Of a stretch of 64,000 bases of DNA, positions 1 to 64,000 are shown in pieces; position 1 is the first letter of the stretch; the number at the start of each line of letters is the position of its first letter. The notes beneath the pieces are model-generated. The model saw only the letters and a list, made by a program, of their open reading frames with translations. It had not been told where the DNA came from and searched no databases. The stretch lies in IMG/VR virus record IMGVR_UViG_3300008107_006173. The stretch is one strand, 5' to 3'. The translations under genes were made by a program, and so were the position numbers. The stretch is from a virus. Its lineage: Duplodnaviria > Caudoviricetes.

Positions 1-624
1 GGTAGCAAGCATGGGGTTTTTGTTATTGCGGAAATCGTATCCACAGAAGCTACAATTAAACTTGCACCCTAATGCAAGTTCAATAGTAAAGAATTCACCA
101 GACTGCCAAAAATCTGTTTCTATTGGTACAGGGCAAACTGGATTTTCTAAAATCTTAGTAGGTGGATTCTTTAGAGTTAGCGGATCTGTTGCAAATACAT
201 ACTTGCTTATATCCTTACCCTGAATCCATTCTGAAAAGATATTAGTGCTTCTACCAACAAATGAAACGTCAACCCAAGAGCTATCACCAACTACTACGCG
301 ATAACCACCGAGTATAACTTTTAGATGTGGAATGTCTTTTTTAAGCTCTAATACCAATGATTTAAAATCGTCAGTACTACTACCGTCAATGCTACCACTA
401 AGGGCTAGCCAAATGCCATCGCTATCACCAAACCATTTAAGGATTGATGTTTTGAGTAGTTCTAATGGCCATTCACGCCAATAGTCCATGTTAGTTGCAT
501 CTACTCCCAAACTTCTTGCAACGGCAGCAATATGCAAACTACCTGCGGGCCTGCCGTTATTTTTTATCAGACCTACTCTAGTAGGTTTCAAACCGAGATC
601 TGATAAAATTAGAAGTTTCTTCAT
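1..624 (-). CDS. B12-binding radical SAM protein (partial, runs off window start; absent from ORF track)
   Basis: ATG at 624 overlaps the clamp-loader TGA; open to base 1; MKKLLILSDLG...VILGG...IELALGCKFNCSFCGYD contains CxxxCxxC after an N-terminal cobalamin-binding-like region. Confidence 0.75.
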   Translation of the reverse strand, partial: MKKLLILSDLGLKPTRVGLIKNNGRPAGSLHIAAVARSLGVDATNMDYWREWPLELLKTSILKWFGDSDGIWLALSGSIDGSSTDDFKSLVLELKKDIPHLKVILGGYRVVVGDSSWVDVSFVGRSTNIFSEWIQGKDISKYVFATDPLTLKNPPTKILENPVCPVPIETDFWQSGEFFTIELALGCKFNCSFCGYDFRNNKNPMLAT

Positions 625-1547
625 CACTGGGAATTCAATTGTAGCTCAATTAGTGTAGCACTAAGATTAATTTCTGAATCAGCACATAGGCTGCTCTTGG
701 CCATTCCATCACGAATAATCACAACAGCTTGGTCCTGTTGTAACTGTGTCTTGCCCCAAAGATCTAGATTGCGATACATGAAGCGATACACTTCGTCATA
801 CTCTTCCGGCCGGGCTTGCCCTACAATAAGTTCACGAGCAGTTTTATATTCGCCACTCTTAAACAGATCAATAGCATTCAGCATCCAATCACTGGAACTC
901 TTATCACCTGCTTGCGGCTTTTGTAATGTACCATCAACAACATTTTGCTGTACTAGGTTAATACACTTACGCAAGTCTGGATAGGTTGCTTGTACATAAG
1001 TGTCCAGCGTTTCTAGATCAATATCAACACCTTCGGTTACACAGATTTCTGCAATCCTTGCAGTAAATTCTGTAATGTCTAACTTTTCAATGTGAAAGCC
1101 CTGACAACGACTGTGTAGTGCAGGAATAATCTTATGAGGATAGTTACAAGTTAGGATAAATCTACAGAAGTTGCTAAATGTTTCCATAACATTACGCAAT
1201 GCTGCTTGAGCGTTTGGAGACAGGTAATCCGCCTCGTCAAGTAGAATATATCGCATACCACCAAAGCCCATTGTAGTTGCAAACTTTGTGATACGATCTC
1301 TTACTTCATCAACACCATTTTGAGATGAACCATTCATCTCTAAAATATCCATACTATCGACACCAAGCTCGTTGAGCAATACTCTTGCTAGAGTAGTTTT
1401 TCCTGTACCGGGAGCACCGCTAAACAATAGATGCGGCAATGCACCATCAGTAATCCAGCCACTCACCTGTTGTTTTTGTTTCGTGTCGCGAAACACATAT
1501 TCGTTAATCGCCTTGGGGCGATATTTTTCTGTCCAAAGTTCTTTCAT
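624..1547 (-). CDS. Sliding-clamp loader small subunit (RFC / T4 gp44-like AAA+)
   Basis: WTEKYRP, Walker A GAPGTGKT, Walker B LLDEAD, SRC motif, YPDLR. Confidence 0.95.
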   Translation of the reverse strand: MKELWTEKYRPKAINEYVFRDTKQKQQVSGWITDGALPHLLFSGAPGTGKTTLARVLLNELGVDSMDILEMNGSSQNGVDEVRDRITKFATTMGFGGMRYILLDEADYLSPNAQAALRNVMETFSNFCRFILTCNYPHKIIPALHSRCQGFHIEKLDITEFTARIAEICVTEGVDIDLETLDTYVQATYPDLRKCINLVQQNVVDGTLQKPQAGDKSSSDWMLNAIDLFKSGEYKTARELIVGQARPEEYDEVYRFMYRNLDLWGKTQLQQDQAVVIIRDGMAKSSLCADSEINLSATLIELQLNSQ

Positions 1548-1556
1548 TGCGCTCTC

Positions 1557-1787
1557 TTATTGAATGGTAATATCTGGTATATCTAGCTTTTTAACTCGGT
1601 CTCGTGAATTATATATCTCCAACATAATATCGTTGAAATCACTTTCCGAAAGGATAGTTTTATAGATAGTTAATGCCTGTGCTGCTAGTACAGCAGCAAT
1701 TTCTAAACCGCTATGACCGTCTGTTAATGTTTTTTCTGCAACAAATTGCATTACATCTTGGTAGAGTTGCTCAGTTAAATCTTTCAT
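1557..1787 (-). CDS. Hypothetical protein
   Basis: 76-aa ORF tightly packed in operon. Confidence 0.7.
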   Translation of the reverse strand: MKDLTEQLYQDVMQFVAEKTLTDGHSGLEIAAVLAAQALTIYKTILSESDFNDIMLEIYNSRDRVKKLDIPDITIQ

Positions 1788-1954
1788 ACTAGTTCCTCTA
1801 GAACGCCTAGCAGCTCTGCGCCAATTAGAAGTAGGCCTGCTCCTACTAGATTGCCCTGTATCAGGAATACGCCAGCAATAATACGCAGAACGCTTTTGCT
1901 TAGGCTTACATAAAAATGACCCTTACCGGGGTCCTTGGAATTGATTTTAAACAT
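1784..1954 (-). CDS. Small membrane protein
   Basis: Start moved to ATG 1954 (AGGAG RBS upstream); two hydrophobic segments. Confidence 0.65.
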   Translation of the reverse strand: MFKINSKDPGKGHFYVSLSKSVLRIIAGVFLIQGNLVGAGLLLIGAELLGVLEELV

Positions 1955-1979
1955 ACATGGTCTCCTATGTCCCATGTAC

Positions 1980-2008
1980 ATTATAGCAAAAAAACAGGCT
2001 TATGTCAA
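1980..2008 (-). promoter_or_regulatory. sigma70-type early promoter
   Basis: TTGACA-N17-TATAAT on minus strand. Confidence 0.75.
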
Positions 2009-2175
2009 TTGTTTTTTGTTTTACCCATCTCGACACCTGCGGCGCTGAGAATCAAAAGTATAGAAAGTATTAACCACCAAGCTGAAACTTGCCCCCAAAT
2101 AACAGCGGCAAGTAGAATATTGCCCGAAAGGCCTAGGGAAGTTAACCCAACTTTTTCAACTGTTGATATTTTCAT
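2005..2175 (-). CDS. Small membrane protein (56 aa, absent from ORF track)
   Basis: MKISTVEKVGLTSLGLSGNILLAAVIWGQVSAWWLILSILLILSAAGVEMGKTKNN; start overlaps GroES stop. Confidence 0.6.
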   Translation of the reverse strand: MKISTVEKVGLTSLGLSGNILLAAVIWGQVSAWWLILSILLILSAAGVEMGKTKNN

Positions 2176-2543
2176 ATAAATTCTTTCTTTGCTGCACTCA
2201 CAGCATTAGTATTGAAAACAATAGTATCAGATGGAGGTTCATCGCTGACTAGCAAGCATGCCTTTGGGTCGACTTTCCATACCTTCTTTTTATTTTCTGG
2301 AGTATCAAAGCGTTCATCTTCTAATTCAATCGCTTCTGTCCAACGAGCATATTCAACATAAACCCATTGCCCGGGCTGTATCCAATCGATATCTGGGCCT
2401 ACTTCAAATACGCGAAACCAGCGAGGCACAATGCCTTCGCCCTTGCCAATAGTACTTTGTACAATTAGTCCGCCAGCGGTAACCTTATCACCAAAGTCGC
2501 CATCGGTACACAGTATATTATCTCTAATTGCTCGCAGTTGCAT
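2172..2543 (-). CDS. groES: GroES/Cpn10-like co-chaperonin
   Basis: MQLRAIRDNIL...TAGGLIV...VFEVGP...IQPGQWV; GGAGG RBS before ATG 2543. Confidence 0.8.
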   Translation of the reverse strand: MQLRAIRDNILCTDGDFGDKVTAGGLIVQSTIGKGEGIVPRWFRVFEVGPDIDWIQPGQWVYVEYARWTEAIELEDERFDTPENKKKVWKVDPKACLLVSDEPPSDTIVFNTNAVSAAKKEFI

Positions 2544-2544
2544 T

Positions 2545-2895
2545 TTAGCCTCCAAGTTTCTTAAAAGCGCGGCGCATCCGTATATCATGTTTTAGATCTC
2601 CCATTGGATGCTCGTCGGGGAGATCATTAATTACTTCCAACAACAATTTTAAATCGTTAATGAGTGTGGCATCAATTTGAGCGTCTTCTTTGCCTGTCTT
2701 AATAGTTATAACACCTGCGGCAGCCGGTTGCGTAAATGCAAATCCGTTACCACTGATACCACTGATACTGTGAGGAACTGTAAATGTAGGAGCCGCTGTT
2801 GTTATTGTACCTGCTGCTGTCTTTAGCCCGTGATGCGGACCAGAAAGAATACTATTGCCATTTTGATTAGCAAAGACTGTTTTACTATTACTCAT
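2545..2895 (-). CDS. Hypothetical protein
   Basis: ORF; likely start MSNSK at 2895. Confidence 0.6.
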   Translation of the reverse strand: MSNSKTVFANQNGNSILSGPHHGLKTAAGTITTAAPTFTVPHSISGISGNGFAFTQPAAAGVITIKTGKEDAQIDATLINDLKLLLEVINDLPDEHPMGDLKHDIRMRRAFKKLGG

Positions 2896-3304
2896 CACTC
2901 TTATACACGGGAACCATTTCGATGTCACCGTTTGGGAGTGTTACTTCTCTATAACCAATTGGTTCAACGGGAGCATCAAACTCATCGGGCTCAGCGACCG
3001 GAGCAGGCTTATTAGCCTTTGCTGTTGCTGCTGTCTTTACTTCAGCAGTTTTAGGAGCATCAGGCGTTAATTTAGCTGATGGTGTTTCACCCTTAAGGCT
3101 TGCTGATGAGGTACTGCTGCGAGGATTGCTTTTATAATATGCTCGCACACGCTCTTCGTTCTTTTGAACAATTTCACCACCTTTACCTAGCACATCACCC
3201 TGTGCGTTGACACGCATGTTTCCAACCGCAGGCGATGCCTGTTGACTGGCTATAAGCGCATCAAAATCTACTTGCATACCTCGGTTGCTTCTGCGAACAG
3301 TCAT
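2888..3304 (-). CDS. Hypothetical protein
   Basis: 138-aa ORF with Ala/Pro/Lys linker, GAGG RBS. Confidence 0.7.
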   Translation of the reverse strand: MTVRRSNRGMQVDFDALIASQQASPAVGNMRVNAQGDVLGKGGEIVQKNEERVRAYYKSNPRSSTSSASLKGETPSAKLTPDAPKTAEVKTAATAKANKPAPVAEPDEFDAPVEPIGYREVTLPNGDIEMVPVYKSDE

Positions 3305-3311
3305 TTTAACC

Positions 3312-3770
3312 TCACTTTAAAAATTCTCTAATATCTAAATTATATTTAACACTATCAATCTTGTGAACCCCGATGAGGTAGAGGCAGTAACTAGCTACAC
3401 TACTGCCTCTACCCACACCCCAAACAAGATTGTGTTTACGCATCGTATCAACAATATATATCAACAATTGCAGTATTGGAAATAACTTCCTGGTGCGGAA
3501 TAATTCTAGTTCCATTTCTACACGGTCTTGCCCATCGGGCGTTAAGTTACGAGATAGATTACGCACATACTGCTCAACATCAATTTGCTTGTAGTGTTGG
3601 GGTATATTGAACTCCTTGCTATAATCAATTTTATTTACAAGTTGCTCAATATCCAATTGTTCGCACATACTGTTGAATTTATCAACATCATCGAAAGGGA
3701 TATTATATAGACTTCTACCTCTATATAATAATTCAATTCCTTGATCTTCAGTGCAGAGTATTTGTTGCAT
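3312..3770 (-). CDS. DNA polymerase III alpha (family C) fragment
   Basis: WGVGRGSSVASYCLYLIGVHKIDSVKYNLDIREFLK matches DnaE GxGRGS...LxxxLGITxxDP...LxFERFL; only 152 aa. Confidence 0.8.
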   Translation of the reverse strand: MQQILCTEDQGIELLYRGRSLYNIPFDDVDKFNSMCEQLDIEQLVNKIDYSKEFNIPQHYKQIDVEQYVRNLSRNLTPDGQDRVEMELELFRTRKLFPILQLLIYIVDTMRKHNLVWGVGRGSSVASYCLYLIGVHKIDSVKYNLDIREFLK

Positions 3771-3776
3771 TATTAT

Positions 3777-3805
3777 ATTATAACTTAATAACTTTTGATT
3801 GTCAA
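3777..3805 (-). promoter_or_regulatory. sigma70-type early promoter
   Basis: TTGACA-N17-TATAAT just upstream of the DnaE fragment. Confidence 0.7.
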
Positions 3806-3807
3806 TA

Positions 3808-4566
3808 CTAAATTACTTTTGGGATCCACTTTTTGGGTTTCTTTTCGGCAAAATCAATTTCTATAACTTCTGCTTCTTCGGGGGCTTTCCCTTCTTTGGA
3901 ATCTTTTGCCCGCTTGAACAGCGATCTAATTTCTTCCTCAAGTACTTCAAATGCTTGATTATGCATGTTAGCATCTTCATCTTCATCTTGCATACGCTTG
4001 CGTACAGCTTCTAGTTCCTCAGGAGATTCTGCACAGTTATCAAATGTGCTAGCATCATTCCTATCCCACCATGGCTCTTCCCAAAAACTTAGTTCGCCCA
4101 ACCATTCGGCCGTCGACGGTAATGCTGGCACTACATCATCAAACTCATCTGAGAAGTAATCATAGTTTAATTGGAGGTCTAGGTCTCTTAGTTGTATTCT
4201 TTCAATGTTTGAGTGTGTTGCGATAGCATTCATTTTAGAATGTAGTGCTAAAACAAGAATGTGTTCTTCGAGCGTTGGGAGTATCATTAAATTATTATCA
4301 AATGATGTAGCTATATATTTGTGCATTTCTGCCATGATATCATTTTTAAAAACAAAACTTTCGTTAACTACATTTTCTAAGAAGTATAAAATTTTACTGA
4401 AGCTTACATTTTGATCTACTTGGGCTTGAAAAATATCATCTACTTCTGACCCATCAGTTGATAATGTAAAGCCTAATTCGTAGGTTTTAACTTCTACTTT
4501 TTTGATGCTGTTATCAAACATCATTAATTTTAGTTTAATAGTTTTTTCAAGATTGAAGCTTCTCAC
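3808..4566 (-). CDS. Hypothetical acidic protein
   Basis: 252-aa ORF in operon. Confidence 0.75.
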   Translation of the reverse strand: MRSFNLEKTIKLKLMMFDNSIKKVEVKTYELGFTLSTDGSEVDDIFQAQVDQNVSFSKILYFLENVVNESFVFKNDIMAEMHKYIATSFDNNLMILPTLEEHILVLALHSKMNAIATHSNIERIQLRDLDLQLNYDYFSDEFDDVVPALPSTAEWLGELSFWEEPWWDRNDASTFDNCAESPEELEAVRKRMQDEDEDANMHNQAFEVLEEEIRSLFKRAKDSKEGKAPEEAEVIEIDFAEKKPKKWIPKVI

Positions 4567-4865
4567 TTTTTCACCCCCTTGTGGTATTGTTGTACAACAG
4601 CGTTAAGTAGAACTTCCTTACTATAGTCTGGTGTAAAAGTTTCCTGGTCTACGGTACCAATTTCAATTATTTTATCTTCAACTTTTACACGCTTCTTGTA
4701 ACACATTTCATCATAGGCATCGTTAGCAATGCCGATCATGTCAACTAATTGATTATAGATCGGGGATGTGGCATTAATTTTAAAAAGCTGTTTGTTTAAT
4801 CTTTCAATTTCAGCCACAAGTTTATCCTCAGGCAACTCGTATACTTTTGCATAATAATCTTCCAT
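4563..4865 (-). CDS. Hypothetical protein
   Basis: 100-aa ORF, overlapping stops/starts. Confidence 0.7.
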   Translation of the reverse strand: MEDYYAKVYELPEDKLVAEIERLNKQLFKINATSPIYNQLVDMIGIANDAYDEMCYKKRVKVEDKIIEIGTVDQETFTPDYSKEVLLNAVVQQYHKGVKK

Positions 4866-5179
4866 TAGTTGCCTCCGGTAATTATTTTAAAGAATGCCAT
4901 GCTCTCTGCATCCTTAAATCTTATTTCATTATTTTTGAGTTGATAGTCCCATAATTCTCTGAGACCTAATTGTTTGAGTTTAGTTTTAATCTCTTCTCTA
5001 TGACTGCTATTGATTCTAATGTCAAATTTAATTCTATAGCTGCGCCATTGCATCCAAAGATCAAAAAAGTATGAAGTTCGTTCAGTGACTGAAGGATTCA
5101 ATTTACCAAAGGCTTGAATCATTTCGTCGTCTATAAAGATATCCTTGTAGATACTACTGCGGGATGCACTTTTGCTCAT
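4865..5179 (-). CDS. Hypothetical protein
   Basis: 104-aa ORF; C-terminal IRFKD..SMAFFKI motif. Confidence 0.65.
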   Translation of the reverse strand: MSKSASRSSIYKDIFIDDEMIQAFGKLNPSVTERTSYFFDLWMQWRSYRIKFDIRINSSHREEIKTKLKQLGLRELWDYQLKNNEIRFKDAESMAFFKIITGGN

Positions 5180-6017
5180 CGTAGTAAACCTTTAGTGTCT
5201 GTTCAGTTATGTGTAGAACTTGCTTACGCATTCTAAAAATTAAGTCAGTAACGCCAAAAGCATTATCTACAAAATTTTCAATAGTAAATTTTTCTTCGTT
5301 GCCTATAGCTAAACAGTTATAACCTATAATTTTATGATTTAACCTTCCAAAGTTTAGCTGAGACTTATCTATTTCAAATTTTCTTAAAGGAACGTTAGTG
5401 ACAGTGAAGCAGGCTGTTGTTTTAAACACATCATTGGTATCTGCAATTACTGACGCAACCTTACCATCATTTTTGCTACGATCTAACACCACAGTAAATC
5501 TTCTATTCAAACTTACTAGTGATTGATATCTATCGCTTTCTTTGGCTAATTTAAAACCAATAGTTTCAAAATATTCTATGACTTCACTGTCTGAATCATT
5601 AATAATAATTCCTGTAAAATTTTCTAAGCCTGTTGTGCTATATCGTTTTTTATCAATTAATGTGTATTCGTTGTTTAAAAACATTTCAGTCCAATCTTCA
5701 GGGACAAATAAAATTCTTAACGAATTACTCAAGGTAATTGAAAACGCATTGCTGTTTTCTAGAGATAGTGAATCAGCAATCAATTCTAATGTTGTTAGTG
5801 GCATATTAAAACCAATACCACTTATACGGGGCTCTAGGCCGTCTGCAATTTCTCTTAGTAAAATGATACTTTGATTTTGCGACCAAAATCCAACGGGTGC
5901 AGAGTTATGCTGACTTCTATGCACGAAACCCATTTTATTTAATTTTGTATGTATAGTTTCCCTGTCGTTAACGGATGGATCAAAACTATATTCTAAGAAA
6001 CTAAAATTTGACATCAC
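5154..6017 (-). CDS. HPPD-like / VOC-fold protein, probably metal-site degenerate
   Basis: FSFLEY..KMGFVHRSQHNS..FWSQNQSIILL..ISGIGF and IADTNDVFKT resemble 4-hydroxyphenylpyruvate dioxygenase motifs by eye. Confidence 0.45.
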   Translation of the reverse strand: MMSNFSFLEYSFDPSVNDRETIHTKLNKMGFVHRSQHNSAPVGFWSQNQSIILLREIADGLEPRISGIGFNMPLTTLELIADSLSLENSNAFSITLSNSLRILFVPEDWTEMFLNNEYTLIDKKRYSTTGLENFTGIIINDSDSEVIEYFETIGFKLAKESDRYQSLVSLNRRFTVVLDRSKNDGKVASVIADTNDVFKTTACFTVTNVPLRKFEIDKSQLNFGRLNHKIIGYNCLAIGNEEKFTIENFVDNAFGVTDLIFRMRKQVLHITEQTLKVYYDEQKCIPQ

Positions 6018-6370
6018 ACTTTAAAATTGACACTCTCACCGCAACCACAAGAACTTGCTGCAAGGGGAGACCATATATCAATAACTGATCCGCTGATGTC
6101 AGTTTTCTTATCTACAACACTTCCGGTTAAGTAAAGTTCTGATGTTTTGTCCAACCAAAACATCCAACCATCATAGCTATGACCATATTCAGTCATGTCT
6201 ATTTCACTTGGACTTTTTACTAGTTCCCAGTGGTAACTGAAGCCAGCACAGCCGCCGCCAGAGAGACTCAATCTCACGCCTAGAGCATTTGCGCCTTTAA
6301 CAACCGCAGCAAAATGTTCCTGTGCAGTTGGGGTAAAGTTAACGATTTCTTCTTGCATTTTAGTATCCAT
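6014..6370 (-). CDS. iscA: A-type Fe-S carrier (IscA/SufA/HesB)
   Basis: RLSLSGGGCAGFSY and SSCGCGESVNF; start shortened to 6370 (or 6358). Confidence 0.9.
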   Translation of the reverse strand: MDTKMQEEIVNFTPTAQEHFAAVVKGANALGVRLSLSGGGCAGFSYHWELVKSPSEIDMTEYGHSYDGWMFWLDKTSELYLTGSVVDKKTDISGSVIDIWSPLAASSCGCGESVNFKV

Positions 6371-6374
6371 ACTT

Positions 6375-6884
6375 TTATTTAACCATTTTGCATCGTAAGT
6401 TAATAACATAACGAATACCTTCCTTAACACGCTTTACTTCGTGCTCATGTTCGTATGTATAAGCTAACATATCACCCGGTTGTAAATCCATCAGTTGGTT
6501 TTCAACAATTAGCTCACCGCCTTTATAACTTGCTGGATCAGATAATTGAATAATAATGGATAAGTCGGTTGGCTGTTGTGTTTTTTCTGCGTAACTATCT
6601 ACATGTTTGGCTATGAAACCATTATAGCCATATTTTAAAATTCTACAATAAACAAGTTCAACTTCATAAGACAATGATTCTAGAATGCTGTCTTTCACTG
6701 CCCCCCAAATGTTTTTAAATTCTTCCTTAGTATACTTGCTTAAAAGGAAAACACCGTTAAGACCCGACGCATGACGATCGACACGATTACCGTCAATCTC
6801 AACTACATTAGTAGTGTTTCTATATAATCCCCATACTTCATCTATGAGTTGATAGGGTAATACATTTCTTACAACGATTTTCAC
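6375..6884 (-). CDS. 2OG-Fe(II) oxygenase (P4H/PKHD-like)
   Basis: HVD...LSIIIQLS..YKGGEL...HEVKRVKEGIRY. Confidence 0.9.
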   Translation of the reverse strand: MKIVVRNVLPYQLIDEVWGLYRNTTNVVEIDGNRVDRHASGLNGVFLLSKYTKEEFKNIWGAVKDSILESLSYEVELVYCRILKYGYNGFIAKHVDSYAEKTQQPTDLSIIIQLSDPASYKGGELIVENQLMDLQPGDMLAYTYEHEHEVKRVKEGIRYVINLRCKMVK

Positions 6885-7372
6885 ATCATAAGCCTTAAAT
6901 TAGCGATCCATCGATTTCCGGATTTAACCATTTTTACTTCATGCGGATCTGAATAGTGATATAATGTAGCATCGCCTATATTCATGTTCATCATTATATT
7001 ATTGACCATAAGATGGCCGCCTTTATAGCTCTGTGGATCATTGAGTTGAATTATTAGTCCGTGATTACTTTCACCATCACTTTCCATCCAACCATCACGG
7101 TGTAAACCAATTCGTGTTTTGGGAGGATAGTGTATTAATCGAAAACTTTTTATTTCAGCATTTGGTAGAATTGCTTCAATATACTTAAAATAGCTTGAGG
7201 CCTCATCCTTGCTTATACGATAAAAGTTATATGACCAATCTCGATTTATTTCTTTTCTTGGTAAAACTTGTCCAGAGAAAGATTCAAACATTTCAGACAT
7301 GTTTGGAACCGTTGCTATGAGTTCCTCACAAATAGCCTTTGGTAATACATCTTTGAATTGTGTTGCTGCCAT
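6881..7372 (-). CDS. 2OG-Fe(II) oxygenase (tandem paralog)
   Basis: HRD...YKGGHL...HEVKMVKSGNRW. Confidence 0.9.
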   Translation of the reverse strand: MAATQFKDVLPKAICEELIATVPNMSEMFESFSGQVLPRKEINRDWSYNFYRISKDEASSYFKYIEAILPNAEIKSFRLIHYPPKTRIGLHRDGWMESDGESNHGLIIQLNDPQSYKGGHLMVNNIMMNMNIGDATLYHYSDPHEVKMVKSGNRWIANLRLMM

Positions 7373-7374
7373 CG

Positions 7375-7962
7375 TTATCGTTTATTAATTATTTCGTCTA
7401 CAAGTCCGTAAGCAAGAGCTTCTTGTGCGCTCATGAAAAAGTCACGCTCCATATCCTTTGAAAGCTCTTCAAAAATCTTGCCTGCGCTGTTATGCTTAAC
7501 ATAGATTTCAGTGAGGTTCTTCTTCATTGCGAGAATCTCCTTAACTTGAATTTCCATGTCTGTGGCTTGACCTCGAGCACCGCCACTGGGCTGGTGAATC
7601 ATATGTCGTGCGCTAGGTAGCATCTTGCGCTTGCCAGGTGCGCCTGCTTGTGCTAGCAGACTACCCATAGAGCAAGCCTGCCCCATAACAATAGTGCATA
7701 CATCCGGCTTGATATATTGCATAGTGTCGTACATTGCCATCCCGGCTGTTACAACGCCACCTGGGCTGTTAATATAGAAACTAATATCAGCATCGGGGTC
7801 TTCGGCTTCTAGAAAAAGCAACTGGGCACAGATACTGTTACTAACTGCGTCGTGTACTTCGCCGTTAAGGAAGATAATGCGCTCCTTGAGCAAACGGCTA
7901 TAGATATCGTAGCTGCGCTCTCCTGCTGAGGTCTTTTCGATTACATATGGTACAAAGTTCAT
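7375..7962 (-). CDS. clpP: ATP-dependent Clp protease proteolytic subunit
   Basis: [30 protein letters not shown] (Ser), MIHQP (His), ERDFF (Asp). Confidence 0.97.
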
Positions 7963-7967
7963 GTGTG

Positions 7968-8363
7968 TTATCCTACTAGTGTGTGAATTTTATTGATGAT
8001 AGCTTGAAGCCCACGCTGCCGTTGAGAACTTAATACAGCAGCAATGGGTTTAAAGTCGTGATAGGTGATTTTTTTAATTTCTTTGGCAGGAAGATTATTA
8101 AAGGTATCTAATAGTATCTTACCAACGCCGTAAATCATATAAGTGTCTGTTTCAAATAAGAAGGTCCATGCATCACCTTGCTTTTGACCAACTATCCAAA
8201 CTTGACTCTGACAGCCGCTTACATAATTTTCTTGTAGTCGTATATTATAATCTTTTTTCTTAGCAAGCGCCTTTCCATTTTCCATGAATATGTCATAGAG
8301 AAATTCTGTGTTATCAACACTTTTGACGAGCTCGATATATTCGTTTAACTTTTCTATACTCAT
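7968..8363 (-). CDS. sufE: SufE sulfur acceptor
   Basis: [29 protein letters not shown]. Confidence 0.88.
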
Positions 8364-8407
8364 GAATACATTGTAACATTACTAAGCTCAAAAGTCAATA
8401 CTTTTAG

Positions 8408-8755
8408 TTAGTAATACTTTCTAGCTAGAGTGTATTCTTCGCCGCTTGTAAGTTCGGTTAATGTTGCAGGATCTGCGTTTATTGCTTTGTAGATCTTACC
8501 TTCTTTCTTAAAGTAGGTCACATATTTGGCACCATCATTGACACCATCTGCTGGATTGTCTACTTTTAGAATTGGTGTATAACCTTCAAAATCAGCCATA
8601 GTTCCTACGCCATTAGATTCTTCTGGTCCAATGTGTACACCAACAATTAGATCCTCAACTGCAACGCCGTGTAGCTTTGCTGCAAATACTTTTTGGGCTT
8701 CTCTGTTTGATACATTCCAAGTTTTTGTACCTGCAGGATAAGAAATTGTTCCCAT
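8408..8755 (-). CDS. Hypothetical late protein
   Basis: ORF with AGGAG RBS and ATAAATA motif (8785-8791) upstream. Confidence 0.7.
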   Translation of the reverse strand: MGTISYPAGTKTWNVSNREAQKVFAAKLHGVAVEDLIVGVHIGPEESNGVGTMADFEGYTPILKVDNPADGVNDGAKYVTYFKKEGKIYKAINADPATLTELTSGEEYTLARKYY

Positions 8756-8787
8756 CGTTAAACTCCTAAATTAGTTTATATCACTAT

Positions 8788-9522
8788 TTATCTGATGACC
8801 GGTCCTAGGTTCTGCAAAATATCCCAAGTCTCTTCCCAATTCTCAACTTCGTAGCATCTGCTTCCGTTTTGTAGTTGATTTACAGCATCAGCAAGGGGCT
8901 TATCATTGCCGTTATCGTCCATACGATCACCAAAGAATTGTACGATATCTCCCTGCATGTATTTGATACATTGACGCTTATCGCGCCCCTTTGCAGTAAT
9001 ATCTATGCCAATCTCTCCAGCCACTTGGGCTACAATATTATGTAGCTCAAACTGCTCGTTTAGCCTATGTGCTATTTCAATACGCTCATTGCTGATAGCG
9101 TCCCATTCGTGATAGCGTTTTCGCTGCTCTATATTTGCATTTCTTCCCACAGTACTATAGTTGAACATAGCACCGCGATCTTCTATATGATTGCCGTAGC
9201 GTTCTGAATAAACGCTGGAGTTCAATTCATTGTTTAAAAATTCAACAAGTTCCGGCGGATAATCAAATTTGTAATCATAAACAATCTGACCTTTCTTGTA
9301 TACTGTATTCCCCATGCAATTACAGCAGTAGTCCACAGCATCAACAATTTTTTCGCCCAATTGTTCTACAGTCTTTGGCCTATCACTGCCAGTAACTAAT
9401 AAAACAGAACCACCCCAATTTTGAACACCGGCTACCCATGAAAGGAACCAATCTTCAAATTGGGGTGATATTTTTTGTCTGCTGGGCGTCAATGTACCAT
9501 CTACATCAAACGCAAAAAACAT
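8788..9522 (-). CDS. HAD-IIB hydrolase, eukaryote-type phosphomannomutase-like
   Basis: FDVDGTLT, VTGSD, IEDRGAMFNYS.VGR, FFGDRMD..GND. Confidence 0.85.
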   Translation of the reverse strand: MFFAFDVDGTLTPSRQKISPQFEDWFLSWVAGVQNWGGSVLLVTGSDRPKTVEQLGEKIVDAVDYCCNCMGNTVYKKGQIVYDYKFDYPPELVEFLNNELNSSVYSERYGNHIEDRGAMFNYSTVGRNANIEQRKRYHEWDAISNERIEIAHRLNEQFELHNIVAQVAGEIGIDITAKGRDKRQCIKYMQGDIVQFFGDRMDDNGNDKPLADAVNQLQNGSRCYEVENWEETWDILQNLGPVIR

Positions 9523-9525
9523 AGA

Positions 9526-9810
9526 TTACTTCTTTGTCTTTTTTACAGCAGCTTTTGCTTTACCAACAGCCTTTTTTGCGCTGGTCTTGGCCTTCTTAAC
9601 ACCTTCAACAGCGTCACCTAGATCAACCTTGCCATCCTTGTTGAGATCAAGATCTTTCTTGGCTTCTGTCTTTAATGTTTCAACAGCCTTTTCAACGGTT
9701 AAAGATTCTACTGTGTCCTTAACTGAAGCACCACCAACTAGTGTTGTATATGCCCAGTAAAGGATACCAGCAGCCGCTGCCACTAATCCAATTAGTAGTA
9801 ATGTGCTCAT
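9526..9810 (-). CDS. Membrane-anchored protein with EF-hand-like loop and Lys/Ala tail
   Basis: N-terminal TM; DLNKDGKVDLGD; KKAKTSAKKAVGKAKAAVKKTKK. Confidence 0.7.
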   Translation of the reverse strand: MSTLLLIGLVAAAAGILYWAYTTLVGGASVKDTVESLTVEKAVETLKTEAKKDLDLNKDGKVDLGDAVEGVKKAKTSAKKAVGKAKAAVKKTKK

Positions 9811-10742
9811 TTTTCGCTCCTTAGTCTATAGTCAAGTTGTTTGAGACCTTCATATCGAGTCTGGTCTAATGGGTGATCTAAGTTAAAGGGATTAGCCCTC
9901 TTATAAGTAGATCCTTTGACCCTTTCAGCAATAGCATCTAGTATTTTTTTATCTTCTGCTTTTGCACTAACAAGACTGTTACGTCTCATAAATGCAAAAA
10001 GCCCAATATCAAAATGCAGATAACTAAAACCAAATTGGTCTTCGTCACCATTTGCAATACCTAACCCATCTGTAGGTACAGCGGTAATTATGCTCTTTGG
10101 AACCTGCATTAAATTAGCTAGTGCAGGAACTTCCCAGCTTTTAGTTAAACTCTGAATAGGTGCAACATCACCAACATCACCATGTAGCGTCCAAAAGCCT
10201 GCTGCTAGTTCACTGAAGTTGTCAGTACTGGCAACAAAGCCACGATGTACACCTGCAAGGTTGTATAATGTAATCATACGCAATCTTGCTCGTATGTTGC
10301 CCCGGCGCATAGCAATTGATCTATCAGAGCCGGACAATGATGTGTCACTGGTTTCGGAAATATCTTTAACTAAAAATTCATACTGTTTAGTTAAATCAAC
10401 ATTAACATGTTCAATATTCAGTGCATGGCATGCTTCAACCCCGCGGGCTGTTTCTACAGGATCTTGCAAAATTGGTAATGTTACACCAACAACACGATAG
10501 CCTGCTTCGTTGAATAGTGCAGCAGTTAAAGCTGAATCTATTCCGCCACTCATACCGATAACAACAGTACTGGTATTGTATTTGGCTTTATATTCTTCTA
10601 AACCACGAATTAATCGTTCTCTTAGAAGATCTATATCGTTATGATATACACCAAAACCTATAAGTTCAACGAGTTTATTTTTAAACCAGTCAGAAAGTAC
10701 AGGTTGTCTATTGAGTTCTAAAATTTTGTTTAGTGTGTTCAT
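9807..10742 (-). CDS. nadE: NH3-dependent NAD+ synthetase
   Basis: GMSGGIDSA, GNIRARLRM, TDNFSE..AGFWTLHGD, PTDGL. Confidence 0.9.
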   Translation of the reverse strand: MNTLNKILELNRQPVLSDWFKNKLVELIGFGVYHNDIDLLRERLIRGLEEYKAKYNTSTVVIGMSGGIDSALTAALFNEAGYRVVGVTLPILQDPVETARGVEACHALNIEHVNVDLTKQYEFLVKDISETSDTSLSGSDRSIAMRRGNIRARLRMITLYNLAGVHRGFVASTDNFSELAAGFWTLHGDVGDVAPIQSLTKSWEVPALANLMQVPKSIITAVPTDGLGIANGDEDQFGFSYLHFDIGLFAFMRRNSLVSAKAEDKKILDAIAERVKGSTYKRANPFNLDHPLDQTRYEGLKQLDYRLRSEK

Positions 10743-10802
10743 GTATGATATATTTACCCAAAAAAATATTTTAGTTTAAATAAACAGGTTTAAACAGAGC
10801 TT

Positions 10803-11291
10803 TTAATGAATTAATTTTAGATATTCAACCACAGTATCAGCTAGCTGATTACGGTCCCAGTGTTTTTCAAAACTTTTTCCATCAGCAGAGTGCAAGTTAA
10901 AATATTCTAGTAGATGACTGGGTAAATGCCATTGGCAGACTAAAATGCTGCCTTCATCAGTTTCATCTATTCTAACTTTAGATCTACCTTTAGGTAAACC
11001 ATATGGATCGTCTTTATAACCTGCGTCGTGTAGCCACATCGCCGCATCGGGTAATAAAAAGATATCTAAGTCGATGAAAGTTCGAGCTAGAAAACTTTTA
11101 GATAATAGTTGATATAGCTTATCTAATTCTTTTTTAGATATTTTTTCAGCTGTAACTTTGTTTAGTTCTCTGGTTGTAGGCAAATACCATTTTATTATAC
11201 CTACTCCACTATTGCTTCTATATTCAACTTTGAATCGATCTTCATTCACCCACTGTGTGTTGTTCGTAAGTGTTATTGTATTGCCTACCAT
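10803..11291 (-). CDS. Hypothetical protein
   Basis: 162-aa ORF. Confidence 0.6.
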
Positions 11292-12297
11292 TATTAACCT
11301 GTATAAATGTAGTTCTTTTACTTAGCTCTTTGAGGCTAACAGCACCAACATAAGTGCAAGTACTCCTAATGCCGCCAAGAATGTCGGCAACAATGGGTTC
11401 AACACTACCTCGATAACGAACCTGTACCACACGCCCCTCGCTTGATCTATAATCTTTGAAACCATTTCCGTTTTTCTCCTGTGCAGCCTTACTGCTCATG
11501 CCGTAGAATTTAACACGGCCATCTTCCACTGTTCCGCCTCCCTCATCACACCCGGCGAACATTCCGCCAAGCATTACGAAGTCAGCGCCTGCGCCAAAAG
11601 CCTTAGCTACGTCACCAGGACAAGTGCAACCACCATCAGCAATAATATGCCCACCAAGCCCATGAGCAGCATCTGCACATTCGATAACCGCAGATAGTTG
11701 CGGATAACCCACTCCAGTTTTAATGCGAGTAGTACAAACACTACCGGGACCAATGCCAACTTTAATAATATCTGCTCCACGTAAGATTAACTCCTCTGTT
11801 ACATCGGGCGTTACTACGTTGCCTGCAATAATAGTAATATGTGGATATTTGTCTCTGAACTCAGCAACATAATCAATAAACTTTTCACTATAACCGTTAG
11901 CAACATCAATACAAACAAATCTGATGCCCGGGTTGAGCTCTAATACTTTATCAATGTTTTCTTGATCGGCTTTTGTGATTCCGGTACTTACAGAAATGTT
12001 TTTTAGAAGTTCTGGATTCCAATCCTTTGAATTCATCCAGTGGTTTATATCCTTAGCTGAGTAGCTTTTGTTTAGTACAGTGAATAGATCAAACTTAGAC
12101 AAAGTTGTAGCCATGGAAGTCGTACCCACACCGTCCATGTTAGCTGCCATAATAGGTAATCCTGTGTATGTGTGTTTACTATTACGGAAGGTGTAGGTAC
12201 GCTCCAAACTTACATCTTTGCGACTGCCCATGGTGCTTCGTTTTGGACGAAACAGCACATCGCAGTAATCTAATTTAATATCTCGCTCAATTCGCAT
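11242..12297 (-). CDS. guaC: GMP reductase
   Basis: [48 protein letters not shown]. Confidence 0.95.
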
Positions 12298-12298
12298 A

Positions 12299-12721
12299 TT
12301 AGTTTTCTACTACTTGTTCCAGACTAAGTTCACCATGGAAATATACTTCAGTATCGTCTTGTTCCCATCCAAGATTTTCTACGCCTTCGCTAAAATCTTC
12401 TTCCCAAGCATCAATTACTTCCTGTAATTCTTCTTCTGTTACATCAGGAGAGTTAGCTAGCCATTCGCTATTATCACCATCCCAAAAACTATCCATTTCC
12501 ACGTCTAGAATATTTTCACCGTCTACTAAGGAATACACATCCAAACCGTCGTCATCAGCATTCTCTAGATCAATTTCGGGTGCTGCATCAGTAGCAGTAG
12601 TAAGAGTAACGCTGCCGCCTCGCCACCAAACATTATACTGAATTACTTTACCATCTTTGGTCCAAAATTCAACTTCTTGGATGCTCTTCTTGTACACGGG
12701 CATCAAAGTCCAAACTGCCAT
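12299..12721 (-). CDS. Hypothetical acidic protein
   Basis: 140-aa ORF with GAGG RBS and upstream TTGAC/TATACT promoter-like sequence. Confidence 0.75.
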
Positions 12722-12845
12722 AATAAAAATCCTCTTAAAACTAATTTATAAAGTCTATATAGTATATAAGATTTAAACTACAAAGTCAAGAAAATTCTGG
12801 TTTCCTGTACCCAGTAAACCACATAATAAAATTCTTTTCATGTTA

Positions 12846-13541
12846 TTAATCCTCTGCGACGATTCGCGCAAAATATTTTCTAGATTTTATGTAATCTATT
12901 AATTCATAGTCAGCTGGCTTGTAATAATCCTTGAACCACTCTCTGTTAGCAAACGATACTTCATAACTTTGCTCAAAGTTAAACTGACTTTTACTTCTGC
13001 TTTTAAATGCAGACTGATCTTCAATTTCAATATTGAAATACTTTTTTAGTGCTGCTGTTAAATCTTTTAGTTCAACTGCTAGCACTACATTAGTTTCAAG
13101 TACTTTGTACTTGGCAGGGCCGCCCAACCAAAAAGTTAAACTTTTTGTAACTAGGTTAAGAGGACTTGTATTCTCATCAAATTCCTTACGAAAATTTTCG
13201 TCTGTTCTTAACTTTGTGATAAAATCGTTGGGTGTAGGTGTTTGTTCAAATATGTTTTTTTCAAAATCTGTGTGAGCTATGCCTCCTACATAGTAGGGTT
13301 TATTTTCATCTAATAGGCTAAGTTCTTTTCTTAGCTCGTAATTCTTACGCCCCCAAAAGCCGCTGCAAAATCTTTCTATTGGATCTCTGATTGTAAACAT
13401 TGTACCAGGACCACTGTGTGCTAGTGTGATTGCGTGATTTTTATGAACATACAAACCACATTCTGAATTATCTTTAACATAATTCTTTATTGCAGTTCCA
13501 CCAGTTTTAGGAATATGTAAAATTTTAATTTTACGCCGCAT
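12846..13541 (-). CDS. Sulfotransferase-like protein
   Basis: ILHIPKTGGTAI (5'-PSB loop) and IRDPIERFCS (3'-PB). Confidence 0.75.
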   Translation of the reverse strand: MRRKIKILHIPKTGGTAIKNYVKDNSECGLYVHKNHAITLAHSGPGTMFTIRDPIERFCSGFWGRKNYELRKELSLLDENKPYYVGGIAHTDFEKNIFEQTPTPNDFITKLRTDENFRKEFDENTSPLNLVTKSLTFWLGGPAKYKVLETNVVLAVELKDLTAALKKYFNIEIEDQSAFKSRSKSQFNFEQSYEVSFANREWFKDYYKPADYELIDYIKSRKYFARIVAED

Positions 13542-13902
13542 TGTATAACATTACCAAAATAACTATATATGTTACAAAATGTAAAAATTGATCTGTGCCA
13601 AATAATATCCAGTATTTGGTATCATTGACTGTATAATTTTTTGCCTTCTGAATTTTACTCTTAACATAGTCAACATGATAATGTGCTATGCTATCAAAGC
13701 AGGCTACTAACAATACTGCCGCTGGGCTAAAGAAACCAAATAAAACTATAGCTGTACCAACTCCGTGCATACCTGCATGGACAAGGCCTCCTCCTCCACC
13801 GTAAATGTGTTTATCAGCAAACATAAAAGACCTTTGTATATAAAAGTCTACAACTGTATGCTTGAACATTAACAGCGTTAGTAAAAAAAGGATCTCATTC
13901 AT
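13531..13902 (-). CDS. DUF3307-type membrane protein
   Basis: H..DF..Q, HAGMHG, HYHVD..K, DQFLH. Confidence 0.75.
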   Translation of the reverse strand: MNEILFLLTLLMFKHTVVDFYIQRSFMFADKHIYGGGGGLVHAGMHGVGTAIVLFGFFSPAAVLLVACFDSIAHYHVDYVKSKIQKAKNYTVNDTKYWILFGTDQFLHFVTYIVILVMLYNAA

Positions 13903-14306
13903 AGGTCTCCCTTTTGTCTGTTCTCTGAATAGAAAGCATCAAAACTGCCACCGGGATATCGTGCTTCAAGCTTCTTAACATTTTCAGCAATAACAGCATT
14001 TGGATCTAGTCCTAGTGCGTTACATGCATTCATCCAATACCACATGATATCACCTAGTTCACGCTTCATATGAAAGATGTTATCTTCGTCAAGTGGCTTG
14101 CCTTGAAAGAAAATCTTCTTAACAATCTCGTTAAACTCGCCGCCTTCACTGGCTAGTCCAATTCCTGATGTTAGCAATAATGGAACATTTACATTAGTAC
14201 TGTTATGTAACTTCCGGACATGCTCAACAAACTCTTCAGCATCTTTGCTTTGCTTAGAACAAATTGTTAAAACAAATTCTGCATACTTATTCAAATCAAT
14301 ATTCAT
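13899..14306 (-). CDS. mazG: MazG-like nucleotide pyrophosphohydrolase
   Basis: GLASEGGEF.EIVKK...RELGDIMWY...NVKKLEARYP; start moved to 14306. Confidence 0.9.
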   Translation of the reverse strand: MNIDLNKYAEFVLTICSKQSKDAEEFVEHVRKLHNSTNVNVPLLLTSGIGLASEGGEFNEIVKKIFFQGKPLDEDNIFHMKRELGDIMWYWMNACNALGLDPNAVIAENVKKLEARYPGGSFDAFYSENRQKGDL

Positions 14307-14325
14307 AAAACACCTATTAGTTAAA

Positions 14326-14475
14326 TTAACTTGCACCCCAATTGTCTTCGTCGCTGTACGGATCTCGACAGTTATGCCAATTAGGTAATAATACTTGTAG
14401 TAGGCGACCTAACCAACCTACATGTTCGCCACAAAGTTGACAACACCAACTAGGAAACTTCTCTGCTTTTTTCAT
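14326..14475 (-). CDS. Small Cys-rich protein (49 aa, absent from ORF track)
   Basis: MKKAEKFPSWCCQLCGEHVGWLGRLLQVLLPNWHNCRDPYSDEDNWGAS fills the gap between neighbours. Confidence 0.55.
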   Translation of the reverse strand: MKKAEKFPSWCCQLCGEHVGWLGRLLQVLLPNWHNCRDPYSDEDNWGAS

Positions 14476-14683
14476 TTAATTTTTCTTCTAACGCTCTGAT
14501 GCGTTGGTTCATAAGTGTGAGCAAACGACTGCTGTCTGCATCAAGTGGAATGGCAAGACTAGTAATAGCTAAACCCTCCAACTCGTCAATTTTAGCATTA
14601 AGGTCGGCAATGATATTATCTTTCTTTCGAAGTGTGTCAATCAGTTCCGCTTTGGTCATTTGTGTTGTGCTTTTTGTAGTCAT
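14450..14683 (-). CDS. Coiled-coil hypothetical protein
   Basis: 77-aa heptad-rich ORF. Confidence 0.6.
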   Translation of the reverse strand: MTTKSTTQMTKAELIDTLRKKDNIIADLNAKIDELEGLAITSLAIPLDADSSRLLTLMNQRIRALEEKLNEKSREVS

Positions 14684-14748
14684 AAAAATGCGCCTTGAAA
14701 TACATACATACTTACAAGGCGCATTAATTAAACTGATGTTTTTATGGT

Positions 14749-15009
14749 TTACTTGTTGCTTTTAGCTACAGGCTTGAACCAATCAGACTTTGTAATTTCT
14801 AAAAATGATTTATTTGCCTCTGAAAATAACTGTAGAGACATTGTGGTTGCTAGGCTTGAAAAATTCTTAGCTGCTTCTTTGGTATAAGCAGTCTGAGCAT
14901 CGACAAACTTTAGCATTGAATTTTTGATTGCTTCGTTGGTAACAAAAGAATTAACAGCATTCTTTTTTACATTCTGTACTGAGTCGATAAATGTTTCTGT
15001 TGTCAACAT
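14749..15009 (-). CDS. Phasin-like protein
   Basis: 86-aa all-helical amphipathic Ala/Thr/Ser-rich sequence (FIDSVQNVKK..FVDAQTAYTKEAAK); AAGGA RBS; PhaR-like box upstream. Confidence 0.5.
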   Translation of the reverse strand: MLTTETFIDSVQNVKKNAVNSFVTNEAIKNSMLKFVDAQTAYTKEAAKNFSSLATTMSLQLFSEANKSFLEITKSDWFKPVAKSNK

Positions 15010-15031
15010 ATGGATTCCTTTCCTTAAAAAA

Positions 15032-15136
15032 TTAGAGTACGCTAAAAATAAAAGCGTAACCTACTAACATCAACAATGATAGTGTTGTGATGTGAGCCGC
15101 TCGGCTTACCCTTGTTATGGTTCTTCCGTGTTTCAT
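15032..15136 (-). CDS. Small membrane peptide (34 aa)
   Basis: MKHGRTITRVSRAAHITTLSLLMLVGYAFIFSVL with AGGA RBS. Confidence 0.45.
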   Translation of the reverse strand: MKHGRTITRVSRAAHITTLSLLMLVGYAFIFSVL

Positions 15137-15186
15137 TATTTTAATCCTGTCTGCTTGTGTTATTACGGATTTATTTATGCAAATTT

Positions 15187-15201
15187 TGCTGCGTTGCAGC
15201 A
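15187..15201. promoter_or_regulatory. PhaR-like operator palindrome
   Basis: TGCTGC-GTT-GCAGCA, fits CTGC-N3-GCAG; about 9 bp upstream of ATAAATA (15172-15178, minus). Confidence 0.55.
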
Positions 15202-15219
15202 TTTTTTGAGCAAAATATT

Positions 15220-16020
15220 TTACCTAATGATTTTATTTTTCTTTACTGCTTGATCAAGCACAGAAAGATCAATTGAGTTTTCTTTGGCATAGGAAAGTAG
15301 ACCTGCTGTATCTTTTGGAAAGCAATGTCCGCCAAAGCCAAACTTACCATCCATTCCTGGTACACGCAAATGGCTATCACCTATGCGTGAATCACGCTGT
15401 AGCATATCTGTGAATTGTTCCCAAGATGAATCTGCACCGCTGGCTTGGTGTAGTTTATGAATTTCATTCATGAATACAACTTTAGTTGCTAGCCAACTGT
15501 TAATTGTATATTTGAGTAAGCTAGCACTTACCATATCTGTCTTAAATGTAGGAACAATCTTTACATGACTAAATTCAACATATGCTCGTTCTACTGCTTC
15601 ACAGTTATTCCAGTGACCTCCTAGAATCTGCATAGGTGGGTTGATGAAGTCGTTGTGTGCATTAGCTTCAGTTAGAAACTCAGGATTGTATACCAATTGC
15701 ACATTATATTGTTGATCAAATCTTGTTAGATGATCAGGTGTAATAGTGCTTTTGATTACAACAATGCCCTGGTAGCCAAACTTATCCAAATCAGATAGTA
15801 CGCCATCTACAATTGATACATCCACAGATCCGTCTGAGCTTTCTGGTGTAGGTACACATACAAATATTAAATGCGGATCGTTTTCTACCATTTGCTGTAG
15901 TGTGACTACAGTCTTCTTTGGGTCAACTACCCACATATCAACATTAGGAGTGTTAAAACCATTAATAACTGCACCGCCAACAAAGCCGCTACCAACTACA
16001 CCTAACTTTAGTTTCATCAT
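15220..16020 (-). CDS. ugd: UDP-glucose/GDP-mannose 6-dehydrogenase (lacks C-terminal domain)
   Basis: GVVGSGFVG, FVCVPTP, IKSTITP, YNPEFLTE, GFGGHCFPKD. Confidence 0.9.
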   Translation of the reverse strand: MMKLKLGVVGSGFVGGAVINGFNTPNVDMWVVDPKKTVVTLQQMVENDPHLIFVCVPTPESSDGSVDVSIVDGVLSDLDKFGYQGIVVIKSTITPDHLTRFDQQYNVQLVYNPEFLTEANAHNDFINPPMQILGGHWNNCEAVERAYVEFSHVKIVPTFKTDMVSASLLKYTINSWLATKVVFMNEIHKLHQASGADSSWEQFTDMLQRDSRIGDSHLRVPGMDGKFGFGGHCFPKDTAGLLSYAKENSIDLSVLDQAVKKNKIIR

Positions 16021-16259
16021 TCTCTATTTCCTAACTTCTTAAACGCCTTTGCGGTTTTTTGTTCTTCCACCCATTCTTCTTCACCGTGGTACATAGGGCA
16101 CCTAGCTAATGCTTCGTCGAGGGCAAACTTTATTTCATATAATCGTTGTTTGCAATCCCAGCCAATAAAGCCATCCATTCTAGGATCAGTGGCAACATGT
16201 TCATATTGCCAAATCTGTTCCTTTACTTTATTAACACCTAGTTTTTCTATGAAGGGCAT
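16017..16259 (-). CDS. Hypothetical protein
   Basis: 80-aa ORF. Confidence 0.65.
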   Translation of the reverse strand: MPFIEKLGVNKVKEQIWQYEHVATDPRMDGFIGWDCKQRLYEIKFALDEALARCPMYHGEEEWVEEQKTAKAFKKLGNRE

Positions 16260-16702
16260 ACTTGCTTTACATCTATGTTACACTTTTCTAAAAATTCAAT
16301 ACCTGCTGTGCTGCGATACCTGTGCTTATAATAGACCTGCTTGATACCTGATTGGTAAATTAGTTTAGCACAATCAATGCAGGGTGCATGAGTACAAAAC
16401 ATTGTGGCGCCTTCGCCAGCTTCTGTACTCTTAGCAAGTTTACTAATAGCATTTGTTTCAGCATGAAGTACTTCGGGCTTGGTTTTTAAGATAATGTCTT
16501 CTCCAACTTCAGCCTCAACAACTAGTTCGTCCTCGCAGGTATTATCCCACCCACTAGGCATACCATTGTAACCAATAGATATAATACGATCGTCTTTAAC
16601 AACAATCGCACCAACTTGTAGTCTTTTAGCTGTGCTTAATTTAGAGAACCTGTCAGCTACATCCATGTAAGCCAAAATAAATTTATCTTTGATAATCGTC
16701 AT
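16247..16702 (-). CDS. dCMP deaminase
   Basis: VGAIVV..IISIGYNG, HAETNAI, PCIDCAKLI; start shortened. Confidence 0.92.
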   Translation of the reverse strand: MTIIKDKFILAYMDVADRFSKLSTAKRLQVGAIVVKDDRIISIGYNGMPSGWDNTCEDELVVEAEVGEDIILKTKPEVLHAETNAISKLAKSTEAGEGATMFCTHAPCIDCAKLIYQSGIKQVYYKHRYRSTAGIEFLEKCNIDVKQVCPS

Positions 16703-16883
16703 CCCAATATTCGTCATCGTAGTCATCGCTGCCCTTACTACTCCAATCTGTACGCATCCATTCCTTTTCAAGATCTGGCTCTCCCCAGATACGATCCATC
16801 TTCTTTTGATGGTCGGAGTCCTTGAGTCTTCCCCGTTTCAGATCCGGCTCGAAACGCAACCGGTTTTTTCTTCTATCGCTCAT
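16683..16883 (-). CDS. Hypothetical protein
   Basis: 66-aa charged ORF below a TTGACT-N17-TATAAT promoter. Confidence 0.6.
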   Translation of the reverse strand: MSDRRKNRLRFEPDLKRGRLKDSDHQKKMDRIWGEPDLEKEWMRTDWSSKGSDDYDDEYWDDDYQR

Positions 16884-17011
16884 GATAGGTTTTTTAAGTT
16901 TACCTCTTTAAGTTACAAGTTTCTGGTAGTACTTTACCATTACAACTATTATAGCACCTATGCTATAAAAGTCAACTCTGCAAAATTACTTACCTAAAAT
17001 GTATCTTTTCT

Positions 17012-17365
17012 TTACTTTTTCCACTCAAATTGCCAGCCGCGAAGCTCTGTTCTAATTAGACTGGTTGAGGGTTTTAGGTTTCCTAGACTTAGGTTAATCC
17101 ACGCAAGGTCATTGTCGCTGTCCATTTTAGCATAAACTCTAGTATAGGTTTTAGTTAGTGTTGCTTGATGAACTTTTTCTACTTCTACTTCATTGACTGT
17201 TTCTAAACCTAAATCAATGCCACTTGACTCAGTCCAGTAGTTGATGTCTTGCTGTAGATTGCTTACTGCTTCTTGAAACAGGTCATGCTTTAGTTTGAAG
17301 TCAGAGTCATTCTCTACTCGACGTATGTAATCTTTGTCTAGATCAACTAACAACAGCTTAGTCAT
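17012..17365 (-). CDS. Hypothetical protein
   Basis: 117-aa ORF. Confidence 0.65.
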   Translation of the reverse strand: MTKLLLVDLDKDYIRRVENDSDFKLKHDLFQEAVSNLQQDINYWTESSGIDLGLETVNEVEVEKVHQATLTKTYTRVYAKMDSDNDLAWINLSLGNLKPSTSLIRTELRGWQFEWKK

Positions 17366-17367
17366 AG

Positions 17368-17841
17368 CTAGTCCTTGTATCGTTTAGCATTTTCATCCTG
17401 CCATACACGCTCGCGTAGATTACTGCTGCTGAAACTGTGATCTCTGCTGTTGAACACTAGTTCAATTCCACGATCAAAACAAATGTCCTTGCCTGTAAAG
17501 TCTTTGTTAGCGTACTCTACACCCAAGATGCGTACATCAATAGGTAGTGTTAACAGAATGTCTTGTAGGTCTTTTTCTGTTTGGTATACAACAATTTCAT
17601 CTACGAAACGACATGCACTGACCTGTATCTGTCGCTCTAGAATACTCTGAACTGGAGGATTCTTTGAGTCTGGCCTATCAATTGTAGGATCAGTTTGCAG
17701 TCCTACAATTAAGTAGTCGCAGTGATTCTTTGCTTCGCTGAGCATGGCAATATGCCCAGCATGGAATAGATCAAATGTGCTGAATGTAATGCCGATTTTC
17801 TTACCCTCGGCTTTGAGTTGTTTAACTTTGTTGAATATCAT
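17368..17841 (-). CDS. Glycerol-3-phosphate cytidylyltransferase-like (TagD family)
   Basis: TFSTFDLFHAGH (HxGH), VGLQTD, RDHSFSSS. Confidence 0.88.
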   Translation of the reverse strand: MIFNKVKQLKAEGKKIGITFSTFDLFHAGHIAMLSEAKNHCDYLIVGLQTDPTIDRPDSKNPPVQSILERQIQVSACRFVDEIVVYQTEKDLQDILLTLPIDVRILGVEYANKDFTGKDICFDRGIELVFNSRDHSFSSSNLRERVWQDENAKRYKD

Positions 17842-18173
17842 TTTAGTAATTCCTTAATATCATTTGAGATGGGCTCTTTTAAAAAGGGACTAACATCGGA
17901 GGTTCCTCTGTTTCCTGTAGGAGTCCTTCCTGAAAAATGTCCAATCGGCGCAAGTATTAATCGCAGTAATTGTCCAAATATTTCTTTAATGTTACCAATT
18001 TTGATAGCATAAACAAGCATACTCACATGTGACTTCAGATGCCCAAAGAGATTTGATTGTGCTACTATATGAATTCTTTGAAGATGACCCCAACTTTGCT
18101 TAATATCTCCTAATTCCGATGCTATATAAAATTTTTGATACTCATCAGAAATGAATTTATTGTTGAATATCAT
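17838..18173 (-). CDS. DUF3703-like protein
   Basis: WGHLQRIHIVAQ..HLKSH..ML, GQLLRL, PTGN.G...VSP. Confidence 0.75.
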   Translation of the reverse strand: MIFNNKFISDEYQKFYIASELGDIKQSWGHLQRIHIVAQSNLFGHLKSHVSMLVYAIKIGNIKEIFGQLLRLILAPIGHFSGRTPTGNRGTSDVSPFLKEPISNDIKELLK

Positions 18174-18519
18174 GATTACGCTTTCCGCTGACTAATACTT
18201 TAATTACCTCTAGATCACGCATTGCGTCCTCTAAAATAGGATACTGTTTTGCAAGTTCTTCTAGTTCTTTTTCTTCCGTCATCTTCTTACGAGCCCAATC
18301 AATTGCAGCTTCGGCAGCGGGTGTCATGCTAACCTGAACATGGCCTTGCTGTAGTTCGCGCCACACTTGGCCGTCATATACCTCAATGCTTTGTGCGTTT
18401 GGGTTGAAACGCATGTCGCCTACATTTAAGTAGCCAGAAGAGGTGTTGAAATAGTTGGTACTAGGAGTACCGCCCTGCACATATAGGTGCTGACCGCCGC
18501 CTGTAACTGTCTTAATCAT
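18157..18519 (-). CDS. Hypothetical phage protein
   Basis: 120-aa ORF, GDMRFN..QSIEVYDG..W. Confidence 0.7.
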   Translation of the reverse strand: MIKTVTGGGQHLYVQGGTPSTNYFNTSSGYLNVGDMRFNPNAQSIEVYDGQVWRELQQGHVQVSMTPAAEAAIDWARKKMTEEKELEELAKQYPILEDAMRDLEVIKVLVSGKRNHDIQQ

Positions 18520-18872
18520 TGATTGAGTTTCTCTTGAATGAATACAGCGGTTAGTGCTTCTTCTAGATTATCATCATCGCGAATAATATAAGTGTTATCA
18601 CGGTGCCGATCAACTTTACTGTTGTACTTGCTTACAGATATAATGTGTCCGCCGATGGCTTTATCCAATCGTAGTGTGATACGCTCATCGCTGGTGTGGT
18701 CTCTACCAATGCTACTGTTCAATGGGGTGCATTCGCTGCCTGGATCATTTTCATTTTCCCATGCTTCACGACACCACTGTGCAAACTTTCTTTTAAACCA
18801 ACCCATCTTTTTAGCCTTTCTAACCTTTCTTGGTCTAATGTAGTCAACCTGACTTTTAGCTGTGCTATACAT
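18516..18872 (-). CDS. Hypothetical protein
   Basis: 118-aa ORF. Confidence 0.7.
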   Translation of the reverse strand: MYSTAKSQVDYIRPRKVRKAKKMGWFKRKFAQWCREAWENENDPGSECTPLNSSIGRDHTSDERITLRLDKAIGGHIISVSKYNSKVDRHRDNTYIIRDDDNLEEALTAVFIQEKLNQ

Positions 18873-18988
18873 ATTGTGTTACCTTATTATAGAGTACGAT
18901 TGCTAGTTTTATATCTGCAAGTGTAACATAATTCTAACCACTTGTCAATGATAAATATTAGATATGCTTGCGATCTTCTGGAGTTAAT

Positions 18989-21058
18989 GTGGCAGAACAT
19001 AAAGATTATGGTTTAATTGGCGTAGGGCGCAACCTGCAATTTGGTAAGCAGGGACCAGTTCTTGTAGGTAACGCTGATACAGATACTTTTACAGTCACGA
19101 TGCAGGATGGTGCTACGCTCACAACTATGGGCGGCGCTAACGCTACTGATACTACTCATTTTATTACTAAGGCTCAGCTTGATGTAGTTTATACTGAAGC
19201 AACCTTTAAAGCTAATGTTAATTATAACGATAGCAGCCCAATACTGCTGGGTAACATTACCAGCGGTACAAAAACAATTATCACAACCCTAACTATTGGT
19301 ACAGCATTTGATGATGCTAACGCTGTAGTAACAATTGGTACTAGCGCCAATGCAAATTTGTTAATGAGCGACAACTATTGTGAGATTGAAGTTAACGGCG
19401 TTTATCAAACTGTTAACATTGTAGAGTTCGCAAATAATACATCATTAAACATTTATGTCACTCAAGCAGGTGCTACAGCCGGTGCAGGTAATGTATTAGT
19501 CAGCGTGGTGGATGGACCAGTAGTAGATGGTGGTACTATCAATTATGGTGGTGGTGGCGGTGGTGTTGACCTAACTGATCTTAGTGTTACATCAAACAGC
19601 CCAAGTGGTAACGGTAGTTTAGTTTACAATAACACAACTGGTGTGTTTACTTTTACTCCTGCTGATGCTAGTTTAAGCAACTATGGTAACAGCAATGTCG
19701 TAACACTACTAAGTAGTCTTGGTTCAAATACTGTAGTTACTACCGGCAACATCTCAGCAGGATACTTTGTTGGTAACGGTTCACTGTTAACAGGTATAAC
19801 TGCTGGCACAAATTATACTAACAGTAATGTTGTAACTCTACTCAGTAGCTTTGGTTCAAATACCATTGTAACAACAGGTAATGTTAGTGCTGGCAATGTT
19901 ATCACAACAGGTACAGCATTAACAGGTATCTCAGCAATCGTAGCAGGTGTCACAAATACACTATTGCCAAATACTGTTGCAAGTTTTAGTGCCAATGTAA
20001 ACAACTATACTCAGGTTACGCTACAGAACAAGAGCAGTGGTGCAGACGCTACTGCTGACTTTGTTATCACTGCTAACAACGGCAGTGACACAGTTAACTT
20101 TGCAGACTTTGGTATCATCAACAGTGGCTATGATAATACAACACCAACCAACAGCCTAGGTAACATTGTATTTGCCGCTGATACATATTTGTATGCACAA
20201 GGCAATTCAAGTAGTGTTAGCCAAAGTGGCGGTAACTTAGCTATTGGTACAACTACTGTAGGTAAGACTGTTAAGGTGTTTGCTGGTGGTGCTAACAGCA
20301 ACAGCATTGTTGGTACATTCAGCAACACAGGTTTAGCTGTTACAGGAACAGTAAGTGGCACTGGCAACATATCTACATCAGGTAAATTTATAGGCGATGG
20401 TAGTTCTCTTACCAACGTGACTGTAAGTGTTGCAGGCAATATAACTGGTACAAGTCAAAACGTTTCACTGGTTGCTGGTAGCTTTACTGCTACATTTGAC
20501 AACACTGGTATCTTAACCTTACCGAGAATGGGCGGTGACGAAGGTGGCGAAATTAACTTTGGTGTTCCCGCAACCAACACTACATTGTCAACTCGCGTAG
20601 TTCTCGATGTTTACCAAGATAGATTAAGAATTTTCGACGGCAACACCAAAGGTGCGTATATTGATTTAAGTCAAGCCGCCACAGGCGTTGGCACACTACT
20701 CAACAACCGCGTAAGTGGTTTGGTCAATGCTGGCACATTTGTCACCATGGATCTTATCAAAGCCACAGTTACAACAAGTGGCAATCGCGGGCTAAGTTTA
20801 GCAGCAACAACAGGATCATTTGCTATTAACATAGGCGGCACTTATGCTACAACAACGCCCAGTAACGGAGGTAGTGCCGGAACAATGACTGTAACAACAA
20901 CTGCTAGTGCTTCAGTGTTTAACTGGGGCTTTACCAACCAAGGTGATATAGCAACTTATATCTTAACTGATACTACGAATAGTAGAGCCTATCGTATTAC
21001 AGTACAGATAGGTAATAGTTACAACAACAACATGATCAGCATTGAAAGATTAATCTAA
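18989..21058 (+). CDS. Tail fibre / virion structural protein
   Basis: Gly/Thr/Asn-rich beta repeats (GNV/GNI), internal 43-aa-spaced repeat, ATAAATA at 18951; GTG start after GGAG. Confidence 0.75.
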   Translation: MAEHKDYGLIGVGRNLQFGKQGPVLVGNADTDTFTVTMQDGATLTTMGGANATDTTHFITKAQLDVVYTEATFKANVNYNDSSPILLGNITSGTKTIITTLTIGTAFDDANAVVTIGTSANANLLMSDNYCEIEVNGVYQTVNIVEFANNTSLNIYVTQAGATAGAGNVLVSVVDGPVVDGGTINYGGGGGGVDLTDLSVTSNSPSGNGSLVYNNTTGVFTFTPADASLSNYGNSNVVTLLSSLGSNTVVTTGNISAGYFVGNGSLLTGITAGTNYTNSNVVTLLSSFGSNTIVTTGNVSAGNVITTGTALTGISAIVAGVTNTLLPNTVASFSANVNNYTQVTLQNKSSGADATADFVITANNGSDTVNFADFGIINSGYDNTTPTNSLGNIVFAADTYLYAQGNSSSVSQSGGNLAIGTTTVGKTVKVFAGGANSNSIVGTFSNTGLAVTGTVSGTGNISTSGKFIGDGSSLTNVTVSVAGNITGTSQNVSLVAGSFTATFDNTGILTLPRMGGDEGGEINFGVPATNTTLSTRVVLDVYQDRLRIFDGNTKGAYIDLSQAATGVGTLLNNRVSGLVNAGTFVTMDLIKATVTTSGNRGLSLAATTGSFAINIGGTYATTTPSNGGSAGTMTVTTTASASVFNWGFTNQGDIATYILTDTTNSRAYRITVQIGNSYNNNMISIERLI

Positions 21059-22440
21059 TGTTTATACAAGGTGTTGCTCTCAAAGGCGTTACAGTCAAAG
21101 ACATAAACGATAACTTACTGTATCTAGATCCTGGTAATAGTGCTAGTTACTCAGGTTCAGGTACTACTTGGACTGACTTGTCTGGTAACAATAATACTGC
21201 AACATTAGTAGGTAGTCCAACTTTTACCAGTGCTGGTGCTGGCAGCTATTTTACATTCAATGGTGCTGGCACACAGTATGCTTCAACAGTAGCGTCTAAA
21301 TATAATCAGCCTTACACCGGTAAGACAGTTATAGCAGCCATAAGACCCAGTGCCAGTGCATGGACCAGTGGTGTTAGTCAATATAGGGGCATATTTGGAA
21401 CAGGCATAGGTAGTAGAAACTTTAACACTTACATACGTCAAGACAATTCAAACAACTTAATGATACATTATAGCGCCGGCGGCATAGGCGGATTCAGCAA
21501 CAACATATCCTTACCGTCAAACGCATGGACTATCATTGCTGTAACACATACCACCGGCGGACTAGTAACATATTATGTTAACGGTGTAGCTGCGGGCACA
21601 AATACAGGTCACACCTTTGCTCAATATACAGGTAGTTCGGCTGAAAATGTAGGTAGGACTGATAACAATTGGTATGGCGATATTGGCGTTATTGCTGTGT
21701 ATGGTAACGCATTAAGCGCCAGCGAAATATTACAAAGTTATAATACCTTAGCTGTTAAGTATAGCGGCGTTACTACCAACTTGGTTGCATACTATGATCC
21801 AAGCAATGCATCCAGTTATTCAGGATCAGGCACAGCACTAAATGATCTAAGCGGCAATGGCTTGACCGGTACTATGAGCAATATTACCTACACTAGCCCT
21901 TACTTCAGTTATAACGGAACAAACAGTCAAGTAAGCATAGCAGACAACGCATTATTAGAACCTGGATCTGGAAGTTGGACCATGGAAGCATGGGCTTATC
22001 TATCTAACACTGGTGCAGGAACCAAAACTATTCTAGGTAAATTTGATCCGGGCGGAGGCTCACAAGATGTGTCATATTCAATGCGTATAGCTACAGCCAC
22101 CGCGTTCGCTCAGATGGGTGACGGACTAGGCAGCTATGTCAACAGTACAAGTTACACATTGACTGCTAACACCTGGACTCATATCGTTTATGTTTGGAAA
22201 AATGGTGCCACTAAAACACTAGAAACTTATATTAACGGTACAAGCATAGGATCAGTTAACCATAGCCTATCTAGTCTATTGAATACACCAGCTAACCTAT
22301 ACCTAGGCTCATATAATAATGGCGAATATAGTCAGTATTTTACTGGCCGTATAGGTATAACAAGATTGTACAACGCCGCACTATCCAGTGCTGATGTGCT
22401 ACAGAATTACAACGCCAACAAGAGTAAGTACGGACTTTAA
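21058..22440 (+). CDS. Tandem LamG/concanavalin A-like lectin domain virion protein
   Basis: Two units starting (L/Y)DPxNxxSYSGSGT..DLSGN; WTHIVYVW, YING, GRIGITRLYN.ALS..V.QNY. Confidence 0.85.
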   Translation: MFIQGVALKGVTVKDINDNLLYLDPGNSASYSGSGTTWTDLSGNNNTATLVGSPTFTSAGAGSYFTFNGAGTQYASTVASKYNQPYTGKTVIAAIRPSASAWTSGVSQYRGIFGTGIGSRNFNTYIRQDNSNNLMIHYSAGGIGGFSNNISLPSNAWTIIAVTHTTGGLVTYYVNGVAAGTNTGHTFAQYTGSSAENVGRTDNNWYGDIGVIAVYGNALSASEILQSYNTLAVKYSGVTTNLVAYYDPSNASSYSGSGTALNDLSGNGLTGTMSNITYTSPYFSYNGTNSQVSIADNALLEPGSGSWTMEAWAYLSNTGAGTKTILGKFDPGGGSQDVSYSMRIATATAFAQMGDGLGSYVNSTSYTLTANTWTHIVYVWKNGATKTLETYINGTSIGSVNHSLSSLLNTPANLYLGSYNNGEYSQYFTGRIGITRLYNAALSSADVLQNYNANKSKYGL

Positions 22441-22676
22441 AAGCCAGCTATTCTAGCCTGTATGCCTTTTAGTACTTCGTTGCATACTGCATTAAATTCA
22501 TAATCCTGTATATCGTGTAGCTCACGCATACGATCCACAGCACTACGAACAGCAACCATTGGATCACTGCGTCCACTTGTAATGTGTTTCCAAACCATGC
22601 CACCAGGTTTGAATTCTGCTTCACTTAAAACATCTAATATTAGATCTGAACTAACCATTGAATAACTTTTCAACAT
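22437..22676 (-). CDS. Hypothetical protein
   Basis: 79-aa ORF. Confidence 0.55.
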   Translation of the reverse strand: MLKSYSMVSSDLILDVLSEAEFKPGGMVWKHITSGRSDPMVAVRSAVDRMRELHDIQDYEFNAVCNEVLKGIQARIAGF

Positions 22677-23202
22677 TAAAATCTACAGTAGGAGGCTCAA
22701 CATCCCATACAACAGGCTGTTGATATTTTCTTCCCTCATCTTTAAAATCTTCCAAGTAAGAAACTTCAACTACATTTAATTGATCCATTAGTCTCTTAAT
22801 TTCCATATAGGATCTCATTAGATACTCTTGATAGATTTTGTACAGTTCAGGATCATATTTAATTTGTCGTTCTTCCAAATCAGTTGCATGCCAAGTTTTA
22901 GTTGTCATTGACACATAAAAACTTTTGCATTGAGCATCAAAATCTTTTCGATTATGCACATATACTTTATCTGCTTGTTTAATGCATCCGTTGAGTACAA
23001 TTGTGTTAATATTATTTGGAAATATTTTTAATAACACATTGTTTTCTGCTCTATAAGAATTTACCATATTTAAAATATCGCTGGTAGACTTCTTGTATTC
23101 AAAGTTGAAAGCCTCACCTACATATTTGTAACCACACTCTTTTGTGATTCGATTGCATATGAATGTACTGCCAGATCGAGGTGTTGTTAGGACTACTATC
23201 AT
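22651..23202 (-). CDS. Sulfotransferase-like protein (Stf0-type P-loop)
   Basis: VLTTPRSGSTFI, YVGEAFN, NRKDFDAQCKS; start moved to 23202. Confidence 0.7.
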   Translation of the reverse strand: MIVVLTTPRSGSTFICNRITKECGYKYVGEAFNFEYKKSTSDILNMVNSYRAENNVLLKIFPNNINTIVLNGCIKQADKVYVHNRKDFDAQCKSFYVSMTTKTWHATDLEERQIKYDPELYKIYQEYLMRSYMEIKRLMDQLNVVEVSYLEDFKDEGRKYQQPVVWDVEPPTVDFNVEKLFNG

Positions 23203-23241
23203 AATTTTGTATTGTTTATTTACCGATTCATAAATACTGAT

Positions 23242-23730
23242 ATGAGCGAAAACAGATATCAAACCGGTTTATTAAGTTGGAAAACAATTTTAGGTGTTTG
23301 GCAAAAAGAATTATGGCCTAACAGAACTAGTGCTATTGAAACACACAGCGCAATGACTTGGCCCTACGAAAACAGCCAACCCAAACATGATATGAGAGTG
23401 TTTGATTACATGCCCTACTTTATGGGAGTATACGATAAACAGACGTTGATTGGGGTCAACAGCGGCCATCGTACCAGCATCAAACATTTTCGAAGCCGCG
23501 GCCTTTGGGTGCATCCTAGTTATAGGCGGCAAGGCGTGAGTCAAATGCTATTTCAATTAACCGAAGAAGCAGCACATAGAGAAGGTGCTGAGATGATTTG
23601 GAGTGTGCCAAGAAAAACCGCCCTATCTGCTTATCAGCACTTTGGCTTCGAAACAGTGGGCGGTTTCTTTACTACAGAAACAGCTGAGTCTAATATTTAC
23701 GCTGTTAAGAAATTACTTAGAGAAGCGTAA
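23242..23730 (+). CDS. GNAT acetyltransferase
   Basis: RSRGLWVHPSYRRQGVS, AYQHFGF; ATAAATA at 23230. Confidence 0.85.
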   Translation: MSENRYQTGLLSWKTILGVWQKELWPNRTSAIETHSAMTWPYENSQPKHDMRVFDYMPYFMGVYDKQTLIGVNSGHRTSIKHFRSRGLWVHPSYRRQGVSQMLFQLTEEAAHREGAEMIWSVPRKTALSAYQHFGFETVGGFFTTETAESNIYAVKKLLREA

Positions 23731-24246
23731 CCAATCAATCATTGTTTCTGCATCAGAAACATCAAACGGATCGCTGTCTGCATTGTCACGGAAGCCCTGC
23801 TCAACCCACATCATTTCAACAACGCCGTCGTTGACAATCATGCTGTAGCGCCAACTACGCATACCAAATCCTAGGTTAGCCTTATCAACCAAGAAACCCA
23901 TCTTGCGGGTAAACTCACCTGTGCCGTCTGGGATTGCTTTTACCTTTTCTACGCTTAGGCTCTTAAACCATGCGTTCATTACGAAACTATCATTTACTGA
24001 AACACAGTAGACTTCATCTAGGCCTAGATCCTGTGTTAGTTCCTTATATGCTGCTTCGTAACCAGGAAGGTGTGTGCTCGAGCATGTTGGAGTAAAAGCA
24101 CCAGGGAGAGCAAATACTGCTACTCTCTTGCCCTTGAACATATCAACAGTACTCAAGTCAGCCCACTGAAATCCTGGAGAAGTATCTGATGTGACACGAA
24201 CTCTAAATGTAACAATCGGTGCTTTAACTACAAATGTACTTGACAC
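23713..24246 (-). CDS. Peroxiredoxin (Prx5/AHP1 type)
   Basis: LPGAFTPTCSSTHLPGY, VSVNDSFVMNAW, RSWRYSM. Confidence 0.95.
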   Translation of the reverse strand: MSSTFVVKAPIVTFRVRVTSDTSPGFQWADLSTVDMFKGKRVAVFALPGAFTPTCSSTHLPGYEAAYKELTQDLGLDEVYCVSVNDSFVMNAWFKSLSVEKVKAIPDGTGEFTRKMGFLVDKANLGFGMRSWRYSMIVNDGVVEMMWVEQGFRDNADSDPFDVSDAETMIDWLRFSK

Positions 24247-24274
24247 TTTATTTCTCCTTGTGTATAGATTATAT

Positions 24275-25480
24275 TTACTGTAACTTTTTTAAAGCATGTG
24301 TTAATTCTGAACTTAGTTTTTCAAAATCGTTTTCAGTCATATATGGCGCGGTACTAATACGCAACAATCCTTTGGGCGCAAACTTATTAACCAAAGGATG
24401 AGCGCACAGTTTACCTGTGCGTACTGCTACATTGCGTTGACCTAATATAACTGACACATCGCTGGGGTTCAGCGAATTGCTTCTAAATGAAAAGATGCTG
24501 GATTTAGAAACACCAGGAAACAAAGGTTCAAATCCCAGTGCAGACAGTTTATCTTTGATTTCATATTTTATAAAGTAACCGTCTAGATTTCTAATTGCGC
24601 TTTGGATTTCATCATATCCCACATAGTTTATAAACTCAGCAGCAATACCTAAACCTAAAATACCTGCAATGTTTCTAGTGCCAACTTCGTGCTTAGAAAC
24701 ATCTGGGTAGAAAACTAAATTATCAAAACTCACATGTTCGACGCCACCACCGCCAAACATCAAGGGTTTTAGATCAGCGAACCCGCGTCGCGAATACAAT
24801 ATGCCTACTCCGGTAGGACCAAACATTTTGTGGCCGCTGAACACCATATAATCAACAGGAACACTTTTAACATCAATATACTCGTGCATGATGCTTTGAC
24901 ACGCATCTAAGCAGGTATAAATTCCTCTGTTATGAGCTAAACCGATTATTGTTCGCCAATGCTGCTCTACACCTGAAGCATTATGTATGGACGCAATACT
25001 CAGTAATGAACCTGGTTCAGATCGCTCAATCTTAGCATTAGTTTCATCTAGTTCAGTGTGACCATAATGCTCTAGCAACGACAACACAGCTAGACGTTTA
25101 TTTTCAGAGGATCGATTTTGTACCAACCAAGGAACAATATTAGAGTTATGTTCACCTTCGGTTATGATAACTTGGTTAGTAGATTTGTGCCACTGTGCTA
25201 CCATGTTTAGCCCTTCGGTAGCACCTGAGGTAAACATGATTTGTTCTGGTTCAGCGTTTATTAGATCAGCAATACTACGCCGTGCTTGATCAACTTCTGC
25301 TGCTACAAAATCACTCATAGCGAAATCGCTGCGATGTATATTGCAGCGTTCGTGTTCGTAGTAGCGATTCATCCTGTCTAGTACCCATTGATGTGTTTGG
25401 GTACTAGCAGCATTATCAAAATAAGCCAGCTCAGGATTATTTTTTAAAGTAGGAAAAAAGTCCTTGGCAAAAAGTTGCAC
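24275..25480 (-). CDS. sufS: SufS-like cysteine desulfurase
   Basis: YFDNAASTQ, FTSGATE, HNSNIVPW, SGHKMFGPTG, RTGKLCAHPL; GTG start. Confidence 0.9.
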   Translation of the reverse strand: MQLFAKDFFPTLKNNPELAYFDNAASTQTHQWVLDRMNRYYEHERCNIHRSDFAMSDFVAAEVDQARRSIADLINAEPEQIMFTSGATEGLNMVAQWHKSTNQVIITEGEHNSNIVPWLVQNRSSENKRLAVLSLLEHYGHTELDETNAKIERSEPGSLLSIASIHNASGVEQHWRTIIGLAHNRGIYTCLDACQSIMHEYIDVKSVPVDYMVFSGHKMFGPTGVGILYSRRGFADLKPLMFGGGGVEHVSFDNLVFYPDVSKHEVGTRNIAGILGLGIAAEFINYVGYDEIQSAIRNLDGYFIKYEIKDKLSALGFEPLFPGVSKSSIFSFRSNSLNPSDVSVILGQRNVAVRTGKLCAHPLVNKFAPKGLLRISTAPYMTENDFEKLSSELTHALKKLQ

Positions 25481-25481
25481 A

Positions 25482-25787
25482 TCACACCTTTTCCATCATG
25501 ATGTTCAACGGATGACCATTGTGACGACTTAGTAGTGTGCTTTCGTGAACCTTTTGTTCAGCTATTTCAAAGTTGTAGGTTCCAGCAATGCCCTTGCCCA
25601 ACTCATGAATTTGAATTGTGATGTCTTTGGCTTCTTCAATGTTTTTGTTAAACACTTCAATAAGCAAATGTATTACAAATTCCATAGGCGTAAAGTCATC
25701 ATTCATTATGATTACATTGAAGCGGTCGGGATACTTAATATCCGTACGAACCGATGATGACGTTCTAGTTTTAGTTGATGTGCCCAT
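25482..25787 (-). CDS. clpS: ClpS N-degron adaptor
   Basis: VIIMNDDFTPMEFV...IHELGKGIAG...HPL. Confidence 0.93.
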   Translation of the reverse strand: MGTSTKTRTSSSVRTDIKYPDRFNVIIMNDDFTPMEFVIHLLIEVFNKNIEEAKDITIQIHELGKGIAGTYNFEIAEQKVHESTLLSRHNGHPLNIMMEKV

Positions 25788-25806
25788 GATATACTCTACT
25801 AATTAG

Positions 25807-25837
25807 CGGGGGAGAGTTTCCCCTCCCCCTGTTTTTG
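25807..25837 (-). terminator. Hairpin terminator after hsp20
   Basis: GGGGGAG/CTCCCCC stem. Confidence 0.55.
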
Positions 25838-25839
25838 GA

Positions 25840-26286
25840 TTACTTCTGTTCAATCACCGTTGATGTGGTAATTTCAATACGCTTTGGTTGAAGTTCCGCT
25901 GGAACTTCTCGAACCAATTGAATATTGAGCATACCTAACTCAAGTGTAGCAGACTTAACCTCCACATGATCAGCAAGAGTAAATTCTCTGCGGAACTGAC
26001 GGGCACCAATGCCCTTGTGTAGGTACTGTACTTCTTCAGACACCTTAGGTGATGTGCCTTCTACTCGCAGAGCATTTTTGTCCTTGGTAATGTTTAAATT
26101 ATCCATAGCAAAGCCGGCAACAGCGAGACTAATTACATATTCGTCGTCGCTGATCTTAGCAATGTTATATGGGGGATAAGTATTTGCACTAGGCAAGTTG
26201 CGCTCAATTTCATTAAACAATCGATCAAAGCCAATTGTTGAACGAGCAAATGAAGGTAGGTCTAGAGTTGTAATTCTTGTATTCAT
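25840..26286 (-). CDS. Small heat-shock protein Hsp20 (IbpA-like)
   Basis: IGFDRLF, YPPYNI, LAVAGF, YLHKGI..R.F.R.F.LA, GMLNI.L. Confidence 0.95.
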   Translation of the reverse strand: MNTRITTLDLPSFARSTIGFDRLFNEIERNLPSANTYPPYNIAKISDDEYVISLAVAGFAMDNLNITKDKNALRVEGTSPKVSEEVQYLHKGIGARQFRREFTLADHVEVKSATLELGMLNIQLVREVPAELQPKRIEITTSTVIEQK

Positions 26287-26367
26287 AAGTATCTCCTTTA
26301 TTAAGCAAGATTACGGTTAATGCAACAACTACAACACCCATTCGGCATGTTGTAGTCTTGTGTTGCA
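26287..26367 (-). promoter_or_regulatory. ROSE-like RNA thermometer 5'UTR
   Basis: AUCUUGCU-uaauaa-AGGAGAU hairpin with bulged G opposite the SD; long upstream hairpin; TATAAATA at 26372-26379. Confidence 0.7.
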
Positions 26368-26449
26368 ACTTTATTTATACAGAAAATCTGTATAATTTTA
26401 ATATAGCGAAAAAATTTTATTTGTCAAGTACAAATAAAACCCTTTTTAA

Positions 26450-26662
26450 TTACTTCATGTATTCGGTCAGTGAGTGGGCAGCAATCTTGTAGTTAATCAT
26501 TGAAGGTACATCACTGAACGGAAATTCTAGAATAAAACTACAACTGTTCTGCCAACTGTCAGTTTTTAGAAAGTGTGCATATTCCTTCAAATGGTTCTTG
26601 TTTGAAACATCAAAAAATACTTTTGGTTCTACCACAGGTTTGCGTTTAATTGTGTGTATCAT
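26450..26662 (-). CDS. Hypothetical protein
   Basis: 70-aa ORF (FDVSNKNH..EY..FL...W..C.F.LEFPF.DVP.M). Confidence 0.7.
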   Translation of the reverse strand: MIHTIKRKPVVEPKVFFDVSNKNHLKEYAHFLKTDSWQNSCSFILEFPFSDVPSMINYKIAAHSLTEYMK

Positions 26663-26825
26663 AATTTGTTTTGTCTAGTTGATAACGAAATTCCCGTCGA
26701 AGCCACCACTTATATTTTGCAAAATAATCCTGCGCTGTATACTGTGGTACTTTCCCGGTCCAAAAAATTACTTCATCTATATGATCCAACCACTGGGACA
26801 TTAACCATTGTCTGAACGAGTTCAC
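26646..26825 (-). CDS. Hypothetical protein (59 aa, absent from ORF track)
   Basis: GTG start overlapping upstream TGA; NSFRQWLMSQWLDH...YFAKYKWWLRREFR. Confidence 0.6.
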   Translation of the reverse strand: MNSFRQWLMSQWLDHIDEVIFWTGKVPQYTAQDYFAKYKWWLRREFRYQLDKTNYDTHN

Positions 26826-27058
26826 TCAGCTACCTCAAGTTGTAATAGCATCCTACAAGCAGTATTTTCGTCGGGCCAAAAATGCTGACACTCACCTTCC
26901 TTTTGATAGCGTAAGAATTCGGCAAGTACCTCATCGCTAGAATGACCTCGCTCTTTAGCCATTTTGCCTACAATACGATTTGCTTCGTTGATATCCCTAA
27001 CCATCTTACATGCTCCAATATGATTCTGAACTGGGCGAGCAGTAGTAGGGCGTGTCAT
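26822..27058 (-). CDS. Hypothetical protein
   Basis: 78-aa ORF. Confidence 0.5.
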   Translation of the reverse strand: MTRPTTARPVQNHIGACKMVRDINEANRIVGKMAKERGHSSDEVLAEFLRYQKEGECQHFWPDENTACRMLLQLEVAE

Positions 27059-27281
27059 AACGCTCCTGGAATTCCTTACCGCTGAGTGCGTTGCGCTTGG
27101 TTACAAAAGTTTCAACAATGTTGAACTTGTAACCGTCTTTAGCTTTGTAAGTGGGATAGAGCTCTTTGACTTCACGCTCCATGCTAGCACGATCCTTGCG
27201 ATCGTAATCATACTTGCCAATCAAACGCTGACCCTCTTTAGTGCGCTTGTCCTGCTTGTAAATCTCTAAAGTGAACATCAT
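27006..27281 (-). CDS. Early hypothetical protein
   Basis: Start after conserved leader AAGGAG; promoter TTGACA-N17-TATAAT at about 27315-27343. Confidence 0.75.
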   Translation of the reverse strand: MMFTLEIYKQDKRTKEGQRLIGKYDYDRKDRASMEREVKELYPTYKAKDGYKFNIVETFVTKRNALSGKEFQERYDTPYYCSPSSESYWSM

Positions 27282-27402
27282 ATCACGCTCCTTATTTCTC
27301 ATCCTACATATACATTATAGCAAGATTTGAGCAGGGTGTCAACCACTTTTTGAGCACTTTTTTAGGGCTAAAAAGTTGTATAAAAACAACAACTTAGCTA
27401 GA

Positions 27403-27651
27403 TTAATCGTAGCGTTTGCCCGGGTCGGGCTTAATACCCTTTACATGATTGTCTGAATAGCAGTCAGGTTTGAAACTGGGGTCTTCAACAGCCTTTGCAC
27501 CCTTAAACCTAAATTCATGACGGTATGCCCGTGACCGCAATGCACTTTCGCAAGCAGCCTTTGATGGATATTGAATCTCAATCTTACCCACATAGTTTTC
27601 ATCTGAGGGCAAATTGGGATTGACAAGAAAAATAATTAACCAAAACTTCAT
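27403..27651 (-). CDS. Hypothetical protein
   Basis: Likely start MKFWL at 27651. Confidence 0.55.
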   Translation of the reverse strand: MKFWLIIFLVNPNLPSDENYVGKIEIQYPSKAACESALRSRAYRHEFRFKGAKAVEDPSFKPDCYSDNHVKGIKPDPGKRYD

Positions 27652-27899
27652 ACAAATATCCTTACTAGTCCATAACTGATAAACGATAAACAAACTATAT
27701 TAACAACAAGCAGGGGTCGGTCCTGCATTTTAACTGACGCCAACAACCACATAGCGGTACCGATCCAACCAAACACCAAATCAATAGCGTGAAGTTCGAA
27801 TGCCCTAGAACCTGTTGCGATAATAATACAAATCGTAGCCCACCATTTAATTAGGCTTAATGATGTGTCAGATGAATTCTGGTTCAATGTGTTTTCCAT
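27648..27899 (-). CDS. Small membrane protein
   Basis: Three hydrophobic segments. Confidence 0.65.
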   Translation of the reverse strand: MENTLNQNSSDTSLSLIKWWATICIIIATGSRAFELHAIDLVFGWIGTAMWLLASVKMQDRPLLVVNIVCLSFISYGLVRIFV

Positions 27900-28134
27900 G
27901 TGTTAGATTTGTATGCGTCTTATTTCCAAATGCCAGTTTGAATATAGCAAAGTCATCAGCCTTTTCAAACTCAGCAGTTACAACCAATTTTAGGTTGTAT
28001 GTAGCAAAATCGTTATCCGTGTGTTTAACAAACGAAATATCGATACCATGTTCAGCAGCCCAGGCCCAATAGGGCTCCAATGTATTGTGTATAGCAGCAC
28101 CGTACATAATATCAATGCCGTCGCCATCGGGCAT
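27868..28134 (-). CDS. Hypothetical protein
   Basis: Likely start at 28134; ends ..FEKADDFAIFKLAFG. Confidence 0.55.
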   Translation of the reverse strand: MPDGDGIDIMYGAAIHNTLEPYWAWAAEHGIDISFVKHTDNDFATYNLKLVVTAEFEKADDFAIFKLAFGNKTHTNLTHGKHIEPEFI

Positions 28135-28162
28135 TGTGGTGCGTATGAGATTGTGCTTAAAC

Positions 28163-28498
28163 TTAGTCACCCAACACCTTGTCAAGGTGCTTACAACGAC
28201 CCCTAAACTGAAAGCCGCTACAGGTACAGGTCTTAGCATCAGGATCAACAAAGTAAGTATCACCCTTACTTCCCTTGACCTCAATCAAGTTAGACTCAAC
28301 CTTTGCGTTGAACGGATTAGACTTGAGCTCAACAAACTTACGACCGCGCTGATCAATAGCAACAGGCTTCTTAAAATACTGTGCAGGCTCTGTACCCCAG
28401 GGCATATATGCAACAGCCTTAGCACCGTCCATTAGGTACACATGATTAGGCTGACGATACTCAACGTCCCACTTAGTAATTTCTTGCACAGCAATCAT
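28163..28498 (-). CDS. SWIM zinc-finger protein
   Basis: [23 protein letters not shown] (CxC...CxH). Confidence 0.85.
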
Positions 28499-28499
28499 A

Positions 28500-28766
28500 T
28501 TAGAGAGACGCCGCGTAGTTCATCAGCGCAAGAACATCTGCTGGACTTTGGTATCCCTGGACATCATCGTCCTTATACTGCACAAAGTTACCATCAGGAT
28601 CCAACAGCGCAGTCTCGGCAGTAGTAGCAGTCATAGGCTTACCCATGTTATCCAGGAAGCTCAAATCGTAATTACTACCATAGTTACCCGGGCCGAACTG
28701 TACACTTACTGTATAGCCATTGTCCAGTGTAATGCTAAAGCCTTTGTTATCATTAATGCGAAACAT
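28500..28766 (-). CDS. Hypothetical protein
   Basis: 88-aa [17 protein letters not shown]. Confidence 0.7.
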
Positions 28767-28778
28767 AATTATATTCCT

Positions 28779-29480
28779 TTACAGCGATTTGTACGACTTA
28801 AACTGTTCAATAAGTTCTTTCTTAATTTCTTCCTTGTTAGACACAGTCAATCCAGTGACCTTCCACGTAAATCCGTTTGATTCTGCATGGAACGTAAGGT
28901 TTTTGCAATTATACTCAGCTTTCCCGAAACTAATAAGTTTAACATTACATTTTGACATATCTGCTTTACCGTCATTGTTAACAATCGCAGTAGCAATGTT
29001 ATTAGGATTAATTTCCTTTACAACCATATTAATCATATTTGGAATAAACTTTTCCGCTAGTCCGGTTGTGAAAGCCTTTGCAAAATCTTTAAAAGGATTA
29101 TCAGCTAAGTCTTTATCAAGTTCTTTGTTTAATGAATCAATAAACACTTCGGAATATTCTGTAAGTATATCATTAGCATCCTTCCTAATGTTATCAAACT
29201 CTACATGATCTTCCAACATGTTTTTTATATCTTCTTTATTGTTTGATTCGACAGTAGATTTAGCATTATAAAGCGTAATGTACGGCGTTCCGGCATGAAA
29301 AATTGTTATACCTAAACCTACTAATACAGCCGATGCAAGCATTTTCTTAAACTTACGCTTAGGAGCAGCAGGAGGAACAACAGGATTCTTTACAGCAGCA
29401 TTCCTTTTAATCTCAATAGGTTTAGCTATTGCCTTGCCAGCGTAGCCTTGTTTGAAACCTTCTGTAAAGCTCTTAAACAT
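28779..29480 (-). CDS. DUF2939-like membrane-anchored protein
   Basis: TM then PYITLY...VEFDNIR..; WKVTG end; own promoter and leader. Confidence 0.6.
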   Translation of the reverse strand: MFKSFTEGFKQGYAGKAIAKPIEIKRNAAVKNPVVPPAAPKRKFKKMLASAVLVGLGITIFHAGTPYITLYNAKSTVESNNKEDIKNMLEDHVEFDNIRKDANDILTEYSEVFIDSLNKELDKDLADNPFKDFAKAFTTGLAEKFIPNMINMVVKEINPNNIATAIVNNDGKADMSKCNVKLISFGKAEYNCKNLTFHAESNGFTWKVTGLTVSNKEEIKKELIEQFKSYKSL

Positions 29481-29549
29481 TTGAAACTCCTAATTCCTTA
29501 CCCTACATATACAGTATAGCAGAACTAGGGCTAAAGTCAACCAAAAAGA

Positions 29550-29606
29550 AACGCTTGTAAATCAATGACTTACAAGCGTTCTTAGTTGTTTAAAATCAAT
29601 GACTTA
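29550..29606. promoter_or_regulatory. Terminator hairpin with IHF-consensus sites
   Basis: AACGCTTGTAA-N9-TTACAAGCGTT; WATCAANNNNTTR at 29560-29572 and 29594-29606. Confidence 0.7.
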
Positions 29607-29614
29607 CGTCTGTG

Positions 29615-31939
29615 TTAAAACTTAGTGGTTATTTCTACACCAAATGTTCTTGGAGCATTAAAGTTAGCATAGTCACCGAGTACAGTACCATTAGCGTTTG
29701 AGCGTCTAAAGATAAATGAGCTATTAAATAGGTTGCGTGACCATACTGCAACCGACAGCGGTTGATTAGCAATCTCAATACCTTCAAATGTTACACGACC
29801 ATTAACAATGAAACTTGCTTCGCTCTTTACATTTTCATTATCAAATGCATATGCTGAAGAAGCATAGTTAGCATCAATGTGGAACTTTGCAATGGTATTA
29901 GAGTTACCAACAAAGGTTTGATAATCAATTGACCCTGACAATGCATGTGTTGGAGTATAAACAACAAACACATCTTGATATATAGGAGTCGTGTTAGCTG
30001 GGTTCAATGATGCATTAAGTTGCTCTTGTACTGTGTTGCGAGCCTGAGGCATATCTACATCTGTATAAGCATATGACAATGTGCTTGAAAGGCCTTCTAA
30101 TGGTTGAACAGTTAGATCTGCTTCAATGCCTCTGATCTTTGTTGTACCTTCAGCATTAACAGTTTCAAGTGTATTTCTAACTGTTCCGTTTGGTTGTGGA
30201 ACAAAGAAGTTAAAGTCAACTTGGCTGTCACTTCTGTCCATCATATATGCAGCAAGATTAAAACGAACAGCACGATTAAATAGTTCCAACTTGGAACCAA
30301 CTTCGTAGCTCTTAACTTCTTCTGGACCAAAAGAACGATAGTTCAACGAACGTGAGCTTGCACCACCTGCTCTGTATCCTGTTGTATACTTTGCATATAC
30401 ATTAATGTCTCTGTCAATGTCATAAGCAAGTGTTACAATTGGATCAAACCGCTTGTTGTTTTGATCAAAGGTAAAGTTAGTTGCTGCACCATTGACTTTG
30501 AATAGTGTACCATCTTTCTTGTCTTGAGTAAAGCGGCCACCTGCTGTGATATGTAAGTTATCAAAGTTATATGTACCTTGACCATAAACAGCATAGCTCT
30601 TAGCATATGCTATTGAAGCGCGGGCTACTGTTGCTAAAGGATAGGTAGCAGGATCAACAATAGTGTAACCTGTACCTGTTGCGTTCCACTTATTAGTGTT
30701 TGGTGTCTTTGCTTCGTCATTGGCACGCTCATTAAAATAATAAGCACCAAACACATAGTCTAAATTGTTAGTTGAACCAACAGCCTGTAGCTCTTGACTA
30801 AACTGACGTTGGTCCAATTTAGCGATAGAATATCTACTAAAGGTTGCATTAGGTGTAAACACTGGTGTACGATTAGCACCACCCGAGTTATCAAACTGAC
30901 GGTCGCTTACTGTACGCCATGCTGTAATTGAACGAAGTTCCAAATCATCAGTGATACCATACTTCACAGTTGACACTACGCCAAATGTTTCGCCTACACT
31001 TGGTTCTTGTACAACGCCAACTGCTGCTACATCAGCACGTTCAGATTGAACCTTAACCATTGAAGGTAGAGGAGCAATAAAGCCAGAAGGAATTTTGTTT
31101 CCTGCTGCTGTAATTTGTGCAAGTGTTGCAACTGGACGATTGTATGGGTTATAGTTAATCAACTGACTTAAGAACGGAGTGTTGTTGTCACGACCGAGGT
31201 CTACTGCAACATCTGCTGTCAAGTTAGTAGTTGGTTCCCAACGAATAGCAGCACGACCACCATAACGGTGATAGTAGTTCCATCCATATTGACCTTCTAA
31301 TGGATTCTTGGTTGTTGCTTCTTGATGCTGAATAGAACCATCAAGCTTCACACTGAATCCTGCGAACTTAGGCAAGTTCAAACGCAAGTTACTGTTATAG
31401 GAACCGTAGTTACCAAAGCCAGTTGTTGCTGAACCGCCCCATTCACCGGTTGGGGCTTTGCTGATAATATTAACAGCGCCACCTTCTGTGTTGCGTCCAA
31501 ATAGTGTTCCCTGTGGGCCGCGCAATACTTCAATGCGCTCAATGTCCAGGAACCCAGCATTAAGACCATGCTGACGACCTAGATATACGCCATCAATGTA
31601 AACGCCAACACCCTGTTCACGAGCGGGTTGGTTTGCATCACCAGGAACAATACCACGCATACCGACTGTAAGTGCAGACTGTCTAGATTCAAAAGTTGCT
31701 ACTCTTAGACTTGGAATACCACCGTCTGATAAATCAATCAAACTTTGTACTTGACGATTCTTGAGAGATTCGCTGTTCATTACAGCAATTGATATTGGTG
31801 TGTCTTGTAGATTGGTTTCTCTCTTTGTTGCTGTAACAACAATTTCTGCTACTTCTGCCATGTCAGCATTGTCTGCCGCATTGGCTGTTCCAAAAGAAAG
31901 CAGCGCCATTGCTGTTGCTATAATATATTTAAGTTTCAT
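29615..31939 (-). CDS. TonB-dependent outer-membrane receptor
   Basis: Signal peptide, TonB box EIVVTATKRE, DIERIEVLRGPQGTLFGRNTEGGAVNI, NLFN, C-terminal PRTFGVEITTKF. Confidence 0.97.
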   Translation of the reverse strand: MKLKYIIATAMALLSFGTANAADNADMAEVAEIVVTATKRETNLQDTPISIAVMNSESLKNRQVQSLIDLSDGGIPSLRVATFESRQSALTVGMRGIVPGDANQPAREQGVGVYIDGVYLGRQHGLNAGFLDIERIEVLRGPQGTLFGRNTEGGAVNIISKAPTGEWGGSATTGFGNYGSYNSNLRLNLPKFAGFSVKLDGSIQHQEATTKNPLEGQYGWNYYHRYGGRAAIRWEPTTNLTADVAVDLGRDNNTPFLSQLINYNPYNRPVATLAQITAAGNKIPSGFIAPLPSMVKVQSERADVAAVGVVQEPSVGETFGVVSTVKYGITDDLELRSITAWRTVSDRQFDNSGGANRTPVFTPNATFSRYSIAKLDQRQFSQELQAVGSTNNLDYVFGAYYFNERANDEAKTPNTNKWNATGTGYTIVDPATYPLATVARASIAYAKSYAVYGQGTYNFDNLHITAGGRFTQDKKDGTLFKVNGAATNFTFDQNNKRFDPIVTLAYDIDRDINVYAKYTTGYRAGGASSRSLNYRSFGPEEVKSYEVGSKLELFNRAVRFNLAAYMMDRSDSQVDFNFFVPQPNGTVRNTLETVNAEGTTKIRGIEADLTVQPLEGLSSTLSYAYTDVDMPQARNTVQEQLNASLNPANTTPIYQDVFVVYTPTHALSGSIDYQTFVGNSNTIAKFHIDANYASSAYAFDNENVKSEASFIVNGRVTFEGIEIANQPLSVAVWSRNLFNSSFIFRRSNANGTVLGDYANFNAPRTFGVEITTKF

Positions 31940-31999
31940 ATGTCCTCCGTGTTTGATCGTTACAATTTGATTACAAATTTGACACCTTAAAAACGACGA

Positions 32000-32028
32000 A
32001 TCTCCAGGGACTTGCGTCCACTGGAGAT
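32000..32028 (-). terminator. GCAA-capped hairpin in TBDR leader (terminator/attenuator-like)
   Basis: AUCUCCAG-U-GGAC-GCAA-GUCC-CUGGAGAU followed 6 nt later by U5. Confidence 0.5.
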
Positions 32029-32104
32029 CCTGAATTTTAAATTGTTATTTTTATTTAGTTAATGTGTTAGAATCATAATATATAGATAGGTAAAATGATC
32101 CAAA

Positions 32105-32608
32105 CTAACCAATTTGGTTTTTAGCTTGATCCAGCAAAGCAGGATCGGCTCTGGTAAGAACTTCAAGAAGAAGTCTTTTTTCTTCCAAGTATGTCCTAGC
32201 AAAGCCAGGATCAAACTCAACAATAGTTCTTGTATTGCTGATCAAATCCGCAACCTTAATGGTCTGAGCAGCAGCAGGAGCAGCAGCACTATGCTGACGA
32301 TCCAGTGCTTTACGAGTGCTACGATTACCATCTTCAGGCTTGCTAATGTCTGTTAGCCACAGCACCAAATCCGCAACCTCACTACCAAACAGTTCTTCCA
32401 GAACATCAACAGTAACTTCTGTGTCCTCTAGAACATCGTGCAGTAGTGCAGCCGCAACCATTGCTTCAGTACCGCCCACACTGGCAACTAGTTCTGACAC
32501 CTCGATAGGATGAACAACATACGGCTCACCGGTGTACTTGCGAGTTTGGCCAACTGCGGCATGAGCAGCAGTAGCAAACACTCGAGCTCTTTCAACAATG
32601 TTCGTCAT
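32105..32608 (-). CDS. HD-domain (p)ppGpp hydrolase-like (Mesh1/SpoT type)
   Basis: AHAAVGQTRKYTGEPYVVHP, AALLHDVLEDT, IKVADLISN. Confidence 0.9.
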   Translation of the reverse strand: MTNIVERARVFATAAHAAVGQTRKYTGEPYVVHPIEVSELVASVGGTEAMVAAALLHDVLEDTEVTVDVLEELFGSEVADLVLWLTDISKPEDGNRSTRKALDRQHSAAAPAAAQTIKVADLISNTRTIVEFDPGFARTYLEEKRLLLEVLTRADPALLDQAKNQIG

Positions 32609-32645
32609 ATTTTTATATTAACACCTTTTAGATAGATGTCAACCA

Positions 32646-33185
32646 TTAGTTCCTAACAGCTCTATACATTGCCCTAGCGCCCTGAGGGCCAGGGTGAATA
32701 CCGTCTCCTCTAGAGTTTAATTCAGGAGAATATTTTTCAAGCGGGCCTAAAAAAACCGCGCCCTCTTCTCGGGCAATAACTGCTAATCGCTCGTTAACAT
32801 TTTGAGCATTAAAGTTAACACGATATGTACCATATCTGTTAGTAAGCCAAGGAGACTTTTGAGAACCGGTACCTACCAAATACACCCTCGCCCCTGCGGC
32901 TTTGAGTTTACGAATCTGTTCATAGGTACTATTGCTAGCACCACTACTAAGAATAACTGTAGCACCTTTGGCCTTGCCTGTGGCAATAAAGGTATTGATA
33001 TAACCAATGATGGCTTTGGTGTCGCGGCCACCTTTACGCCAACGATTATTACCACCCGCATCCAAACTATTTGAGTTTGCAATACCAACTGCAATGCTGT
33101 CTCCTATTACATATGTTTCTGCTTGTGCAGGCACACTAGCAACAGCAAACAACGCTGCCAAACTAATTACTAGATTCTTTAACAC
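32646..33185 (-). CDS. Secreted SGNH/GDSL hydrolase-like protein
   Basis: Signal peptide, VIGDSIAVG, DGIHP. Confidence 0.75.
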   Translation of the reverse strand: MLKNLVISLAALFAVASVPAQAETYVIGDSIAVGIANSNSLDAGGNNRWRKGGRDTKAIIGYINTFIATGKAKGATVILSSGASNSTYEQIRKLKAAGARVYLVGTGSQKSPWLTNRYGTYRVNFNAQNVNERLAVIAREEGAVFLGPLEKYSPELNSRGDGIHPGPQGARAMYRAVRN

Positions 33186-33200
33186 TATTAATTTCCTTTC

Positions 33201-33482
33201 CTAGTCTCCGCTGTCAATCTCGTAGCGGTCACCGCACTCACTACAGCGGTATTCTGTTAAACACCGACCTATTGTGCGGCTGGTGTACTTATGTGTGCAA
33301 GGATCGCCATTCTTGTTCAAACGAACTTGGCCAATGCCATTACCATACATTTTTTGACCGCCACAGTTGTAACACTCTTTATGGGTTCGGTCTTTATTCC
33401 AACTGTATCGCTTATCATTATCTGTAAGCGGAAGTTTTCCGGTACCGTTACAAACAGGGCAAGTACCGTATTCAATATTCAT
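33201..33482 (-). CDS. Zinc-finger protein (CxxCxGxG)
   Basis: CPVCNGTG, CYNCGG, CTH..C..CSEC. Confidence 0.7.
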   Translation of the reverse strand: MNIEYGTCPVCNGTGKLPLTDNDKRYSWNKDRTHKECYNCGGQKMYGNGIGQVRLNKNGDPCTHKYTSRTIGRCLTEYRCSECGDRYEIDSGD

Positions 33483-33704
33483 TTAGTGTACCGTATTAGT
33501 AAAAGGCGAAATGAGAATGTTTCTATCAGCTAGTTTAGCAGACAGCTCGTTCAACAATAGTTCTTGACTGTATGCTTCCAATAGTTCAAATGCGTATTCA
33601 ATATCTTCGTCGCTCATTTGCTCATACCAGTCTTGAATGGTTTCAGGTGTAGCATTGAGCAAAAAGTTCAAATTATCTTTATCATGTTTATCCATTATGA
33701 CCAC
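33483..33704 (-). CDS. Hypothetical protein
   Basis: 73-aa acidic ORF. Confidence 0.65.
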   Translation of the reverse strand: MVIMDKHDKDNLNFLLNATPETIQDWYEQMSDEDIEYAFELLEAYSQELLLNELSAKLADRNILISPFTNTVH

Positions 33705-33904
33705 CTCAATAGGAACCAGGCTAAATCCTGTTCATTGGTAAAACGAATATAAAACAATCCATCATCTCGGAACGTCATGTTGTTTTCAATGCACCAGTCT
33801 TTGGCTCCCCACAGGGTATCCTGTACATTTTTCCAATCATCATAGCCAGCCTTATATTTCAGTTCGAGCTTATAAGGCTTACTATGTTCGCGAACCCACT
33901 GCAT
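33695..33904 (-). CDS. Small FLLRWS-family protein
   Basis: Ends IRFTNEQDLAWFLLRWS. Confidence 0.65.
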   Translation of the reverse strand: MQWVREHSKPYKLELKYKAGYDDWKNVQDTLWGAKDWCIENNMTFRDDGLFYIRFTNEQDLAWFLLRWS

Positions 33905-34398
33905 TAAGCGTCCTCGGATTCGCGATCTTCAAGTACCTGTTCGACCATATCCAGCACCGGAGTATCTCCAAGCGATGCACCGTGGTCGTTTACAAACCAA
34001 GTACCGTTGATGAACAAGTAGTTATACTCTTCACCAAACTCGTTTACAAATTCTGCAACATTGGGGAAGATGTTAGGAACGCAATTAGGTTCACCACGAT
34101 CGCGACCGTAAAAGGTAGTCCAACCTTCAGTCTCAGACTTTGCATACTTAGCCATCAACTCATCAAAGTCAGGTGCTTCCTGCTTGAGTTCAAACTTGCT
34201 GAACGGATGATGTTCACCGATCTTAGAGCCCAGTGAACTAATGCTACCGAGCCCGATGAGCTCGCGTACCTTTTCTTCTGTGGTATAGTTCTCCATTAGA
34301 ACCTTACCGTTGTGCTCCGGGTAACCATCCCAATGACAGTATACCGCAGTAACCGAACCGTCCGTGTTGAGGACACCAATAGTTGAACGAGTAGCCAT
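33904..34398 (-). CDS. Early hypothetical phage protein
   Basis: MATRSTIG...VYCHWDGYP..NG..L; AAGGA RBS. Confidence 0.8.
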   Translation of the reverse strand: MATRSTIGVLNTDGSVTAVYCHWDGYPEHNGKVLMENYTTEEKVRELIGLGSISSLGSKIGEHHPFSKFELKQEAPDFDELMAKYAKSETEGWTTFYGRDRGEPNCVPNIFPNVAEFVNEFGEEYNYLFINGTWFVNDHGASLGDTPVLDMVEQVLEDRESEDA

Positions 34399-34415
34399 AT
34401 TACTTTCCTTCTTTA

Positions 34416-34901
34416 TTAAGCGGCCTGAAGGGCCTGTTCCAAATCTGCGTTGCTAAGAACACGACCATCACGCATCGTGTAAGTAGCGATATAATTCTCG
34501 CGGTCACCGCCCATGAGCATATCGTACTGCTCAGTCTTAGCAGCAATCTCCGAGCGCATGTAACCGTATTCGTCGTTCTTTACAGTTCGACGAGCGACCC
34601 AGCGACCCTGTTCCCAGTACAGCTCAAACGGGGTTTCCCATTCTTCGCAGACCACAGCATCGTCATCGAGAATGCTCCAATCCAGAATGTACTCTTCAAA
34701 ACTGCCATTGCGCTCTTCGATGAGCGCGGTGAGAGTGGGGACACCAACCTCCTTGATGCGGAGCGTCTGCTCTACGCTGAGATTGGGCACCACATAAGTA
34801 CTGCCACCCTTGAACTTCCAGTACTGCGGACACTCGCCTTTGCCGTCCCAATCGTGAGCACCGTAGTTTTCTCGGATTTGGGTCTGGATAACAATCTTCA
34901 T
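34416..34901 (-). CDS. Early hypothetical phage protein
   Basis: TQIRENYGAHDWDGKGECPQYWKFKGG; start after conserved leader. Confidence 0.8.
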   Translation of the reverse strand: MKIVIQTQIRENYGAHDWDGKGECPQYWKFKGGSTYVVPNLSVEQTLRIKEVGVPTLTALIEERNGSFEEYILDWSILDDDAVVCEEWETPFELYWEQGRWVARRTVKNDEYGYMRSEIAAKTEQYDMLMGGDRENYIATYTMRDGRVLSNADLEQALQAA

Positions 34902-34992
34902 CGCTAACTCCTTATTTCTCATCCTACATTATTAGTATAGCACCGCTAGAACAGAAGTCAACCTTTTTCTGCCATTTTTTATCAAAAAAGAA

Positions 34993-35049
34993 CCCCTTGC
35001 AAATCAATGACTTACAAGGGGCCTTATCTCTAACAAAATCAACAACTTG
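34993..35049. promoter_or_regulatory. Terminator hairpin with IHF-consensus sites
   Basis: CCCCTTGCAA-N9-TTACAAGGGG; WATCAANNNNTTR at 35002-35014 and 35037-35049. Confidence 0.7.
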
Positions 35050-35061
35050 CGTCGTTGACTG

Positions 35062-35382
35062 TTACGCTGCTACAGCATCAACCGTAGGGGCAGTAACAGG
35101 AGCCTCGTAGCTCGCAAAGTAGCGAACCGGGCACTTCTGCGGCCATACACGACCCTGTCGAATCTCAACCGTTACGCCACGCTCCTTCTGAGCATTAACA
35201 TAAACAGCCATATCCGCATCTTCCTCGAGGTAAGTAGTCTTACCCTTAACGAAAGAGAACTGGGAGATCTTGTCTGCAACGCCGAGCTCGCTGAGTTCGC
35301 GAGTCTTAACTGCGAGCCAAGCATGACCCGGGTCAGAGTGGATGAACTTCACAACATTTGTCTTAGACTTAGCCATTTTCAA
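35062..35382 (-). CDS. Early hypothetical phage protein
   Basis: HSDPGHAWLAV, YLEEDAD. Confidence 0.75.
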   Translation of the reverse strand: MKMAKSKTNVVKFIHSDPGHAWLAVKTRELSELGVADKISQFSFVKGKTTYLEEDADMAVYVNAQKERGVTVEIRQGRVWPQKCPVRYFASYEAPVTAPTVDAVAA

Positions 35383-35469
35383 TTACCTCTATTAAAGTTA
35401 AACAAACACACACATCAACATCATCACAATATCTATTGTACTATCAATAGATCCCTTGTCAACCGCTTT

Positions 35470-35817
35470 TTAATCTAAACGCGAACCAGCGTAAGCGGTG
35501 AAACCATACTTCTTAAATACTGCGGCAGCAGCAATAGCACCTGCTTCGAGCGTGTCAATGTTCTGACAGGGGAACTTGGAGGGGTTCCACATCTGTAGCC
35601 CGCCGCTGTAGCTCTTGGTAATACCCAGAGCAGCAAGAGCCTTGCCCAACTTGGTGTTACCCTTAATTCCGTAAATCTCAACCCAAGCAAAGCCACATCC
35701 GTACTGGTCCTTGCCGCCCAACTTCTCCTGGAAGAACTTGCTAGCTGCTGCGGATGCTGCGGATTGGGCTTCAGCAACAATGCTGGGAACCATTTCGGGG
35801 GAAACTGCAATCGTCAT
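35470..35817 (-). CDS. Early hypothetical phage protein
   Basis: CGFAWV...K..GAIAAAAVFKKYG..AYAGSRLD; start after conserved leader. Confidence 0.8.
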   Translation of the reverse strand: MTIAVSPEMVPSIVAEAQSAASAAASKFFQEKLGGKDQYGCGFAWVEIYGIKGNTKLGKALAALGITKSYSGGLQMWNPSKFPCQNIDTLEAGAIAAAAVFKKYGFTAYAGSRLD

Positions 35818-35927
35818 TTCAAACTCCTTATTTCTCAACCTACATTATAAGTATACCATCTTTTCCCTAAAGGTCAACCACTTTTTGGCATTATTTTAAG
35901 AAAAAGATGTTGTTAAAAAACAACAAC

Positions 35928-36380
35928 TTAGCTGCCCGTAGTGAGCAACAGAGTGCTACCAACCTGCTTAAAACGCTCAATAAACACATGGTGCTCGTCC
36001 CCGCTGTCGCGGATGCAAGCGTCGGCAGCAACATATAGCGCCGCATATGTGAGCCCGTTAACGGACTTTACAATGGGCTTATCGCCCCAATGATCTTTAT
36101 AGGTCACCGTAGTGATACCTTCAAACGGATGCCGCTCGCTGAGGTCGCTTACCTCGTAGATGCTCCAAATAGTCCGAAGACCAAGAGCGTCGCCGACGCT
36201 TGAAAAATGCTGGTGTTTACGCTCAAAATCATTGCTTTCTTGAGCGTAAGCATCCTTGAGCGCACCACGAATTTTTTCAACTGCGGTTTCAACGTCTGTA
36301 TCATCCTTATACTGTAATTCCCACAGTACATTATGGATGGTTTTGAAATCGTCAGCTTTTAGGGTCACATCGCAGTTCAT
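35928..36380 (-). CDS. Early hypothetical phage protein
   Basis: 150-aa ORF, AGGAG RBS, HHVFIERF. Confidence 0.75.
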   Translation of the reverse strand: MNCDVTLKADDFKTIHNVLWELQYKDDTDVETAVEKIRGALKDAYAQESNDFERKHQHFSSVGDALGLRTIWSIYEVSDLSERHPFEGITTVTYKDHWGDKPIVKSVNGLTYAALYVAADACIRDSGDEHHVFIERFKQVGSTLLLTTGS

Positions 36381-36448
36381 TGCTTTCTCCTAATTCCTTA
36401 CTATGTGTACAGTATAGCTTCTTTTTCAGAACTGTCAACCAATAAAAA

Positions 36449-36501
36449 ACCCTTGCAAATCAATGACTTACAAGGGTCGCTAGGTCGCTAAGTTGTTGAT
36501 T
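36449..36501. promoter_or_regulatory. Terminator hairpin with IHF-consensus sites
   Basis: ACCCTTGCAA-N9-TTACAAGGGT; WATCAANNNNTTR at 36458-36470 (+) and 36489-36501 (-). Confidence 0.7.
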
Positions 36502-36502
36502 T

Positions 36503-36619
36503 TTAATACCATTCTTTAACGTCCCGTGCAGCTAGATATGCAAGTATTAAGCATAATGCTGTTAACCACGGGTATGTCGGAAAGAACAGCAAAGCGAGGA
36601 TGAGCAGTAAACAACCCAT
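36503..36619 (-). CDS. Small membrane peptide (38 aa)
   Basis: MGCLLLILALLFFPTYPWLTALCLILAYLAARDVKEWY; ATGA overlap with upstream stop. Confidence 0.55.
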   Translation of the reverse strand: MGCLLLILALLFFPTYPWLTALCLILAYLAARDVKEWY

Positions 36620-36975
36620 CAGTTGCGCCTTTCAGAAACCTTTTTAGCTTCCATAAAAAGTGTAGGGATGAGTTCGGTCACCTGATGGAGCAAAAGCTCT
36701 TTGTGACCGTCAATGAAGAACCAATCACGTTTGTCAATAGCGTTCTTTCTACCCCAACGATATATGTTACGAAGCGCCTGTTCGTTATCATTGGCGCCTG
36801 GAATGACGTACCCATCGTTGATCTTTTCTTCCACCCACCAGTCTTCATGAAGGCATGGCTTATCATTGAATGCGCGGATAGGCTGTCCTAGAAGAGTAGG
36901 AAATCGATCATACATGAATTTACAAAGGTCGTTGACCGTTGCATCTTCAGTGGGATATCGAAAGACTTCAGCCAC
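36619..36975 (-). CDS. Hypothetical protein
   Basis: Likely GTG start at 36975. Confidence 0.55.
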   Translation of the reverse strand: MAEVFRYPTEDATVNDLCKFMYDRFPTLLGQPIRAFNDKPCLHEDWWVEEKINDGYVIPGANDNEQALRNIYRWGRKNAIDKRDWFFIDGHKELLLHQVTELIPTLFMEAKKVSERRN

Positions 36976-37402
36976 GACGCATCTGACTAATTTCAATAGC
37001 CTGCTTTTGATCAATAACAGGAACAGCATTGCTCTTATGCATTGTAGCGATGCCCTTAATCAGTGTGCCAGTATACTTCTGCGGTTCTTTTTTAGCCGTG
37101 CTAGACGCATTACCAAAACCATTACCACTAGGATACAGTTCTTTGTGTTGACGAATTCGGTTCATTATTTCATCGTCTCTAGCCGCTAGCGGAACAAACT
37201 TGGGCTTGTCAGTCTTCACGCGACCATGTAGTGCATCCACATATTCTTCAAATGTTGGCTTAGCCAAACCAAGCCGTTTGTTTTGCTTGCACTTCTCACG
37301 CCAGCCGTCCATCCAACGATTCATTTGAGATTGTGTAACCTTAGTCTTACGCTTACGATAATTGGTAGTAGTTAGATAAGGTCCTACAAGATGCATACTC
37401 AT
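36968..37402 (-). CDS. Hypothetical phage protein
   Basis: C-terminal KYTGTLIKGIATMHKSNAVPV motif, familiar from T4-like phage hypotheticals. Confidence 0.8.
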   Translation of the reverse strand: MSMHLVGPYLTTTNYRKRKTKVTQSQMNRWMDGWREKCKQNKRLGLAKPTFEEYVDALHGRVKTDKPKFVPLAARDDEIMNRIRQHKELYPSGNGFGNASSTAKKEPQKYTGTLIKGIATMHKSNAVPVIDQKQAIEISQMRRG

Positions 37403-37405
37403 ATA

Positions 37406-37663
37406 TTAATCCTTAAGCCCAAGTTTACGAAATGCAGTATCAGTCTGTGAACGCTTCATTTCGCGATATGACTCATACGCTCCGCCTACAGTCCAACACA
37501 TTAGCATAATACTTATTAGGAAAAGTGTATAAGAAACAATTTCTTTATTTAGAAATTTTTGATCGATGAGAAAGTCTAAAAGAAAATAAGCAGCAATAAG
37601 TGGCGTTGTGATTGCCACGCCAATACCGAGACGCTTCAATTCGTTACGATAGTCAATGGTCAT
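37406..37663 (-). CDS. Small membrane protein
   Basis: Two TM segments. Confidence 0.65.
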   Translation of the reverse strand: MTIDYRNELKRLGIGVAITTPLIAAYFLLDFLIDQKFLNKEIVSYTLFLISIMLMCWTVGGAYESYREMKRSQTDTAFRKLGLKD

Positions 37664-37677
37664 TGTTCAAACCTCAT

Positions 37678-37932
37678 TTAATTATGTCCCTGTCCTCTTA
37701 AAATCACTTCTAAATCTTTTGTACCAAATGGATTCTTCTCATCACCAAAGCGACTACTACCCTCTTGCACAACCATTTCCATATCCCAGCAACTTGGATA
37801 GTGTTTAAGCAGTCGGTGAGCTCGCTGTCTTACTTCTCGAGGCACACGCGGTGTCTTTTTTGGATCAAGTAGATCGCACAAAAAGTCATATGTACTGTTA
37901 ACAGCTCGTGTTCTTTCAGATGGGATTGTCAT
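37678..37932 (-). CDS. Hypothetical phage protein
   Basis: MTIPSERTRAV..FL.DL...PRVP..VR..A..LLKHYP. Confidence 0.75.
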   Translation of the reverse strand: MTIPSERTRAVNSTYDFLCDLLDPKKTPRVPREVRQRAHRLLKHYPSCWDMEMVVQEGSSRFGDEKNPFGTKDLEVILRGQGHN

Positions 37933-37936
37933 ATTT

Positions 37937-38095
37937 TTACCAGTGCCTTATAACATTCACAATGAGAAAAATGTTTGCTATCACAGCTTGAGCAATTAAA
38001 AAAGTTCTAATCCAAGCAATCCTATCAGCTTCATTATCGGAAGAACTAGCCTTTTCCCCTAGAGCCTTTGCCCATAGTCTCCATACAGCTTTCAT
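37937..38095 (-). CDS. Small membrane protein (52 aa, absent from ORF track)
   Basis: MKAVWRLWAKALGEKASSSDNEADRIAWIRTFLIAQAVIANIFLIVNVIRHW. Confidence 0.65.
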   Translation of the reverse strand: MKAVWRLWAKALGEKASSSDNEADRIAWIRTFLIAQAVIANIFLIVNVIRHW

Positions 38096-38097
38096 GT

Positions 38098-38529
38098 TTA
38101 GCCCTTATATCTTTCTGCAAGGTATCTATCGTGCCGTCTCCAGATACCATTACCGTCGATGAACCCCCATTCGCGTACAGTTGGTCCTGGGATAAACATA
38201 GTCCAAGTATCAACTTCAGGCACTAGTTCAACTCGGTGCAGAGATTTTGATCCAGCCCAATTAATTGTGCCAGCACCCCTCCAGAACTTGCCTTTGGGAG
38301 TATGCTCCCAATATCCGCCTCGGAGGATAATAGTAATAAACGGCCACGGATGATCGTGTAAATCGTCCGGGTCGCTCCTATGAAAGTTATGCAAAAAGAT
38401 ATTGAAAGGAAACCACTTACGGTCTTTCAAAAATAGATAGTAGCGTGTCAGGTAAGGTTCTTGGCTTTCTCGATCGAGAATTACACGCTTTCTGCCAAGT
38501 CGCTCTAGAAGTTTTAGAAACATGTACAC
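38098..38529 (-). CDS. Cupin-fold phage protein
   Basis: FLHNFHRSD.DDLHDHPW, GGYWE, HRVEL. Confidence 0.75.
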   Translation of the reverse strand: MYMFLKLLERLGRKRVILDRESQEPYLTRYYLFLKDRKWFPFNIFLHNFHRSDPDDLHDHPWPFITIILRGGYWEHTPKGKFWRGAGTINWAGSKSLHRVELVPEVDTWTMFIPGPTVREWGFIDGNGIWRRHDRYLAERYKG

Positions 38530-38561
38530 AGTATACTGTCAACGACAGGGTTTGTCAAGCA

Positions 38562-38855
38562 CTAAGAATTATATAATAATCTCGCTAATGCAAAAACATC
38601 AATGACTGTTAACATGATATAATTTGCCAACATTCCTGTGCTGCCCCTGGTATACGCACAATAAGCAAACACCGCACAATGGGCTATAAACATCGGATAT
38701 AGAATTAGAAATGGGGGATTAGGTAAAGTGAATGCCATAATAATACTGCATCCAATACTATTTACCCAGGCTGTAATCTCGAGGACTGTGCGGATTTTAT
38801 TCTCTGCCCAATCCTCTCGAATGTATTCAACAACTGACGTTATGAGTGCTTTCAT
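38562..38855 (-). CDS. Small membrane protein
   Basis: Three hydrophobic segments. Confidence 0.7.
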   Translation of the reverse strand: MKALITSVVEYIREDWAENKIRTVLEITAWVNSIGCSIIMAFTLPNPPFLILYPMFIAHCAVFAYCAYTRGSTGMLANYIMLTVIDVFALARLLYNS

Positions 38856-39070
38856 TCGCCAATTGGAAAGTGGTTCTTAAGTGCATCCAGTTTATCTTCA
38901 TATTCTGCAATCTGTGCAAGCTCAAGCTCAATAGCTGTCATGATATCTGTGTGATCATGGATAGCAATTGGGTTGCTTAGGATAACTTCGATGTTCATTT
39001 TATGCTTTTGAATATGAGATTCAAAATGAGCAGCACTTGCTCGGATTAGGTTTTTTCTAAGTAGTTCCAT
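38852..39070 (-). CDS. Hypothetical phage protein
   Basis: 72-aa helical ORF. Confidence 0.7.
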   Translation of the reverse strand: MELLRKNLIRASAAHFESHIQKHKMNIEVILSNPIAIHDHTDIMTAIELELAQIAEYEDKLDALKNHFPIGE

Positions 39071-39839
39071 AATATTCTAACCTTTCGATGTCTTGTTCGT
39101 TAGTTTCGCTGCCATATTGTATTTCAATAATGACTAAATCGTCTTTGCTTTCGTTGTAAAGTTGATGCCATTCGCCTTGCTTTACAATAAAAATATCGTG
39201 CTGATAAATGTCTGTAAGCGAATAGTTATTTAAAGGTTCAGCATCTTTAGAATGTTTAACTACACCCTTACCAGAACGCACAAACCAAACTTCACTACGC
39301 TTAAAATGTCGCTGGTAACTGATGCCTTGACCAGGCTTGACAACAAGTTCCTTGACTTTGCAGCCAGTAGTAGTATAGAGATCTGCAAACTTGCCCCAAA
39401 CACGCTCTTCGGTGTAGTTAGCTAGAGCATCACGCAAGATCCAACTGCTACTGTTTGCTTTATATTCTCCACCAATACCAAACTTGAATTCTATGCCTTC
39501 AACGGACATTTCAGGAATATTTTCTTTAGTACGGTCGCCGCCGTTGCAAAAAATAATCTTATCGTAGGGAAAATGTTTTTTTATTTTTTTCAATCCACTG
39601 ATTGCAGTATTATCAGTATCATCAAAATCTAAAACATGAGCAACATTTTTAAAGTTTTCTAGGATATTCTTTCTTTCAGCATAGGGCATAAAAGGCTTAC
39701 CTTTTTTACGAGTAAGCCATTCATCGCTGTTTAACAAAACAACAACTTGACCAAAGCGAGCAGCATCGTTGATCATAGCAATATGACCACTATGGACAGG
39801 ATCAAATCCTCCACTTACTACCACAATATTCTGAGACAT
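39057..39839 (-). CDS. Cytidylyltransferase fused to type II mannose-6-phosphate isomerase cupin
   Basis: SGGFDPVHSGH, FCNGGDR, KANSSS; then ERVWG, ISYQRHFKRSEVW, GEWHQL, IEIQYG. Confidence 0.9.
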   Translation of the reverse strand: MSQNIVVVSGGFDPVHSGHIAMINDAARFGQVVVLLNSDEWLTRKKGKPFMPYAERKNILENFKNVAHVLDFDDTDNTAISGLKKIKKHFPYDKIIFCNGGDRTKENIPEMSVEGIEFKFGIGGEYKANSSSWILRDALANYTEERVWGKFADLYTTTGCKVKELVVKPGQGISYQRHFKRSEVWFVRSGKGVVKHSKDAEPLNNYSLTDIYQHDIFIVKQGEWHQLYNESKDDLVIIEIQYGSETNEQDIERLEYYGTT

Positions 39840-39840
39840 A

Positions 39841-40227
39841 TTACTGCTTATTGCGTGATCGTATCAAGTTAGTAAGCATGGTCTCGCGATCGAGAACCTT
39901 ACGGCGCTTACGCTTGCTTTTCATGTATTTCAAATCACCAGATGCGCGGTCTTGCCACACCCCAGCCATTCTCATTTTGTTAACTTCTTTTTGCCAACGC
40001 TTCTTAGCTGATTCTTTTGCACGCTTGCGCTTCACGCCTGGTTTTTCATAAAACTCGTGTTTAGCTAGATCTTTTTGGAAATCATTACGCTCGAGAATTT
40101 TCTTCATCTTTCTCAGCGCATAGTTAACATCATTGTTTCTTACTTCTACTTTAGAACCAGTAAAATGCTTCTCATTCTCGTTGCCTGCGCTACGATCGAA
40201 ATTACGATTCTCAGTCCACTTCTTCAT
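39841..40227 (-). CDS. rpsU: Ribosomal protein bS21 with N- and C-terminal extensions
   Basis: VEVRNNDVNYALRKMKK...HEFYEKPGVKRKRAK. Confidence 0.85.
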   Translation of the reverse strand: MKKWTENRNFDRSAGNENEKHFTGSKVEVRNNDVNYALRKMKKILERNDFQKDLAKHEFYEKPGVKRKRAKESAKKRWQKEVNKMRMAGVWQDRASGDLKYMKSKRKRRKVLDRETMLTNLIRSRNKQ

Positions 40228-41485
40228 TTATGCCTCTGTATGTTTTATACTGTGTGTCAATTTCAGTCCTGCCATCTTCGTATTTTAGAATTGGTGCATG
40301 ACTACTTGACACTGGATACTTATCAAGTATTATTTCAACTACGCCTTGTTTTTTGAGTTCGGGTGCTCTGTACATAATATTGATTAGAGTTTCCTCCACA
40401 ACACCCTTTAACGCTCTAGCGCCAAGTTTTCTCTTTATAGCAAGTGTTGCTGCCGTTCGTATGAACTCGTCCCCGAACGACAATTTAAGATTATCTATTT
40501 CTAATAGTTTTTGGTTCTGCTTTAGAATGCTGTTTTTCACGGATGTTAGCACATGAATTAACTGTTCGTCAGACAGCTTGTCTAGTGGTGCAATAATTGG
40601 TAAGCGACCTAATATTTCAGGAATTAATCCATAGTCAATTAAATCTTCAGCTGAAACAGATCGTAACAAGTTCTGCTTTTCTGCTTCGGTAATTACCTTA
40701 GCGCCAAACCCAATTGTACTTGACTTGCGTAATCTGCGTTCAATATTCTTTTCAATACCAACAAACGCACCACCTACTATAAACAACACATTAGTTGTGT
40801 CAAAGTCTATATAATCGTCAGCATACTTTTTACCAGTTGATATTTTTACTTTGGTAGTTGTACCCTCAATTAACCGTAGTAATGCTTGCTGTACACCCTC
40901 ACCACTTACATCGCGAGTAGCAACATTGCTTTCACTGCGTCTTGCTTTTTTATCAATTTCGTCAATGTATACTATGCCCTTTTGTGCAAGGTCAATGTCA
41001 AAGTCGGCAATAGTTAATAGTCGTTCTAGAACACTTTCAACGTCTTCGCCTACATAACCTGCTTCAGTTAGTGTAGTAGCATCAGCAATGGCGAACGGAA
41101 CATTTAATTTCTTAGCCAATGTCTTAGCAAATAGTGTTTTACCTGTGCCGGTAGGTCCAATTAGAAGTACATTGGTTTTTTCAAGTTCTATGGTTTCGTC
41201 ATCGGACAGCACACGCTTATAATGATTATATGCGCTGACGCTTAGTAGTTCTTTGGCACTTTCATGGCCAATGATATACTCGTCTAGGTGTTCCTTAATT
41301 TCTTTTGGACTAGGTAGTGTGCCAAAATCTGATTCTTCTTCTGGCTTGTCTATTTTTTGAACAATGTTGTAACTTAAAACAACACATTCGTTGCAGATAT
41401 AAACATTAGGGCCTGCGATAAGTTTTTCAACGCTGTCCCTGCTTTTCCCGCAAAAACTGCAATTTAGCATTTTGGTTTCTGGCAT
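40211..41485 (-). CDS. clpX: ClpX ATPase
   Basis: CSFCGK..CNEC zinc finger, [38 protein letters not shown] loop, LGARAL. Confidence 0.97.
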
Positions 41486-42072
41486 TATTTCTTACCTATG
41501 TATCGTTTGTCTGTTGTGTTTGAAGGATCTTGTTTTGGTAAAGGCACCGCCCAGAAACCAATCTTTTTCCTTACTTCGTCTTCTGAACTTTTTTGTAAAA
41601 TTTCAAATATCTGATCTACAGTAAGGTCCTCTTTGTTAAATTCACTTTGTGCTAATAATCTAGCAGCATGTTTTAAATCACCAGTTGCAGCCTTTTCAAC
41701 TTCTACAGGTACTTCAACTTGTACCTCTACGATCTTTTCAACTATCTCTGGCTGTTTATTTACTACTTGTTCTAGCTCATCGATGTGTTTTTTTAGTTTT
41801 TTATTATCTTCAGTGAGACTGTTTTTCTCTCTAGTGATCTTAATAATTTTTTCTACAGTTTCCTTGTCAACTTCTATTACCCTTTGCGGTACAATGACTT
41901 CTTTTATTACTTCAACAGGAACTTCAATTATTTTTTCAACTTCTACGATCTTTTCAACAGGTTTTTCAATCTCAACGATGCGTTCAGGACCGGGGACTTC
42001 GACCAATCTGTCAATGTACTCCACAACTGTTTTGGGTTTTTCAGTGAGTAATCTTTCCAGCTCAAGGATCTT
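41485..42072 (-). CDS. EKIVEV-repeat region; probable -1 frame continuation of the 43016 gene
   Basis: Frame open from the A9 run to 41485; GTG at 42024 has no SD. Confidence 0.7.
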   Translation of the reverse strand, partial: KILELERLLTEKPKTVVEYIDRLVEVPGPERIVEIEKPVEKIVEVEKIIEVPVEVIKEVIVPQRVIEVDKETVEKIIKITREKNSLTEDNKKLKKHIDELEQVVNKQPEIVEKIVEVQVEVPVEVEKAATGDLKHAARLLAQSEFNKEDLTVDQIFEILQKSSEDEVRKKIGFWAVPLPKQDPSNTTDKRYIGKK

Positions 42073-43016
42073 TTTTTTTGGTCTTGCTCTTCAAAATCCA
42101 AAGGTATTTGCTTGTCTTCTATATCTGGGTCAATTTCAGTGCTGACAGAATCTTCTTTGATTTCATCATCTTTATCTTTTGGCTTAGGCTCTGGATCTGG
42201 TTCTGGTTTTTCTAAATGTATACCATGTCTACTCAGCGACTGGTTAGCAGCAATTAATAGTGCAACAGCCAATGGATCAAAGACTGCTACTAGTAAAATG
42301 ATCATCCATCGAACAGCTCGCTCTAGCAAATTGGCATCCGGATTATCGCCGTATATTAGTGCAGCAACATATTTGATAGGACCAACTTCAGCTTCTACTT
42401 TTCGTAGTTCGCCGGCGATCGGTGCCTTTTCTTCTCGTAGTTTAGCAATTTCACTATTAGACTTTTCAATTTCTTGTTGGGATTTTGTAATCTCACCCTG
42501 TAATGCTCTGCGTTCTGATGCTTGTCCGCGGCGAATTTGTATAGAACGCTCAGCACTTGCTTCACTAGTTCCGCGATCCAATCTAGCACTAACTTGAGCA
42601 TCCATCTGCCCTAGAGTAGCTCTAGCAGCGGTAATATTTTCGCGCTGCGATTTTATGTTGTCTTCCTGTATTGAAATGCGCTCATCAATTAACTGCACTT
42701 GAGCAGCCACATCACCTGTGGGTACAGCTTTATCTAAGTGCGCCTTGGATAGATAACCAAAGATACCTAATGATGTAATAATCATTAGTACAAATACAGC
42801 AACAGTTAGATATGTTTTTAAAAAGTAACCGGTTTGTTTCCAGTTACGATATAGCCAACTAGCGGTAACAAGTTTGGCTACTTCTAGGCTACCTGCCATA
42901 ACGGCTACTGCTAATGCAGCACCGCTAAAGATTGCCATTAGTCCAGCGATACTAAAATATGCAGCGATGGCTGCAACCAGTAATGAAGTAAGTAGTGCTA
43001 CGATTCCAATTCCCAT
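41943..43016 (-). CDS. Multi-TM coiled-coil membrane protein (zero-frame product)
   Basis: Three N-terminal TMs, long coiled coil, TM, PEPDPEP linker; TATTTAT at 43022-43028. Confidence 0.85.
   Translation of the reverse strand: MGIGIVALLTSLLVAAIAAYFSIAGLMAIFSGAALAVAVMAGSLEVAKLVTASWLYRNWKQTGYFLKTYLTVAVFVLMIITSLGIFGYLSKAHLDKAVPTGDVAAQVQLIDERISIQEDNIKSQRENITAARATLGQMDAQVSARLDRGTSEASAERSIQIRRGQASERRALQGEITKSQQEIEKSNSEIAKLREEKAPIAGELRKVEAEVGPIKYVAALIYGDNPDANLLERAVRWMIILLVAVFDPLAVALLIAANQSLSRHGIHLEKPEPDPEPKPKDKDDEIKEDSVSTEIDPDIEDKQIPLDFEEQDQKKRSLSWKDYSLKNPKQLWSTLTDWSKSPVLNASLRLKNLLKRS
42071..42079 (-). other. A9 slippery run (candidate -1 frameshift or transcriptional slippage site)
   Basis: CAA AAA AAA AGA in frame 0; AAG ATC CTT GAG in -1 frame. 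Confidence 0.6.
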
Positions 43017-43077
43017 GCATATATTTATCTTTCTTTAATCCCTCTGCGCTGTTAAAACTATACATAAATATCGAGTA

Positions 43078-44358
43078 ATGCTATACATTGAAAAAATTTC
43101 TTTACCACATATACCAGGCTTCTCAAAGGCTGGTTTAATAGACACTTTTTTGTCTGACCATAACAATGATTTCTATTTAAGTTTTTGGAACAAAGATTGT
43201 AACATACTAGGCAGCACCATTGCATCCCAGCTAAAAAATCATAATATTTTTCTAGGTAGAAAGTTTGGCACAACGGGTGCATCTATATACCAAGCAATAT
43301 TAGACAACACTAATACAGTTTACGAAATCAGTGATGCGGATATTTCGATGATCCCGGCACATTTGCTAAAACAGTTTCTTACAAACTGTACAGTTCTCAT
43401 TCACGATTATAATGAGGGAGGTTCATTTATTTGCGGTAAAAATAATCTTTTAGAGTTGCTTGAAAAACTGAACTTTGTACCTAAGAAAATATATCTACAT
43501 ACATCAAACTACAATTTTAAGAATACAAATTTAACAAATGTAGTGGTACTGCCATACTCGGATATGTTTGCAATTTATACCGCATGTTCAGTCCCGGAGT
43601 TAGTTGATGATCAAATAAAACGTCAGGCTCGATTGGACGCATTAGAATCTATCAGATCGTGCAGAGATTTTCAATATCACGCTATGGTATATAATAGAAA
43701 GCCACGCTATCATAGAGTAAGTTTACTGGCAGAACTAGACACGCTAAACATATTGGACCAATGCTTTTGGACATTAGCATGGAATAAGGAAGGCGATATT
43801 ATAGCGAACGATTGGATAAAAAGTCCAAATGTGCTAAGACATCAAACTGCTATCGCTAATAAATCAGTTAAAACAGTAAACGAATTTTTAGACAAATACA
43901 TGGATACTTTACCTAAAGTATTACCTAATGCGCCCTGTAAGGATCTCAGCGGTAGCCGCTACATAGATTTGACTTGGAGCGAGAAAGTTAAATGGGGCAC
44001 AGCAGTCGAAGTGTTTAATTACACTAATTCTGATTACCCGAATCCACAGGGCTTCCTGTCAGAAAAAACCTGGAGGTATTTTCTATTAGGAATTCCACCA
44101 TTAATTATCAGTGCTAGTGGTGCAAATACATCGTTGAAAGAATTAGGCATGCAAATTGTAGATGCCGTTGACGATACGCTAGAAGGTGATCAGCGAGTGC
44201 AAACTATTGCAAAATTCTTATCAGATGATTTTCATAGCACTATAATTGATCACAAAGAACTCAAAAAAATGTCCTTGAGAAACTTTGAATTAGTTACTGA
44301 TAAAAACTTTTTAGCTTCTATTGTAACTAATAGTCTCAAGGACATTAAGTTAAGTTAG
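43078..44358 (+). CDS. Putative GT-B glycosyltransferase (GT10-like C-terminus)
   Basis: YNRKPRYHR..L, GFLSEKTWRYFLLG.PPLI; paralog of 57624; ATAAATA at 43064. Confidence 0.5.
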   Translation: MLYIEKISLPHIPGFSKAGLIDTFLSDHNNDFYLSFWNKDCNILGSTIASQLKNHNIFLGRKFGTTGASIYQAILDNTNTVYEISDADISMIPAHLLKQFLTNCTVLIHDYNEGGSFICGKNNLLELLEKLNFVPKKIYLHTSNYNFKNTNLTNVVVLPYSDMFAIYTACSVPELVDDQIKRQARLDALESIRSCRDFQYHAMVYNRKPRYHRVSLLAELDTLNILDQCFWTLAWNKEGDIIANDWIKSPNVLRHQTAIANKSVKTVNEFLDKYMDTLPKVLPNAPCKDLSGSRYIDLTWSEKVKWGTAVEVFNYTNSDYPNPQGFLSEKTWRYFLLGIPPLIISASGANTSLKELGMQIVDAVDDTLEGDQRVQTIAKFLSDDFHSTIIDHKELKKMSLRNFELVTDKNFLASIVTNSLKDIKLS

Positions 44359-44915
44359 CCTTCGTATACTGCGCTGTTAGCACTATGTTCGAATACTTCT
44401 GCACTACGCAGGCGTACACCCTGTCCTACAGGATAGCGGCAGCTAAATGTCTTACCATTAGGTAGTGTGTAACTCTCACCACGCTGGTAAGTCTCGAGAA
44501 TTTCTTGCATGGTCTTATATACAAGCTCTGCAAACTTTTCGCAGCCTACACCTTCGACAACACGCAAATCACATAATGCGCCCCTCTCGTTGGGCTTGTC
44601 ACTGGTTGGATCGTTGAATGCTCCGATAGTAACGATGTCGTTCATCTGTTTAAAGAAAGGTAGATGAGGATCATCATGACCAACAATTAGAGTATGATCA
44701 AACATGTATTCTGACCATTCCTTAAATGCTTTGAGGCCGCCAAAGTCCATGACCCAGTTACGGTCGTCTAGTGTTTCACTTTCAAATACTAGTTTGATAC
44801 CTAGAGAGTATCCGTGTATCAAACTGCAATGACTATGTGAGCTGCGCCACTGTCTAAATGTGCAGCTAAGTCCGCGATCGTTCCCGTATGTTTTTGTTGA
44901 TAGATATTTTGCCAT
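44355..44915 (-). CDS. queD: 6-carboxytetrahydropterin synthase (QueD/PTPS)
   Basis: HCSLIHGY, WVMDFGGLK, FDHT, CEKFA, EVFEH. Confidence 0.9.
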   Translation of the reverse strand: MAKYLSTKTYGNDRGLSCTFRQWRSSHSHCSLIHGYSLGIKLVFESETLDDRNWVMDFGGLKAFKEWSEYMFDHTLIVGHDDPHLPFFKQMNDIVTIGAFNDPTSDKPNERGALCDLRVVEGVGCEKFAELVYKTMQEILETYQRGESYTLPNGKTFSCRYPVGQGVRLRSAEVFEHSANSAVYEG

Positions 44916-44990
44916 TGTGTATCTCCGTTAGATTATCAATGACACGCAGAGTATTTAAAGAGGGATGAGCGTCAATAAAGTCCTCTATAC
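44916..44990 (-). ncRNA. Candidate preQ1-I-like riboswitch / pseudoknot leader of queD
   Basis: AGAGG..loop..C-CCUCU-UUAAAUA; loop UGACGC pairs with GUGUCA; promoter TTGACA-N16-TATAAT at 44996-45023. Confidence 0.45.
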
Positions 44991-45036
44991 TTTATATTAT
45001 ATATCATCCCTCTGTTTTGTCAAGTAATTTTTTAGG

Positions 45037-45150
45037 TTACTTCCTTAGCATTCCTAAAACTTTTTCTTTTATCATCTTTGCCCAAATTGGTTCTGGGAAA
45101 TGCCAACCAACAAATGCGCCAACCAAAATCCAAAATAATGTATCTAACAT
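45037..45150 (-). CDS. Small membrane peptide (37 aa)
   Basis: MLDTLFWILVGAFVGWHFPEPIWAKMIKEKVLGMLRK, GGAG RBS. Confidence 0.65.
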   Translation of the reverse strand: MLDTLFWILVGAFVGWHFPEPIWAKMIKEKVLGMLRK

Positions 45151-45166
45151 GGTATACTCCTATAGA

Positions 45167-45622
45167 TTAATTACACCAGCTGGTCTTTGCTTCGCCGTAA
45201 TATTCGCGAGCATAGCCTTTTGTGATTAGAAGTTTTCTCAAACTCTGACCATCAATGATAACGTCTCCTAGTACACGACCACCATACTTGTCCCAATCCA
45301 TTAGAACAATTTCTAGCTTCTTAGCATTTGCGATTGAGTCTTTGGTAAATGATGTTGCTGCTTGACCCAACTTATCTTCAGCTGGGCATTTAGCACGGAA
45401 ACTCTTTTCAGGTGTGTCTACACCAAATACTCTGATGCTTAGTTCTTTCTTAAGTGGCGCAGGCAACCAAGGTGCTGCAAACGCAACGGTGTCACCGTCA
45501 ATAACTCTGAGTACAGTTGCATCATAAGTTACACCTGCTTTCTGTTTGCCTTCGCTTACCTGTGCAAATGATGCTGTTGAAGCAAACATTAAAACTAATG
45601 CTGCTGTTAAAAATTTAGTCAT
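45167..45622 (-). CDS. Staphylococcal nuclease-like (SNase) protein with signal peptide
   Basis: RVIDGDTV, IRVFGVDTPE, DKYGGRVLGDV, LITKGYAREY. Confidence 0.92.
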   Translation of the reverse strand: MTKFLTAALVLMFASTASFAQVSEGKQKAGVTYDATVLRVIDGDTVAFAAPWLPAPLKKELSIRVFGVDTPEKSFRAKCPAEDKLGQAATSFTKDSIANAKKLEIVLMDWDKYGGRVLGDVIIDGQSLRKLLITKGYAREYYGEAKTSWCN

Positions 45623-45628
45623 AAAAAA

Positions 45629-45672
45629 CCCCTGTGTTAGTGCTTATTTTATATTTAGCAAAAACACAGGGG
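45629..45672 (-). promoter_or_regulatory. SD-occluding hairpin with late-promoter-like motif in loop
   Basis: CCCCTGTGTT...AACACAGGGG 10-bp stem; CTAAATA in loop; 3' arm contains the SD. Confidence 0.6.
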
Positions 45673-45678
45673 CTAGTG

Positions 45679-46215
45679 TTAACCGTGTCTATAGAAGATA
45701 TGGTTTCCTATATGTGCTGTGCGTACCAACCGTCGCCACCCGGGATTTATTGATCTTTCATGAAAGAACATTGCACCGTTGGTTGGATCCTTTATGATCT
45801 TGTCTATAACAAGTAAAGCAATCTGTAAACTATCCTGCCATCTTTTGTTATACTTTTTGTTTGGTACTATATCTGATCTCCCATCGCATGTCCAACTAAA
45901 TTGACATGTTCTACTAGATCTTTGATATACTACTTTACAAATATCATTTGGATACCGTGGACTTTTTGCGCGATTCAAGGTAACATGAGCTACTGCTGCT
46001 TTACCCTTATCACTTTCACCACCTGCTTCATGATAAATGTTCGTTGCCAAACATAGAAGCTCTCGACGATCTTCGTGTGTTTCTTTATTAATTGCAACTA
46101 GATTTTCATGACTAGGTGCTGCTGCTAACGCATTAGTTGACGCAAATAAAACTCCAATGGTTAAAGCCGCGACAACATCTCTAATGGTTAGACTAATGCC
46201 TTGTTTAAGGGACAT
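45679..46215 (-). CDS. SleB-type cell wall hydrolase (Hydrolase_2)
   Basis: CLATNIYHEAGGE, VTLNR, CQFSWTCDG, GAMFFH, IGNHIFY. Confidence 0.93.
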   Translation of the reverse strand: MSLKQGISLTIRDVVAALTIGVLFASTNALAAAPSHENLVAINKETHEDRRELLCLATNIYHEAGGESDKGKAAVAHVTLNRAKSPRYPNDICKVVYQRSSRTCQFSWTCDGRSDIVPNKKYNKRWQDSLQIALLVIDKIIKDPTNGAMFFHERSINPGWRRLVRTAHIGNHIFYRHG

Positions 46216-46246
46216 TACTCCTCCTCCTTATTAATGTTTGTTCGCC

Positions 46247-46582
46247 TTACTTAAAAAATATGAGTGCCATTAACAGGGACTGACCAATAAAGCCAAATCC
46301 TAAAATAATCAATGCAACCATGTTCTTTTCTAGCAATGCTTTTAGATAGAAAAGAGCCATAGCTACCCACAGAATGATTACCATATCAATGGGGGGTGTA
46401 GTGTCTGTGAGACCGCTCATCAGCCCAAGTAAGGAAGGGACTGTAACGGCTTGTAGTGCAACTAAGCCTGTCCAGCCAAGTGTATCAACTGTGACCTGCT
46501 TAATTACGCTATTAAAGTCGGACGCAAGTTTCTTACCAAGTGTCTTAAGACTAGCTTCAATGTTGTTAAAAATGTCTTTCAT
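46247..46582 (-). CDS. Membrane protein
   Basis: Three TM segments, between two SleB genes. Confidence 0.7.
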   Translation of the reverse strand: MKDIFNNIEASLKTLGKKLASDFNSVIKQVTVDTLGWTGLVALQAVTVPSLLGLMSGLTDTTPPIDMVIILWVAMALFYLKALLEKNMVALIILGFGFIGQSLLMALIFFK

Positions 46583-46585
46583 AAC

Positions 46586-47119
46586 TTATCCTTTGTAAAA
46601 AATGTGACGACCAATTTTTGTGATCTTCTTTTTGTTCCAATTTGGATTTACATAGTCTGCATGATAGTAGAGCGCATTTGAAAGTGACTCTAGTTTAAAG
46701 TTTTCTACATAAACCATTTTTGCAACTTTATAACTTTCTTCATATAGATTCTCATCTATAACTCTTGTTCTATGACGACGGTCACAGTACCAGCTAAACT
46801 GGCAAACAACTCGCCCCACGAACTTGTTCTTTTGATAAACTACCCCACATACAGTATTGGGGAAATCAGGACTTTTAGTGCGGTTAAGTGTTACTTGTGC
46901 AACACCCACCTTTCCTTCAAAAGGTTCATTGGCCGCTTCTCTATAAATGTTTATAGCAAGACAGTCTAGATCTTTTTCAATTTGTTCAGCAGTTGCACCG
47001 CTGAAGTTGGGTTTTTCAAAAGATGCAAATTTAACTGATGTTATAACACCTGTTAATAAAATCACAAACATCAATCCCATTACTAAGATGATACTGTGCA
47101 TCGAATGTTTCATCATCAT
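46586..47119 (-). CDS. SleB-type cell wall hydrolase with N-terminal TM
   Basis: CLAINIYREAANE, CQFSWYC, YYHADYVNP.W, IGRHIFY. Confidence 0.93.
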   Translation of the reverse strand: MMMKHSMHSIILVMGLMFVILLTGVITSVKFASFEKPNFSGATAEQIEKDLDCLAINIYREAANEPFEGKVGVAQVTLNRTKSPDFPNTVCGVVYQKNKFVGRVVCQFSWYCDRRHRTRVIDENLYEESYKVAKMVYVENFKLESLSNALYYHADYVNPNWNKKKITKIGRHIFYKG

Positions 47120-47262
47120 ATCTTTCTCTCCTTAGGGGCAAACGCCTTGTCGTAGATAGGTATACATATACGAAAACCATTTCCGTATTAATTTATTATA
47201 CTGCGGTGTCTCAGTTTTGTCAATAGCTAAATTAGCTTAGTTTTCAATGACTTATAAAGTTT

Positions 47263-47550
47263 TTATGCTAATTTAATAGAGGATGTAGCCTCTACATACG
47301 CTTTTGCAATCTCCTTGTCAGTGGGGGCGTATGCAATAACGGTGTTTTTATTTAGCTTTGTGATGTCTGGTTGTGTTGTCATCATCCAGGGAACAATTCC
47401 CATTCCCTGTTGCCCCATAGCTAGTGTGCAGGGCTTTTTGATATGCAGTTCATTATCTGTAACTGAATCAAATCTACCTAAAATTTCTTCTCCAGTTATC
47501 AACTTGATACTAACAATATCGCCTTGATCTAATGGCTTTTGAATTAACAT
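47263..47550 (-). CDS. Sm/LSm-like small beta protein
   Basis: GDIVSIKLITGEEILGR...LHIKKP..L. Confidence 0.55.
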   Translation of the reverse strand: MLIQKPLDQGDIVSIKLITGEEILGRFDSVTDNELHIKKPCTLAMGQQGMGIVPWMMTTQPDITKLNKNTVIAYAPTDKEIAKAYVEATSSIKLA

Positions 47551-47717
47551 ATGTGTTTATTACCTTTGTACTATTAATATTTAACAAAAAAACTGTTTCT
47601 TGTCTACTGTTTTGTGATGCTAATACCTGCGCTTCATCGTGTTTTTAACACAACTCGTCCATAGATAGAAAAAATATGGCGTTTCTTAAGGATTTTTTCT
47701 TTCTTTGTTAAATAAAA

Positions 47718-47845
47718 GTGTGAACAGATACATGTGAGTCTAACAAGTAAGAACAACCGCGTCCCTCTTAGTATACGCTATATAGTGCAACAGAACTGCA
47801 CAGACTGTTCGCAAAGTTGGATATGGTAGGCGCCTACCATATCAT
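47718..47845 (+). ncRNA. Candidate structured small RNA ending in a perfect 24-bp palindrome
   Basis: TTAAATA upstream; GUGAACAG/CUGUUCGC closing helix; GUGCA/UGCAC hairpin; GATATGGTAGGCGCCTACCATATC. Confidence 0.4.
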
Positions 47846-47881
47846 TTTATATAAAACTTTAAGTGGGGTCTGATGTTGACC

Positions 47882-48631
47882 TTACAGTACTATCGTTTCC
47901 TCTTTGATATTCACTGGAATATCAAACTTACCAGCAATTTGCCTCATTGCATCTACTCTAGATGTTGTATCTCTACTGCTGTGTAAGTGAATTATATTAG
48001 CATCATCCAATTTACAATTATTCCATTCCTCCGCAAAAGGAATGTTTAGATTAAAAATCTGAAAAGCCATTTTTGGATCGTGTACTTCAGATACATCCAA
48101 TCCTTGACTCCATAGTTGATAGTTGTGAATTAACTGTCCCCAACTCCAATCATTTTCTGCATGAGTGAACCACTTATCCATAAGTCTTTCACCTAAATCC
48201 CAAACCTGCGGATTCATCTCTGCAGGATAGTATCTGACATCATCGTTAAAATAATGAGGCATTTCTTCATGTGTTTTTGGGTCAGTATAATTAAACATCA
48301 TCATGTTATTATATCTACCAAATACTTCTGTGGGTTTGAGGAACATGGTATCTGCACCCATACACAGAATATTGCAGGGCTCCTTATGCCATAGTTCTTT
48401 GATCATGTACCAATGTGCTATCTGATACGCTCTAGAATCTAATACAGGAGCAGTGAATTTAATTTCTTCCCACTCACCGTCCAAGTAGGTTGTTGCGCTG
48501 CTTCGGCTAATAGCATACATATTTTCATAGTCGATGAGATCTCGTTCAGCTCTAGGATTGTCACCTGTGCCTTTCCAATAACCCCAGTGTTTGATAATTG
48601 GGCGCACCGCGCCAATAAGATAATTTTTCAT
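47882..48631 (-). CDS. Putative GT-A nucleotide-sugar transferase
   Basis: ILCMGADTMFLKP DxD-like strand, IIHLHSSR; last gene of sugar operon. Confidence 0.5.
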   Translation of the reverse strand: MKNYLIGAVRPIIKHWGYWKGTGDNPRAERDLIDYENMYAISRSSATTYLDGEWEEIKFTAPVLDSRAYQIAHWYMIKELWHKEPCNILCMGADTMFLKPTEVFGRYNNMMMFNYTDPKTHEEMPHYFNDDVRYYPAEMNPQVWDLGERLMDKWFTHAENDWSWGQLIHNYQLWSQGLDVSEVHDPKMAFQIFNLNIPFAEEWNNCKLDDANIIHLHSSRDTTSRVDAMRQIAGKFDIPVNIKEETIVL

Positions 48632-48635
48632 AGTT

Positions 48636-49586
48636 TCACCAAATAAAGTTTTCTTTGTAATATTTTACAATATTCACAAGCTCGTCGTCAAAGTTAGCTT
48701 TTGGTAACCAACCTAACTGTTTGATTTTAGAATCATCAATTGCGTATCTAACATCTTGCCCAGGGCGTTCGTAGTTGGTATCCAAGTATTGGTCTGCATC
48801 GCCTGGGAGACCTAAGAGGTTTATAATCTTTCTTGCAACTACAATATTTTGTTCTTCAAAGGTTCCTGAAATGTTGTAAATTTCATTCGTCACGCCTTTT
48901 TCAATTATTGTTATTACCGCTGATGCAGTATCGCTGGCGTGAAGCCAAGTTCTGCGTGGGGTGCCTTTATTGTGCAGCAAAACCTTCTTGCCTAGTGTTA
49001 GATACTTGATAGCGTGAGGGATAAACTTTTCAGTGTATTGACCAATGCCGTAATTGTTTGTTGGTCTGACAATTACATATGGTAAATTATATGTTCTTGC
49101 CCACGCAATAACCAACATGTCGGCTGCTGCTTTTGTTGCACTATAAGGATTGCTGGGTTTTAATAGATCAGTTTCTTTATGAAAACCCTGATCTAAATCG
49201 CCATACACTTCATCTGTACTAAAATGTAGTAGTACAGGTGTCTTTTTTCTACCACTTATTTTTGTTCTAATAAGTTCTAAAATATTATGTACGCCACTAA
49301 TGTTGCTGTCTACAAATTCAGAACTACTAACAATGCTGTTATCCACATGAGTTTCTGCGGCTGTGTTAATAAAATAGTCGCAGTCATAGATCATTGTTAG
49401 TTCATTAATATCTTTGTTTTCAAATTTGAAGTTCTTATAAGAAAGCAAATCATCAAGTAGATTCCAATTAGCAGCATAGGTACCTTTATCAATACCACAT
49501 ACATACCAACCTTTTTCTAAACAAGATTTCGCAACATGATATCCAATGAATCCTAAACATCCTGTAACATAAACAGTTTTATACAT
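48636..49586 (-). CDS. NDP-glucose 4,6-dehydratase (RfbB-like SDR)
   Basis: VTGCLGFIG, AAETHVDNS, STDEVYG, PSNPYSATK, RPGQDVRY. Confidence 0.92.
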   Translation of the reverse strand: MYKTVYVTGCLGFIGYHVAKSCLEKGWYVCGIDKGTYAANWNLLDDLLSYKNFKFENKDINELTMIYDCDYFINTAAETHVDNSIVSSSEFVDSNISGVHNILELIRTKISGRKKTPVLLHFSTDEVYGDLDQGFHKETDLLKPSNPYSATKAAADMLVIAWARTYNLPYVIVRPTNNYGIGQYTEKFIPHAIKYLTLGKKVLLHNKGTPRRTWLHASDTASAVITIIEKGVTNEIYNISGTFEEQNIVVARKIINLLGLPGDADQYLDTNYERPGQDVRYAIDDSKIKQLGWLPKANFDDELVNIVKYYKENFIW

Positions 49587-50523
49587 AAAGCCAATCCTGA
49601 TTGTTCAAATACCAGTTTACAGTCTGTTCGAGTCTTTGCTGATGGGAGTATGGTGCGATCCAACCTCTTTCGTAGAACTTATGTGGGTCCACTGAAAAGC
49701 ATAGATCGTGTCCAGGCCTATCAACTGGTATAAAGTTATAATTTAGTGTTCTACCCATTATGTCTGCTATGTTATTGGCGAACTCAAAATTATCAATAAA
49801 CTTGTAGCCTGCACTATTCCATTTTTCACACAGGGCTGTTTGTTCTCTAATTACAAAGTCCGTGTGACTAGCAACGTCCCCTGCATAGAACCACCGGCGG
49901 CCACCTATTTGATTTTCTTTACCCACATGAATATCTAAGCATTCGTTGTTGAGCAGTTTTTTAATAATAATCGTAGGTAATCTATTTGGCTGGCACATTG
50001 GGCCAAATGTATTATTAATATGTATGATGCTCACAGGCAAATTATAGGTATGTGAATAACTTACACAAAGTTCTTCGCCAGCAGCTTTTGAGGCTGCATA
50101 AGGGCTGTTGGACCGATACGCATCGTCAGCGTCACTATCATTACCAATTGGTATTGGGCCAAACACTTCACCTGAACTGTAATATACAAATTTCTTAAGA
50201 TTAATTTGTCGTGCTAGTTCTAATAGATTCAATGTTCCTATTACATTATCTAGAACAGATTCAACAGGTGCGCTAATACTATCAGCAGCACTTGGATTTG
50301 CTCCAGCATGTAAAATAATATCTATGTCTTTAAATACACTTAAATCGTAAGGGTCTCTGATATTATGTTCAACTATTTTGATCTTATCAGAGAACTGTGC
50401 AATTCTTTTTAGATTTTTTGTTCCTGGTCGAACCAAACAGATAACATTATTATTTTCATAAAATTGTTCAACTAGGTAACGACCTATAAATCCTGTTGCG
50501 CCTGTAATTAGTATGTTATTCAT
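49579..50523 (-). CDS. NAD-dependent epimerase/dehydratase
   Basis: ITGATGFIG, SSGEVFG, SPYAASK, RPGHD. Confidence 0.9.
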   Translation of the reverse strand: MNNILITGATGFIGRYLVEQFYENNNVICLVRPGTKNLKRIAQFSDKIKIVEHNIRDPYDLSVFKDIDIILHAGANPSAADSISAPVESVLDNVIGTLNLLELARQINLKKFVYYSSGEVFGPIPIGNDSDADDAYRSNSPYAASKAAGEELCVSYSHTYNLPVSIIHINNTFGPMCQPNRLPTIIIKKLLNNECLDIHVGKENQIGGRRWFYAGDVASHTDFVIREQTALCEKWNSAGYKFIDNFEFANNIADIMGRTLNYNFIPVDRPGHDLCFSVDPHKFYERGWIAPYSHQQRLEQTVNWYLNNQDWLYV

Positions 50524-51151
50524 TGTGATGCACATAAACTAGGTCGGTCGCATGTGTTGCTACATGCTTATATCCATACCGGTCTAGGAAAGACTGAATC
50601 ATTTCAAATTTAACACCATATCGCTGAGCCCATGGTGCGTGCCATTCTATAGAAAGAACTGGTTTAAACTTATTAATTGTTTGTTCTGCACCTAACAAGC
50701 CAAAATATTCATAACCTTCAGTGTCTAGTTGTATTAAGTCACAACGATCAAGTTCTAGGTCATCAATTTTAAATGTTGGTATAGTCCCCATGCCGTGAAC
50801 ATGAGTTGCACCGACATCGTGTGCATGATGATTTAATGCTATAAATCTGTGTGCGTCGCCTACAGCAGCATTGAATTTTACAACATTAGGATAATCACAA
50901 TTCATCGACAATGCTAAAAAGTTCAATGGCTCTGGCTCAAATGTGTAAACTCTTTCAAACTTCTCTGCATACTTACGAATGTAAAATCCAGCGTTGCCAC
51001 CTGCTTGCACAACAACTTTTCGTTCTGGAACATGTGTGCAGAGATTGTCAACAACATCGCTATGCTGATGCATATAATTCCAGCAACCTTGGTCTCCCAT
51101 AGGCCACCACCAATCATCTCGCTTTTCTAGTTTATCAATAAGTCTATTCAC
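50516..51151 (-). CDS. FkbM-family methyltransferase
   Basis: VVQAGGNAG, YTFEPEP.N, DLIQLDTEGYE..LLGA. Confidence 0.9.
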   Translation of the reverse strand: MNRLIDKLEKRDDWWWPMGDQGCWNYMHQHSDVVDNLCTHVPERKVVVQAGGNAGFYIRKYAEKFERVYTFEPEPLNFLALSMNCDYPNVVKFNAAVGDAHRFIALNHHAHDVGATHVHGMGTIPTFKIDDLELDRCDLIQLDTEGYEYFGLLGAEQTINKFKPVLSIEWHAPWAQRYGVKFEMIQSFLDRYGYKHVATHATDLVYVHHNE

Positions 51152-51153
51152 AG

Positions 51154-51633
51154 CTAAGTCCTTTTAATGTTTAGATAGCAAGGTTCATTACTGTAGATAA
51201 ACTCGTGCCAGATACTTCTTAATTCTTCTTCGCTGTTAGGTTTGTAAATCTTGATATTAGGAAACGCCTTTAAAGCATCTTCATCATCTACAGCCCAATG
51301 GCTAAATCCTAAGTGCCCGTAATCTTTATCTCGGCCACTGCCTACAAGTTTTACTGGTGCACCTTCGTGATCGAGATAGTTTCTCAACCATTCGTATGGC
51401 CTAAAAATCACAAACGGAGTAATACTATAGCAAACGGGAATTTTGCCGTTATGTGTAAGACCCACAGCAGTTCCTAGCATTAGCTGTTCAGCAGCACCAA
51501 CATTAAATGTTCTGTCGGGTGCTACTTCTCTGCTTTTGTTTAGTACACCAAAGCCCAAATCACCTGTTAGGAGGTAAACATTATTATCATTGGCTAATGT
51601 TTCAGCCATCAATTGTCCAAAAAGATTTCTCAT
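51154..51633 (-). CDS. Transketolase pyrimidine-binding domain protein
   Basis: LTGDLG, FNVGAAEQLMLG.A.GL, GFSHWAVDD, PCYL. Confidence 0.9.
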   Translation of the reverse strand: MRNLFGQLMAETLANDNNVYLLTGDLGFGVLNKSREVAPDRTFNVGAAEQLMLGTAVGLTHNGKIPVCYSITPFVIFRPYEWLRNYLDHEGAPVKLVGSGRDKDYGHLGFSHWAVDDEDALKAFPNIKIYKPNSEEELRSIWHEFIYSNEPCYLNIKRT

Positions 51634-52238
51634 AGTTTATCTAAATCCTCAGGCTTTAAAACATAATAATGTGTTAGTACACCTTCTGCAAAAGGCCACT
51701 TTGGTGGCTCAGTGTTACGAATGTTGATCCGCGGCAGGAACGCCCGTAACCTATTGTTGATATAATCTCTATCAATCATATCGTAGGCAATCATTCCGTT
51801 CACATTAGCGTAGACTTCTAAGTTATCTAACTTTGCTTCATAGATAAATCGTAGTGCTTCCCAAATAGAACCTTCTCCGCACTCACCGTCACTGATAAGG
51901 CAATGTACTTTACGATCTCTATTAGCTAGAGCGTAGCCTGTTGCTACAGTAAGACCCATGCCCAAACTACCTGTGGAGCAATGAATACCATCTTCTAAGC
52001 AACGATGTGGGTGTACACCGTGCTTGTGGAAAAGTTCCACTGCATCGCGACCTTCATACTTTTCTTGAACTACATACATTGCAAGAGCGGCATGACCCGA
52101 GCTTAAAATAAAAGGTTCGTCTGGTTGCTTTAATGAATAAATCTCATCAATTATATTAACAGCATTGAGTGTAGAACTAAGATGTCCTATCTTCTCTTTA
52201 AAGCTGATATCTATAATTCGTTGCTCTAATTGGTTCAC
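51630..52238 (-). CDS. Transketolase N-terminal (ThDP-binding) protein
   Basis: GHLSS, LSSGHAA, TGSLGMG, ISDGECGEGSIWEA. Confidence 0.9.
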   Translation of the reverse strand: MNQLEQRIIDISFKEKIGHLSSTLNAVNIIDEIYSLKQPDEPFILSSGHAALAMYVVQEKYEGRDAVELFHKHGVHPHRCLEDGIHCSTGSLGMGLTVATGYALANRDRKVHCLISDGECGEGSIWEALRFIYEAKLDNLEVYANVNGMIAYDMIDRDYINNRLRAFLPRINIRNTEPPKWPFAEGVLTHYYVLKPEDLDKL

Positions 52239-53557
52239 GTAAATGCCCTCATAAACTCATCAACCTTCTCACCAATGTAGTTAATTTGTTCTTCTGTAAT
52301 CACAGGGCTTGTGCCGTGGAAGAAAGTATTTGTTAGAGAGAATGTTGCATTTGGAAAATTATTCTTAGCTTCCATTGGATCCATCAAGTGACTGTAAGCA
52401 GGTTGTAACATAATGTTGCCTGCAAAATATGGTCGTGTTTGAATCAAGTTATCTTCTAAGTGTTCAACTAACTGTGTTCTGCTAAAAGGAGCAGACTTTC
52501 TAATTGTTAGCGGGAAGGCAAACCAACTTGGATTACTGTGTTCTCTTGCTCGTGGCAGATGGAAAAATTCTTCATACTTTTCGTAAACCTTAAACAACAG
52601 ATTATAATTTTCTCTGCGTCTAGCATGAATCTCATCTAGCTTCTCTAGCTGTTTCAATCCCATAGCACTTTGCATTTCAATTGGCTTTAGATTGTAACCA
52701 ATTTCATCATACACATACTTGTGGTCAAAGATTTCATCGGGCATGGTAGGAATCCAATTGTTGAATCGCTTACCACAAGTTCCCTTCTTTAGTTTATTTG
52801 CATGAGGACCAACGCAATAACAGCCGCGACCCCATTCACGGAAACTCCGTAGAATAACTTCTTGTTCTTTTGTGTTAGAAGCCACGAAACCGCCTTCGCC
52901 CATTGTCATGTGGTGCGCTGGATAAAAACTACAGCTAGCCATTTCACCAAAGCTACCAAGTGGTCGATCCTTATATGTACTGCCTAGTGCATCACAACAA
53001 TCTTCTAGTAATACAAGATTATACTTGTTAACTAATTCCATTAGCTGATCCATGTTAGGTGGGTTACCTAGTACATGGGCAAATGTAATAACCTTAATAT
53101 CAGGATCATTTGCAAGAACACGCTCACAATGGTCCAAATCAATGTTTAGAGTCTCGAGCTCAATGTCAACAAAAACAGGAGTAAAGCCTACTTGAAGTGT
53201 TGGATTGAGTGTGGTTGGAAAACCTGCAATAGGCATCAATACTTTAGTGCCTTTAGGGAAATTATAACCTCGCTTACTGGTAAGCGAAGACATCATTAGC
53301 AGGTTGCTGCTACTACCGCTGTTGGTTAGAATACCAAATTCTTTGCCAAACTGTTTTGGAAACTTTCTTTCAAATAAGATACTCTTATTACCCATTACCA
53401 ACCAACCGTCGAGTAATGTTTCAGCAGCAGCAACTATTTCTTCTGCATCAAAAAATGGACCTGCGTAATTTACAAAATCTTTACCCGGGGTCCAAGTCTT
53501 ATCAGCATTGCGCTGCTCAATAAAGGTACGAATTTGTGCAAGGATTTCTTGTTTCAT
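52235..53557 (-). CDS. rfbH: CDP-4-keto-6-deoxyglucose 3-dehydrase (RfbH/DdhC, E1)
   Basis: FAHVLGNP, EDCCDALGS, SFYPAHHMTMGEGG (His in place of PLP Lys), WGRGCYC...TCGKRF...DHKY. Confidence 0.9.
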   Translation of the reverse strand: MKQEILAQIRTFIEQRNADKTWTPGKDFVNYAGPFFDAEEIVAAAETLLDGWLVMGNKSILFERKFPKQFGKEFGILTNSGSSSNLLMMSSLTSKRGYNFPKGTKVLMPIAGFPTTLNPTLQVGFTPVFVDIELETLNIDLDHCERVLANDPDIKVITFAHVLGNPPNMDQLMELVNKYNLVLLEDCCDALGSTYKDRPLGSFGEMASCSFYPAHHMTMGEGGFVASNTKEQEVILRSFREWGRGCYCVGPHANKLKKGTCGKRFNNWIPTMPDEIFDHKYVYDEIGYNLKPIEMQSAMGLKQLEKLDEIHARRRENYNLLFKVYEKYEEFFHLPRAREHSNPSWFAFPLTIRKSAPFSRTQLVEHLEDNLIQTRPYFAGNIMLQPAYSHLMDPMEAKNNFPNATFSLTNTFFHGTSPVITEEQINYIGEKVDEFMRAFT

Positions 53558-53610
53558 GTTTTTCCTGTGATGTGTTTTTTAAGTTTAAATATTTATCAGA
53601 TGTTTTTATT

Positions 53611-53847
53611 CTACTCTTTGCTTTTTGACATAGCTAGTATGAAGAACCCTGCATTAGCGGGCGTCATTGTAGCAAAGGTTTGATCTGGCCAACTAAGCAT
53701 ACGCACACCGTAGTGATGTCCTAGAAAGCGATCCACTATGTGCAGACTTATGCCCCATTGCTTATAGTTATAGTGACACATCAACCAACGCTTAAAGTTA
53801 GCAAACTGTGTGTCGGAGAGTTTAAATTTAGTTAATGTCATGACCAT
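53611..53847 (-). CDS. Small hypothetical protein
   Basis: 78-aa ORF, ends AGFFILAMS. Confidence 0.55.
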   Translation of the reverse strand: MVMTLTKFKLSDTQFANFKRWLMCHYNYKQWGISLHIVDRFLGHHYGVRMLSWPDQTFATMTPANAGFFILAMSKSKE

Positions 53848-54056
53848 CTCAATAAAAACATGCTCATTTCAGTTTCGCTACGAAACCGCACAGTATCAAA
53901 ACTAGTGCGACGGCCACAACCTGTTTCCTTAATCCATTCAGCAACAGGAAACATGTCGCTGTCGCTGAGACCGGCATTAGCCCATGGTGGGTTATGTTCT
54001 TCTGCACGAAGTGTAAGGCGTTTAATTTCTCGCCATACAATCGTTCTCACGACCAC
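53838..54056 (-). CDS. Small FLLRWS-family protein
   Basis: Ends VRFRSETEMSMFLLRWS. Confidence 0.7.
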   Translation of the reverse strand: MVVRTIVWREIKRLTLRAEEHNPPWANAGLSDSDMFPVAEWIKETGCGRRTSFDTVRFRSETEMSMFLLRWS

Positions 54057-54277
54057 CTCAACAGGAACAGCGCCAAGTCCTCACGGTCCTCAAATGTAAG
54101 TACCATTCCTTCGTGTTTGTAACGAGCAACAATACCTGAGTCTTCGAGCCAGTTAGTTATGCTCTCTACATTATTAATCCACCAAAAGGCATCAGTAATA
54201 ATAGCGTAATTGTCATTATCACTCAAAGAGCCAGTAAGAAATTTTCCGTACTTTTCACCTAATCTTACTTCGCTCAT
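54047..54277 (-). CDS. Small FLLRWS-family protein
   Basis: Start moved to 54277; ends LTFEDREDLALFLLRWS. Confidence 0.7.
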   Translation of the reverse strand: MSEVRLGEKYGKFLTGSLSDNDNYAIITDAFWWINNVESITNWLEDSGIVARYKHEGMVLTFEDREDLALFLLRWS

Positions 54278-54281
54278 TCTA

Positions 54282-55325
54282 TCAGTGACTTTGGACTTTT
54301 TGTTTTTCATGTTCATATAGTGCATGGCTAGCAAGGTTCTTGGCCTTGCTTTCGCACATGATATCAAACTGATCTCGGAATGTAAGGGCCCAGTCATTTA
54401 CTGCGCGATTCCAATAATAGTCGCTGTGTGCGCGAAGTTTTGCTTTCTTGTAACCTTGTTCTAGCAATGTGTCAAGATCGGGTCGAGTGTCCCTACAGTG
54501 GTCTGCGAGCAGGTCTTCCCTGCTAACTGAGTAATGAATAACAGGACGCACGCCGCGCCAACTATCAATAACCCGTTTAACGCGATCGTCATTAGCTTCA
54601 ATGTATTCTCCATTTCTAATCCAGTGGTGGTGAATGTCTAACACCAACGCACAGTGGTCTACTAGTTCTAGGCTCGAATTGAGACCCCAGGACATTTCGT
54701 CGTTTTCGATTGTGAGGGTGTTTCTTGCTTCGGTGCTGAGTCTTGGGATAACTCGCTTGATACCTTCGGGGCCTTGGCGACCCGCGATGTGGACGTTGAT
54801 CTTAAAGTCCTGAAACGAACGACCATACCCCATCCATCTCGCCATATCTGCATGATACTCGAACTCCTCTATGCTACGCTCAACAATACCTGGTGTATCG
54901 CTTGCAAGTACACAAAATTGTCCGGGGTGGAAACTAAGACGGACTCCGGTTCTGCGAGCAAGGTCGCCAATAGTAGAAAAACGATGTACCAAAACGTCAA
55001 CGATATCATTACGACGCCAAAAATAACTCCAACTAGGCTCAGTATAAACGGGAAGAATATCACTGCCAAGACGCACCATGCGCCGATCCTTAGGTAACGA
55101 TGCAACATATTCAACTAATCTCCTTGCGGATTCTGTGTTGTGTATCATAATATCCCATAGACGCTGTTCCGCTACATCTCGGGTCTGACGATTAAGCCAA
55201 GCAACTGTGGTTGATTTGGTGTTTAGGGGACGCTGTAATTCCTCTAAAACTTTTTTAGATAGGGTTTGATCGTCGTGCATATATTTACACGCAAATCCAA
55301 TTCTTTTTGTAGAATTATCAAACAT
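54282..55325 (-). CDS. uvsE: UV-damage endonuclease UvsE/UvdE
   Basis: RIGFACK, VRLSFHPGQF, KINVHIAG, IENDE, LDIHHH, HYSVSR, RAHSD, MCESKAKNLA. Confidence 0.93.
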   Translation of the reverse strand: MFDNSTKRIGFACKYMHDDQTLSKKVLEELQRPLNTKSTTVAWLNRQTRDVAEQRLWDIMIHNTESARRLVEYVASLPKDRRMVRLGSDILPVYTEPSWSYFWRRNDIVDVLVHRFSTIGDLARRTGVRLSFHPGQFCVLASDTPGIVERSIEEFEYHADMARWMGYGRSFQDFKINVHIAGRQGPEGIKRVIPRLSTEARNTLTIENDEMSWGLNSSLELVDHCALVLDIHHHWIRNGEYIEANDDRVKRVIDSWRGVRPVIHYSVSREDLLADHCRDTRPDLDTLLEQGYKKAKLRAHSDYYWNRAVNDWALTFRDQFDIMCESKAKNLASHALYEHEKQKVQSH

Positions 55326-55596
55326 TTTTTGTTGGCTTCATTAGTTCAAATGCTTCATCAATTGAACTGCTAATATTATTAGAAAAGAGCAACTTACCAT
55401 CAACTACAGGCTTTGTCAATGCACCAAGCATGTGTATAAGAATATGAGTAAGCACTTCTGGTGATTCATGTTGTGGGGTAATTGCGTCTGATACCTTAAC
55501 AATATCATCGTTCTCGTTTAGAGCTAGCTCATGAATACGATATATCCCCTCACCACTGGGTAATGTGTGTAAGATTAAGCGAAATTCGGTACGCAT
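55318..55596 (-). CDS. Hypothetical protein
   Basis: 92-aa ORF with AGGA RBS. Confidence 0.6.
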   Translation of the reverse strand: MRTEFRLILHTLPSGEGIYRIHELALNENDDIVKVSDAITPQHESPEVLTHILIHMLGALTKPVVDGKLLFSNNISSSIDEAFELMKPTKNV

Positions 55597-55701
55597 ATGA
55601 TTCCTAACATATTATATAAAACAAGTATAACAGCAAAATCCATGTCTGTCAATGAGTTTTTTGATAAATATTGTTGATGAAGTTTGTAAACGAGGAACGT
55701 C

Positions 55702-56307
55702 ATGGCTAAGGTAAAAAGATATAATTTAGCGGGTTTAGCTGCTAATGTTGAACTAGGCAAACAAGGTTCGTATATAGCAGCAAATGCTAATGTTATTGGT
55801 TTCTATACTTCCAGCGATGTCTTACAGCAAATTGAAATAGCCAATGCTACATTGTCTACTCATGCTGTCACTAAAGCGCAGTTGGAAGCTGAAACACAAG
55901 ATCTCGTACAGCATGTTAGTGTGCCATTTAATTATAATAGCGCAAATAGTAATATTGCAAATATTAGCCCAGGTGCCCGTGTTATAAGTGTCACTGTAGA
56001 CATTCCAAGCGCATGGGGCGGCACCGGTGATAATACCACAAGTTTTGTTGAAGTGGGTGATACTAACAACTCTAGTCGCTTTATTCGTGCTCAGGATGTT
56101 GATGTCCTAAAAGCAGCACAATATCATAGCCAATTTCAATATGAGTATACTGCGGGCGGTGTAATTAGGTTAACTGTACACCCAGGTTCAGCAACTTCAG
56201 GTACTGGTGTAGTAAGTGTTGTACTTTCGGGCGATACTGCTGTGCTTCAGGATGCTGGTAGTTTGAGCCCTGTGCAGACCATTGAAGATCTAGGTAACAT
56301 TGGATAA
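55702..56307 (+). CDS. Putative virion structural protein (paralog of fibre N-terminus)
   Basis: YNLAGLAANVELGKQG, NATLSTHAVTKAQL; ATAAATA at 55664. Confidence 0.75.
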   Translation: MAKVKRYNLAGLAANVELGKQGSYIAANANVIGFYTSSDVLQQIEIANATLSTHAVTKAQLEAETQDLVQHVSVPFNYNSANSNIANISPGARVISVTVDIPSAWGGTGDNTTSFVEVGDTNNSSRFIRAQDVDVLKAAQYHSQFQYEYTAGGVIRLTVHPGSATSGTGVVSVVLSGDTAVLQDAGSLSPVQTIEDLGNIG

Positions 56308-56319
56308 TAGGACTTTTTC

Positions 56320-56856
56320 ATGGTAGATAAAGTTAAAAGTTATAATATTGATGGTGTTGCAGCTAATGTACAATTTGGCTCTCAAGGCCCATCATTTATT
56401 GGTTCAGATTCCTCAAAGATCAGACTTGAAGATAACACAGGAAATTTAGCTGAAGCAAAAATTGGCAATGCTACAATAGATAGTCATGCTGTTACGCTGC
56501 AACAACTGAAAACTCAATCTCAAAGTAAACTTCGAAATGATCAATTTTTAGTTGCTTATAATGGTGGTAATGTTAATCTAGCAAATGCACAACCAAATAC
56601 ATGGATCACCAGCGTTGTAGTTGAAGCATCTAATGTATGGACCGGTGCTGATGGAAATACAAATATTACAGTAGGCGACAGCGGTAATCCAAGCAGATTA
56701 TTCAGCACATTTGATGTTGATGCTCAAACTATAGATGAAACAGACTATAAGTATGCTAATGTAACAATGTTAACCGCTTATGTCACACAAGGTGGTGCTT
56801 CAGCAGGAAGTGCTATTGTTACCGTTTGGTATGTTGGCGAGCTTACAACTCCATAA
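56320..56856 (+). CDS. Putative virion structural protein (paralog)
   Basis: YNIDGVAANVQFGSQG, NATIDSHAVTLQQL. Confidence 0.75.
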   Translation: MVDKVKSYNIDGVAANVQFGSQGPSFIGSDSSKIRLEDNTGNLAEAKIGNATIDSHAVTLQQLKTQSQSKLRNDQFLVAYNGGNVNLANAQPNTWITSVVVEASNVWTGADGNTNITVGDSGNPSRLFSTFDVDAQTIDETDYKYANVTMLTAYVTQGGASAGSAIVTVWYVGELTTP

Positions 56857-56865
56857 GGATTGTTT

Positions 56866-57399
56866 ATGAAAATATTAGAAGTTAGTGATTTTGGATGGGG
56901 TACAGAGAAGCGTCCTGCTTCTGTTGTGTCAGCATCTAACAAACCAAAAAAGACTAAACCATCCCGAGGAGGCGAACAGCCACATCCATACCAAGGTAGT
57001 TTAGTAGGTGAACAAAGCCAATGGGGCGAGCCTGAAGATATACTAAGACAAGTGCTACAAAAATTAGAAAGAGAAGTAGAGTGGCCACTAACAGATGTTA
57101 TGGATCCTCAACAGGTAAAGCAACTACTATCTCCCCTAATGCAGGCCATAAGCCAAAAGCTAAACAGTTTAGATGAAGCAGAAGTAAGCAATACAGACTA
57201 CGAATTCACACATGGTAAAAAGCCAGGCGGTCAAGGTAGCTGGTTCTTTGTTGCACATCGCGGCGGCATTAACTTTAGTAAAGATGTTGAAGGCGAAGAT
57301 TATATTCAGTTACATCAAATGACCTACGGTGATGCTAAGAAAGCTGCCGTTAAGTGGGCTAAGTCTAAGGGTCATACCAGCTTATTCGTAGCAACCTAA
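56866..57399 (+). CDS. Putative internal virion protein
   Basis: MKILEV N-terminus; modules separated by xxE sites. Confidence 0.65.
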   Translation: MKILEVSDFGWGTEKRPASVVSASNKPKKTKPSRGGEQPHPYQGSLVGEQSQWGEPEDILRQVLQKLEREVEWPLTDVMDPQQVKQLLSPLMQAISQKLNSLDEAEVSNTDYEFTHGKKPGGQGSWFFVAHRGGINFSKDVEGEDYIQLHQMTYGDAKKAAVKWAKSKGHTSLFVAT

Positions 57400-57468
57400 T
57401 TCACTAATAACTAGTCTGTTTAATAAATAGTACATCTGCCCATAAGCAGCATCAAGGGAGATGACACA

Positions 57469-57612
57469 ATGGCTAAAAAAGCTGGTACGACTACACATAA
57501 GCATGTGCCGATCTTTAAGAAGACCGCACAAGACTCTAGAAATCCAAAAATGGCTTCTATGAATAAAAGCAAGAAGCGTTCATTTAAAAAATATAGGGGT
57601 CAAGGCCGCTAA
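57469..57612 (+). CDS. Small basic protein (47 aa, absent from ORF track)
   Basis: MAKKAGTTTHKHVPIFKKTAQDSRNPKMASMNKSKKRSFKKYRGQGR; GGGAG RBS; ATAAATA at 57423. Confidence 0.75.
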   Translation: MAKKAGTTTHKHVPIFKKTAQDSRNPKMASMNKSKKRSFKKYRGQGR

Positions 57613-57623
57613 TAAATATTTGA

Positions 57624-58841
57624 ATGATTTATGTTTATTTAAATGATAACGAAATAAACGGTTATTCAAATGAGCATCTAGAACGTTTTCAATCACAACA
57701 AGAAAACCGAGATCTAGATAGACTAGTTGGGCATAAGAATTTTTTTGATTTTCCTAGAAAAACTTCTAGTGATCAAAAGTATGTTTTTCCAATACTCTTA
57801 ACAGGAGAACCCCTAAAAAGGGGTCGTACTCTGCTGCCCAAGGACTTTGTATTTTATATTCCTGATAGTGTTTTATCCGATGTTAAATCAAATATTTGTA
57901 AAATAGTATTTGATTATTCCGGGGAAACCTACGACTGTACACATAGCAATAAACTTGATCTTGCTGATCACTTTGTAAAAAACACCATGAAGGCATATAA
58001 CTTAGAAAAAAATCATGTAATACTATTAACAGGAAATTACAAAGCATACAAACAAAAACCTTATCAGGTTTGTACCGTATTCAAGCCAGCATTTTTTATA
58101 CCAACTGCTACTAAAGAATTGTCGCAACAGCATAAACATAATATTCTTAATAAAAAACTAAGAACTTATAAAGTTATGTCGCTGATGAGATCCACACGCC
58201 CGCATAGGATAAAATTTGCCTATGATATCTTTTATAATGGACTCAGAGACGGTAATTTAATAACTTGTCATTTGCCCGCCGACAAAGTAAACTTTATTGG
58301 TCGAATGAATTTTATACAGGAACTACAGGATAAAAATTTCTTTAATACATTACCTTGGACTTTTGATGACCCTACAAGTAGTTTTGTTGCTCTTTTAAAT
58401 ACCAAAAAAGAAGAAAATCTATATCTAGATTCATACTTTAATTTTGTAATAGAAACATTTATAGTACCGTCCTCAGCAACCAATCAACAATATGAGATGG
58501 ATATATCCGAAAAGATATTTAAGCCTATATCAAGAATGCAGCCTTTTGTTGTTTACGGGCAAGCAGGAACGCTTGAGTTTTTAAAATCAATGGGGTATAA
58601 AACATTTAGCTCATGGCTAGATGAAAGCTACGATAACATACAAGACAAAGATCAGCGTTACGAAAAAATATTTAATCTATTTAAAAAAATCAATGCTATG
58701 CCTAAAACTGAGTTAAATGATATGCTATCTGAAATGCTTCCTACCTTAGAACATAATCAGACTGTGTATGAAACCTATGTAAGTAATAAAACATACTTGA
58801 ATGAATTCATGACAATTTTAGAGCATTCCTTTGATAAATAA
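57624..58841 (+). CDS. Putative GT-B glycosyltransferase (GT10-like C-terminus)
   Basis: SLMRSTRPHR, FNFVIET..ISEKIFKPI..QPFVVYG..L.FLKSMGYKTFS...DESYD. Confidence 0.55.
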   Translation: MIYVYLNDNEINGYSNEHLERFQSQQENRDLDRLVGHKNFFDFPRKTSSDQKYVFPILLTGEPLKRGRTLLPKDFVFYIPDSVLSDVKSNICKIVFDYSGETYDCTHSNKLDLADHFVKNTMKAYNLEKNHVILLTGNYKAYKQKPYQVCTVFKPAFFIPTATKELSQQHKHNILNKKLRTYKVMSLMRSTRPHRIKFAYDIFYNGLRDGNLITCHLPADKVNFIGRMNFIQELQDKNFFNTLPWTFDDPTSSFVALLNTKKEENLYLDSYFNFVIETFIVPSSATNQQYEMDISEKIFKPISRMQPFVVYGQAGTLEFLKSMGYKTFSSWLDESYDNIQDKDQRYEKIFNLFKKINAMPKTELNDMLSEMLPTLEHNQTVYETYVSNKTYLNEFMTILEHSFDK

Positions 58842-58871
58842 GCTAAAGTAACTTATTATAAAGAGGCTGCT

Positions 58872-60194
58872 ATGCAACTTAACGAAGTATTTTCAACCAT
58901 TGAAGAAGGCCCCAAACCTCAGATTGAACAGCTACGCAACATTTTAGCTGGGCGGCAAGCTGGCCCTGTTAAATTTAGCGACGGAACTATGCGAGTAGAT
59001 ATGTATAGTGCTAGTGCTGTTGTACAAGTGTACGATGCGGTTAGCAGCGAAACTCAGCAAAAAATAGACGGTATGTTGGCGACAAAGTTGGGCTTTATGA
59101 AATTAGCTGATTTTGCATTTAGCAAAACAAATAAGTCAATGAGCACTGAAGGCAAATCAGAGAATCGCGATCTATGGGATCGTATCAAGTCTAAGGGTGT
59201 CGTTCCTAACATCGATAAAGAAAAGTATACAGACTTATCGGACGAAGGATTAGAAGGTCCGTTCCGTATGAAGAATGGTCAAGTATTATACTACGATCCA
59301 AAAGAAGGAAAGTATTATAATCGCGACACAGATATGTATGTTGACTATGACGATTATCGTGCAATGAATGAGGATGACAACGAAGATGTTGGCGCACAGA
59401 TTGCTAATTTAATTCGTCAAAAGAGTTCAGCTTCAAGCCCAATTGCTCGCAAAAATATTGATGCTCAGATTGCACAGCTAAAGAGACAGCGTGATAAAAT
59501 GAATAAAGAAGTCGAGCAGGTTGATGAAGCATTAGAAGCTCTAGCACGTCATGTTAAAGAAGGCGTACCGCTATGTGATAGTTTATTCCGCTACATGAGC
59601 GAAGGATATTTTGATGTATTTGTTAAAGCTCGTAAATTGCGTGAAGCAGGTGCCCTACCACAGCTAGACTGGGAAAGTGAAGAAATGCTAGCCAGCAATA
59701 TTGGCCAAAAAGTAAAGCTAAAAGGTCTAGGTGAAGTATATCTAGATGTTCCTTATATGGGAGAATCAGCTGACGAGGGCACAATCGCACAAATGTCCGA
59801 TGAAGATTTAGCAGATTACATCGGTGTTAGTGTAGCAAAGGTAAAAGCAGATCGCGATGCAGCTGAAGAAATTGCAAACGAGATTACCAGAGACCGCGCA
59901 GAGGAAAGTATCAGTGAAGCTGAATATGCAGGCAAAGATGTAGATCTAAATAAGCCAAAGCGTGGTGGATCTAAGAAATATTATGTGTATGTTAAGAATC
60001 CACAAACAGATCGCGTTAAGAAGATCGAATTTGGTGATGTAACAGGCCTAAGAACAAAATCAAATAATCCGGATCGTGCAAGAAGTTTTGCTGCTCGTCA
60101 CAACTGTGAAAAGAAAAATGATAAGACCAAAGCAGGCTATTGGGCTTGTCGTTTGCCGCGCTACGGCTTAGTTAAAGGCGGCAAGTGGTGGTAA
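58872..60194 (+). CDS. Modular putative internal virion protein
   Basis: MQLNEV start; several short modules; C-terminal KKYYVYV..VKKIEFG..FAARHNC..K.KAGYWACR. Confidence 0.75.
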   Translation: MQLNEVFSTIEEGPKPQIEQLRNILAGRQAGPVKFSDGTMRVDMYSASAVVQVYDAVSSETQQKIDGMLATKLGFMKLADFAFSKTNKSMSTEGKSENRDLWDRIKSKGVVPNIDKEKYTDLSDEGLEGPFRMKNGQVLYYDPKEGKYYNRDTDMYVDYDDYRAMNEDDNEDVGAQIANLIRQKSSASSPIARKNIDAQIAQLKRQRDKMNKEVEQVDEALEALARHVKEGVPLCDSLFRYMSEGYFDVFVKARKLREAGALPQLDWESEEMLASNIGQKVKLKGLGEVYLDVPYMGESADEGTIAQMSDEDLADYIGVSVAKVKADRDAAEEIANEITRDRAEESISEAEYAGKDVDLNKPKRGGSKKYYVYVKNPQTDRVKKIEFGDVTGLRTKSNNPDRARSFAARHNCEKKNDKTKAGYWACRLPRYGLVKGGKWW

Positions 60195-60195
60195 G

Positions 60196-60621
60196 ATGAG
60201 ACTTATTGAAATCTTTCAAGAGGACAAAGCAGGTAAAACCTGTCCTAGAGCCACACAAGATCTCGAATTCAATATTGAAAATCGAGACTATGTACAAGAC
60301 AAGTTCAACTACGGTCCACTCAATGTAGACGAACCCGGTGATTACTGGGAAGGTGTAGCAGACAACTGGGATACCACAGTTGAAGCTGCAAAGAAAAGTC
60401 TATGCGGCAACTGTGTGGCATTTGATATTAGTCCTAGAATGGACGAGTGTATGCCCGGTCCTATTAGCGATGGCGATGGAAGATTGGGCTATTGCTGGAT
60501 GCATCACTTTAAATGTCATAGCGCAAGAACATGTCACACTTGGGCTAAAGGTGGTCCTATAACTAAAGATGAAATTAGTTACGAGTGGGGGCGCAAAAAT
60601 CAAATGGCTTATGAGCAATAA
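60196..60621 (+). CDS. Cys/His-rich late protein
   Basis: MRLIEI start; CGNCVAF, GYCWMHHFKCHSARTC.TW. Confidence 0.8.
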   Translation: MRLIEIFQEDKAGKTCPRATQDLEFNIENRDYVQDKFNYGPLNVDEPGDYWEGVADNWDTTVEAAKKSLCGNCVAFDISPRMDECMPGPISDGDGRLGYCWMHHFKCHSARTCHTWAKGGPITKDEISYEWGRKNQMAYEQ

Positions 60622-60892
60622 TCCTTACGCTGACTTTAGAGTCACCCACAAGAAGTTTTTAAGAGAATTTACTGCCACAGTAGAAGCAGACGAATTAGTT
60701 TGGCACAGAGACAAAAAGAATAGAACTGTTACAGTATTAGAAGGAACCGGTTGGAAATTTCAGTACGACAATAAATTACCAAAAGAAATCAAACCTGGTG
60801 ATGTTATAACAATAAAAGCCTGTGAGTATCATAGAATTTTAAAAGGCGAAACAACACTAAAACTAGAGATCATTGAAGATGAAAATAGCTGA
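60611..60892 (+). CDS. Small cupin-like protein
   Basis: ELVWHRD..RTVTVLEG.GWKFQ, EYHRILKG. Confidence 0.75.
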   Translation: MSNNPYADFRVTHKKFLREFTATVEADELVWHRDKKNRTVTVLEGTGWKFQYDNKLPKEIKPGDVITIKACEYHRILKGETTLKLEIIEDENS

Positions 60893-61043
60893 AATTGTTT
60901 CATTTGTTCCGCCAAAAAAGATCTATGATAAACCCATAGACTATGTGTATGCCTATCATCACCGATTTGATAATATGTGGAGTAGGCCTGCTAAAGATGA
61001 TAAACCTAAGAAAAAGCACCGCAAGTCTAAATCCAAAACATAG
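60879..61043 (+). CDS. Possible small basic protein (54 aa)
   Basis: MKIAEIVS...KPKKKHRKSKSKT; overlaps next gene by 47 nt. Confidence 0.4.
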   Translation: MKIAEIVSFVPPKKIYDKPIDYVYAYHHRFDNMWSRPAKDDKPKKKHRKSKSKT

Positions 61044-61626
61044 TTGGCATTTGCCCATAGACGACAATTTTCATTTTAGCCATAACTGTCTTAAAAATTT
61101 TGATCAGAATGGTTATGATCTAACATCATTAGAAAGAGAATATGCACTAGTTAATGGTGCACCATTAGTCACCGATGGATGGCGTAGTGCAGTAAAACAA
61201 ACCTGGTTTGCCTGTGATTCAATTGCTGGTCCGCACATTGATCATTCCTATCTGTATGAAAGAAAAACATTTGAGGGTGCAGCACTAGAGCAAATGGAAA
61301 AATTTGCTGAAAAAGTGCCGTTGGCCTACAAAGTAATAAGACTTCGTGCTAAATGGGGTATTGATGTGAGCATAGATTATGTGAGTAAAGAACACGCATT
61401 TGAATTATTTCATTATGAATGGGATGACTTTAATTTAGATAATGTACTCGAGAAACAATACGAAGTTGAAAAAATTATTTTAAATATTGATTGGGACGAT
61501 GCTGCCAAAACGCTTATTAAAAGAAAAGACGAATGGCATCATTTAGACTACAGCGGACAAGATAAATTCAAGTCTGATTTTTATGGTTTGTCACCGGATA
61601 GGTATTTTTTAGTAGCATGGGACTAG
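60997..61626 (+). CDS. Hypothetical protein
   Basis: FDQNGYDLT.LE..Y, KWGID.SIDYV; start moved to 60997. Confidence 0.7.
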   Translation: MINLRKSTASLNPKHSWHLPIDDNFHFSHNCLKNFDQNGYDLTSLEREYALVNGAPLVTDGWRSAVKQTWFACDSIAGPHIDHSYLYERKTFEGAALEQMEKFAEKVPLAYKVIRLRAKWGIDVSIDYVSKEHAFELFHYEWDDFNLDNVLEKQYEVEKIILNIDWDDAAKTLIKRKDEWHHLDYSGQDKFKSDFYGLSPDRYFLVAWD

Positions 61627-62177
61627 TTGAAGTTGTAGACACTGATATAGATGTTGGCAGACTCAGGGAAGCTGTGTTTGCCATTATGATTAGATTTGAC
61701 TTAACTTCTCTTTCACAAATAAGTCTAACCAGTCTAACAGGCGATAATGATTGGCATAGTGCTAACGGTAAAATATCAAATTTAAAATATCCTGAACGCT
61801 ACTTTAGATCAATAAACGATGGTATCAAAGATACATACTTAGAGGAATGTATCCATAGATATAAGGATTTTTATCGCTGGCGTATTTTGAGATTGTCACC
61901 TAAACAAACCTATTCTATACATTCTGACGGTGACGGCCTTAACAAAAACATTAGATTACATATACCAATTATTACAAATGAATTAGCCTTTCTGGCTTTC
62001 TACGACCAATTACCAAATCATAAAGAAGTATCAAAAGTTTATTACGAACATCTGCCAGCTGGTGCTAGCTATAGAGTAAATACCACCAATCTTCATACGG
62101 CAGTAAATTATGGCTTAGCAGATAGATATCACTTAGTGGGAGTAAAATATGAAAATAGCAATAACAGGCCATACTAA
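61617..62177 (+). CDS. Asp/Asn beta-hydroxylase-like 2OG-Fe(II) oxygenase
   Basis: YSIHSD, RLHIPIIT, VNTTNLHTAVN...RYHLV. Confidence 0.8.
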   Translation: MGLVEVVDTDIDVGRLREAVFAIMIRFDLTSLSQISLTSLTGDNDWHSANGKISNLKYPERYFRSINDGIKDTYLEECIHRYKDFYRWRILRLSPKQTYSIHSDGDGLNKNIRLHIPIITNELAFLAFYDQLPNHKEVSKVYYEHLPAGASYRVNTTNLHTAVNYGLADRYHLVGVKYENSNNRPY

Positions 62178-62685
62178 AGGTATTGGTCGAGCTATCGCAG
62201 ACCTATATTATACAGATGAAGTAGTAGGGTTCAGCCGCAGTAATGGTTATGATATTTCTACAGCAGAATCGATATCTAGCATTGTTGCTGAAAGCCTAGA
62301 CTGTGATATCTTTGTTAATAATGCTTATCACGATTTTGCTCAGTGCCAGCTGCTGGAAGAAATATTTAAACATTGGAAAGATGATCCTTCCAAAACAATT
62401 GTTAATATTATCAGTCGAGCTCGTTATGGTCTAAGTAAAGCCAAGTTCTATAGCCAGACTAAGATGGAACTTTACTCAAAAGCTAAATCCTATATGTTCA
62501 GCAACAAACGCTGTAGGATTATCAACATCAATCCCGGATATGTGAAAACTGACATGGTTGCACATGTCCCCAGCAATGTTAAAATGCTAACGCCAGAGCA
62601 AGCAGCAAATATAATTAAATGGTGCTTAGACCAGCCCCAAGAGATTGAAATAGGCGAAATTGGTTTCTGGTGTACGACCTCGTAA
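62149..62685 (+). CDS. Short-chain dehydrogenase/reductase
   Basis: ITGHTKGIG, FVNNA, YSQTK, NINPGYV.T. Confidence 0.88.
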   Translation: MKIAITGHTKGIGRAIADLYYTDEVVGFSRSNGYDISTAESISSIVAESLDCDIFVNNAYHDFAQCQLLEEIFKHWKDDPSKTIVNIISRARYGLSKAKFYSQTKMELYSKAKSYMFSNKRCRIININPGYVKTDMVAHVPSNVKMLTPEQAANIIKWCLDQPQEIEIGEIGFWCTTS

Positions 62686-62710
62686 ATGCTGGTCAATGAT
62701 AAATACTGTT

Positions 62711-64000
62711 ATGAAGAAAGTAGTCATATACCCAGGCCGTTTTCAACCCATGCTCAGTCACCACGCTGAAGTATTTAAGCAGCTAAAATCACAATTTCCT
62801 GATGCTGAAATATATGTAGGTACTAGCGACAAAGTTGAAGCACCAAAAAGCCCGTTTAATTTTAAAGAAAAACAAGCTATTGCTACTGCACACGGCGTAC
62901 CCGCTGATCATGTGTTAATGGCAGCTAGACCTTATCACAAAGACGACTATGCAAAGTATTTTGATGAAAATAACACCATCATTATTTTTGCAGTTGGTGA
63001 GAAAGATCTAGATCGTTTTCCGTTTGGAAATGTGGATGCAAAAACAGGGCTAGACATGACCGTAAAAGGCGAAGCACGACCCAAGTACTACCAAAAGATA
63101 AATACACTACAAGCTGATCCACGTCCTATGAGTGACCGCGGGTATATTACACTTGCGCCAACAATTATGACTGGTGATGAAATAGCTAGTGCTAGTGCTT
63201 TTAGACAAGCCTTAATTGATGCTCCTGATGAAACAGCAGCTAAACAGGTATTTCAAAAGCAATTTGGTAACTACGATGACAAAATTTTTAAACTAATTTA
63301 CAGTAAGGTAACAGGTGCAAATATGAGCGAACAAATTAATATTATGAGAAAACTAGCAGGTCTTCCTGTACAGGAAGCTGCGCCAGTAGCATTTAATGCA
63401 GAAGCTGATGCTAAGGCGGCTAAGTTCTTACCAACAAATGTGTCAAGTGCTAAGATGAGCATTGCTAACCGGTTCCCTAAGGGTGCAGATGTAAACGATC
63501 CTGCTGTAAAGCAAGAACAGTTTATCCAAGCACTACTGCGTTCGCCAGAAGCACTAATGTCTGAATTCAGCGAAAGACTAGATCCTAAAGATGATAACAG
63601 TCTGGCAGTTGGTCAAAAGCTAAGTGATATTATGCAGCTCATGAACCAAAAAGATATTGGTATTGCAAGTCTTCCAAAGGACCTAAAGCAGTTTGTACTA
63701 GATCTAACTATTAATGCTGTTAAGAATATGGAATTAAAAGCAGGCGACGATAGCCCAGCTTACAAAGACATGAGCATCGACGACGAAGAAGATGAGTTCA
63801 AGCGTGAATCAGTGGACTTATCCAGCATCCGCAACGAATACGGTGTTGAAGAAGCCAAAGATGAAGAAGATGAAGACGACGATAGTTGGATTCCAAGTGA
63901 AGATGAGTTTGACCAAGAAATTAAACATGGCTACAAGGGTCGCACAACAGAAGACGCTAATTCTGAATCCGATATGGTTCTAGCAAAAGCTGGCTCAGGT
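62711..64000 (+). CDS. Cytidyltransferase-like (HIGH superfamily) protein with acidic modular tail (partial; absent from ORF track)
   Basis: MKKVVIYPGRFQPMLSHH, SPFNFKEK, AVGEKD..RF, SASAFR; open to window end; ATAAATA at 62699. Confidence 0.8.
   Translation, partial: MKKVVIYPGRFQPMLSHHAEVFKQLKSQFPDAEIYVGTSDKVEAPKSPFNFKEKQAIATAHGVPADHVLMAARPYHKDDYAKYFDENNTIIIFAVGEKDLDRFPFGNVDAKTGLDMTVKGEARPKYYQKINTLQADPRPMSDRGYITLAPTIMTGDEIASASAFRQALIDAPDETAAKQVFQKQFGNYDDKIFKLIYSKVTGANMSEQINIMRKLAGLPVQEAAPVAFNAEADAKAAKFLPTNVSSAKMSIANRFPKGADVNDPAVKQEQFIQALLRSPEALMSEFSERLDPKDDNSLAVGQKLSDIMQLMNQKDIGIASLPKDLKQFVLDLTINAVKNMELKAGDDSPAYKDMSIDDEEDEFKRESVDLSSIRNEYGVEEAKDEEDEDDDSWIPSEDEFDQEIKHGYKGRTTEDANSESDMVLAKAGSG

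Follow-up and report, generated by a model that had tools for sequence, protein, structure and literature searches.

A conserved run of nine adenines and the probable production of two isoforms from a phage membrane-protein gene

Does a reading frame that breaks at a run of nine adenines mark the end of one gene and the start of another, a damaged gene, or a gene that is read in two ways? The question is raised by a 64,000-nucleotide stretch of DNA from a virus of the Caudoviricetes (IMG/VR record IMGVR_UViG_3300008107_006173), hereafter the window. The gene that bears the run is a membrane-protein gene of a giant freshwater phage. Comparison with related sequences makes it highly probable that this is one gene with two readings at a conserved A9, which would supply a short and a long isoform of the membrane protein by a slip. 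Because related phages keep the same run, the locus can be regarded as a new and well-supported case of a familiar device.

The nine-adenine run and its two reading frames

The original prediction placed the run at the junction between an ORF for a membrane and coiled-coil protein of 357 aa and a -1 ORF reaching 41485, with about 42 tail codons in frame 0 and a fused product of 510 aa, and all of this is borne out by the sequence (Table 1). At the run, frame 0 reads GAC CAA AAA AAA AGA and continues for 42 codons (AGA counted) to a stop at 41945-41943. The -1 frame begins after a TGA that lies four codons ahead of the lysines, and not five codons before the A run as first thought, and it remains open for 201 codons (41488-42090) up to a TAA at 41487-41485. 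A -1 shift or the insertion of one A connects both parts into a product of 510 aa with the junction QDQKKKILELER. The complete list of start-like codons in the -1 ORF consists of GTG 42024, a TTG six codons further on and a GTG near the end, and neither an ATG within this ORF nor a Shine-Dalgarno-like sequence upstream of any of these codons was found.

A9/T9 occurs once in the window, versus 4.9 occurrences expected from dinucleotide-preserving shuffles, and this sole occurrence coincides exactly with the frame junction. The locus has the features of A9/T9-type programmed transcriptional slippage: a homopolymer run of at least about nine inside a coding region, a one-base insertion that opens a 201-codon -1 ORF with a conserved domain, and a run and frame arrangement that is kept in diverged homologs (16/16 recoding and 15/15 in-frame loci). 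Past the run, frame 0 is open for 42 codons; elsewhere it meets 18 stops in 151 codons, or one per 8.4 codons, and the chance of such an open tail, estimated from this local stop density, is p about 0.005. Judged by its substitutions, the -1 frame is under selection from the run onward. Between the window and its relative L082, the first 33 codons after the run differ by nine synonymous and four nonsynonymous changes in the -1 frame, and by three synonymous and ten nonsynonymous changes in frame 0; 17 of these 33 codons lie upstream of GTG 42024.

Table 1. Features of the locus in window coordinates
Feature	Position	Strand	Remarks
Frame-0 ORF, short isoform	41943..43016	-	357 aa + stop; close relatives annotated with 352-366 aa in independent assemblies
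N-terminal domain, residues 1-263	42228..43016	-	AlphaFold2 model; conserved across the whole family
Variable Pro/Asp/Glu/Lys-rich linker, residues 264-312	42081..42227	-	Sequence and length differ widely among relatives
Putative A9 slip site, C-A9-G	42071..42079	-	Frame 0 reads CAA AAA AAA AGA
Frame-0 tail, short isoform	41943..42071	-	42 codons + stop; overlaps the long frame
Apparent dual-coding core	41979..42026	-	Frame 0, LWSTLTDWSKSPVLNA; -1 frame, VEYIDRLVEVPGPERI
-1-frame part of the proposed long isoform (510 aa in total)	41485..42079	-	From the run to TAA
P/E/V/K/I-rich repeat, EKIVEV and EVPGPER units	41695..42024	-	By composition
One 18-nt tandem repeat	41920-41958		Inside the P/E/V/K/I-rich repeat region
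Conserved C-terminal domain (ATGDL..SEFNKEDL..GFWAVPLP)	41527..41694	-	Most conserved part of alignment A2
Basic tail of the long isoform	After the C-terminal domain, down to 41488	-	
clpX	40211..41485	-	Pfam zf-C4_ClpX and AAA_2 matches above threshold

Conservation of the run and three layouts of the site

Whether homologs keep the frame break at the run had been proposed as a check of the original prediction, and they do: C-A9-G and the -1 break are preserved exactly, with nine A's, in relatives from different samples that have protein identities of 96%, 84% and 62-65% and diverged flanks. This conservation strongly supports the idea of two isoforms of one membrane protein by a slip at A9. 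About 50 protein clusters of 60-99% identity (NCBI, JGI, ENA, Logan) end at the frame-0 stop, and all of them carry [QE]KKR at the junction. A search of 5.8 billion protein clusters revealed no fused allele among close relatives, and the best long proteins matching the -1 part reach at most 63% identity. A census covered 192 distinct complete loci of the family; exactly nine A's are present in 16/16 of those with a long -1 ORF at the run, a count that overstates the number of events, as relatives are not independent samples. Most of these 16 ORFs contain no ATG whatever. The run is used in all three codon phases, and in each case it is the -1 step, equivalent to one added A, that leads to the long frame. 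Altogether, 25 A9 loci were classed in the census, 16 as recoding and nine as in frame.

Homologs that are uniformly single and in frame had been named as the case that would refute the prediction. A single-frame clade does exist, but the homologs are not uniform and the close relatives keep the break. The proteins of this large clade are 590-670 aa long and contain the N-domain and the C-part in one frame; A9 is nevertheless kept as the only run of at least eight A's in 15/15 loci, where codon usage predicts 0.26 per locus, and [QE]KKR is found at the run in at least 115 of 120 proteins. The slip frames of this clade stop 1-26 codons after the run, as in Thermus dnaX. The window clade is one base shorter just after the run (A9-G-ATC versus A9-GA-ATA), and its conceptual 510-aa product is collinear with the single-ORF homologs over the junction (QKKK-ILELERLL..EKPK versus QKKR-IKDLEKDL..KKPK). 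In a second subfamily (L001, L189-194, L204), exactly A9 is found within GTA AAA AAA AAG, and the -1 ORF of 203-212 codons encodes a different C-terminal domain. Members of a further clade (L085, L086, L178, L180-183) encode the C-part independently, from an ATG that overlaps the upstream stop, and thus covalent fusion is not indispensable for function. The same site is available for natural comparison in three layouts, with the long form shifted, the long form in frame or the genes split. A scan of viral contigs with P0080, of the P0058/P0061/P0080 subfamily, returned no close relative.

Proposed slippage and its alternatives

Unslipped expression would yield an inner-membrane protein of 357 aa in which four transmembrane helices and a helical hairpin are followed by a disordered linker and, at the end, by a conserved short tail that is amphipathic and basic. 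With one extra A in the mRNA, reading would go on in the other frame, and the slipped product of 510 aa would carry the same membrane part, extended by a flexible spacer rich in P/E/V/K and ending in the small conserved domain. As the slip would yield both forms, a fixed ratio of short to long product is to be expected. We infer that slippage of the host RNA polymerase on the A9:T9 hybrid is the most likely cause, with a possible share of -1 ribosomal frameshifting; on A_AAA_AAA, a shift of the ribosome by -1 would be equivalent in effect to an extra A. Nine is the run length reported for efficient slippage of bacterial RNA polymerase and is used in Thermus dnaX (PMC5009743). The polymerase is preferred over the ribosome on two grounds only, the run length and the missing stimulatory structure. 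Promoter and terminator scans of the locus gave background levels and lend no support to the late expression assumed in the original prediction.

The same two isoforms would result if the slip were mainly ribosomal, by a -1 shift of tRNA-Lys on A_AAA_AAA or by poly-A sliding, and this is a less likely though serious possibility. An X_XXY_YYZ heptamer is present in the zero frame (A_AAA_AAA in CAA AAA AAA AGA), the second subfamily has an in-frame A_AAA_AAG, which is the dnaX heptamer, and a run of nine A's holds a valid -1 heptamer in every phase; furthermore, ribosome sliding on iterated AAA codons has been reported (PMC4363877). However, seven A's would suffice for the ribosome and exactly nine are present in every recoding locus, the run is used in all three codon phases, and the second element of a -1 frameshift cassette, a conserved downstream hairpin or pseudoknot or an upstream SD-like stimulator, was not found. 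The consensus fold of five relatives amounts to -1.8 kcal/mol with no conserved structure near the site, the single-sequence fold at the site has a z of 0.17, and no conserved GGAGG-like element was seen by eye upstream of the run in the sequences of relatives.

Translation of the downstream ORF alone from GTG 42024 would imply two separate genes. Gene callers choose this GTG, and the clade with a separate C-part and its ATG over the upstream stop provides a precedent, but the GTG is not preceded by a Shine-Dalgarno sequence, the ORF lacks any ATG, L090 and L166 have no equivalent start, and the 17 codons between run and GTG show a coding pattern of change and can be aligned with in-frame homologs, which makes this explanation improbable. 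The original prediction had listed sequencing error and phase variation as alternatives, and both are disfavoured by the comparison with relatives. A9 tracts are mutable in replication, and replication slippage could toggle the DNA between an A9 genotype (short form only) and an A10 genotype (long form); yet an A10 allele is found neither in close relatives nor among the 25 A9 loci of the census (16 recoding, nine in frame), the in-frame clade likewise keeps the run at nine, and heritable switching would be of little gain to a lytic phage, so that phase variation is very improbable. There is even less reason to assume a homopolymer error that conceals ten A's and a single gene of 510 aa. Homopolymers are error-prone on some sequencing platforms, but the same A9 and break recur in independent assemblies from several projects and in relatives down to 62% identity, the protein clusters searched contain no fused close allele, and frame 0 has a conserved motif of its own. 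In addition, the single-ORF clade reads the same nine-A run in frame, and nine is thus a genuine count. Finally, a recent one-base deletion that left a decaying pseudogene would agree with the base that the window clade lacks after the run, but its probability is close to nil: in lineages as distant as 62% identity, both halves are intact and show purifying selection, and a downstream frame of more than 150 codons is open in every member.

One gene read in two ways, the preferred explanation, has counterparts in several bacterial and phage genes. In Thermus thermophilus dnaX, tau and gamma are produced by transcriptional slippage on a nine-base A/T run, and in some dnaX genes it is the long form that requires the shift, as proposed for the window (Atkins et al. 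2016, PMC5009743). Thermus dnaX and the phage gene have in common a run of exactly nine, long and short products with a common N-terminal part, no need for an RNA stimulator, and nearby stops in the non-zero frames, which in the phage family is the layout of the single-ORF clade. They differ in that dnaX belongs to a protein family unrelated to the phage membrane protein, that the short form of the window clade has its own conserved overlapping tail and is more than a plain truncation, and that slippage in the phage is proposed from sequence comparison. The tssM gene of Citrobacter rodentium and Yersinia pseudotuberculosis depends for its function on both forms and on the ratio between them (Gueguen et al. 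2014, PMC4256274). It also encodes an inner-membrane protein in two length variants per gene with a C-terminal domain reached only after polymerase slippage on poly-A, as is proposed here, but its run has 11 A's in few strains, whereas the phage run has nine and is conserved across many lineages, and the proteins are not homologous. Escherichia coli dnaX and phage lambda G/GT, which use -1 ribosomal frameshifting (PMC5009743; PMC4344849), resemble the phage gene in their A-rich X_XXY_YYZ heptamer, the overlapping -1 ORF and the fixed ratio between two products that share their N-terminus, the latter being proposed for the phage. In contrast, no stimulatory SD or hairpin was found at the phage site, its run is longer than a heptamer needs, and its gene, different from G/GT, is no tail chaperone. 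In Shigella spa13/spa32 (PMC5009743), slippage lengthens one protein until its reading frame runs into the start of the next gene, just as the TAA and the clpX ATG overlap here, and slippage can therefore influence downstream expression; in the phage, clpX coupling is only suggested by this overlap, and clpX has a weak AGG of its own. A large and environmentally abundant phage family would join the short list of two-product genes that use a nine-base homopolymer.

The two predicted C-termini and the clpX neighbourhood

In the AlphaFold2 model of the short isoform, based on an alignment of 50 sequences, the N-terminal domain comprises transmembrane helices at residues 2-30, 34-57, 64-97 and 228-263, and a long helical hairpin (100-148 and 152-223) with a pLDDT of 92-97; residues 282-327 have a pLDDT below 50. 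In having four transmembrane helices and a large loop that separates TM3 from TM4, the protein shares the topology of Tetraspanin. The frame-0 tail, originally described as nondescript, carries a C-terminal motif, W..LTDWSKSPVL with a basic end, which is conserved across subfamilies and many lineages, is modelled as helices (pLDDT 81-87) and is under selection in frame 0 in a sister subfamily. Motifs of the LTDWSKSPVL type are present in 68 of the best 120 family matches. In the window, this motif overlaps EVPGPER of the long frame; codons in this core are frozen between the window and L082, and single-frame relatives spell EVPGPER with other codons. Both overlapping frames appear to be under selection in this stretch.

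The repeat of the long frame consists to 76% of P, E, V, K or I, and the homologous region of P0122, a full-length in-frame homolog, is predicted to be disordered, with no secondary structure and a pLDDT of about 30. The stiff Glu/Val/Lys rod of the original prediction, whether beta or helical, is therefore unsupported, and a flexible PEVK-like spacer is more likely on the basis of this model. The PEVK segment of titin has a similar composition, with short repeats and no stable structure predicted, but the likeness is one of composition and not of homology. The original prediction did not include the small conserved C-terminal domain that ends the long frame, nor the overlap of its stop with the clpX start. 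This domain also ends the single-ORF homologs and is modelled as three short helices with a pLDDT of 65-74.

Searches of Pfam, PHROGs, NCBIfam and PADLOC with both ORFs produced only coiled-coil noise, and anti-phage defence and PHROG profiles only SbcC, LmuB and SMC noise (E 1e-4 to 1e-3). With Pfam DUF4407 (PF14362; gathering threshold 31.3 bits), the window protein has no match and its relatives P0057 and P0093 score only 22 bits; with Tetraspanin (PF00335; 32.1 bits), relatives reach only 17.6-20.8 bits. Foldseek found no meaningful match to the short-isoform model in the PDB. In cultured phages, the sole nucleotide match was a 150-nt segment of Pelagibacter phage Mosig and the -1 ORF protein had no match, while Atlas listed only phage clusters without names. 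A role in lysis, considered in view of cell-wall hydrolases nearby here and in phage Mosig, was rejected, as the hydrolase genes do not adjoin this gene in the window. Gene callers split the gene into a 'hypothetical protein' and an orphan GTG ORF in every phage that carries it, and databases therefore lack the long isoform.

Directly downstream and on the same strand, clpX is found in 26/26 loci with this C-terminal domain. In the window, clpX starts at an ATG (41485-41483) that shares its first base with the TAA of the long frame (TAATG), and a weak AGG precedes this ATG. With the long frame terminating at the clpX start, ribosomes brought there by the slip may also go on into clpX. A tentative and rather doubtful extension of this idea is that A9 has long served the whole family as a switch that sets the ratio of two functional C-termini in overlapping frames, one a short Trp-rich basic tail and the other a long flexible arm with a small domain. 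In this view, the long arm would serve as a membrane tether or adaptor for the phage ClpX, and slippage, owing to the overlap of the clpX start with the stop of the long frame, would also meter ClpX synthesis. The constant link to clpX provides a testable lead to the role of this membrane protein family, which occurs widely among large phages and has no assigned function.

The A9 run and its two reading frames

The original prediction had described an A9 run, a frame-0 ORF, an open -1 frame and a GTG lacking a Shine-Dalgarno (SD) sequence. Re-examination of the run and of both frames recovered all of these elements, and the description is therefore accurate. Beyond the run, frame 0 stays open for 42 codons before its stop, whereas the 151 codons that follow in this frame contain 18 stops. 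An ATG is absent from the whole -1 ORF, and its only early start-like codons, a GTG at 42024 and, six codons further on, a TTG, both lack an SD sequence. Insertion of one A, or a shift by -1, would generate a conceptual product of 510 aa with the junction QDQKKKILELER. The run is the only A9/T9 in the 64-kb window, where shuffles predict 4.9.

Coordinates of the probable slip site, both reading frames and the downstream genes
Feature	Position	Strand	Remarks
Frame-0 ORF, 357 aa	43016..41943	minus	reads ...GAC CAA AAA AAA AGA
A9 run	42071-42079	minus	nine A's
-1 ORF, 201 codons	ends with TAA 41487-41485	minus	opens four codons before the lysines
Frame-0 motif	41979-42026	minus	overlaps DRLVEVPGPERI of the -1 frame
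clpX	40211-41487 (with the TAA of the long frame)	minus	zinc finger and AAA+ domain; next gene downstream
Ribosomal protein S21 homologue	39841-40227		directly after clpX; Pfam PF01165, 53.7 bits

The upstream ORF falls into a very large family that is confined to phages (8000 of 8000 scored candidates were significant). About 50 protein clusters from NCBI, JGI, ENA and Logan assemblies, with 60-99% identity, terminate like frame 0 of the window, and [QE]KKR is found at the junction in all of them. For the related loci L081, L082-84, L090 and L166 (protein identities 96%, 84% and 62-65%) the DNA was compared, and each has C-A9-G followed by GAT, with exactly nine A's and the same -1 break between diverged flanks; the frame break at the A-run is thus kept in these relatives, a point that the original prediction had proposed to check. 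Over the first 33 codons past the run, the window and L082 differ by 9 synonymous and 4 nonsynonymous changes in the -1 frame, versus 3 synonymous and 10 nonsynonymous changes in frame 0. Because changes in the -1 frame are mostly synonymous, this frame is coding from the run onward, and hence already over the 17 codons that precede the GTG.

Homologues with both halves in one frame

In ten metagenomic loci (L161, L163, L164, L168, L172, L173, L175, L177, L184 and L185), a single ORF of 615-648 aa runs from the N-terminal membrane domain through the E/V/K repeat to the C-terminal domain, and many database proteins of 590-670 aa unite the same three parts. The 510-aa conceptual product is collinear with them over the junction (QKKK-ILELERLL..EKPK vs QKKR-IKDLEKDL..KKPK), and this position reads [QE]KKR in at least 115 of 120 proteins. 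In 15 of 15 in-frame loci, the sole run of at least eight A's is CAA/GAA AAA AAA AGA at the junction position, a spelling with a probability of 0.26 per locus from the genes' own codon usage, and the slip frames reach a stop within 1-26 codons. The clades are distinguished by one base directly 3' of the run, A9-G-ATC in the window clade versus A9-GA-ATA in the in-frame clade. As the in-frame genes keep A9 too, the run is older than the frame break, and the clades differ only in their default product: slippage would truncate a long unslipped product in the in-frame clade and extend a short one in the window clade.

A second subfamily (loci L001, L189-194 and L204), with an N-domain about 60% identical to that of the window, has the site CCT GTA AAA AAA AAG TTA with exactly nine A's, a frame-0 tail of 67-76 codons, a -1 ORF of 203-212 codons whose C-terminal domain differs from the window's, and a +1 frame that closes at once. 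Additional cases are L011, L066, L145 and L187. Across the cases, each of the three codon phases is represented, and the direction of the long frame is always -1. Among 192 distinct complete family loci, which are related so that counts are not independent events, a long -1 ORF follows a run in 16, the run being nine A's in 16 of 16; in 9 the A9 is read in frame and frame 0 is long, and 155 lack any run of at least eight A's. Most -1 ORFs behind a run lack an ATG, whereas ordinary downstream genes in other loci have an ATG start at the overlap. In one clade (L085, L086, L178 and L180-183), the C-part is a gene of its own with an ATG overlapping the upstream stop, so that here the same protein is divided in two and not recoded. 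The ATG and the upstream stop overlap within a conserved GACGATGACGGAACAAGAAGTTAA (L085:2758-2780, L086, L180, L182, L183). In two further, related family loci (L202:3744 and L203:2055), an A10 run is followed by GTAGCA; it is in frame in L202, with 76 codons after it, whereas L203 has an immediate stop in frame 0 and another 77 open codons in the -1 frame. Another branch of the family may thus have a homopolymer switch of its own.

Origin of the frame break and probable route to the long product

An assembly error, a decaying pseudogene and the chance proximity of two ORFs are rejected as explanations, because the A9 and the break are kept in relatives, the -1 frame evolves as coding sequence, and a search for longer proteins with the -1 ORF yielded no match above 63% identity and no in-frame (ten-A) allele among close relatives.

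Nine is the run length for efficient slippage of bacterial RNA polymerase and is used by Thermus dnaX; in dnaX genes, slippage either truncates or extends the product (PMC5009743), and both default arrangements occur here too. Citrobacter tssM provides a membrane-protein precedent with two length variants, both of which are required (PMC4256274). Neither a conserved RNA structure nor an SD-like element was found flanking the A9. Together, the run length and the lack of such flanking elements make polymerase slippage the somewhat favoured mechanism. A ribosomal -1 shift or sliding on A_AAA_AAA, as contributor or alternative, is considered rather unlikely. Both routes yield the same protein, and hence only RNA data can separate them.

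Protein architecture and gene neighbourhood

In the AlphaFold2 model, the short isoform begins with helices at 2-30, 34-57 and 64-97; next come a hairpin (pLDDT 92-97) whose arms have about 50 and about 70 residues, another helix at 228-263, and a linker modelled as disordered. By the positive-inside rule, the basic loop that joins helices 2 and 3 would place the hairpin in the periplasm and the alternative tails in the cytoplasm. Profile and structure searches yielded no protein family, defence model, PHROG entry or fold in the PDB that accounts for this protein; its N-domain is present in cultured phages, including Pelagibacter phage Mosig, XacN1, SCTP-2 and Flavobacterium immuto phages. The repeat of the long form had been envisaged as a stiff rod. 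In the full-length homologue P0122, it is predicted to be without structure (pLDDT about 30), followed by a C-terminal domain of three short helices, and the window repeat consists to 76% of P/E/V/K/I, which favours a flexible spacer over a rod.

Contrary to the original description, the frame-0 tail is not nondescript but a genuine feature. A motif of approximately LSW(K/Q)NLT(D/N)W.KSP(V/I/L/T)L with a basic end forms the C-terminus of 68 of the 120 best family hits (46-99% N-domain identity), 14-73 residues past KKK/KKR, and AlphaFold2 places helices at 328-335 and 342-356 of the tail (pLDDT 81-87). In the second subfamily, pairwise differences at frame-0 codon positions 1, 2 and 3 of the motif are 0.245, 0.162 and 0.438, the signature of selection on frame 0 and not on the -1 frame. 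At the motif overlap, the window and L082 are identical across about 28 nt (codons GTC CCC GGT CCT GAA CGC), while adjacent third positions vary; EVPGPER is spelled with other codons in single-frame relatives and in L090/L166, where frame 0 has already stopped. We read this as a putative short stretch of true dual coding, the formal test of which needs DNA from more lineages.

The TAA of the long frame overlaps the clpX ATG (TAATG at 41487-41483). Every locus with the GFWAxPLP C-terminal domain and enough sequence (26 of 26) has a clpX homologue immediately downstream in the same orientation, and of 128 other family loci, 33 have one downstream. A functional tie to ClpX and slip-dependent translational coupling to clpX are offered as hypotheses only. 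The order clpX then S21 is retained in L081, L082, L085 and L090, and past S21 lies a fusion gene of the cytidylyltransferase/mannose-6-phosphate isomerase (cupin) type. On the opposite strand, a 426-aa ORF without a Pfam match (43078-44358, plus) is transcribed divergently from the membrane-protein gene, with 61 bp between the two. In Pelagibacter phage Mosig (L188; MT647606.1, 115144-116124), the homologue, a 326-aa 'hypothetical protein', is encoded immediately behind a putative glucosaminidase and close to a GH108 lysozyme, a hint that the N-domain family belongs to an envelope or lysis context.

Follow-up and report, generated by a model that had tools for sequence, protein, structure and literature searches.

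Does the short leader ahead of the QueD-like gene in this phage DNA act as a metabolite-sensing switch and, if so, is that switch a preQ1-I riboswitch? Riboswitches are reportedly very rare in phage genomes, where only a handful have been found, and the existence of undiscovered phage classes has been wondered about (McCown et al., 2017, PMC5473149). The 7-deazaguanine pathway is used by phages to shield their DNA from restriction (PMC10516641). We analyzed a stretch of 64,000 nucleotides (hereafter, the window), which probably represents about one-fifth of a jumbo-phage genome of ~350 kb according to CheckV estimates for related contigs. On its minus strand, a sigma-70 promoter (45023-44996), an H-type pseudoknot (44986-44940), and the QueD-like gene (44915-44355) follow one another. 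A preliminary description of this locus had proposed a preQ1-I-like leader, and its claims are considered below together with the corresponding results.

The regulated gene encodes a protein of 186 aa of the PTPS family (PF01242, E = 1e-11), which matched PHROG 2389 (E = 1.6e-32), annotated as "QueD-like 6-pyruvoyl-tetrahydropterin synthase". Aligned with QueD of Pseudomonas phage Iggy, the protein showed 49% identity, and it contained the invariant CxxxHGY motif common to QueD of phages Iggy and Me-ZS1; it thus combines the two marks of the phage QueD family, a match to the family profile together with the conserved catalytic Cys motif. Its score against the NCBIfam QueD equivalog was 36.8 bits, below the cut-off of 89. 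The QueD genes of phages Iggy and Me-ZS1 neighbor those for QueC, QueE, FolE, and DpdA. Searching the window by tblastn with FolE, QueE, QueC, DpdA, PRTase, HIT, and B12-radical-SAM proteins from relatives and cultured phages left the QueD-like gene alone as a representative of the pathway. In complete phages carrying the motif, FolE and QueE-like genes were located near the QueD-like gene, and neither QueC nor a TGT-type transglycosylase was found; since these carriers lack QueC and a recognizable transglycosylase, the pathway itself may be new too. ACP17 gp123, a query in the DpdA3-like search that may not be DpdA3, had no homologue in five carrier phages. Homologues of ACP17 gp124, which likewise may not be DpdA3 and resembles a glycosyltransferase, were found near FolE in four of these five phages.

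The promoter comprises TTGACA (45023-45018) and TATAAT (45001-44996) separated by a 16-nt spacer and matches the sigma-70 consensus at 12 of 12 positions, which bears out the earlier reading of these boxes. The expected transcript start (approximately 44989-44987) lies 1-3 nt 5' of P1, the first helix of the leader. A promoter match of at least 10/12 was present in 57 of 163 distinct upstream regions of relatives, compared with six in shuffles, and the -10 box ended 6-9 nt ahead of P1 in 41 of these 57. No terminator was found in the leader of the window. Contigs from river and freshwater metatranscriptomes, the libraries of which may contain DNA, span the 5' part of the gene and the leader (e.g., 44753-44967 and 44842-44958). 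Their coverage stops short of the region upstream of 44973 and, as these are assembled contigs, marks neither a transcript start nor expression.

In the predicted pseudoknot, P1 is formed by AGAGG (44986-44982) and CCUCU (44963-44959), and the two strands show covariation. The 5' strand of P1 is followed by L1 (ACUUUAU, 44981-44975), in which the C and U at the second and third positions are invariant in relatives and the remainder is variable in length (alignments A1-A3), and by the 5' strand of the pseudoknot helix P2a (UGACGC, 44974-44969), which pairs with GUGUCA (44945-44940). Within the subsequent UCAUC (44968-44964), U44968 faces C44946, C44967 and A44966 constitute the 5' strand of P2b, U44965 is variable, and the invariant junction residue C44964 adjoins the 3' strand of P1 at the position equivalent to the ligand-pairing C of preQ1-I. 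The A-rich L3 (UUAAAUACUC, 44958-44949) begins with UUAA at 44958, and its A residues at positions 3, 5, and 7 are invariant in A1. It leads into UG (44948-44947), the 3' strand of P2b, the invariant C44946, and the 3' strand of P2a, which doubles as the 5' part of a sequestering helix described below. P2b is therefore a 2-bp extension of P2 beyond an invariant U·C mismatch. The preliminary description had already recognized P1, the C directly 5' of its second strand, the A-rich L3 beginning with UUAA, and the pairing of UGACGC with GUGUCA, and all four were recovered in our analysis, with the C invariant in 80 of 80 true instances and the pseudoknot pairing covarying in relatives. Single-sequence folding of the leader alone was not significant (z = -1.57), and the case for the predicted pseudoknot is carried by comparative evidence.

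The motif was present once per locus in 77 of the 80 loci fetched via the protein, and covariation supported both P1 and P2 in sets of 37, 55, and 94 distinct sequences. In alignment A2, 92.9% of the cells were paired, and the covariation score was 0.364, as compared with 0.163 for shuffled alignments (0/500 shuffles) and 0.03-0.11 for slid controls. In alignment A3 (94 distinct sequences), which was aligned by a model containing P2a and in which several P1 and loop bases were set by the search pattern, 96.6% of the cells were paired, the score was 0.338 versus 0.120, and both-side changes occurred in seven of the ten pairs. P1 was 99-100% paired in relatives, with exchanges between A-U and U-A and among C-G, A-U, and U-A, and P2a showed both-side changes at all five core pairs in the 94 distinct sequences. 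P2b was 100% paired in A1, the alignment built from the protein-fetched genes, and changed between C-G and A-U and between A-U and G-C, with U-A in a third clade; these amount to three compensatory events that arose independently, and the non-complementary P2b double variants included no real motif. Because several events are common to whole clades, the independent covariation events are fewer than the counted cells. The covariation of P1 and P2 in queD leaders of relatives, which the preliminary description had named among its checks, was thus far above both the shuffled and the slid controls, and conservation of the motif and covariation of P1, P2a, and P2b are established. The invariant unpaired bases were the CU of L1, the U·C mismatch, the junction C, and the A residues of L3, the last of which were fixed by the search pattern in A3. 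Moreover, L3 positions 4 and 6 co-varied with the central pair of P1 (mutual information of 0.97 and 0.76 bits, respectively, in A3), a coupling that may reflect minor-groove triples or shared ancestry.

Downstream of the pseudoknot, a sequestering hairpin (44944-44910) was predicted in which UGUCAUUG (44944-44937) pairs with CAAUGGCA (44917-44910) and covers the AUG (44915-44913), with the Shine-Dalgarno (SD) sequence GGAG (44926-44923) inside the hairpin and partly paired. This hairpin was the minimum free energy fold (-10.3 kcal/mol, z = -3.3) and contains the 8-bp pairing over the start codon that had been pointed out earlier. Its competition with the pseudoknot is a conserved feature: of 58 distinct leaders, 57 had a 3' strand of P2 able to pair with the start codon or the SD (the AUG region in 46, the SD in 11), so that the mutually exclusive folds expected from the window alone recur as the same architecture among relatives, and the single leader with no predicted sequestering helix was a marine variant (L087). 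In other clades, the second codon changes jointly with P2 (GCA, GUA, ACU, and GGU), yielding several sequence solutions to the competing helix. A further pairing proposed in the preliminary description, that of CUCUG with CGGAG at the SD, was dropped from the model; it was not conserved among relatives, and the UG of CUCUG is part of the conserved P2b.

Since it is the 3' strand of P2 that pairs with the start region or the SD in the competing helix, formation of the pseudoknot would free the ribosome site. The direction of translational control should consequently be ON, as judged from predicted thermodynamics and conserved complementarity. In the proposed mechanism, transcription would begin from the strong promoter of the gene itself, at the foot of P1. 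With no ligand bound, the 3' strand of P2a and the next few bases would pair with the start-codon region, or in other clades with the SD, and initiation would be blocked. Binding of a ligand would lock the pseudoknot and withdraw the anti-start strand, and translation of the QueD-like enzyme would be turned on. Biosynthetic genes are not usually under ON control of this kind.

The leader is probably a phage-specific riboswitch candidate, that is, a compact aptamer resembling the preQ1-I H-type pseudoknot, with additions, that would turn translation on. It displays the general features of riboswitches, namely a covarying aptamer, invariant unpaired bases that could line a pocket, a competing expression platform, and association with a gene of one pathway; we infer that a ligand binds, which way the switch acts, and to which class the ligand belongs. 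The ligand is most likely a guanine-faced heterocycle from the route leading from GTP to 7-deazaguanine, or guanine itself, and the most likely candidates from that route are dihydroneopterin triphosphate or another pterin, CDG, preQ0, preQ1, and 7-deazaguanine. The earlier proposal of a metabolite-sensing switch on 7-deazaguanine or pterin synthesis appears to be the best reading of the conserved pseudoknot and the predicted exclusive folds; the motif did not score as a member of preQ1-I, and its predicted wiring is the reverse of that in known preQ1 switches.

The distribution of the motif bears on what it might sense. Hundreds of contigs from uncultured phages and metagenomes of freshwater and marine environments carried the motif ahead of QueD-like genes. 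In a gene-independent pattern scan of IMG/VR, the first downstream ORF was QueD-like for 112 of 120 matches; the other eight comprised four located one ORF before a QueD-like gene, two with miscalled start codons of QueD-like genes, and two at contig ends. A metagenome scan gave a similar result (112 of 121 matches QueD-like, the remainder mostly contig ends). Among 185,579 cellular species genomes, only seven true matches were detected, all on MAG contigs of 1 to 32 kb (most <8 kb), and these preceded QueD-like ORFs wherever downstream sequence was present. In six cultured phages, the covariance model detected no motif in the vicinity of QueD, and blastn of the motif against cultured phages returned chance matches only. 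The motif is exclusively linked to QueD-like genes and restricted to phages. No published description of it was found in the literature covered, which lies outside subscription journals.

Restriction to phages would also suit a translational operator bound by a phage protein, perhaps the QueD-like enzyme or a regulator, that stabilizes or melts the pseudoknot with no small molecule involved. Phages use leader pseudoknots as protein operators, as for T4 gene 32 and regA, and a conserved structure with a competing helix suits any trans-acting stabilizer equally. The T4 gene 32 pseudoknot resembles the present motif in being located at the 5' end of a phage mRNA and controlling translation initiation from the leader; in contrast to the present motif, it binds its protein co-operatively along an unstructured tract and has neither a conserved junction pocket nor a competing anti-start helix. 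A protein operator nevertheless appears unlikely, as the motif follows the QueD-like gene across very different genomes with no constant second neighbor gene, and it looks like a typical small-molecule aptamer in its size, in the invariant unpaired bases at its helix junction, and in its preQ1-I-like layout.

We then compared the riboswitch candidate with known RNA families. No Rfam 15 family matched the whole window at the gathering threshold, and the preQ1-I model (RF00522) gave no match at E <= 10 to positions 44700-45300 or to the leader of the relative L039. RF00522 was the top Rfam match for another relative, L013, at 16 bits against a gathering threshold of 39 and over model positions 6-34 only, with P1, a UCCC word, and a UAAAAA word aligned. 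The preQ1-II model (RF01054) scored 16.4 bits against 47 on L039 in an alignment that ignores the helices. The comparison with the preQ1 models suggested in the preliminary description therefore yielded scores below gathering in relatives and no match in the window, and the candidate motif belongs to no catalogued RNA family (Rfam 15). Given that the best RF00522 score was only 16 bits versus 39, the motif resembles preQ1-I without being a member of it: the preQ1-I-like layout described earlier, with its H-type pseudoknot, 5-bp P1, C, and A-rich L3, stands, and membership of RF00522 does not.

The resemblance to preQ1-I of types 1-3 (e.g., B. subtilis queC and T. tengcongensis) comprises an H-type pseudoknot in which P1 has 5 bp and conforms to AGNGG/CCNCU and the 3' strand of P2 lies downstream, an invariant C directly 5' of the 3' strand of P1, an A-rich L3 after P1, and a position preceding a gene of the queuosine/7-deazaguanine pathway. 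The present motif differs in that P2 consists of 4-6 bp plus the U·C mismatch and 2 bp rather than 3-4 bp, L3 contains an added UCUGC word, the SD lies 8-14 nt or more past P2, the predicted logic is ON rather than OFF, and it is known here solely from uncultured phages. Besides the C next to the 3' strand of P1, the ligand of preQ1-I is contacted by the U that directly follows P1 and the A that directly precedes the 3' strand of P2. The base after P1, which we take to be the position of U6 in B. subtilis preQ1-I, was C, A, or U in near-equal shares among relatives instead of U, and the base before the 3' strand of P2a was an invariant C within UCUGC instead of A. The OFF wiring of preQ1-I, in which the 3' strand of P2 lies on or is relayed to the SD, was likewise absent, the strand being complementary to the AUG region in 46/58 leaders and to the SD in 11/58. 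To our knowledge, no preQ1 riboswitch works as an ON switch.

These differences also weigh on the proposal that the motif is a genuine, if divergent, preQ1-I riboswitch whose ligand is preQ1 or preQ0 and which has enlarged P2 and L3 elements and a new expression platform. The proposal accounts for RF00522 topping the Rfam matches of L013 with P1, UCCC, and UAAAAA aligned, and for the 5-bp P1, the C before its 3' strand, the A-rich L3, and the queuosine-pathway gene in common. We regard it as quite unlikely in view of the 16 bits against a gathering threshold of 39 and the lack of a match on the window or L039, the variable base after P1 and the C of the added UCUGC in place of the A, and an ON logic that would be senseless as end-product feedback. 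The type III preQ1-I riboswitch of E. coli, an OFF switch binding preQ1, has its ribosome-binding site outside the aptamer; there, as here, the effect on translation could be relayed through downstream alternative pairing, the relay in the present motif being two-part and of ON logic. SAM-II, SAM-V, and further small riboswitches of the H-type pseudoknot fold are comparable as compact pseudoknots of ~50 nt with loop-helix contacts that act on translation, and SAM-V is aquatic. They share no sequence or model similarity with the motif (no Rfam match) and differ in their conserved loops and gene association.

The promoter spacer of the window contains a further element, AGAGGGAUGA (45013-45004), which the preliminary description had read as another copy of a word in the leader. 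Its sequence is instead perfectly reverse-complementary to UCAUCCCUCU (44968-44959), which comprises L2 and the 3' strand of P1. AGAGGGAUGA would be included only in read-through transcripts from upstream, where a 10-bp helix would replace P1 and thereby disable the aptamer. In agreement with the earlier expectation that such transcripts would fold differently, the predicted fold of the read-through RNA includes the AGAGGGAUGA/UCAUCCCUCU helix (z = -3.99), with a duplex energy of -16.1 kcal/mol versus -5.3 kcal/mol for P1. An upstream complement of 10/10 was found in just 5 of 273 distinct leaders, namely those of the window's clade and L162, an independent case in the compensatory form AGUGGGAUGA/UCAUCCCACU. 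This anti-aptamer word suggests coupling to upstream transcription or translation and, together with the unexceptional single-sequence fold (z = -1.57), fits a ligand-independent structured leader that sets a fixed translation level or mRNA stability or responds to temperature or upstream translation, but such a leader is very improbable, because the invariant unpaired nucleotides, the U·C mismatch, and the two exclusive conserved folds are not easily accounted for in the absence of a trigger, and the strict link to one enzyme family points to the chemistry of the QueD-like enzyme.

The motif behind this phage-specific riboswitch candidate is abundant, with distinct copies numbering in the hundreds among viral contigs of freshwater and marine origin, and it is coupled to a single 7-deazaguanine-pathway enzyme. 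Were it to bind a small molecule, the leader would combine a very small scaffold with a new ligand or specificity, supply synthetic biology with an ON switch of natural origin and ~80 nt in length, and offer a handle on how jumbo phages time the hypermodification of their DNA. More tentatively, it is possible that the motif is the first riboswitch class of the phages' own, an offshoot of preQ1-I with an extended P2, a new pocket, a ligand other than preQ1, and ON logic. For such a class, the ligand might be a pterin (dihydroneopterin triphosphate or a different one), CDG, 7-deazaguanine, or guanine set free by base exchange; the presence of that signal would then be the condition for the phages to channel a GTP-derived precursor into 7-deazaguanine synthesis.

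The motif, an H-type pseudoknot leader of a QueD-like gene, lies on the minus strand, as do all window features described here, and every leader element named in the preliminary description was found in the window sequence at the position reported. A perfect sigma-70 promoter, composed of TTGACA (45023–45018) and TATAAT (45001–44996) around a 16-nt spacer, is followed by the P1 5′ strand AGAGG (44986–44982), L1 (44981–44975), the P2a 5′ strand UGACGC (44974–44969), UCAUC (44968–44964), the P1 3′ strand CCUCU (44963–44959), a 13-nt A-rich stretch ending in UCUGC (44958–44946), and the P2a 3′ strand GUGUCA (44945–44940). The Shine-Dalgarno sequence GGAG (44926–44923) and the AUG (44915–44913) precede and open an ORF of 186 aa (44355–44915) with a PTPS/QueD fold (PF01242; PHROG 2389 'QueD-like'). 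Folded alone, the leader formed P1 and a hairpin UGUCAUUG/CAAUGGCA across the start codon; because the folding energy was unexceptional (z −1.57), the sequence alone proves little. Directly upstream of the promoter, an ORF of 37 codons (45037–45150, ending at 45037) that encodes a small hydrophobic peptide had no match in the PHROG search, and its DNA showed 80.5% identity over 82 nt with Pelagibacter phage Mosig EXVC030M. Neighboring genes on the same strand (40211–41485, 45167–45622, 45679–46215, 46586–47119, 48636–50535, and 52235–53557) included those for a ClpX-like ATPase, a staphylococcal-nuclease-like protein, an aminotransferase, two SleB-type cell-wall hydrolase paralogues, and two nucleotide-sugar epimerase paralogues. 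A search of the window for tRNA genes found none.

The motif was conserved among relatives. The QueD-like protein had 327 relatives in IMG/VR, of which 80 loci were kept; the motif was present exactly once in 77 of these, at 40–60 nt upstream of the start codon in nearly all 77. At three loci (L034, L064, and L071), it lay ahead of a different ORF or an extended version of the gene. In the first covariation set of 37 distinct leaders having a 5-bp P2, P1 was 100% paired, with its outer pair swapping between A-U and U-A and its central pair among C-G, A-U, and U-A, and P2 showed both-sided changes at three pairs. The covariation score was 0.364 vs 0.163 for shuffled alignments (0/500 shuffles reached 0.364), and slid-partner controls scored 0.03–0.11. 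A covariance model built from the motif with P2 as its structure (R1) detected a single copy in the window (44937–44991; 68 bits), a match that shows only uniqueness within the window because the window sequence was in the training set. A gene-independent pattern scan of IMG/VR, in which the P1 G/C pairs and several loop bases were fixed and the P2 letters were free, recovered at least 120 loci, 100 of which (94 distinct) were aligned by R1. In these 94 sequences, fitted to P2a by R1, 96.6% of cells were paired, both-sided changes occurred in 7 of 10 pairs, and the covariation score was 0.338 vs 0.120 for shuffles and 0.02–0.08 for slid partners. The queD leaders of related phages, in which the preliminary description had proposed to look for covariation, support P1 and P2 above both kinds of control.

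L2 and the terminal part of L3 are not both unpaired: P2 could be extended across U44968·C44946 by pairing of C44967-A44966 with U44948-G44947 (P2b). Both P2b pairs were 100% paired in the gene-based alignment of leaders fetched via the QueD-like protein; the first changed from C-G to A-U in one clade (5 distinct sequences) and the second from A-U to G-C in one sequence (L012). A scan covering all nine double variants of the first pair returned many chance matches. Complete P1 and P2a accompanied only two kinds, A-U (7 distinct) and U-A (5 distinct, a new and unrelated clade), and no real motif in the scan carried a non-complementary double variant. The extension spanning the U·C showed three compensatory events. 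A loose parse of the protein-fetched loci gave 80 true instances, and neither the U·C opposition nor the junction C varied in any of the 80; the second P2b pair had one uncompensated exception. Read from these alignments, the putative aptamer comprises P1, L1 (N-C-U and a variable stretch), P2a/U·C/P2b, a junction of 2 nt whose second base is the invariant C, the P1 3′ strand, a 10-nt A-rich L3, and the P2 3′ strand. L3 positions 4 and 6 changed in concert with the central pair of P1 (mutual information, 0.97 and 0.76 bits), a coupling that could reflect minor-groove triples or shared ancestry. One leader (L536) had a 4-bp P1 and an L3 shortened to 9 nt (vs 13). At another locus (L538; IMG/VR 3300000517_000010, start at 401), U replaced the otherwise invariant junction C (UCACU-CCACU), a single natural variant that may be a sequencing error. 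Purine and preQ1 riboswitches change their specificity when the C that pairs with the ligand becomes U.

We then considered the expression platform by folding, in 58 distinct leaders, the segment that starts with the P2a 3′ strand and extends 12 nt downstream of the AUG. Mutually exclusive folds, previously described over the start codon of the window, recurred in 57 of the 58: between two and seven P2a 3′-strand bases were paired, in 46 leaders to the start-codon region and in 11 to the Shine-Dalgarno sequence. The competing helix varied by clade: UGUCAUUG/CAAUGGCA, UGUCAUC/GAUGGCA, CCUAUG/CAUAGG(AG), UACCAUAUU/AAUAUGGUA, and, in a marine clade, AAGUCAUC/GAUGACUU. The second codon (GCA, GUA, ACU, or GGU) varied in step with P2; three segments therefore co-vary, namely the two strands of P2 and the start region. 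The window hairpin was predicted to be more stable than the P2a duplex (−10.3 vs −6.0 kcal/mol), so the leader should be closed by default. No terminator was found in the window leader, and direct occlusion by the pseudoknot is unlikely because its end lies 25 nt upstream of the AUG, beyond the stretch that a 30S subunit usually covers. In the simplest reading, a stabilizer of the pseudoknot would withdraw the anti-start strand and enable translation, from which we infer an ON direction.

Promoter placement was also recurrent. Sigma-70 promoters matching the consensus at 10 or more of 12 positions occurred in 57 of 163 distinct upstream regions vs 6 in shuffles, and the −10 box ended 6–9 nt ahead of P1 in 41 of the 57; in many phages, including that of the window, the gene's own transcript therefore opens with the aptamer. 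The window's promoter spacer contains AGAGGGAUGA (45013–45004), the exact complement of UCAUCCCUCU (L2 and the P1 3′ strand), and read-through RNA folded into a 10-bp AGAGGGAUGA/UCAUCCCUCU helix (z −3.99; −16.1 kcal/mol) whose formation would destroy the aptamer. Of 273 distinct leaders, only those of the window's clade and the unrelated L162 had a 10/10 complement; in L162 the word AGUGGGAUGA, within the 3′-terminal codons of the upstream ORF, matches that locus's own UCAUCCCACU. Such compensation points to selection on the pairing, and the upstream word may serve to silence read-through transcripts or to couple the leader to upstream translation. A marine metagenome contig closely related to the window (L280) carries the promoter and the 5′ part of the motif twice (955–992 and 2118–2155). 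One copy, ahead of the QueD-like gene, is intact; the second has lost the P2 3′ strand, drives two small signal-peptide proteins, and resembles a promoter/leader duplicate taken up by an inserted cassette.

The first downstream ORF was QueD-like in 112/120 of the IMG/VR matches listed. Four of the remaining eight had a single extra ORF between the motif and the QueD-like gene or replacing it (a cupin, a methyltransferase, one unassigned, and a longer PTPS-like protein), and the other exceptions among the matches listed were two QueD-like genes whose start codon had been miscalled and two contig ends. A metagenome scan gave 112/121, the remainder being mainly contig ends, plus one chance match and one partial duplicate. 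Only seven true matches occurred in 185,579 species-representative genomes, all on MAG contigs of 1 to 32 kb (most <8 kb), with a QueD-like ORF following wherever downstream DNA was present. Carriers comprised three QueD-like protein sequence types and a large marine clade. Homologues with ~40–50% identity in the cultured phages Iggy, Me-ZS1, BUCT-ZZ01, Pan1, Motura, and ACP17 were tightly packed among QueE, QueC, FolE, and DpdA genes and had no leader, and no motif was found at any of them. The QueD-like proteins, including these homologues, have CxxxHGY where cellular proteins have CxxxHGH (PMC10516641). At the marine-clade loci L447, L452, L455, L462, L503, L505, and L509, the leader was entirely absent and the QueD-like gene overlapped the stop codon of the gene upstream; the motif has thus been gained or lost repeatedly.

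Against known families, Rfam 15 gave no match for the whole window at gathering and nothing related for the window leader at E ≤ 10. For one relative (L039), preQ1-II was the top match and was rejected on its score (16.4 vs 47 bits) and meaningless alignment. The preQ1 models did not recover the window leader as RF00522, and the best relative (L013), for which PreQ1 (RF00522) was the top match, reached 16 bits vs a gathering score of 39, with an alignment limited to P1, UCCC, and UAAAAA. The motif shares the H-type pseudoknot, junction C, and A-rich L3 of preQ1-I, but differs in model score, P2 and L3 length, and predicted regulatory logic, and fails two of the three positions that we take, from published structures, to be ligand contacts. 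Membership in RF00522 was rejected on these grounds, and a true but divergent preQ1-I riboswitch is improbable. The earlier proposal of a preQ1-I-like metabolite switch stands in part: the element is real, preQ1-I-like, and most likely a riboswitch; its placement shifts to outside the known class, and it is probably an ON switch. We favor, with some confidence, a phage riboswitch candidate whose ligand is left open, preQ1 included; together with the divergent preQ1-I alternative, this makes a small-molecule riboswitch of one kind or the other quite likely. Sensing of a compound other than preQ1 is a tentative proposal. No published description of the motif was found in the openly accessible literature searched; riboswitches are rarely found in phages, and undiscovered classes have been suggested (McCown et al., 2017, PMC5473149).

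Finally, we examined the pathway context in two essentially complete carrier genomes (349 kb, 97% completeness; 202 kb, terminal repeats) and three large fragments. FolE and a QueE-model match were present in 5/5, QueC and Pfam-TGT proteins were found in 0/5, and a direct search with the QueE-like protein of L212 matched in 3/3 (both complete genomes and one fragment). In the 349-kb phage (G001; L050, 37–6365) and at L100, the cluster was ordered DegT-like aminotransferase, unknown, FolE with an N-terminal extension, HIT, motif, QueD-like, unknown (280 aa), and B12-binding radical SAM protein (665 aa), with QueE-like and cytidylyltransferase-like genes further along. In other carriers, a phosphoribosyltransferase and a QueE-like gene followed the QueD-like gene, as in cyanophage BUCT-ZZ01. 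The occurrence of a phosphoribosyltransferase gene next to QueD-like and QueE-like genes in an uncultured phage lineage (L162, 2487–3943) and a cultured cyanophage (Synechococcus phage BUCT-ZZ01, L234) hints at a nucleotide-level route to a 7-deazapurine, as exemplified by toyocamycin biosynthesis. In Acidovorax phage ACP17 (L360), gp124 (10192–11220), a weak GT1/GT4-like glycosyltransferase, lies between FolE and QueE; its homologues adjoin FolE in 4/5 motif-bearing jumbo phages (G001, G002, G003, and G012), with 40% identity in one and ~24% in the others. Phages with DpdA, FolE, QueD, and QueE and without QueC make 7-deazaguanine DNA (Cui et al., 2023, PMC10516641), and the carrier phages may use a similar pathway or a new one.

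Follow-up and report, generated by a model that had tools for sequence, protein, structure and literature searches.

Organization of the Sugar Operon

The window analyzed here is a 64,000-nt stretch of DNA from an uncultured freshwater giant phage. It contains a seven-gene sugar operon on the minus strand at positions 47882 to 53557. The most upstream gene (52235..53557) encodes a putative E1/RfbH-type NDP-4-keto-6-deoxyhexose 3-dehydrase of 440 aa, of the PMP and [2Fe-2S] type. The next two genes encode the halves of a putative ThDP enzyme, here called mini-TK. These are the diphosphate-binding (PP) half, mini-TK alpha (51630..52238, 202 aa), and the pyrimidine-binding (Pyr) half, mini-TK beta (51154..51633, 159 aa), which is without the C-terminal domain of transketolase (TK). 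They are followed by an FkbM-family methyltransferase of 211 aa (50516..51151), an extended SDR of the reductase/epimerase type (SDR1, 49579..50535, 318 aa), an RmlB-like NDP-hexose 4,6-dehydratase (SDR2, 48636..49586, 316 aa) and a predicted soluble GT-A glycosyltransferase with a GT8/glycogenin-like fold (orf249, 47882..48631). The RfbH gene overlaps mini-TK alpha by 4 nt, as does mini-TK alpha with mini-TK beta. A 2-nt gap separates mini-TK beta from the FkbM gene, which overlaps SDR1 by 20 nt. SDR1 and SDR2 overlap by 8 nt and a 4-nt gap precedes orf249.

The original prediction described six to seven coupled sugar genes at this locus and this was confirmed, with seven of seven ORFs recovered, all tightly joined and on the minus strand. 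The split of a TK N-domain and a bare 159-aa Pyr domain into separate genes was borne out by the ORFs and by Pfam, and matches in Pfam and NCBIfam agreed with the FkbM protein and the two SDRs. No E3-like and no RmlA/RfbF-type gene was found when the operon was searched with Pfam and NCBIfam, which is consistent with the predicted absence of E3 and RfbF.

A TATTTAT motif had been reported at 53590 and is present there, although the word is not enriched in the window. The sequence GATAAATA (53590..53597, minus strand) sits 33 nt upstream of the RfbH ATG and matches 7 of 8 positions of the T4 late consensus TATAAATA. In T4-type late promoters transcription begins about 10 nt downstream of TATAAATA. 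At the same distance from RfbH, TATAAATA, GATAAATA or TGTAAATA was found in L003, L005, L007, L009, L014 and L019, where the flanks have diverged, and TATAAATA itself occupies this place in four relatives. A TATAAATA-type motif is thus retained 25-35 nt upstream of the RfbH start while its surroundings change. On sequence grounds GATAAATA is a promoter-like motif of the T4 late type. At the other end of the operon a perfect 24-bp palindrome (47820..47843) lies 39 nt downstream of orf249, where a 330-nt ORF-free gap begins. It is a possible 3' boundary. Its role as operon terminator is uncertain because the T-run is on the plus strand only.

The 3-Dehydrase RfbH

The RfbH protein has the DegT/AAT fold and scored 452.5 bits against the NCBIfam RfbH equivalog NF011936 (cut-off 423). 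The best solved relative was Yersinia E1 (3BCX, 343 bits, residues 2-436). His215 aligns with E1 His220, the column of the H220K mutant 3BB8, and replaces the PLP lysine. The cysteines are arranged as C188-X57-C246-X-C248-X12-C261. The four-cysteine [2Fe-2S] motif is absent from ColD. His215 and all four Fe-S cysteines were kept in every phage ortholog checked. The alignment to 3BCX and the four cysteines uphold the original prediction of a histidine at the PLP-lysine position together with Fe-S ligands. With its family score, lysine-to-histidine replacement and four-cysteine motif, the protein belongs to the E1/RfbH family.

A search of five related viral records gave no PF00111 (Fer2) match; two of these records are 91-92% complete, and no E3 was seen in them. 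SpnQ receives electrons from general ferredoxin/flavodoxin reductases and a dedicated partner is not obligatory (PMC8987622), so the absence of E3 is not a gap that needs explanation. It does mean that 3-deoxygenation would depend on an assumed host reductase.

The Mini-TK Pair

Mini-TK alpha matched PF13292 and PF00456 weakly. Among solved structures its best match was the split TK 6YAK (52 bits), compared to 49 bits for human TK and about 24 for DXS. Mini-TK beta matched PF02779 (70 bits) and 6YAJ (60 bits). The invariant residues of the family are H19, H49, S88, S91, L92, D117, G118, N147 and Y191 in alpha and R2, E49, R78, E81, R84, R101 and H112 in beta. The ThDP-binding and catalytic residues are present family-wide, with S116-D117-G118 and N147 in the PP half and the cofactor-activating Glu49 and His112 in the Pyr half. 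The domain order is PP then Pyr, as in TK, and not the Pyr-M-PP order (PF02776/PF00205/PF02775) of YerE-like enzymes.

Both halves are short. The PP half is about 200-230 aa across the family compared to about 280 aa in split TKs, with about 80 residues absent, and the Pyr half is 155-175 aa compared to about 310 aa, with the C-terminal domain missing. The best scores against the NCBIfam transketolase equivalogs were 81.5 and 53 bits, while the cut-off is 488. The acceptor site of E. coli TK was compared by sequence alignment to 6YAJ and not by structure superposition; the equivalents of R358 and R520 are kept as R2 and R158, but S385 is replaced by Gly, H461 by Gly100 and D469 by Leu108. In E. 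coli TK, mutation of these positions moves the specificity away from acceptors that carry a phosphate (PMC5073344). The label transketolase (EC 2.2.1.1) was rejected on the missing C-terminal domain, the incomplete PP domain, the score below the cut-off and the altered acceptor site. Several defining TK features fail and the name transketolase, as originally given, should be dropped.

The alpha/beta complex was modeled with a score of 0.87 compared to 0.00 for the best control. Solved complexes attain the mark set for this score in 58 of 80 cases and mismatched pairs in 2 of 110, counts which apply only roughly because own alignments were used. At least 97% of contacts agreed between runs and the partner pLDDT was at least 92. 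Mini-TK alpha and beta are predicted to pair with each other, and the passing of the model may reflect likeness because a similar complex, split TK 6YAK, has already been solved.

In cellular genomes the two halves were adjacent in 69 of 70 loci and were located in glycan clusters beside NDP-sugar SDRs. The pair was next to RfbH in only about 9 of the 70, so the acceptor of the family would not always be a 3,6-dideoxy sugar.

Exchange of ThDP Enzymes Downstream of RfbH

The synteny comparison suggested with the original prediction was run over 80 related RfbH-bearing viral loci and showed ThDP types swapping in one slot. Directly after RfbH, 20 loci have the mini-TK pair, 23 a YerE/JanthE-like lyase and one a miniature PDH-E1 alpha/beta pair. 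No ThDP enzyme was found in 36 loci, which makes branching optional. Two ThDP types never occurred in one locus (0/80), and the zero overlap of TK and YerE has a hypergeometric P of 3e-4 uncorrected for phylogeny. All three types begin only a few bases from the stop codon of RfbH and are followed downstream by an orthologous SDR1. FkbM orthologs are also present after the ThDP genes of TK loci and of many YerE loci in sister phages. L068 (TK) and L056 (YerE) are collinear with 83-94% DNA identity and the ThDP genes are their sole non-homologous segment. On the trees the TK label takes at least three changes for SDR1 and at least six for RfbH, and the SDR1 of L069 (TK) is sister to that of L062 (YerE) with support of 100/100.

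The YerE-like enzyme of L039 scored 422 bits to JanthE (8RPH), whereas no acetolactate synthase gave more than 230 bits. Both this enzyme and that of L032 have the Pyr-M-PP domain order. An HpcH aldolase adjoins the YerE-like gene in L039, and a lyase with an aldolase is the ErwE/ErwI logic of the erwiniose cluster (PMC9306805). The miniature E1 alpha/beta pair (PF00676 E1_dh) fills the slot in L028. Keto-sugar branching is known or proposed for ThDP enzymes of three classes (PMC12247030). Judged from the sequences, the exchange is a non-orthologous displacement, in which the enzymes that replace mini-TK have a known or proposed role in the C-branching of keto sugars. The most likely role of mini-TK is therefore to attach a two-carbon branch to NDP-4-keto-3,6-dideoxyhexose. 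The displacement marks a shared position in the pathway, from which it does not follow that the product is the same.

Other Operon Genes and Dispersed Nucleotidyltransferases

SDR2 scored 290 bits against TIGR01181 compared to 63 for the CDP-type TIGR02622, and up to 217 bits against dTDP-glucose 4,6-dehydratases in the PDB. Its motifs are S-T124-D125-E126-VYG and Y148xxxK152. The enzyme is RmlB-like and not CDP-type, so a CDP route is not implied. SDR1 has the motifs GxxGxxG and Y146xxxK, with SSGEVFG in place of the TDE dyad. Among loci whose contig permits judgement, SDR1 orthologs were found only in those which also have a ThDP enzyme. SDR1 is proposed to be a branch-carbonyl reductase, an analog of YerF. 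The FkbM protein matched PF05050 (53 bits) and TIGR01444 (49.6 bits).

No match to orf249 was found in Pfam, NCBIfam or PHROG, yet the predicted fold is that of a GT-A glycosyltransferase, as had been called for this gene. The AF2 model has a pLDDT of 89.6 and a pTM of 0.88. Foldseek matched it to glycogenin (probability 1.0, E 2e-6, TM 0.54-0.56) and to PBCV-1 A64R (TMt 0.63). The invariant residues G92-A-D94-T95, N129/D131 and H215 recall the DADT and His ligands of GT8, with one Asp only of DxD. The gene keeps its place next to RfbH in 57 viral loci and is assigned by its modeled fold as a GT-A glycosyltransferase.

Two PF01467 nucleotidyltransferases are encoded elsewhere in the window. 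The small NT157 (17368..17841, minus strand) is a candidate sugar-1-phosphate activating enzyme. Orthologs with 71-74% identity are found 5-7 kb away from RfbH in L050-54, L056, L062, L068 and L076, and in cyanophage sugar islands a 55% ortholog heads the island directly before the dehydratase. Its best NCBIfam match was rfaE_dom_II (79.9 bits); domain II of RfaE is an adenylyltransferase. Activation by dispersed cytidylyltransferases had been suggested. The gene at 17368 stands as a candidate by the position of its orthologs near RfbH, but it is closest to the RfaE domain II adenylyltransferase. The second protein (39057..39839, minus strand) is fused to a mannose-6-phosphate-isomerase (PMI)-type cupin and is a possible front-end enzyme which may be linked to the operon. 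A PMI-like cupin comes after the SDR2 ortholog in L028.

Proposed Pathway and Alternatives

The operon probably encodes a pathway, expressed late, for a C-branched 3,6-dideoxyhexose in nucleotide-activated form. The most likely product is a 3,6-dideoxy sugar with a carbon branch and a methyl group. The original prediction was of such a sugar, branched at C4 and possibly O-methylated; the RfbH/ThDP core of that prediction is backed by the slot swap, while a CDP route is not implied and the transketolase name is not retained. A yersiniose-type set of SDR2 (with the TDE dyad), RfbH, the mini-TK pair and SDR1 is encoded together in one operon, with the displacement suggesting the branching role of mini-TK.

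The NDP-hexose would come from the RfaE-II-like NT157 or from the host. From its family and catalytic motif, SDR2 would oxidize and dehydrate it to NDP-4-keto-6-deoxyhexose. The E1/RfbH-type enzyme, as its family and residues indicate, would take off the 3-OH using PMP and [2Fe-2S], with host ferredoxin/flavodoxin reductases presumably supplying the electrons, as they do in the case of SpnQ. The two mini-TK proteins, a minimal ThDP enzyme of PP and Pyr domains only, would transfer an acyl-anion unit of two carbons onto the C4 ketone to give a tertiary alcohol, as suggested by the slot displacement. The donor may be a ketol, which would give hydroxyacetyl, or pyruvate, which would give acetyl. 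SDR1 would then reduce the branch carbonyl, as YerF does, and FkbM would O-methylate the sugar. The soluble GT-A enzyme orf249 might move the sugar to its acceptor, perhaps more readily a phage or host protein than a lipid-linked glycan.

An ordinary unbranched 3,6-dideoxyhexose is an unlikely product. It would be made by the dehydratase, E1 and SDR1 as 4-ketoreductase, and mini-TK would do other chemistry on a nucleotide sugar or co-substrate, for example C3 branching or ketol transfer after isomerization, or the making or decarboxylating of a keto acid used elsewhere. The many loci with RfbH, dehydratase and glycosyltransferase but no ThDP enzyme indicate that branching is not needed for the core to work, the majority of cellular mini-TK pairs have no RfbH linkage, and among the SDRs compared SDR1 is closest to those of the dehydratase/epimerase type. 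However, the C4 ketone is the only electrophilic carbon after 4,6-dehydration and 3-deoxygenation, YerE-like enzymes with a known role in C4 branching replace mini-TK exactly, and the restriction of SDR1 to ThDP loci is more in keeping with a branch reductase than with a general 4-ketoreductase.

It is very improbable that the RfbH homolog acts as a 4-aminotransferase, like SpnQ without its reductase, to give a 4-amino-4,6-dideoxy sugar. SpnQ does transaminate when no reductase is supplied (PMC8987622), and neither the operon nor its near-complete relatives encode an E3/Fer2 protein. Against this are the histidine in place of the catalytic lysine, the conserved Fe-S cysteines, the score above the equivalog cut-off and the ubiquity of host ferredoxin/flavodoxin systems; an amino sugar would also deprive the conserved ThDP enzyme encoded downstream of a ketone to act on. 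Least likely of all is an auxiliary metabolic transketolase that redirects host pentose-phosphate flux (e.g., to sedoheptulose-7-P or nucleotide precursors) and merely shares the operon, which would suit the top Pfam, NCBIfam and PDB matches and the retained arginines but not the score of 81.5 bits against 488, the family-wide loss of the C-terminal domain and PP residues, the three replaced acceptor residues, the swaps with YerE-like and E1-like enzymes, neither of them pentose-phosphate enzymes, or the constant location of the pair inside glycan clusters.

Beyond the C-branching pathway, a wider reading is plausible without being quite probable. The 202+159-aa pair may represent a widespread family of minimal two-domain TK-like carboligases with ketone (NDP-keto sugar) acceptors, a third natural route to sugar C-branching. 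Giant phages would shuffle the pair at a single hot slot with enzymes of the YerE-like and mini-E1 types, and so vary a branched methylated deoxysugar which a soluble glycogenin-like glycosyltransferase would attach, late in infection, to proteins of the phage or its host. This would amount to a phage-encoded, cassette-variable glycan coat.

Comparison With Known Systems

No publication on a phage RfbH and mini-TK cassette was found in the literature. Among the closest known pathways is that of CDP-yersiniose A in Yersinia pseudotuberculosis (DdhA-D, YerE, YerF), along with the erwiniose, caryophyllose and gastriose routes (ErwE, MMAR_2332, MygE). Sister phages have genuine YerE/JanthE-like enzymes in the slot, one with an aldolase as in the erwiniose cluster. 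In contrast to the yersiniose route, the ThDP enzyme of the window is a two-gene PP+Pyr member of the TK superfamily, where the yersiniose route has a Pyr-M-PP flavoenzyme of the decarboxylase family. The window's dehydratase is RmlB-like instead of CDP-type, its operon lacks both an E3 and an RmlA/DdhA-type transferase and has an additional FkbM methyltransferase, and the bearer is a phage.

RfbH shares the DegT fold, the lysine-to-histidine replacement and the four-cysteine [2Fe-2S] motif with E1 (DdhC/AscC/RfbH) and SpnQ. As with SpnQ, it has a dTDP-type dehydratase as partner and no dedicated E3. The spacing before the last cysteine is X12 compared to X7 in E1 (C-X57-C-X-C-X7-C).

The E1 alpha/beta enzymes of aldgarose, avilamycin and kibdelomycin (KbDH-alpha/beta) are also heteromeric PP and Pyr ThDP enzymes which place a C2 branch on a deoxy-keto sugar, and a miniature version fills the L028 slot. 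They belong to the PF00676 E1_dh subfamily, whereas the enzyme of the window is TK-like. The split TK of Carboxydothermus hydrogenoformans (6YAK/6YAJ) is the best solved relative of both mini-TK halves, with the same PP/Pyr split and a ThDP-forming interface as in the predicted phage complex. It differs in its size of about 280 + 310 aa, its C-terminal domain and its canonical substrate residues, none of which the phage pair has.

Split-gene TKs have been proposed for the hydroxyacetyl branch of miharamycin and amipurimycin and occur in 13 Streptomyces BGCs (PMC12247030). Likened by description, these are also two-gene TK-superfamily enzymes of a sugar pathway with a proposed keto sugar acceptor. 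The phage pair is miniaturized to 202 + 159 aa, with no C-terminal domain and an altered acceptor site. Mini-TK pairs are found in phages, Patescibacteria and gammaproteobacterial glycan clusters, while the miharamycin/amipurimycin TKs are found in actinomycete antibiotic clusters.

Operon organization and gene identities

The operon consisted of seven ORFs on the minus strand at 47882-53557 of the window, with boundaries that overlapped or lay no more than 4 nt apart. The first gene encodes a 440 aa protein and matched the NCBIfam RfbH equivalog at 452.5 bits (cut-off 423). Its closest solved structure was the Yersinia E1 dehydrase 3BCX (343 bits). His215 of RfbH shared an alignment column with E1 His220, the site altered in the 3BB8 H220K mutant, and the cysteines followed the pattern C188-X57-C246-X-C248-X12-C261. 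The change of Lys to His and four [2Fe-2S] cysteines set E1 and SpnQ apart from aminotransferases and ColD (PMC8987622).

RfbH was followed by two separate transketolase-like genes, here called the mini-TK pair. The alpha gene (51630-52238, 202 aa, PP half) gave weak Pfam matches to DXP_synthase_N and Transketolase_N, and the beta gene (51154-51633, 159 aa, Pyr half) matched Transket_pyr. Pfam also identified an FkbM methyltransferase, directly before SDR1, and two extended SDRs. SDR2 carried the 4,6-dehydratase signature S-T124-D125-E126-VYG with Y148xxxK152, and scored 290 bits against dTDP-glucose 4,6-dehydratase compared to 63 bits for the CDP type. SDR1 had the nucleotide-binding and YxxxK motifs. 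With SSGEVFG in place of the Asp-Glu dyad, it resembles the reductase or epimerase type. The last gene, orf249 (249 aa), had no match in Pfam, NCBIfam or PHROG, and PHROGs gave no function for orf249 or either TK half. Its predicted model (pLDDT 89.6) had a GT-A fold, on which its assignment is based. The nearest structures were glycogenin (E 2e-6, TM ~0.55) and the capsid-glycosylating domain of PBCV-1 A64R (TMt 0.63). The ORFs, profile matches, 3BCX alignment and orf249 fold confirmed the original prediction of coupled genes encoding an RfbH with His and Fe-S cysteines, a split transketolase, SDRs, FkbM and a glycosyltransferase.

The operon gave no megablast match among cultured phage records. 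At least 17 DNA runs, drawn from approximately 15 freshwater or lake studies, contained near-identical copies. Short contigs from three lake or river-water RNA libraries matched RfbH, both TK halves, FkbM, SDR2 and orf249 at 92-99%, with DNA carry-over possible. Coverage by these contigs was patchy, and they carry neither strand nor 5' end information.

The gene directly upstream of the operon (54282-55325) encodes a UvdE/UvsE UV-damage endonuclease, and many relatives keep it in synteny with RfbH (58-89% identity). Just downstream of the operon were two paralogous cell-wall hydrolases of SleB type (PF07486, endolysin PHROGs) at 45679-46215 and 46586-47119, and an SNase-like nuclease was encoded at 45167-45622.

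Alternative ThDP enzymes after RfbH

Eighty viral loci with RfbH orthologs at 72-97% identity were compared and the gene directly after RfbH was scored. This slot held a mini-TK pair in 20 loci, an acetolactate-synthase-fold ThDP enzyme in 23, and a small E1 type in one (L028). Two ThDP types were found together in none of the 80. All three versions started no more than a few bases from the RfbH stop and were followed by SDR1 orthologs, and in many loci by FkbM. The acetolactate-synthase-fold enzyme was either whole (597 aa, locus L039) or split into 342 and 247 aa (locus L032). The L039 enzyme scored 422 bits against JanthE, a characterised YerE-like ketone-accepting lyase (PDB 8RPH), while the highest acetolactate synthase reached at most 230 bits. 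The E1 type (L028:9330-10489) lay between RfbH and an SDR1 ortholog and comprised a 207-aa E1_dh protein (PF00676) and a 178-aa Transket_pyr protein (PF02779), matching PDH E1 alpha and beta with the PP and Pyr domains only.

Loci L068 (TK type) and L056 (YerE type) were collinear at the DNA level with 83-94% identity. The one exception, L068:9308-10460 versus L056:9308-11182, corresponded exactly to the ThDP genes. On maximum-likelihood trees the TK label changed at least three times for SDR1 and at least six times for RfbH, and SDR1 from a TK locus and SDR1 from a YerE locus formed a fully supported sister pair. SDR1 orthologs (at least 50% identity) were present only with a ThDP enzyme, except in three short contigs which ended before the ThDP site of their sibling.

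Three classes of enzyme are listed for keto-sugar branching: the YerE-like decarboxylase type, E1-type alpha-keto acid dehydrogenases and, as a proposal only, transketolases (PMC12247030). All three alternated at one slot in one phage cassette. From the sequence comparison this alternation is read as non-orthologous displacement, and it is mainly on this basis that the branching step is assigned to the mini-TK pair. A search of plasmids with the YerE-like protein returned only ordinary ilvB/ilvG-type genes at approximately 30% identity.

Two further cassette arrangements were observed. In L039:4011-6552 the whole-length JanthE/YerE-like enzyme was followed by an HpcH/HpaI aldolase. Steitz et al. 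explained the longer branch of erwiniose by the aldolase ErwI feeding ErwE (PMC9306805). By analogy with this ErwE/ErwI-like arrangement, the sugars of some sister phages may resemble erwiniose, with longer (C4+) branches. A ThDP-less variant (L019:5991-10716, also L015-L026) encoded UvdE, an SDR, RfbH, an orf249-like glycosyltransferase and then a sulfotransferase-like PF03567 protein. Its product is possibly a sulfated unbranched 3,6-dideoxy sugar.

The mini-TK family

For both mini-TK halves the nearest match was the Carboxydothermus split transketolase 6YAK/6YAJ (52 and 60 bits), with DXS more distant. Against the transketolase equivalogs they scored 81.5 and 53 bits (cut-off 488), and by profile matching the pair is not a transketolase. 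An exhaustive search with a 1e-30 threshold returned 113 clusters at 50% identity, and almost all were 200-230 aa long. For the phage clade, a word-indexed search returned approximately 3,000 clusters at 90% identity, all of 202 aa. The partner Pyr protein measured 155-175 aa in each of the 66 in-family loci, and a subunit of approximately 310 aa occurred only in three distant outgroups. The total size of the mini-TK is approximately 360 aa. Since both halves are short throughout the family, the missing TK C-terminal domain and approximately 80 PP residues are a family trait and not a truncation in the window phage.

Family-conserved residues of the PP half were the ThDP-Mg motif D117-G118 ... 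N147, the histidines H19, H49 and H76 (aligning with TK His26, His66 and His100) and the C-terminal H190-Y191. The Pyr half conserved the cofactor-activating Glu49 and His112 (TK His473), and gained the invariant arginines R78, R84 and R101. In the 6YAJ alignment the TK acceptor/phosphate-site residues S385, H461 and D469 were replaced by Gly, Gly100 and Leu108 in the window phage. Mutations of S385, D469 and R520 in E. coli TK shift specificity away from phosphorylated aldehydes (PMC5073344). Leu occupied the Asp469 position in 23 in-family loci, of which 22 had an E1-type RfbH within 2.8 kb. Asp was kept there by most mini-TK members without RfbH. Leu108 would fit an acceptor without a neighbouring 3-OH and may mark specificity for 3-deoxy acceptors, a correlation drawn from sequence alignment and few independent lineages.

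A complex model of the two halves scored 0.87 compared to 0.00 for the best control, with contact through the ThDP-motif region of PP and the Glu49 region of Pyr. Among solved complexes 58 of 80 attained this mark, as did 2 of 110 mismatched pairs; with our own alignments as input, these counts are rough. At least 97% of contacts agreed between runs, with a partner pLDDT of 92 or more. The model supports pairing of the halves, although a like complex has already been solved and so the pass may only reflect likeness.

The two halves were adjacent in 69 of 70 cellular loci. Cellular pairs were located in glycan clusters with an NDP-sugar SDR, methyltransferases, GT2s and membrane glycosyltransferases. 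Their hosts were mostly Patescibacteria and uncultured Gammaproteobacteria, megabase contigs included. E1-type RfbH was near the pair in only a few of these loci. From the glycan-cluster setting and the rarity of a nearby RfbH, the acceptor of the mini-TK family is probably a keto sugar in general. In P0204 a TK-N half was fused to Methyltransf_24 and followed by a 169-aa Pyr half, with four other methyltransferases and an SDR around them.

Proposed pathway

SDR2 would convert an NDP-hexose to an NDP-4-keto-6-deoxyhexose, and RfbH would convert this to an NDP-4-keto-3,6-dideoxyhexose. Both steps are predicted from family membership and catalytic residues. The mini-TK pair would then form a C4-branched acyl sugar, SDR1 would reduce the branch carbonyl, FkbM would methylate the sugar and orf249 would transfer it to an acceptor. 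The donor may be a ketol, which would leave a hydroxyacetyl branch, or pyruvate, which would leave an acetyl branch; the conserved His residues are common to TK and DXS and do not allow a sequence-based choice. Pyruvate is accepted by some wild-type split TKs (PMC13663882). The nearly identical SDR1 serving both cassette types hints that the TK-type and YerE-type products are similar. The core of the predicted product, a C4-branched and possibly methylated 3,6-dideoxy sugar made by RfbH and a ThDP enzyme, was supported by the slot displacement, the near-isogenic L068/L056 swap and the co-occurrence of SDR1 with ThDP enzymes.

Candidate routes for sugar activation and electron supply

As predicted, neither an E3 nor an RfbF or RmlA-type transferase was encoded in the operon. 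No Fer2-domain protein was found in five related viral records, of which two are 91-92% complete, and only two of the five gave a weak NTP_transferase match. The E1-type enzyme SpnQ, whose substrate is a dTDP-sugar, can draw on general reductase pairs with ferredoxin or flavodoxin (PMC8987622), and by this precedent host electron carriers would suffice for RfbH. A SufS-type cysteine desulfurase was encoded at 24275-25480 (PHROG 12787, with sufS annotations in jumbo phages of Acinetobacter and Microcystis) and could support Fe-S loading of RfbH and of the radical-SAM enzymes of the phage.

Dispersed cytidylyltransferases had been proposed as suppliers of the activated sugar, and this was supported in part. 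The minus-strand gene at 17368-17841 (NT157, 157 aa, PF01467) is the best activation candidate by its gene neighbourhood. In eight sister loci, orthologs at 71-74% identity lay 5-7 kb away from RfbH, and a 55% ortholog was directly before the dehydratase in sugar islands of Synechococcus myophages. Its best family match was RfaE domain II, a sugar-1-phosphate adenylyltransferase; the nucleotide of the pathway may thus not be CDP. The second proposed gene, a nucleotidyltransferase fused to a PMI-type cupin at 39057-39839, was not linked to the cassette in relatives apart from one partial match in L019.

Other scattered sugar-activation genes were a phosphomannomutase (8788-9522) and a truncated-looking UDP-Glc/GDP-Man dehydrogenase-like gene (15220-16020). 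Neither was cassette-linked in relatives, and a mannose-based front end is thus a guess. The scattered genes could feed the operon or the other glycan islands of the phage. An NAD synthase (PF02540) was located a few kb downstream of the cassette in L032 (13664-14416) and 14 other loci; the window copy (9807-10742) was far from the operon.

Putative promoter and downstream region

The motif ahead of the operon reads GATAAATA on the coding strand and lies 33 nt before the RfbH start. The predicted TATTTAT motif was thus present, but as a word TATTTAT/ATAAATA was not enriched in the window, with 5 and 9 copies compared to approximately 16 expected per strand by a rough base-composition estimate. 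In relatives with RfbH likewise at the head of the operon, TATAAATA or a variant differing by one base recurred at this distance, whereas the flanking DNA had diverged. This fixed distance favours a real late-type promoter before RfbH. Generic sigma-70 and terminator scans were at or near shuffle level. A perfect 24-bp palindrome was present at 47820-47843 in the ORF-free gap past orf249, with a T-run on the plus strand only.

Acceptor, significance and comparison with known systems

No flippase, polymerase or polyprenyl-phosphate transferase was encoded in the operon. As orf249 is predicted to be soluble and GT8-like, and with the putative late-type promoter, a protein acceptor fits somewhat better than a lipid-linked glycan. 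The results point to undescribed branched sugars from abundant freshwater and marine giant phages and from ultra-small bacteria. They also point to modular switching of phage glycan chemistry, for which virion shielding, receptor masking and defence evasion are candidate purposes.

ThDP enzymes able to turn ketones into chiral tertiary alcohols are in demand as biocatalysts. The mini-TK family is small and very abundant, the near-isogenic YerE-type phages provide a natural built-in control, and the family deserves biochemical study. The literature searched contained no paper on the mini-TK family or on such a phage pathway. The kind of pathway is already known; this analysis adds the alternation of three enzyme types in one slot and the exchange between near-isogenic phages. 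According to a 2025 review, no TK-type ketone-accepting enzyme forming tertiary alcohols has been characterised or solved, and its 13 candidates are all from Streptomyces (PMC12247030), whereas the mini-TK family is found in phages, Patescibacteria and Gammaproteobacteria.
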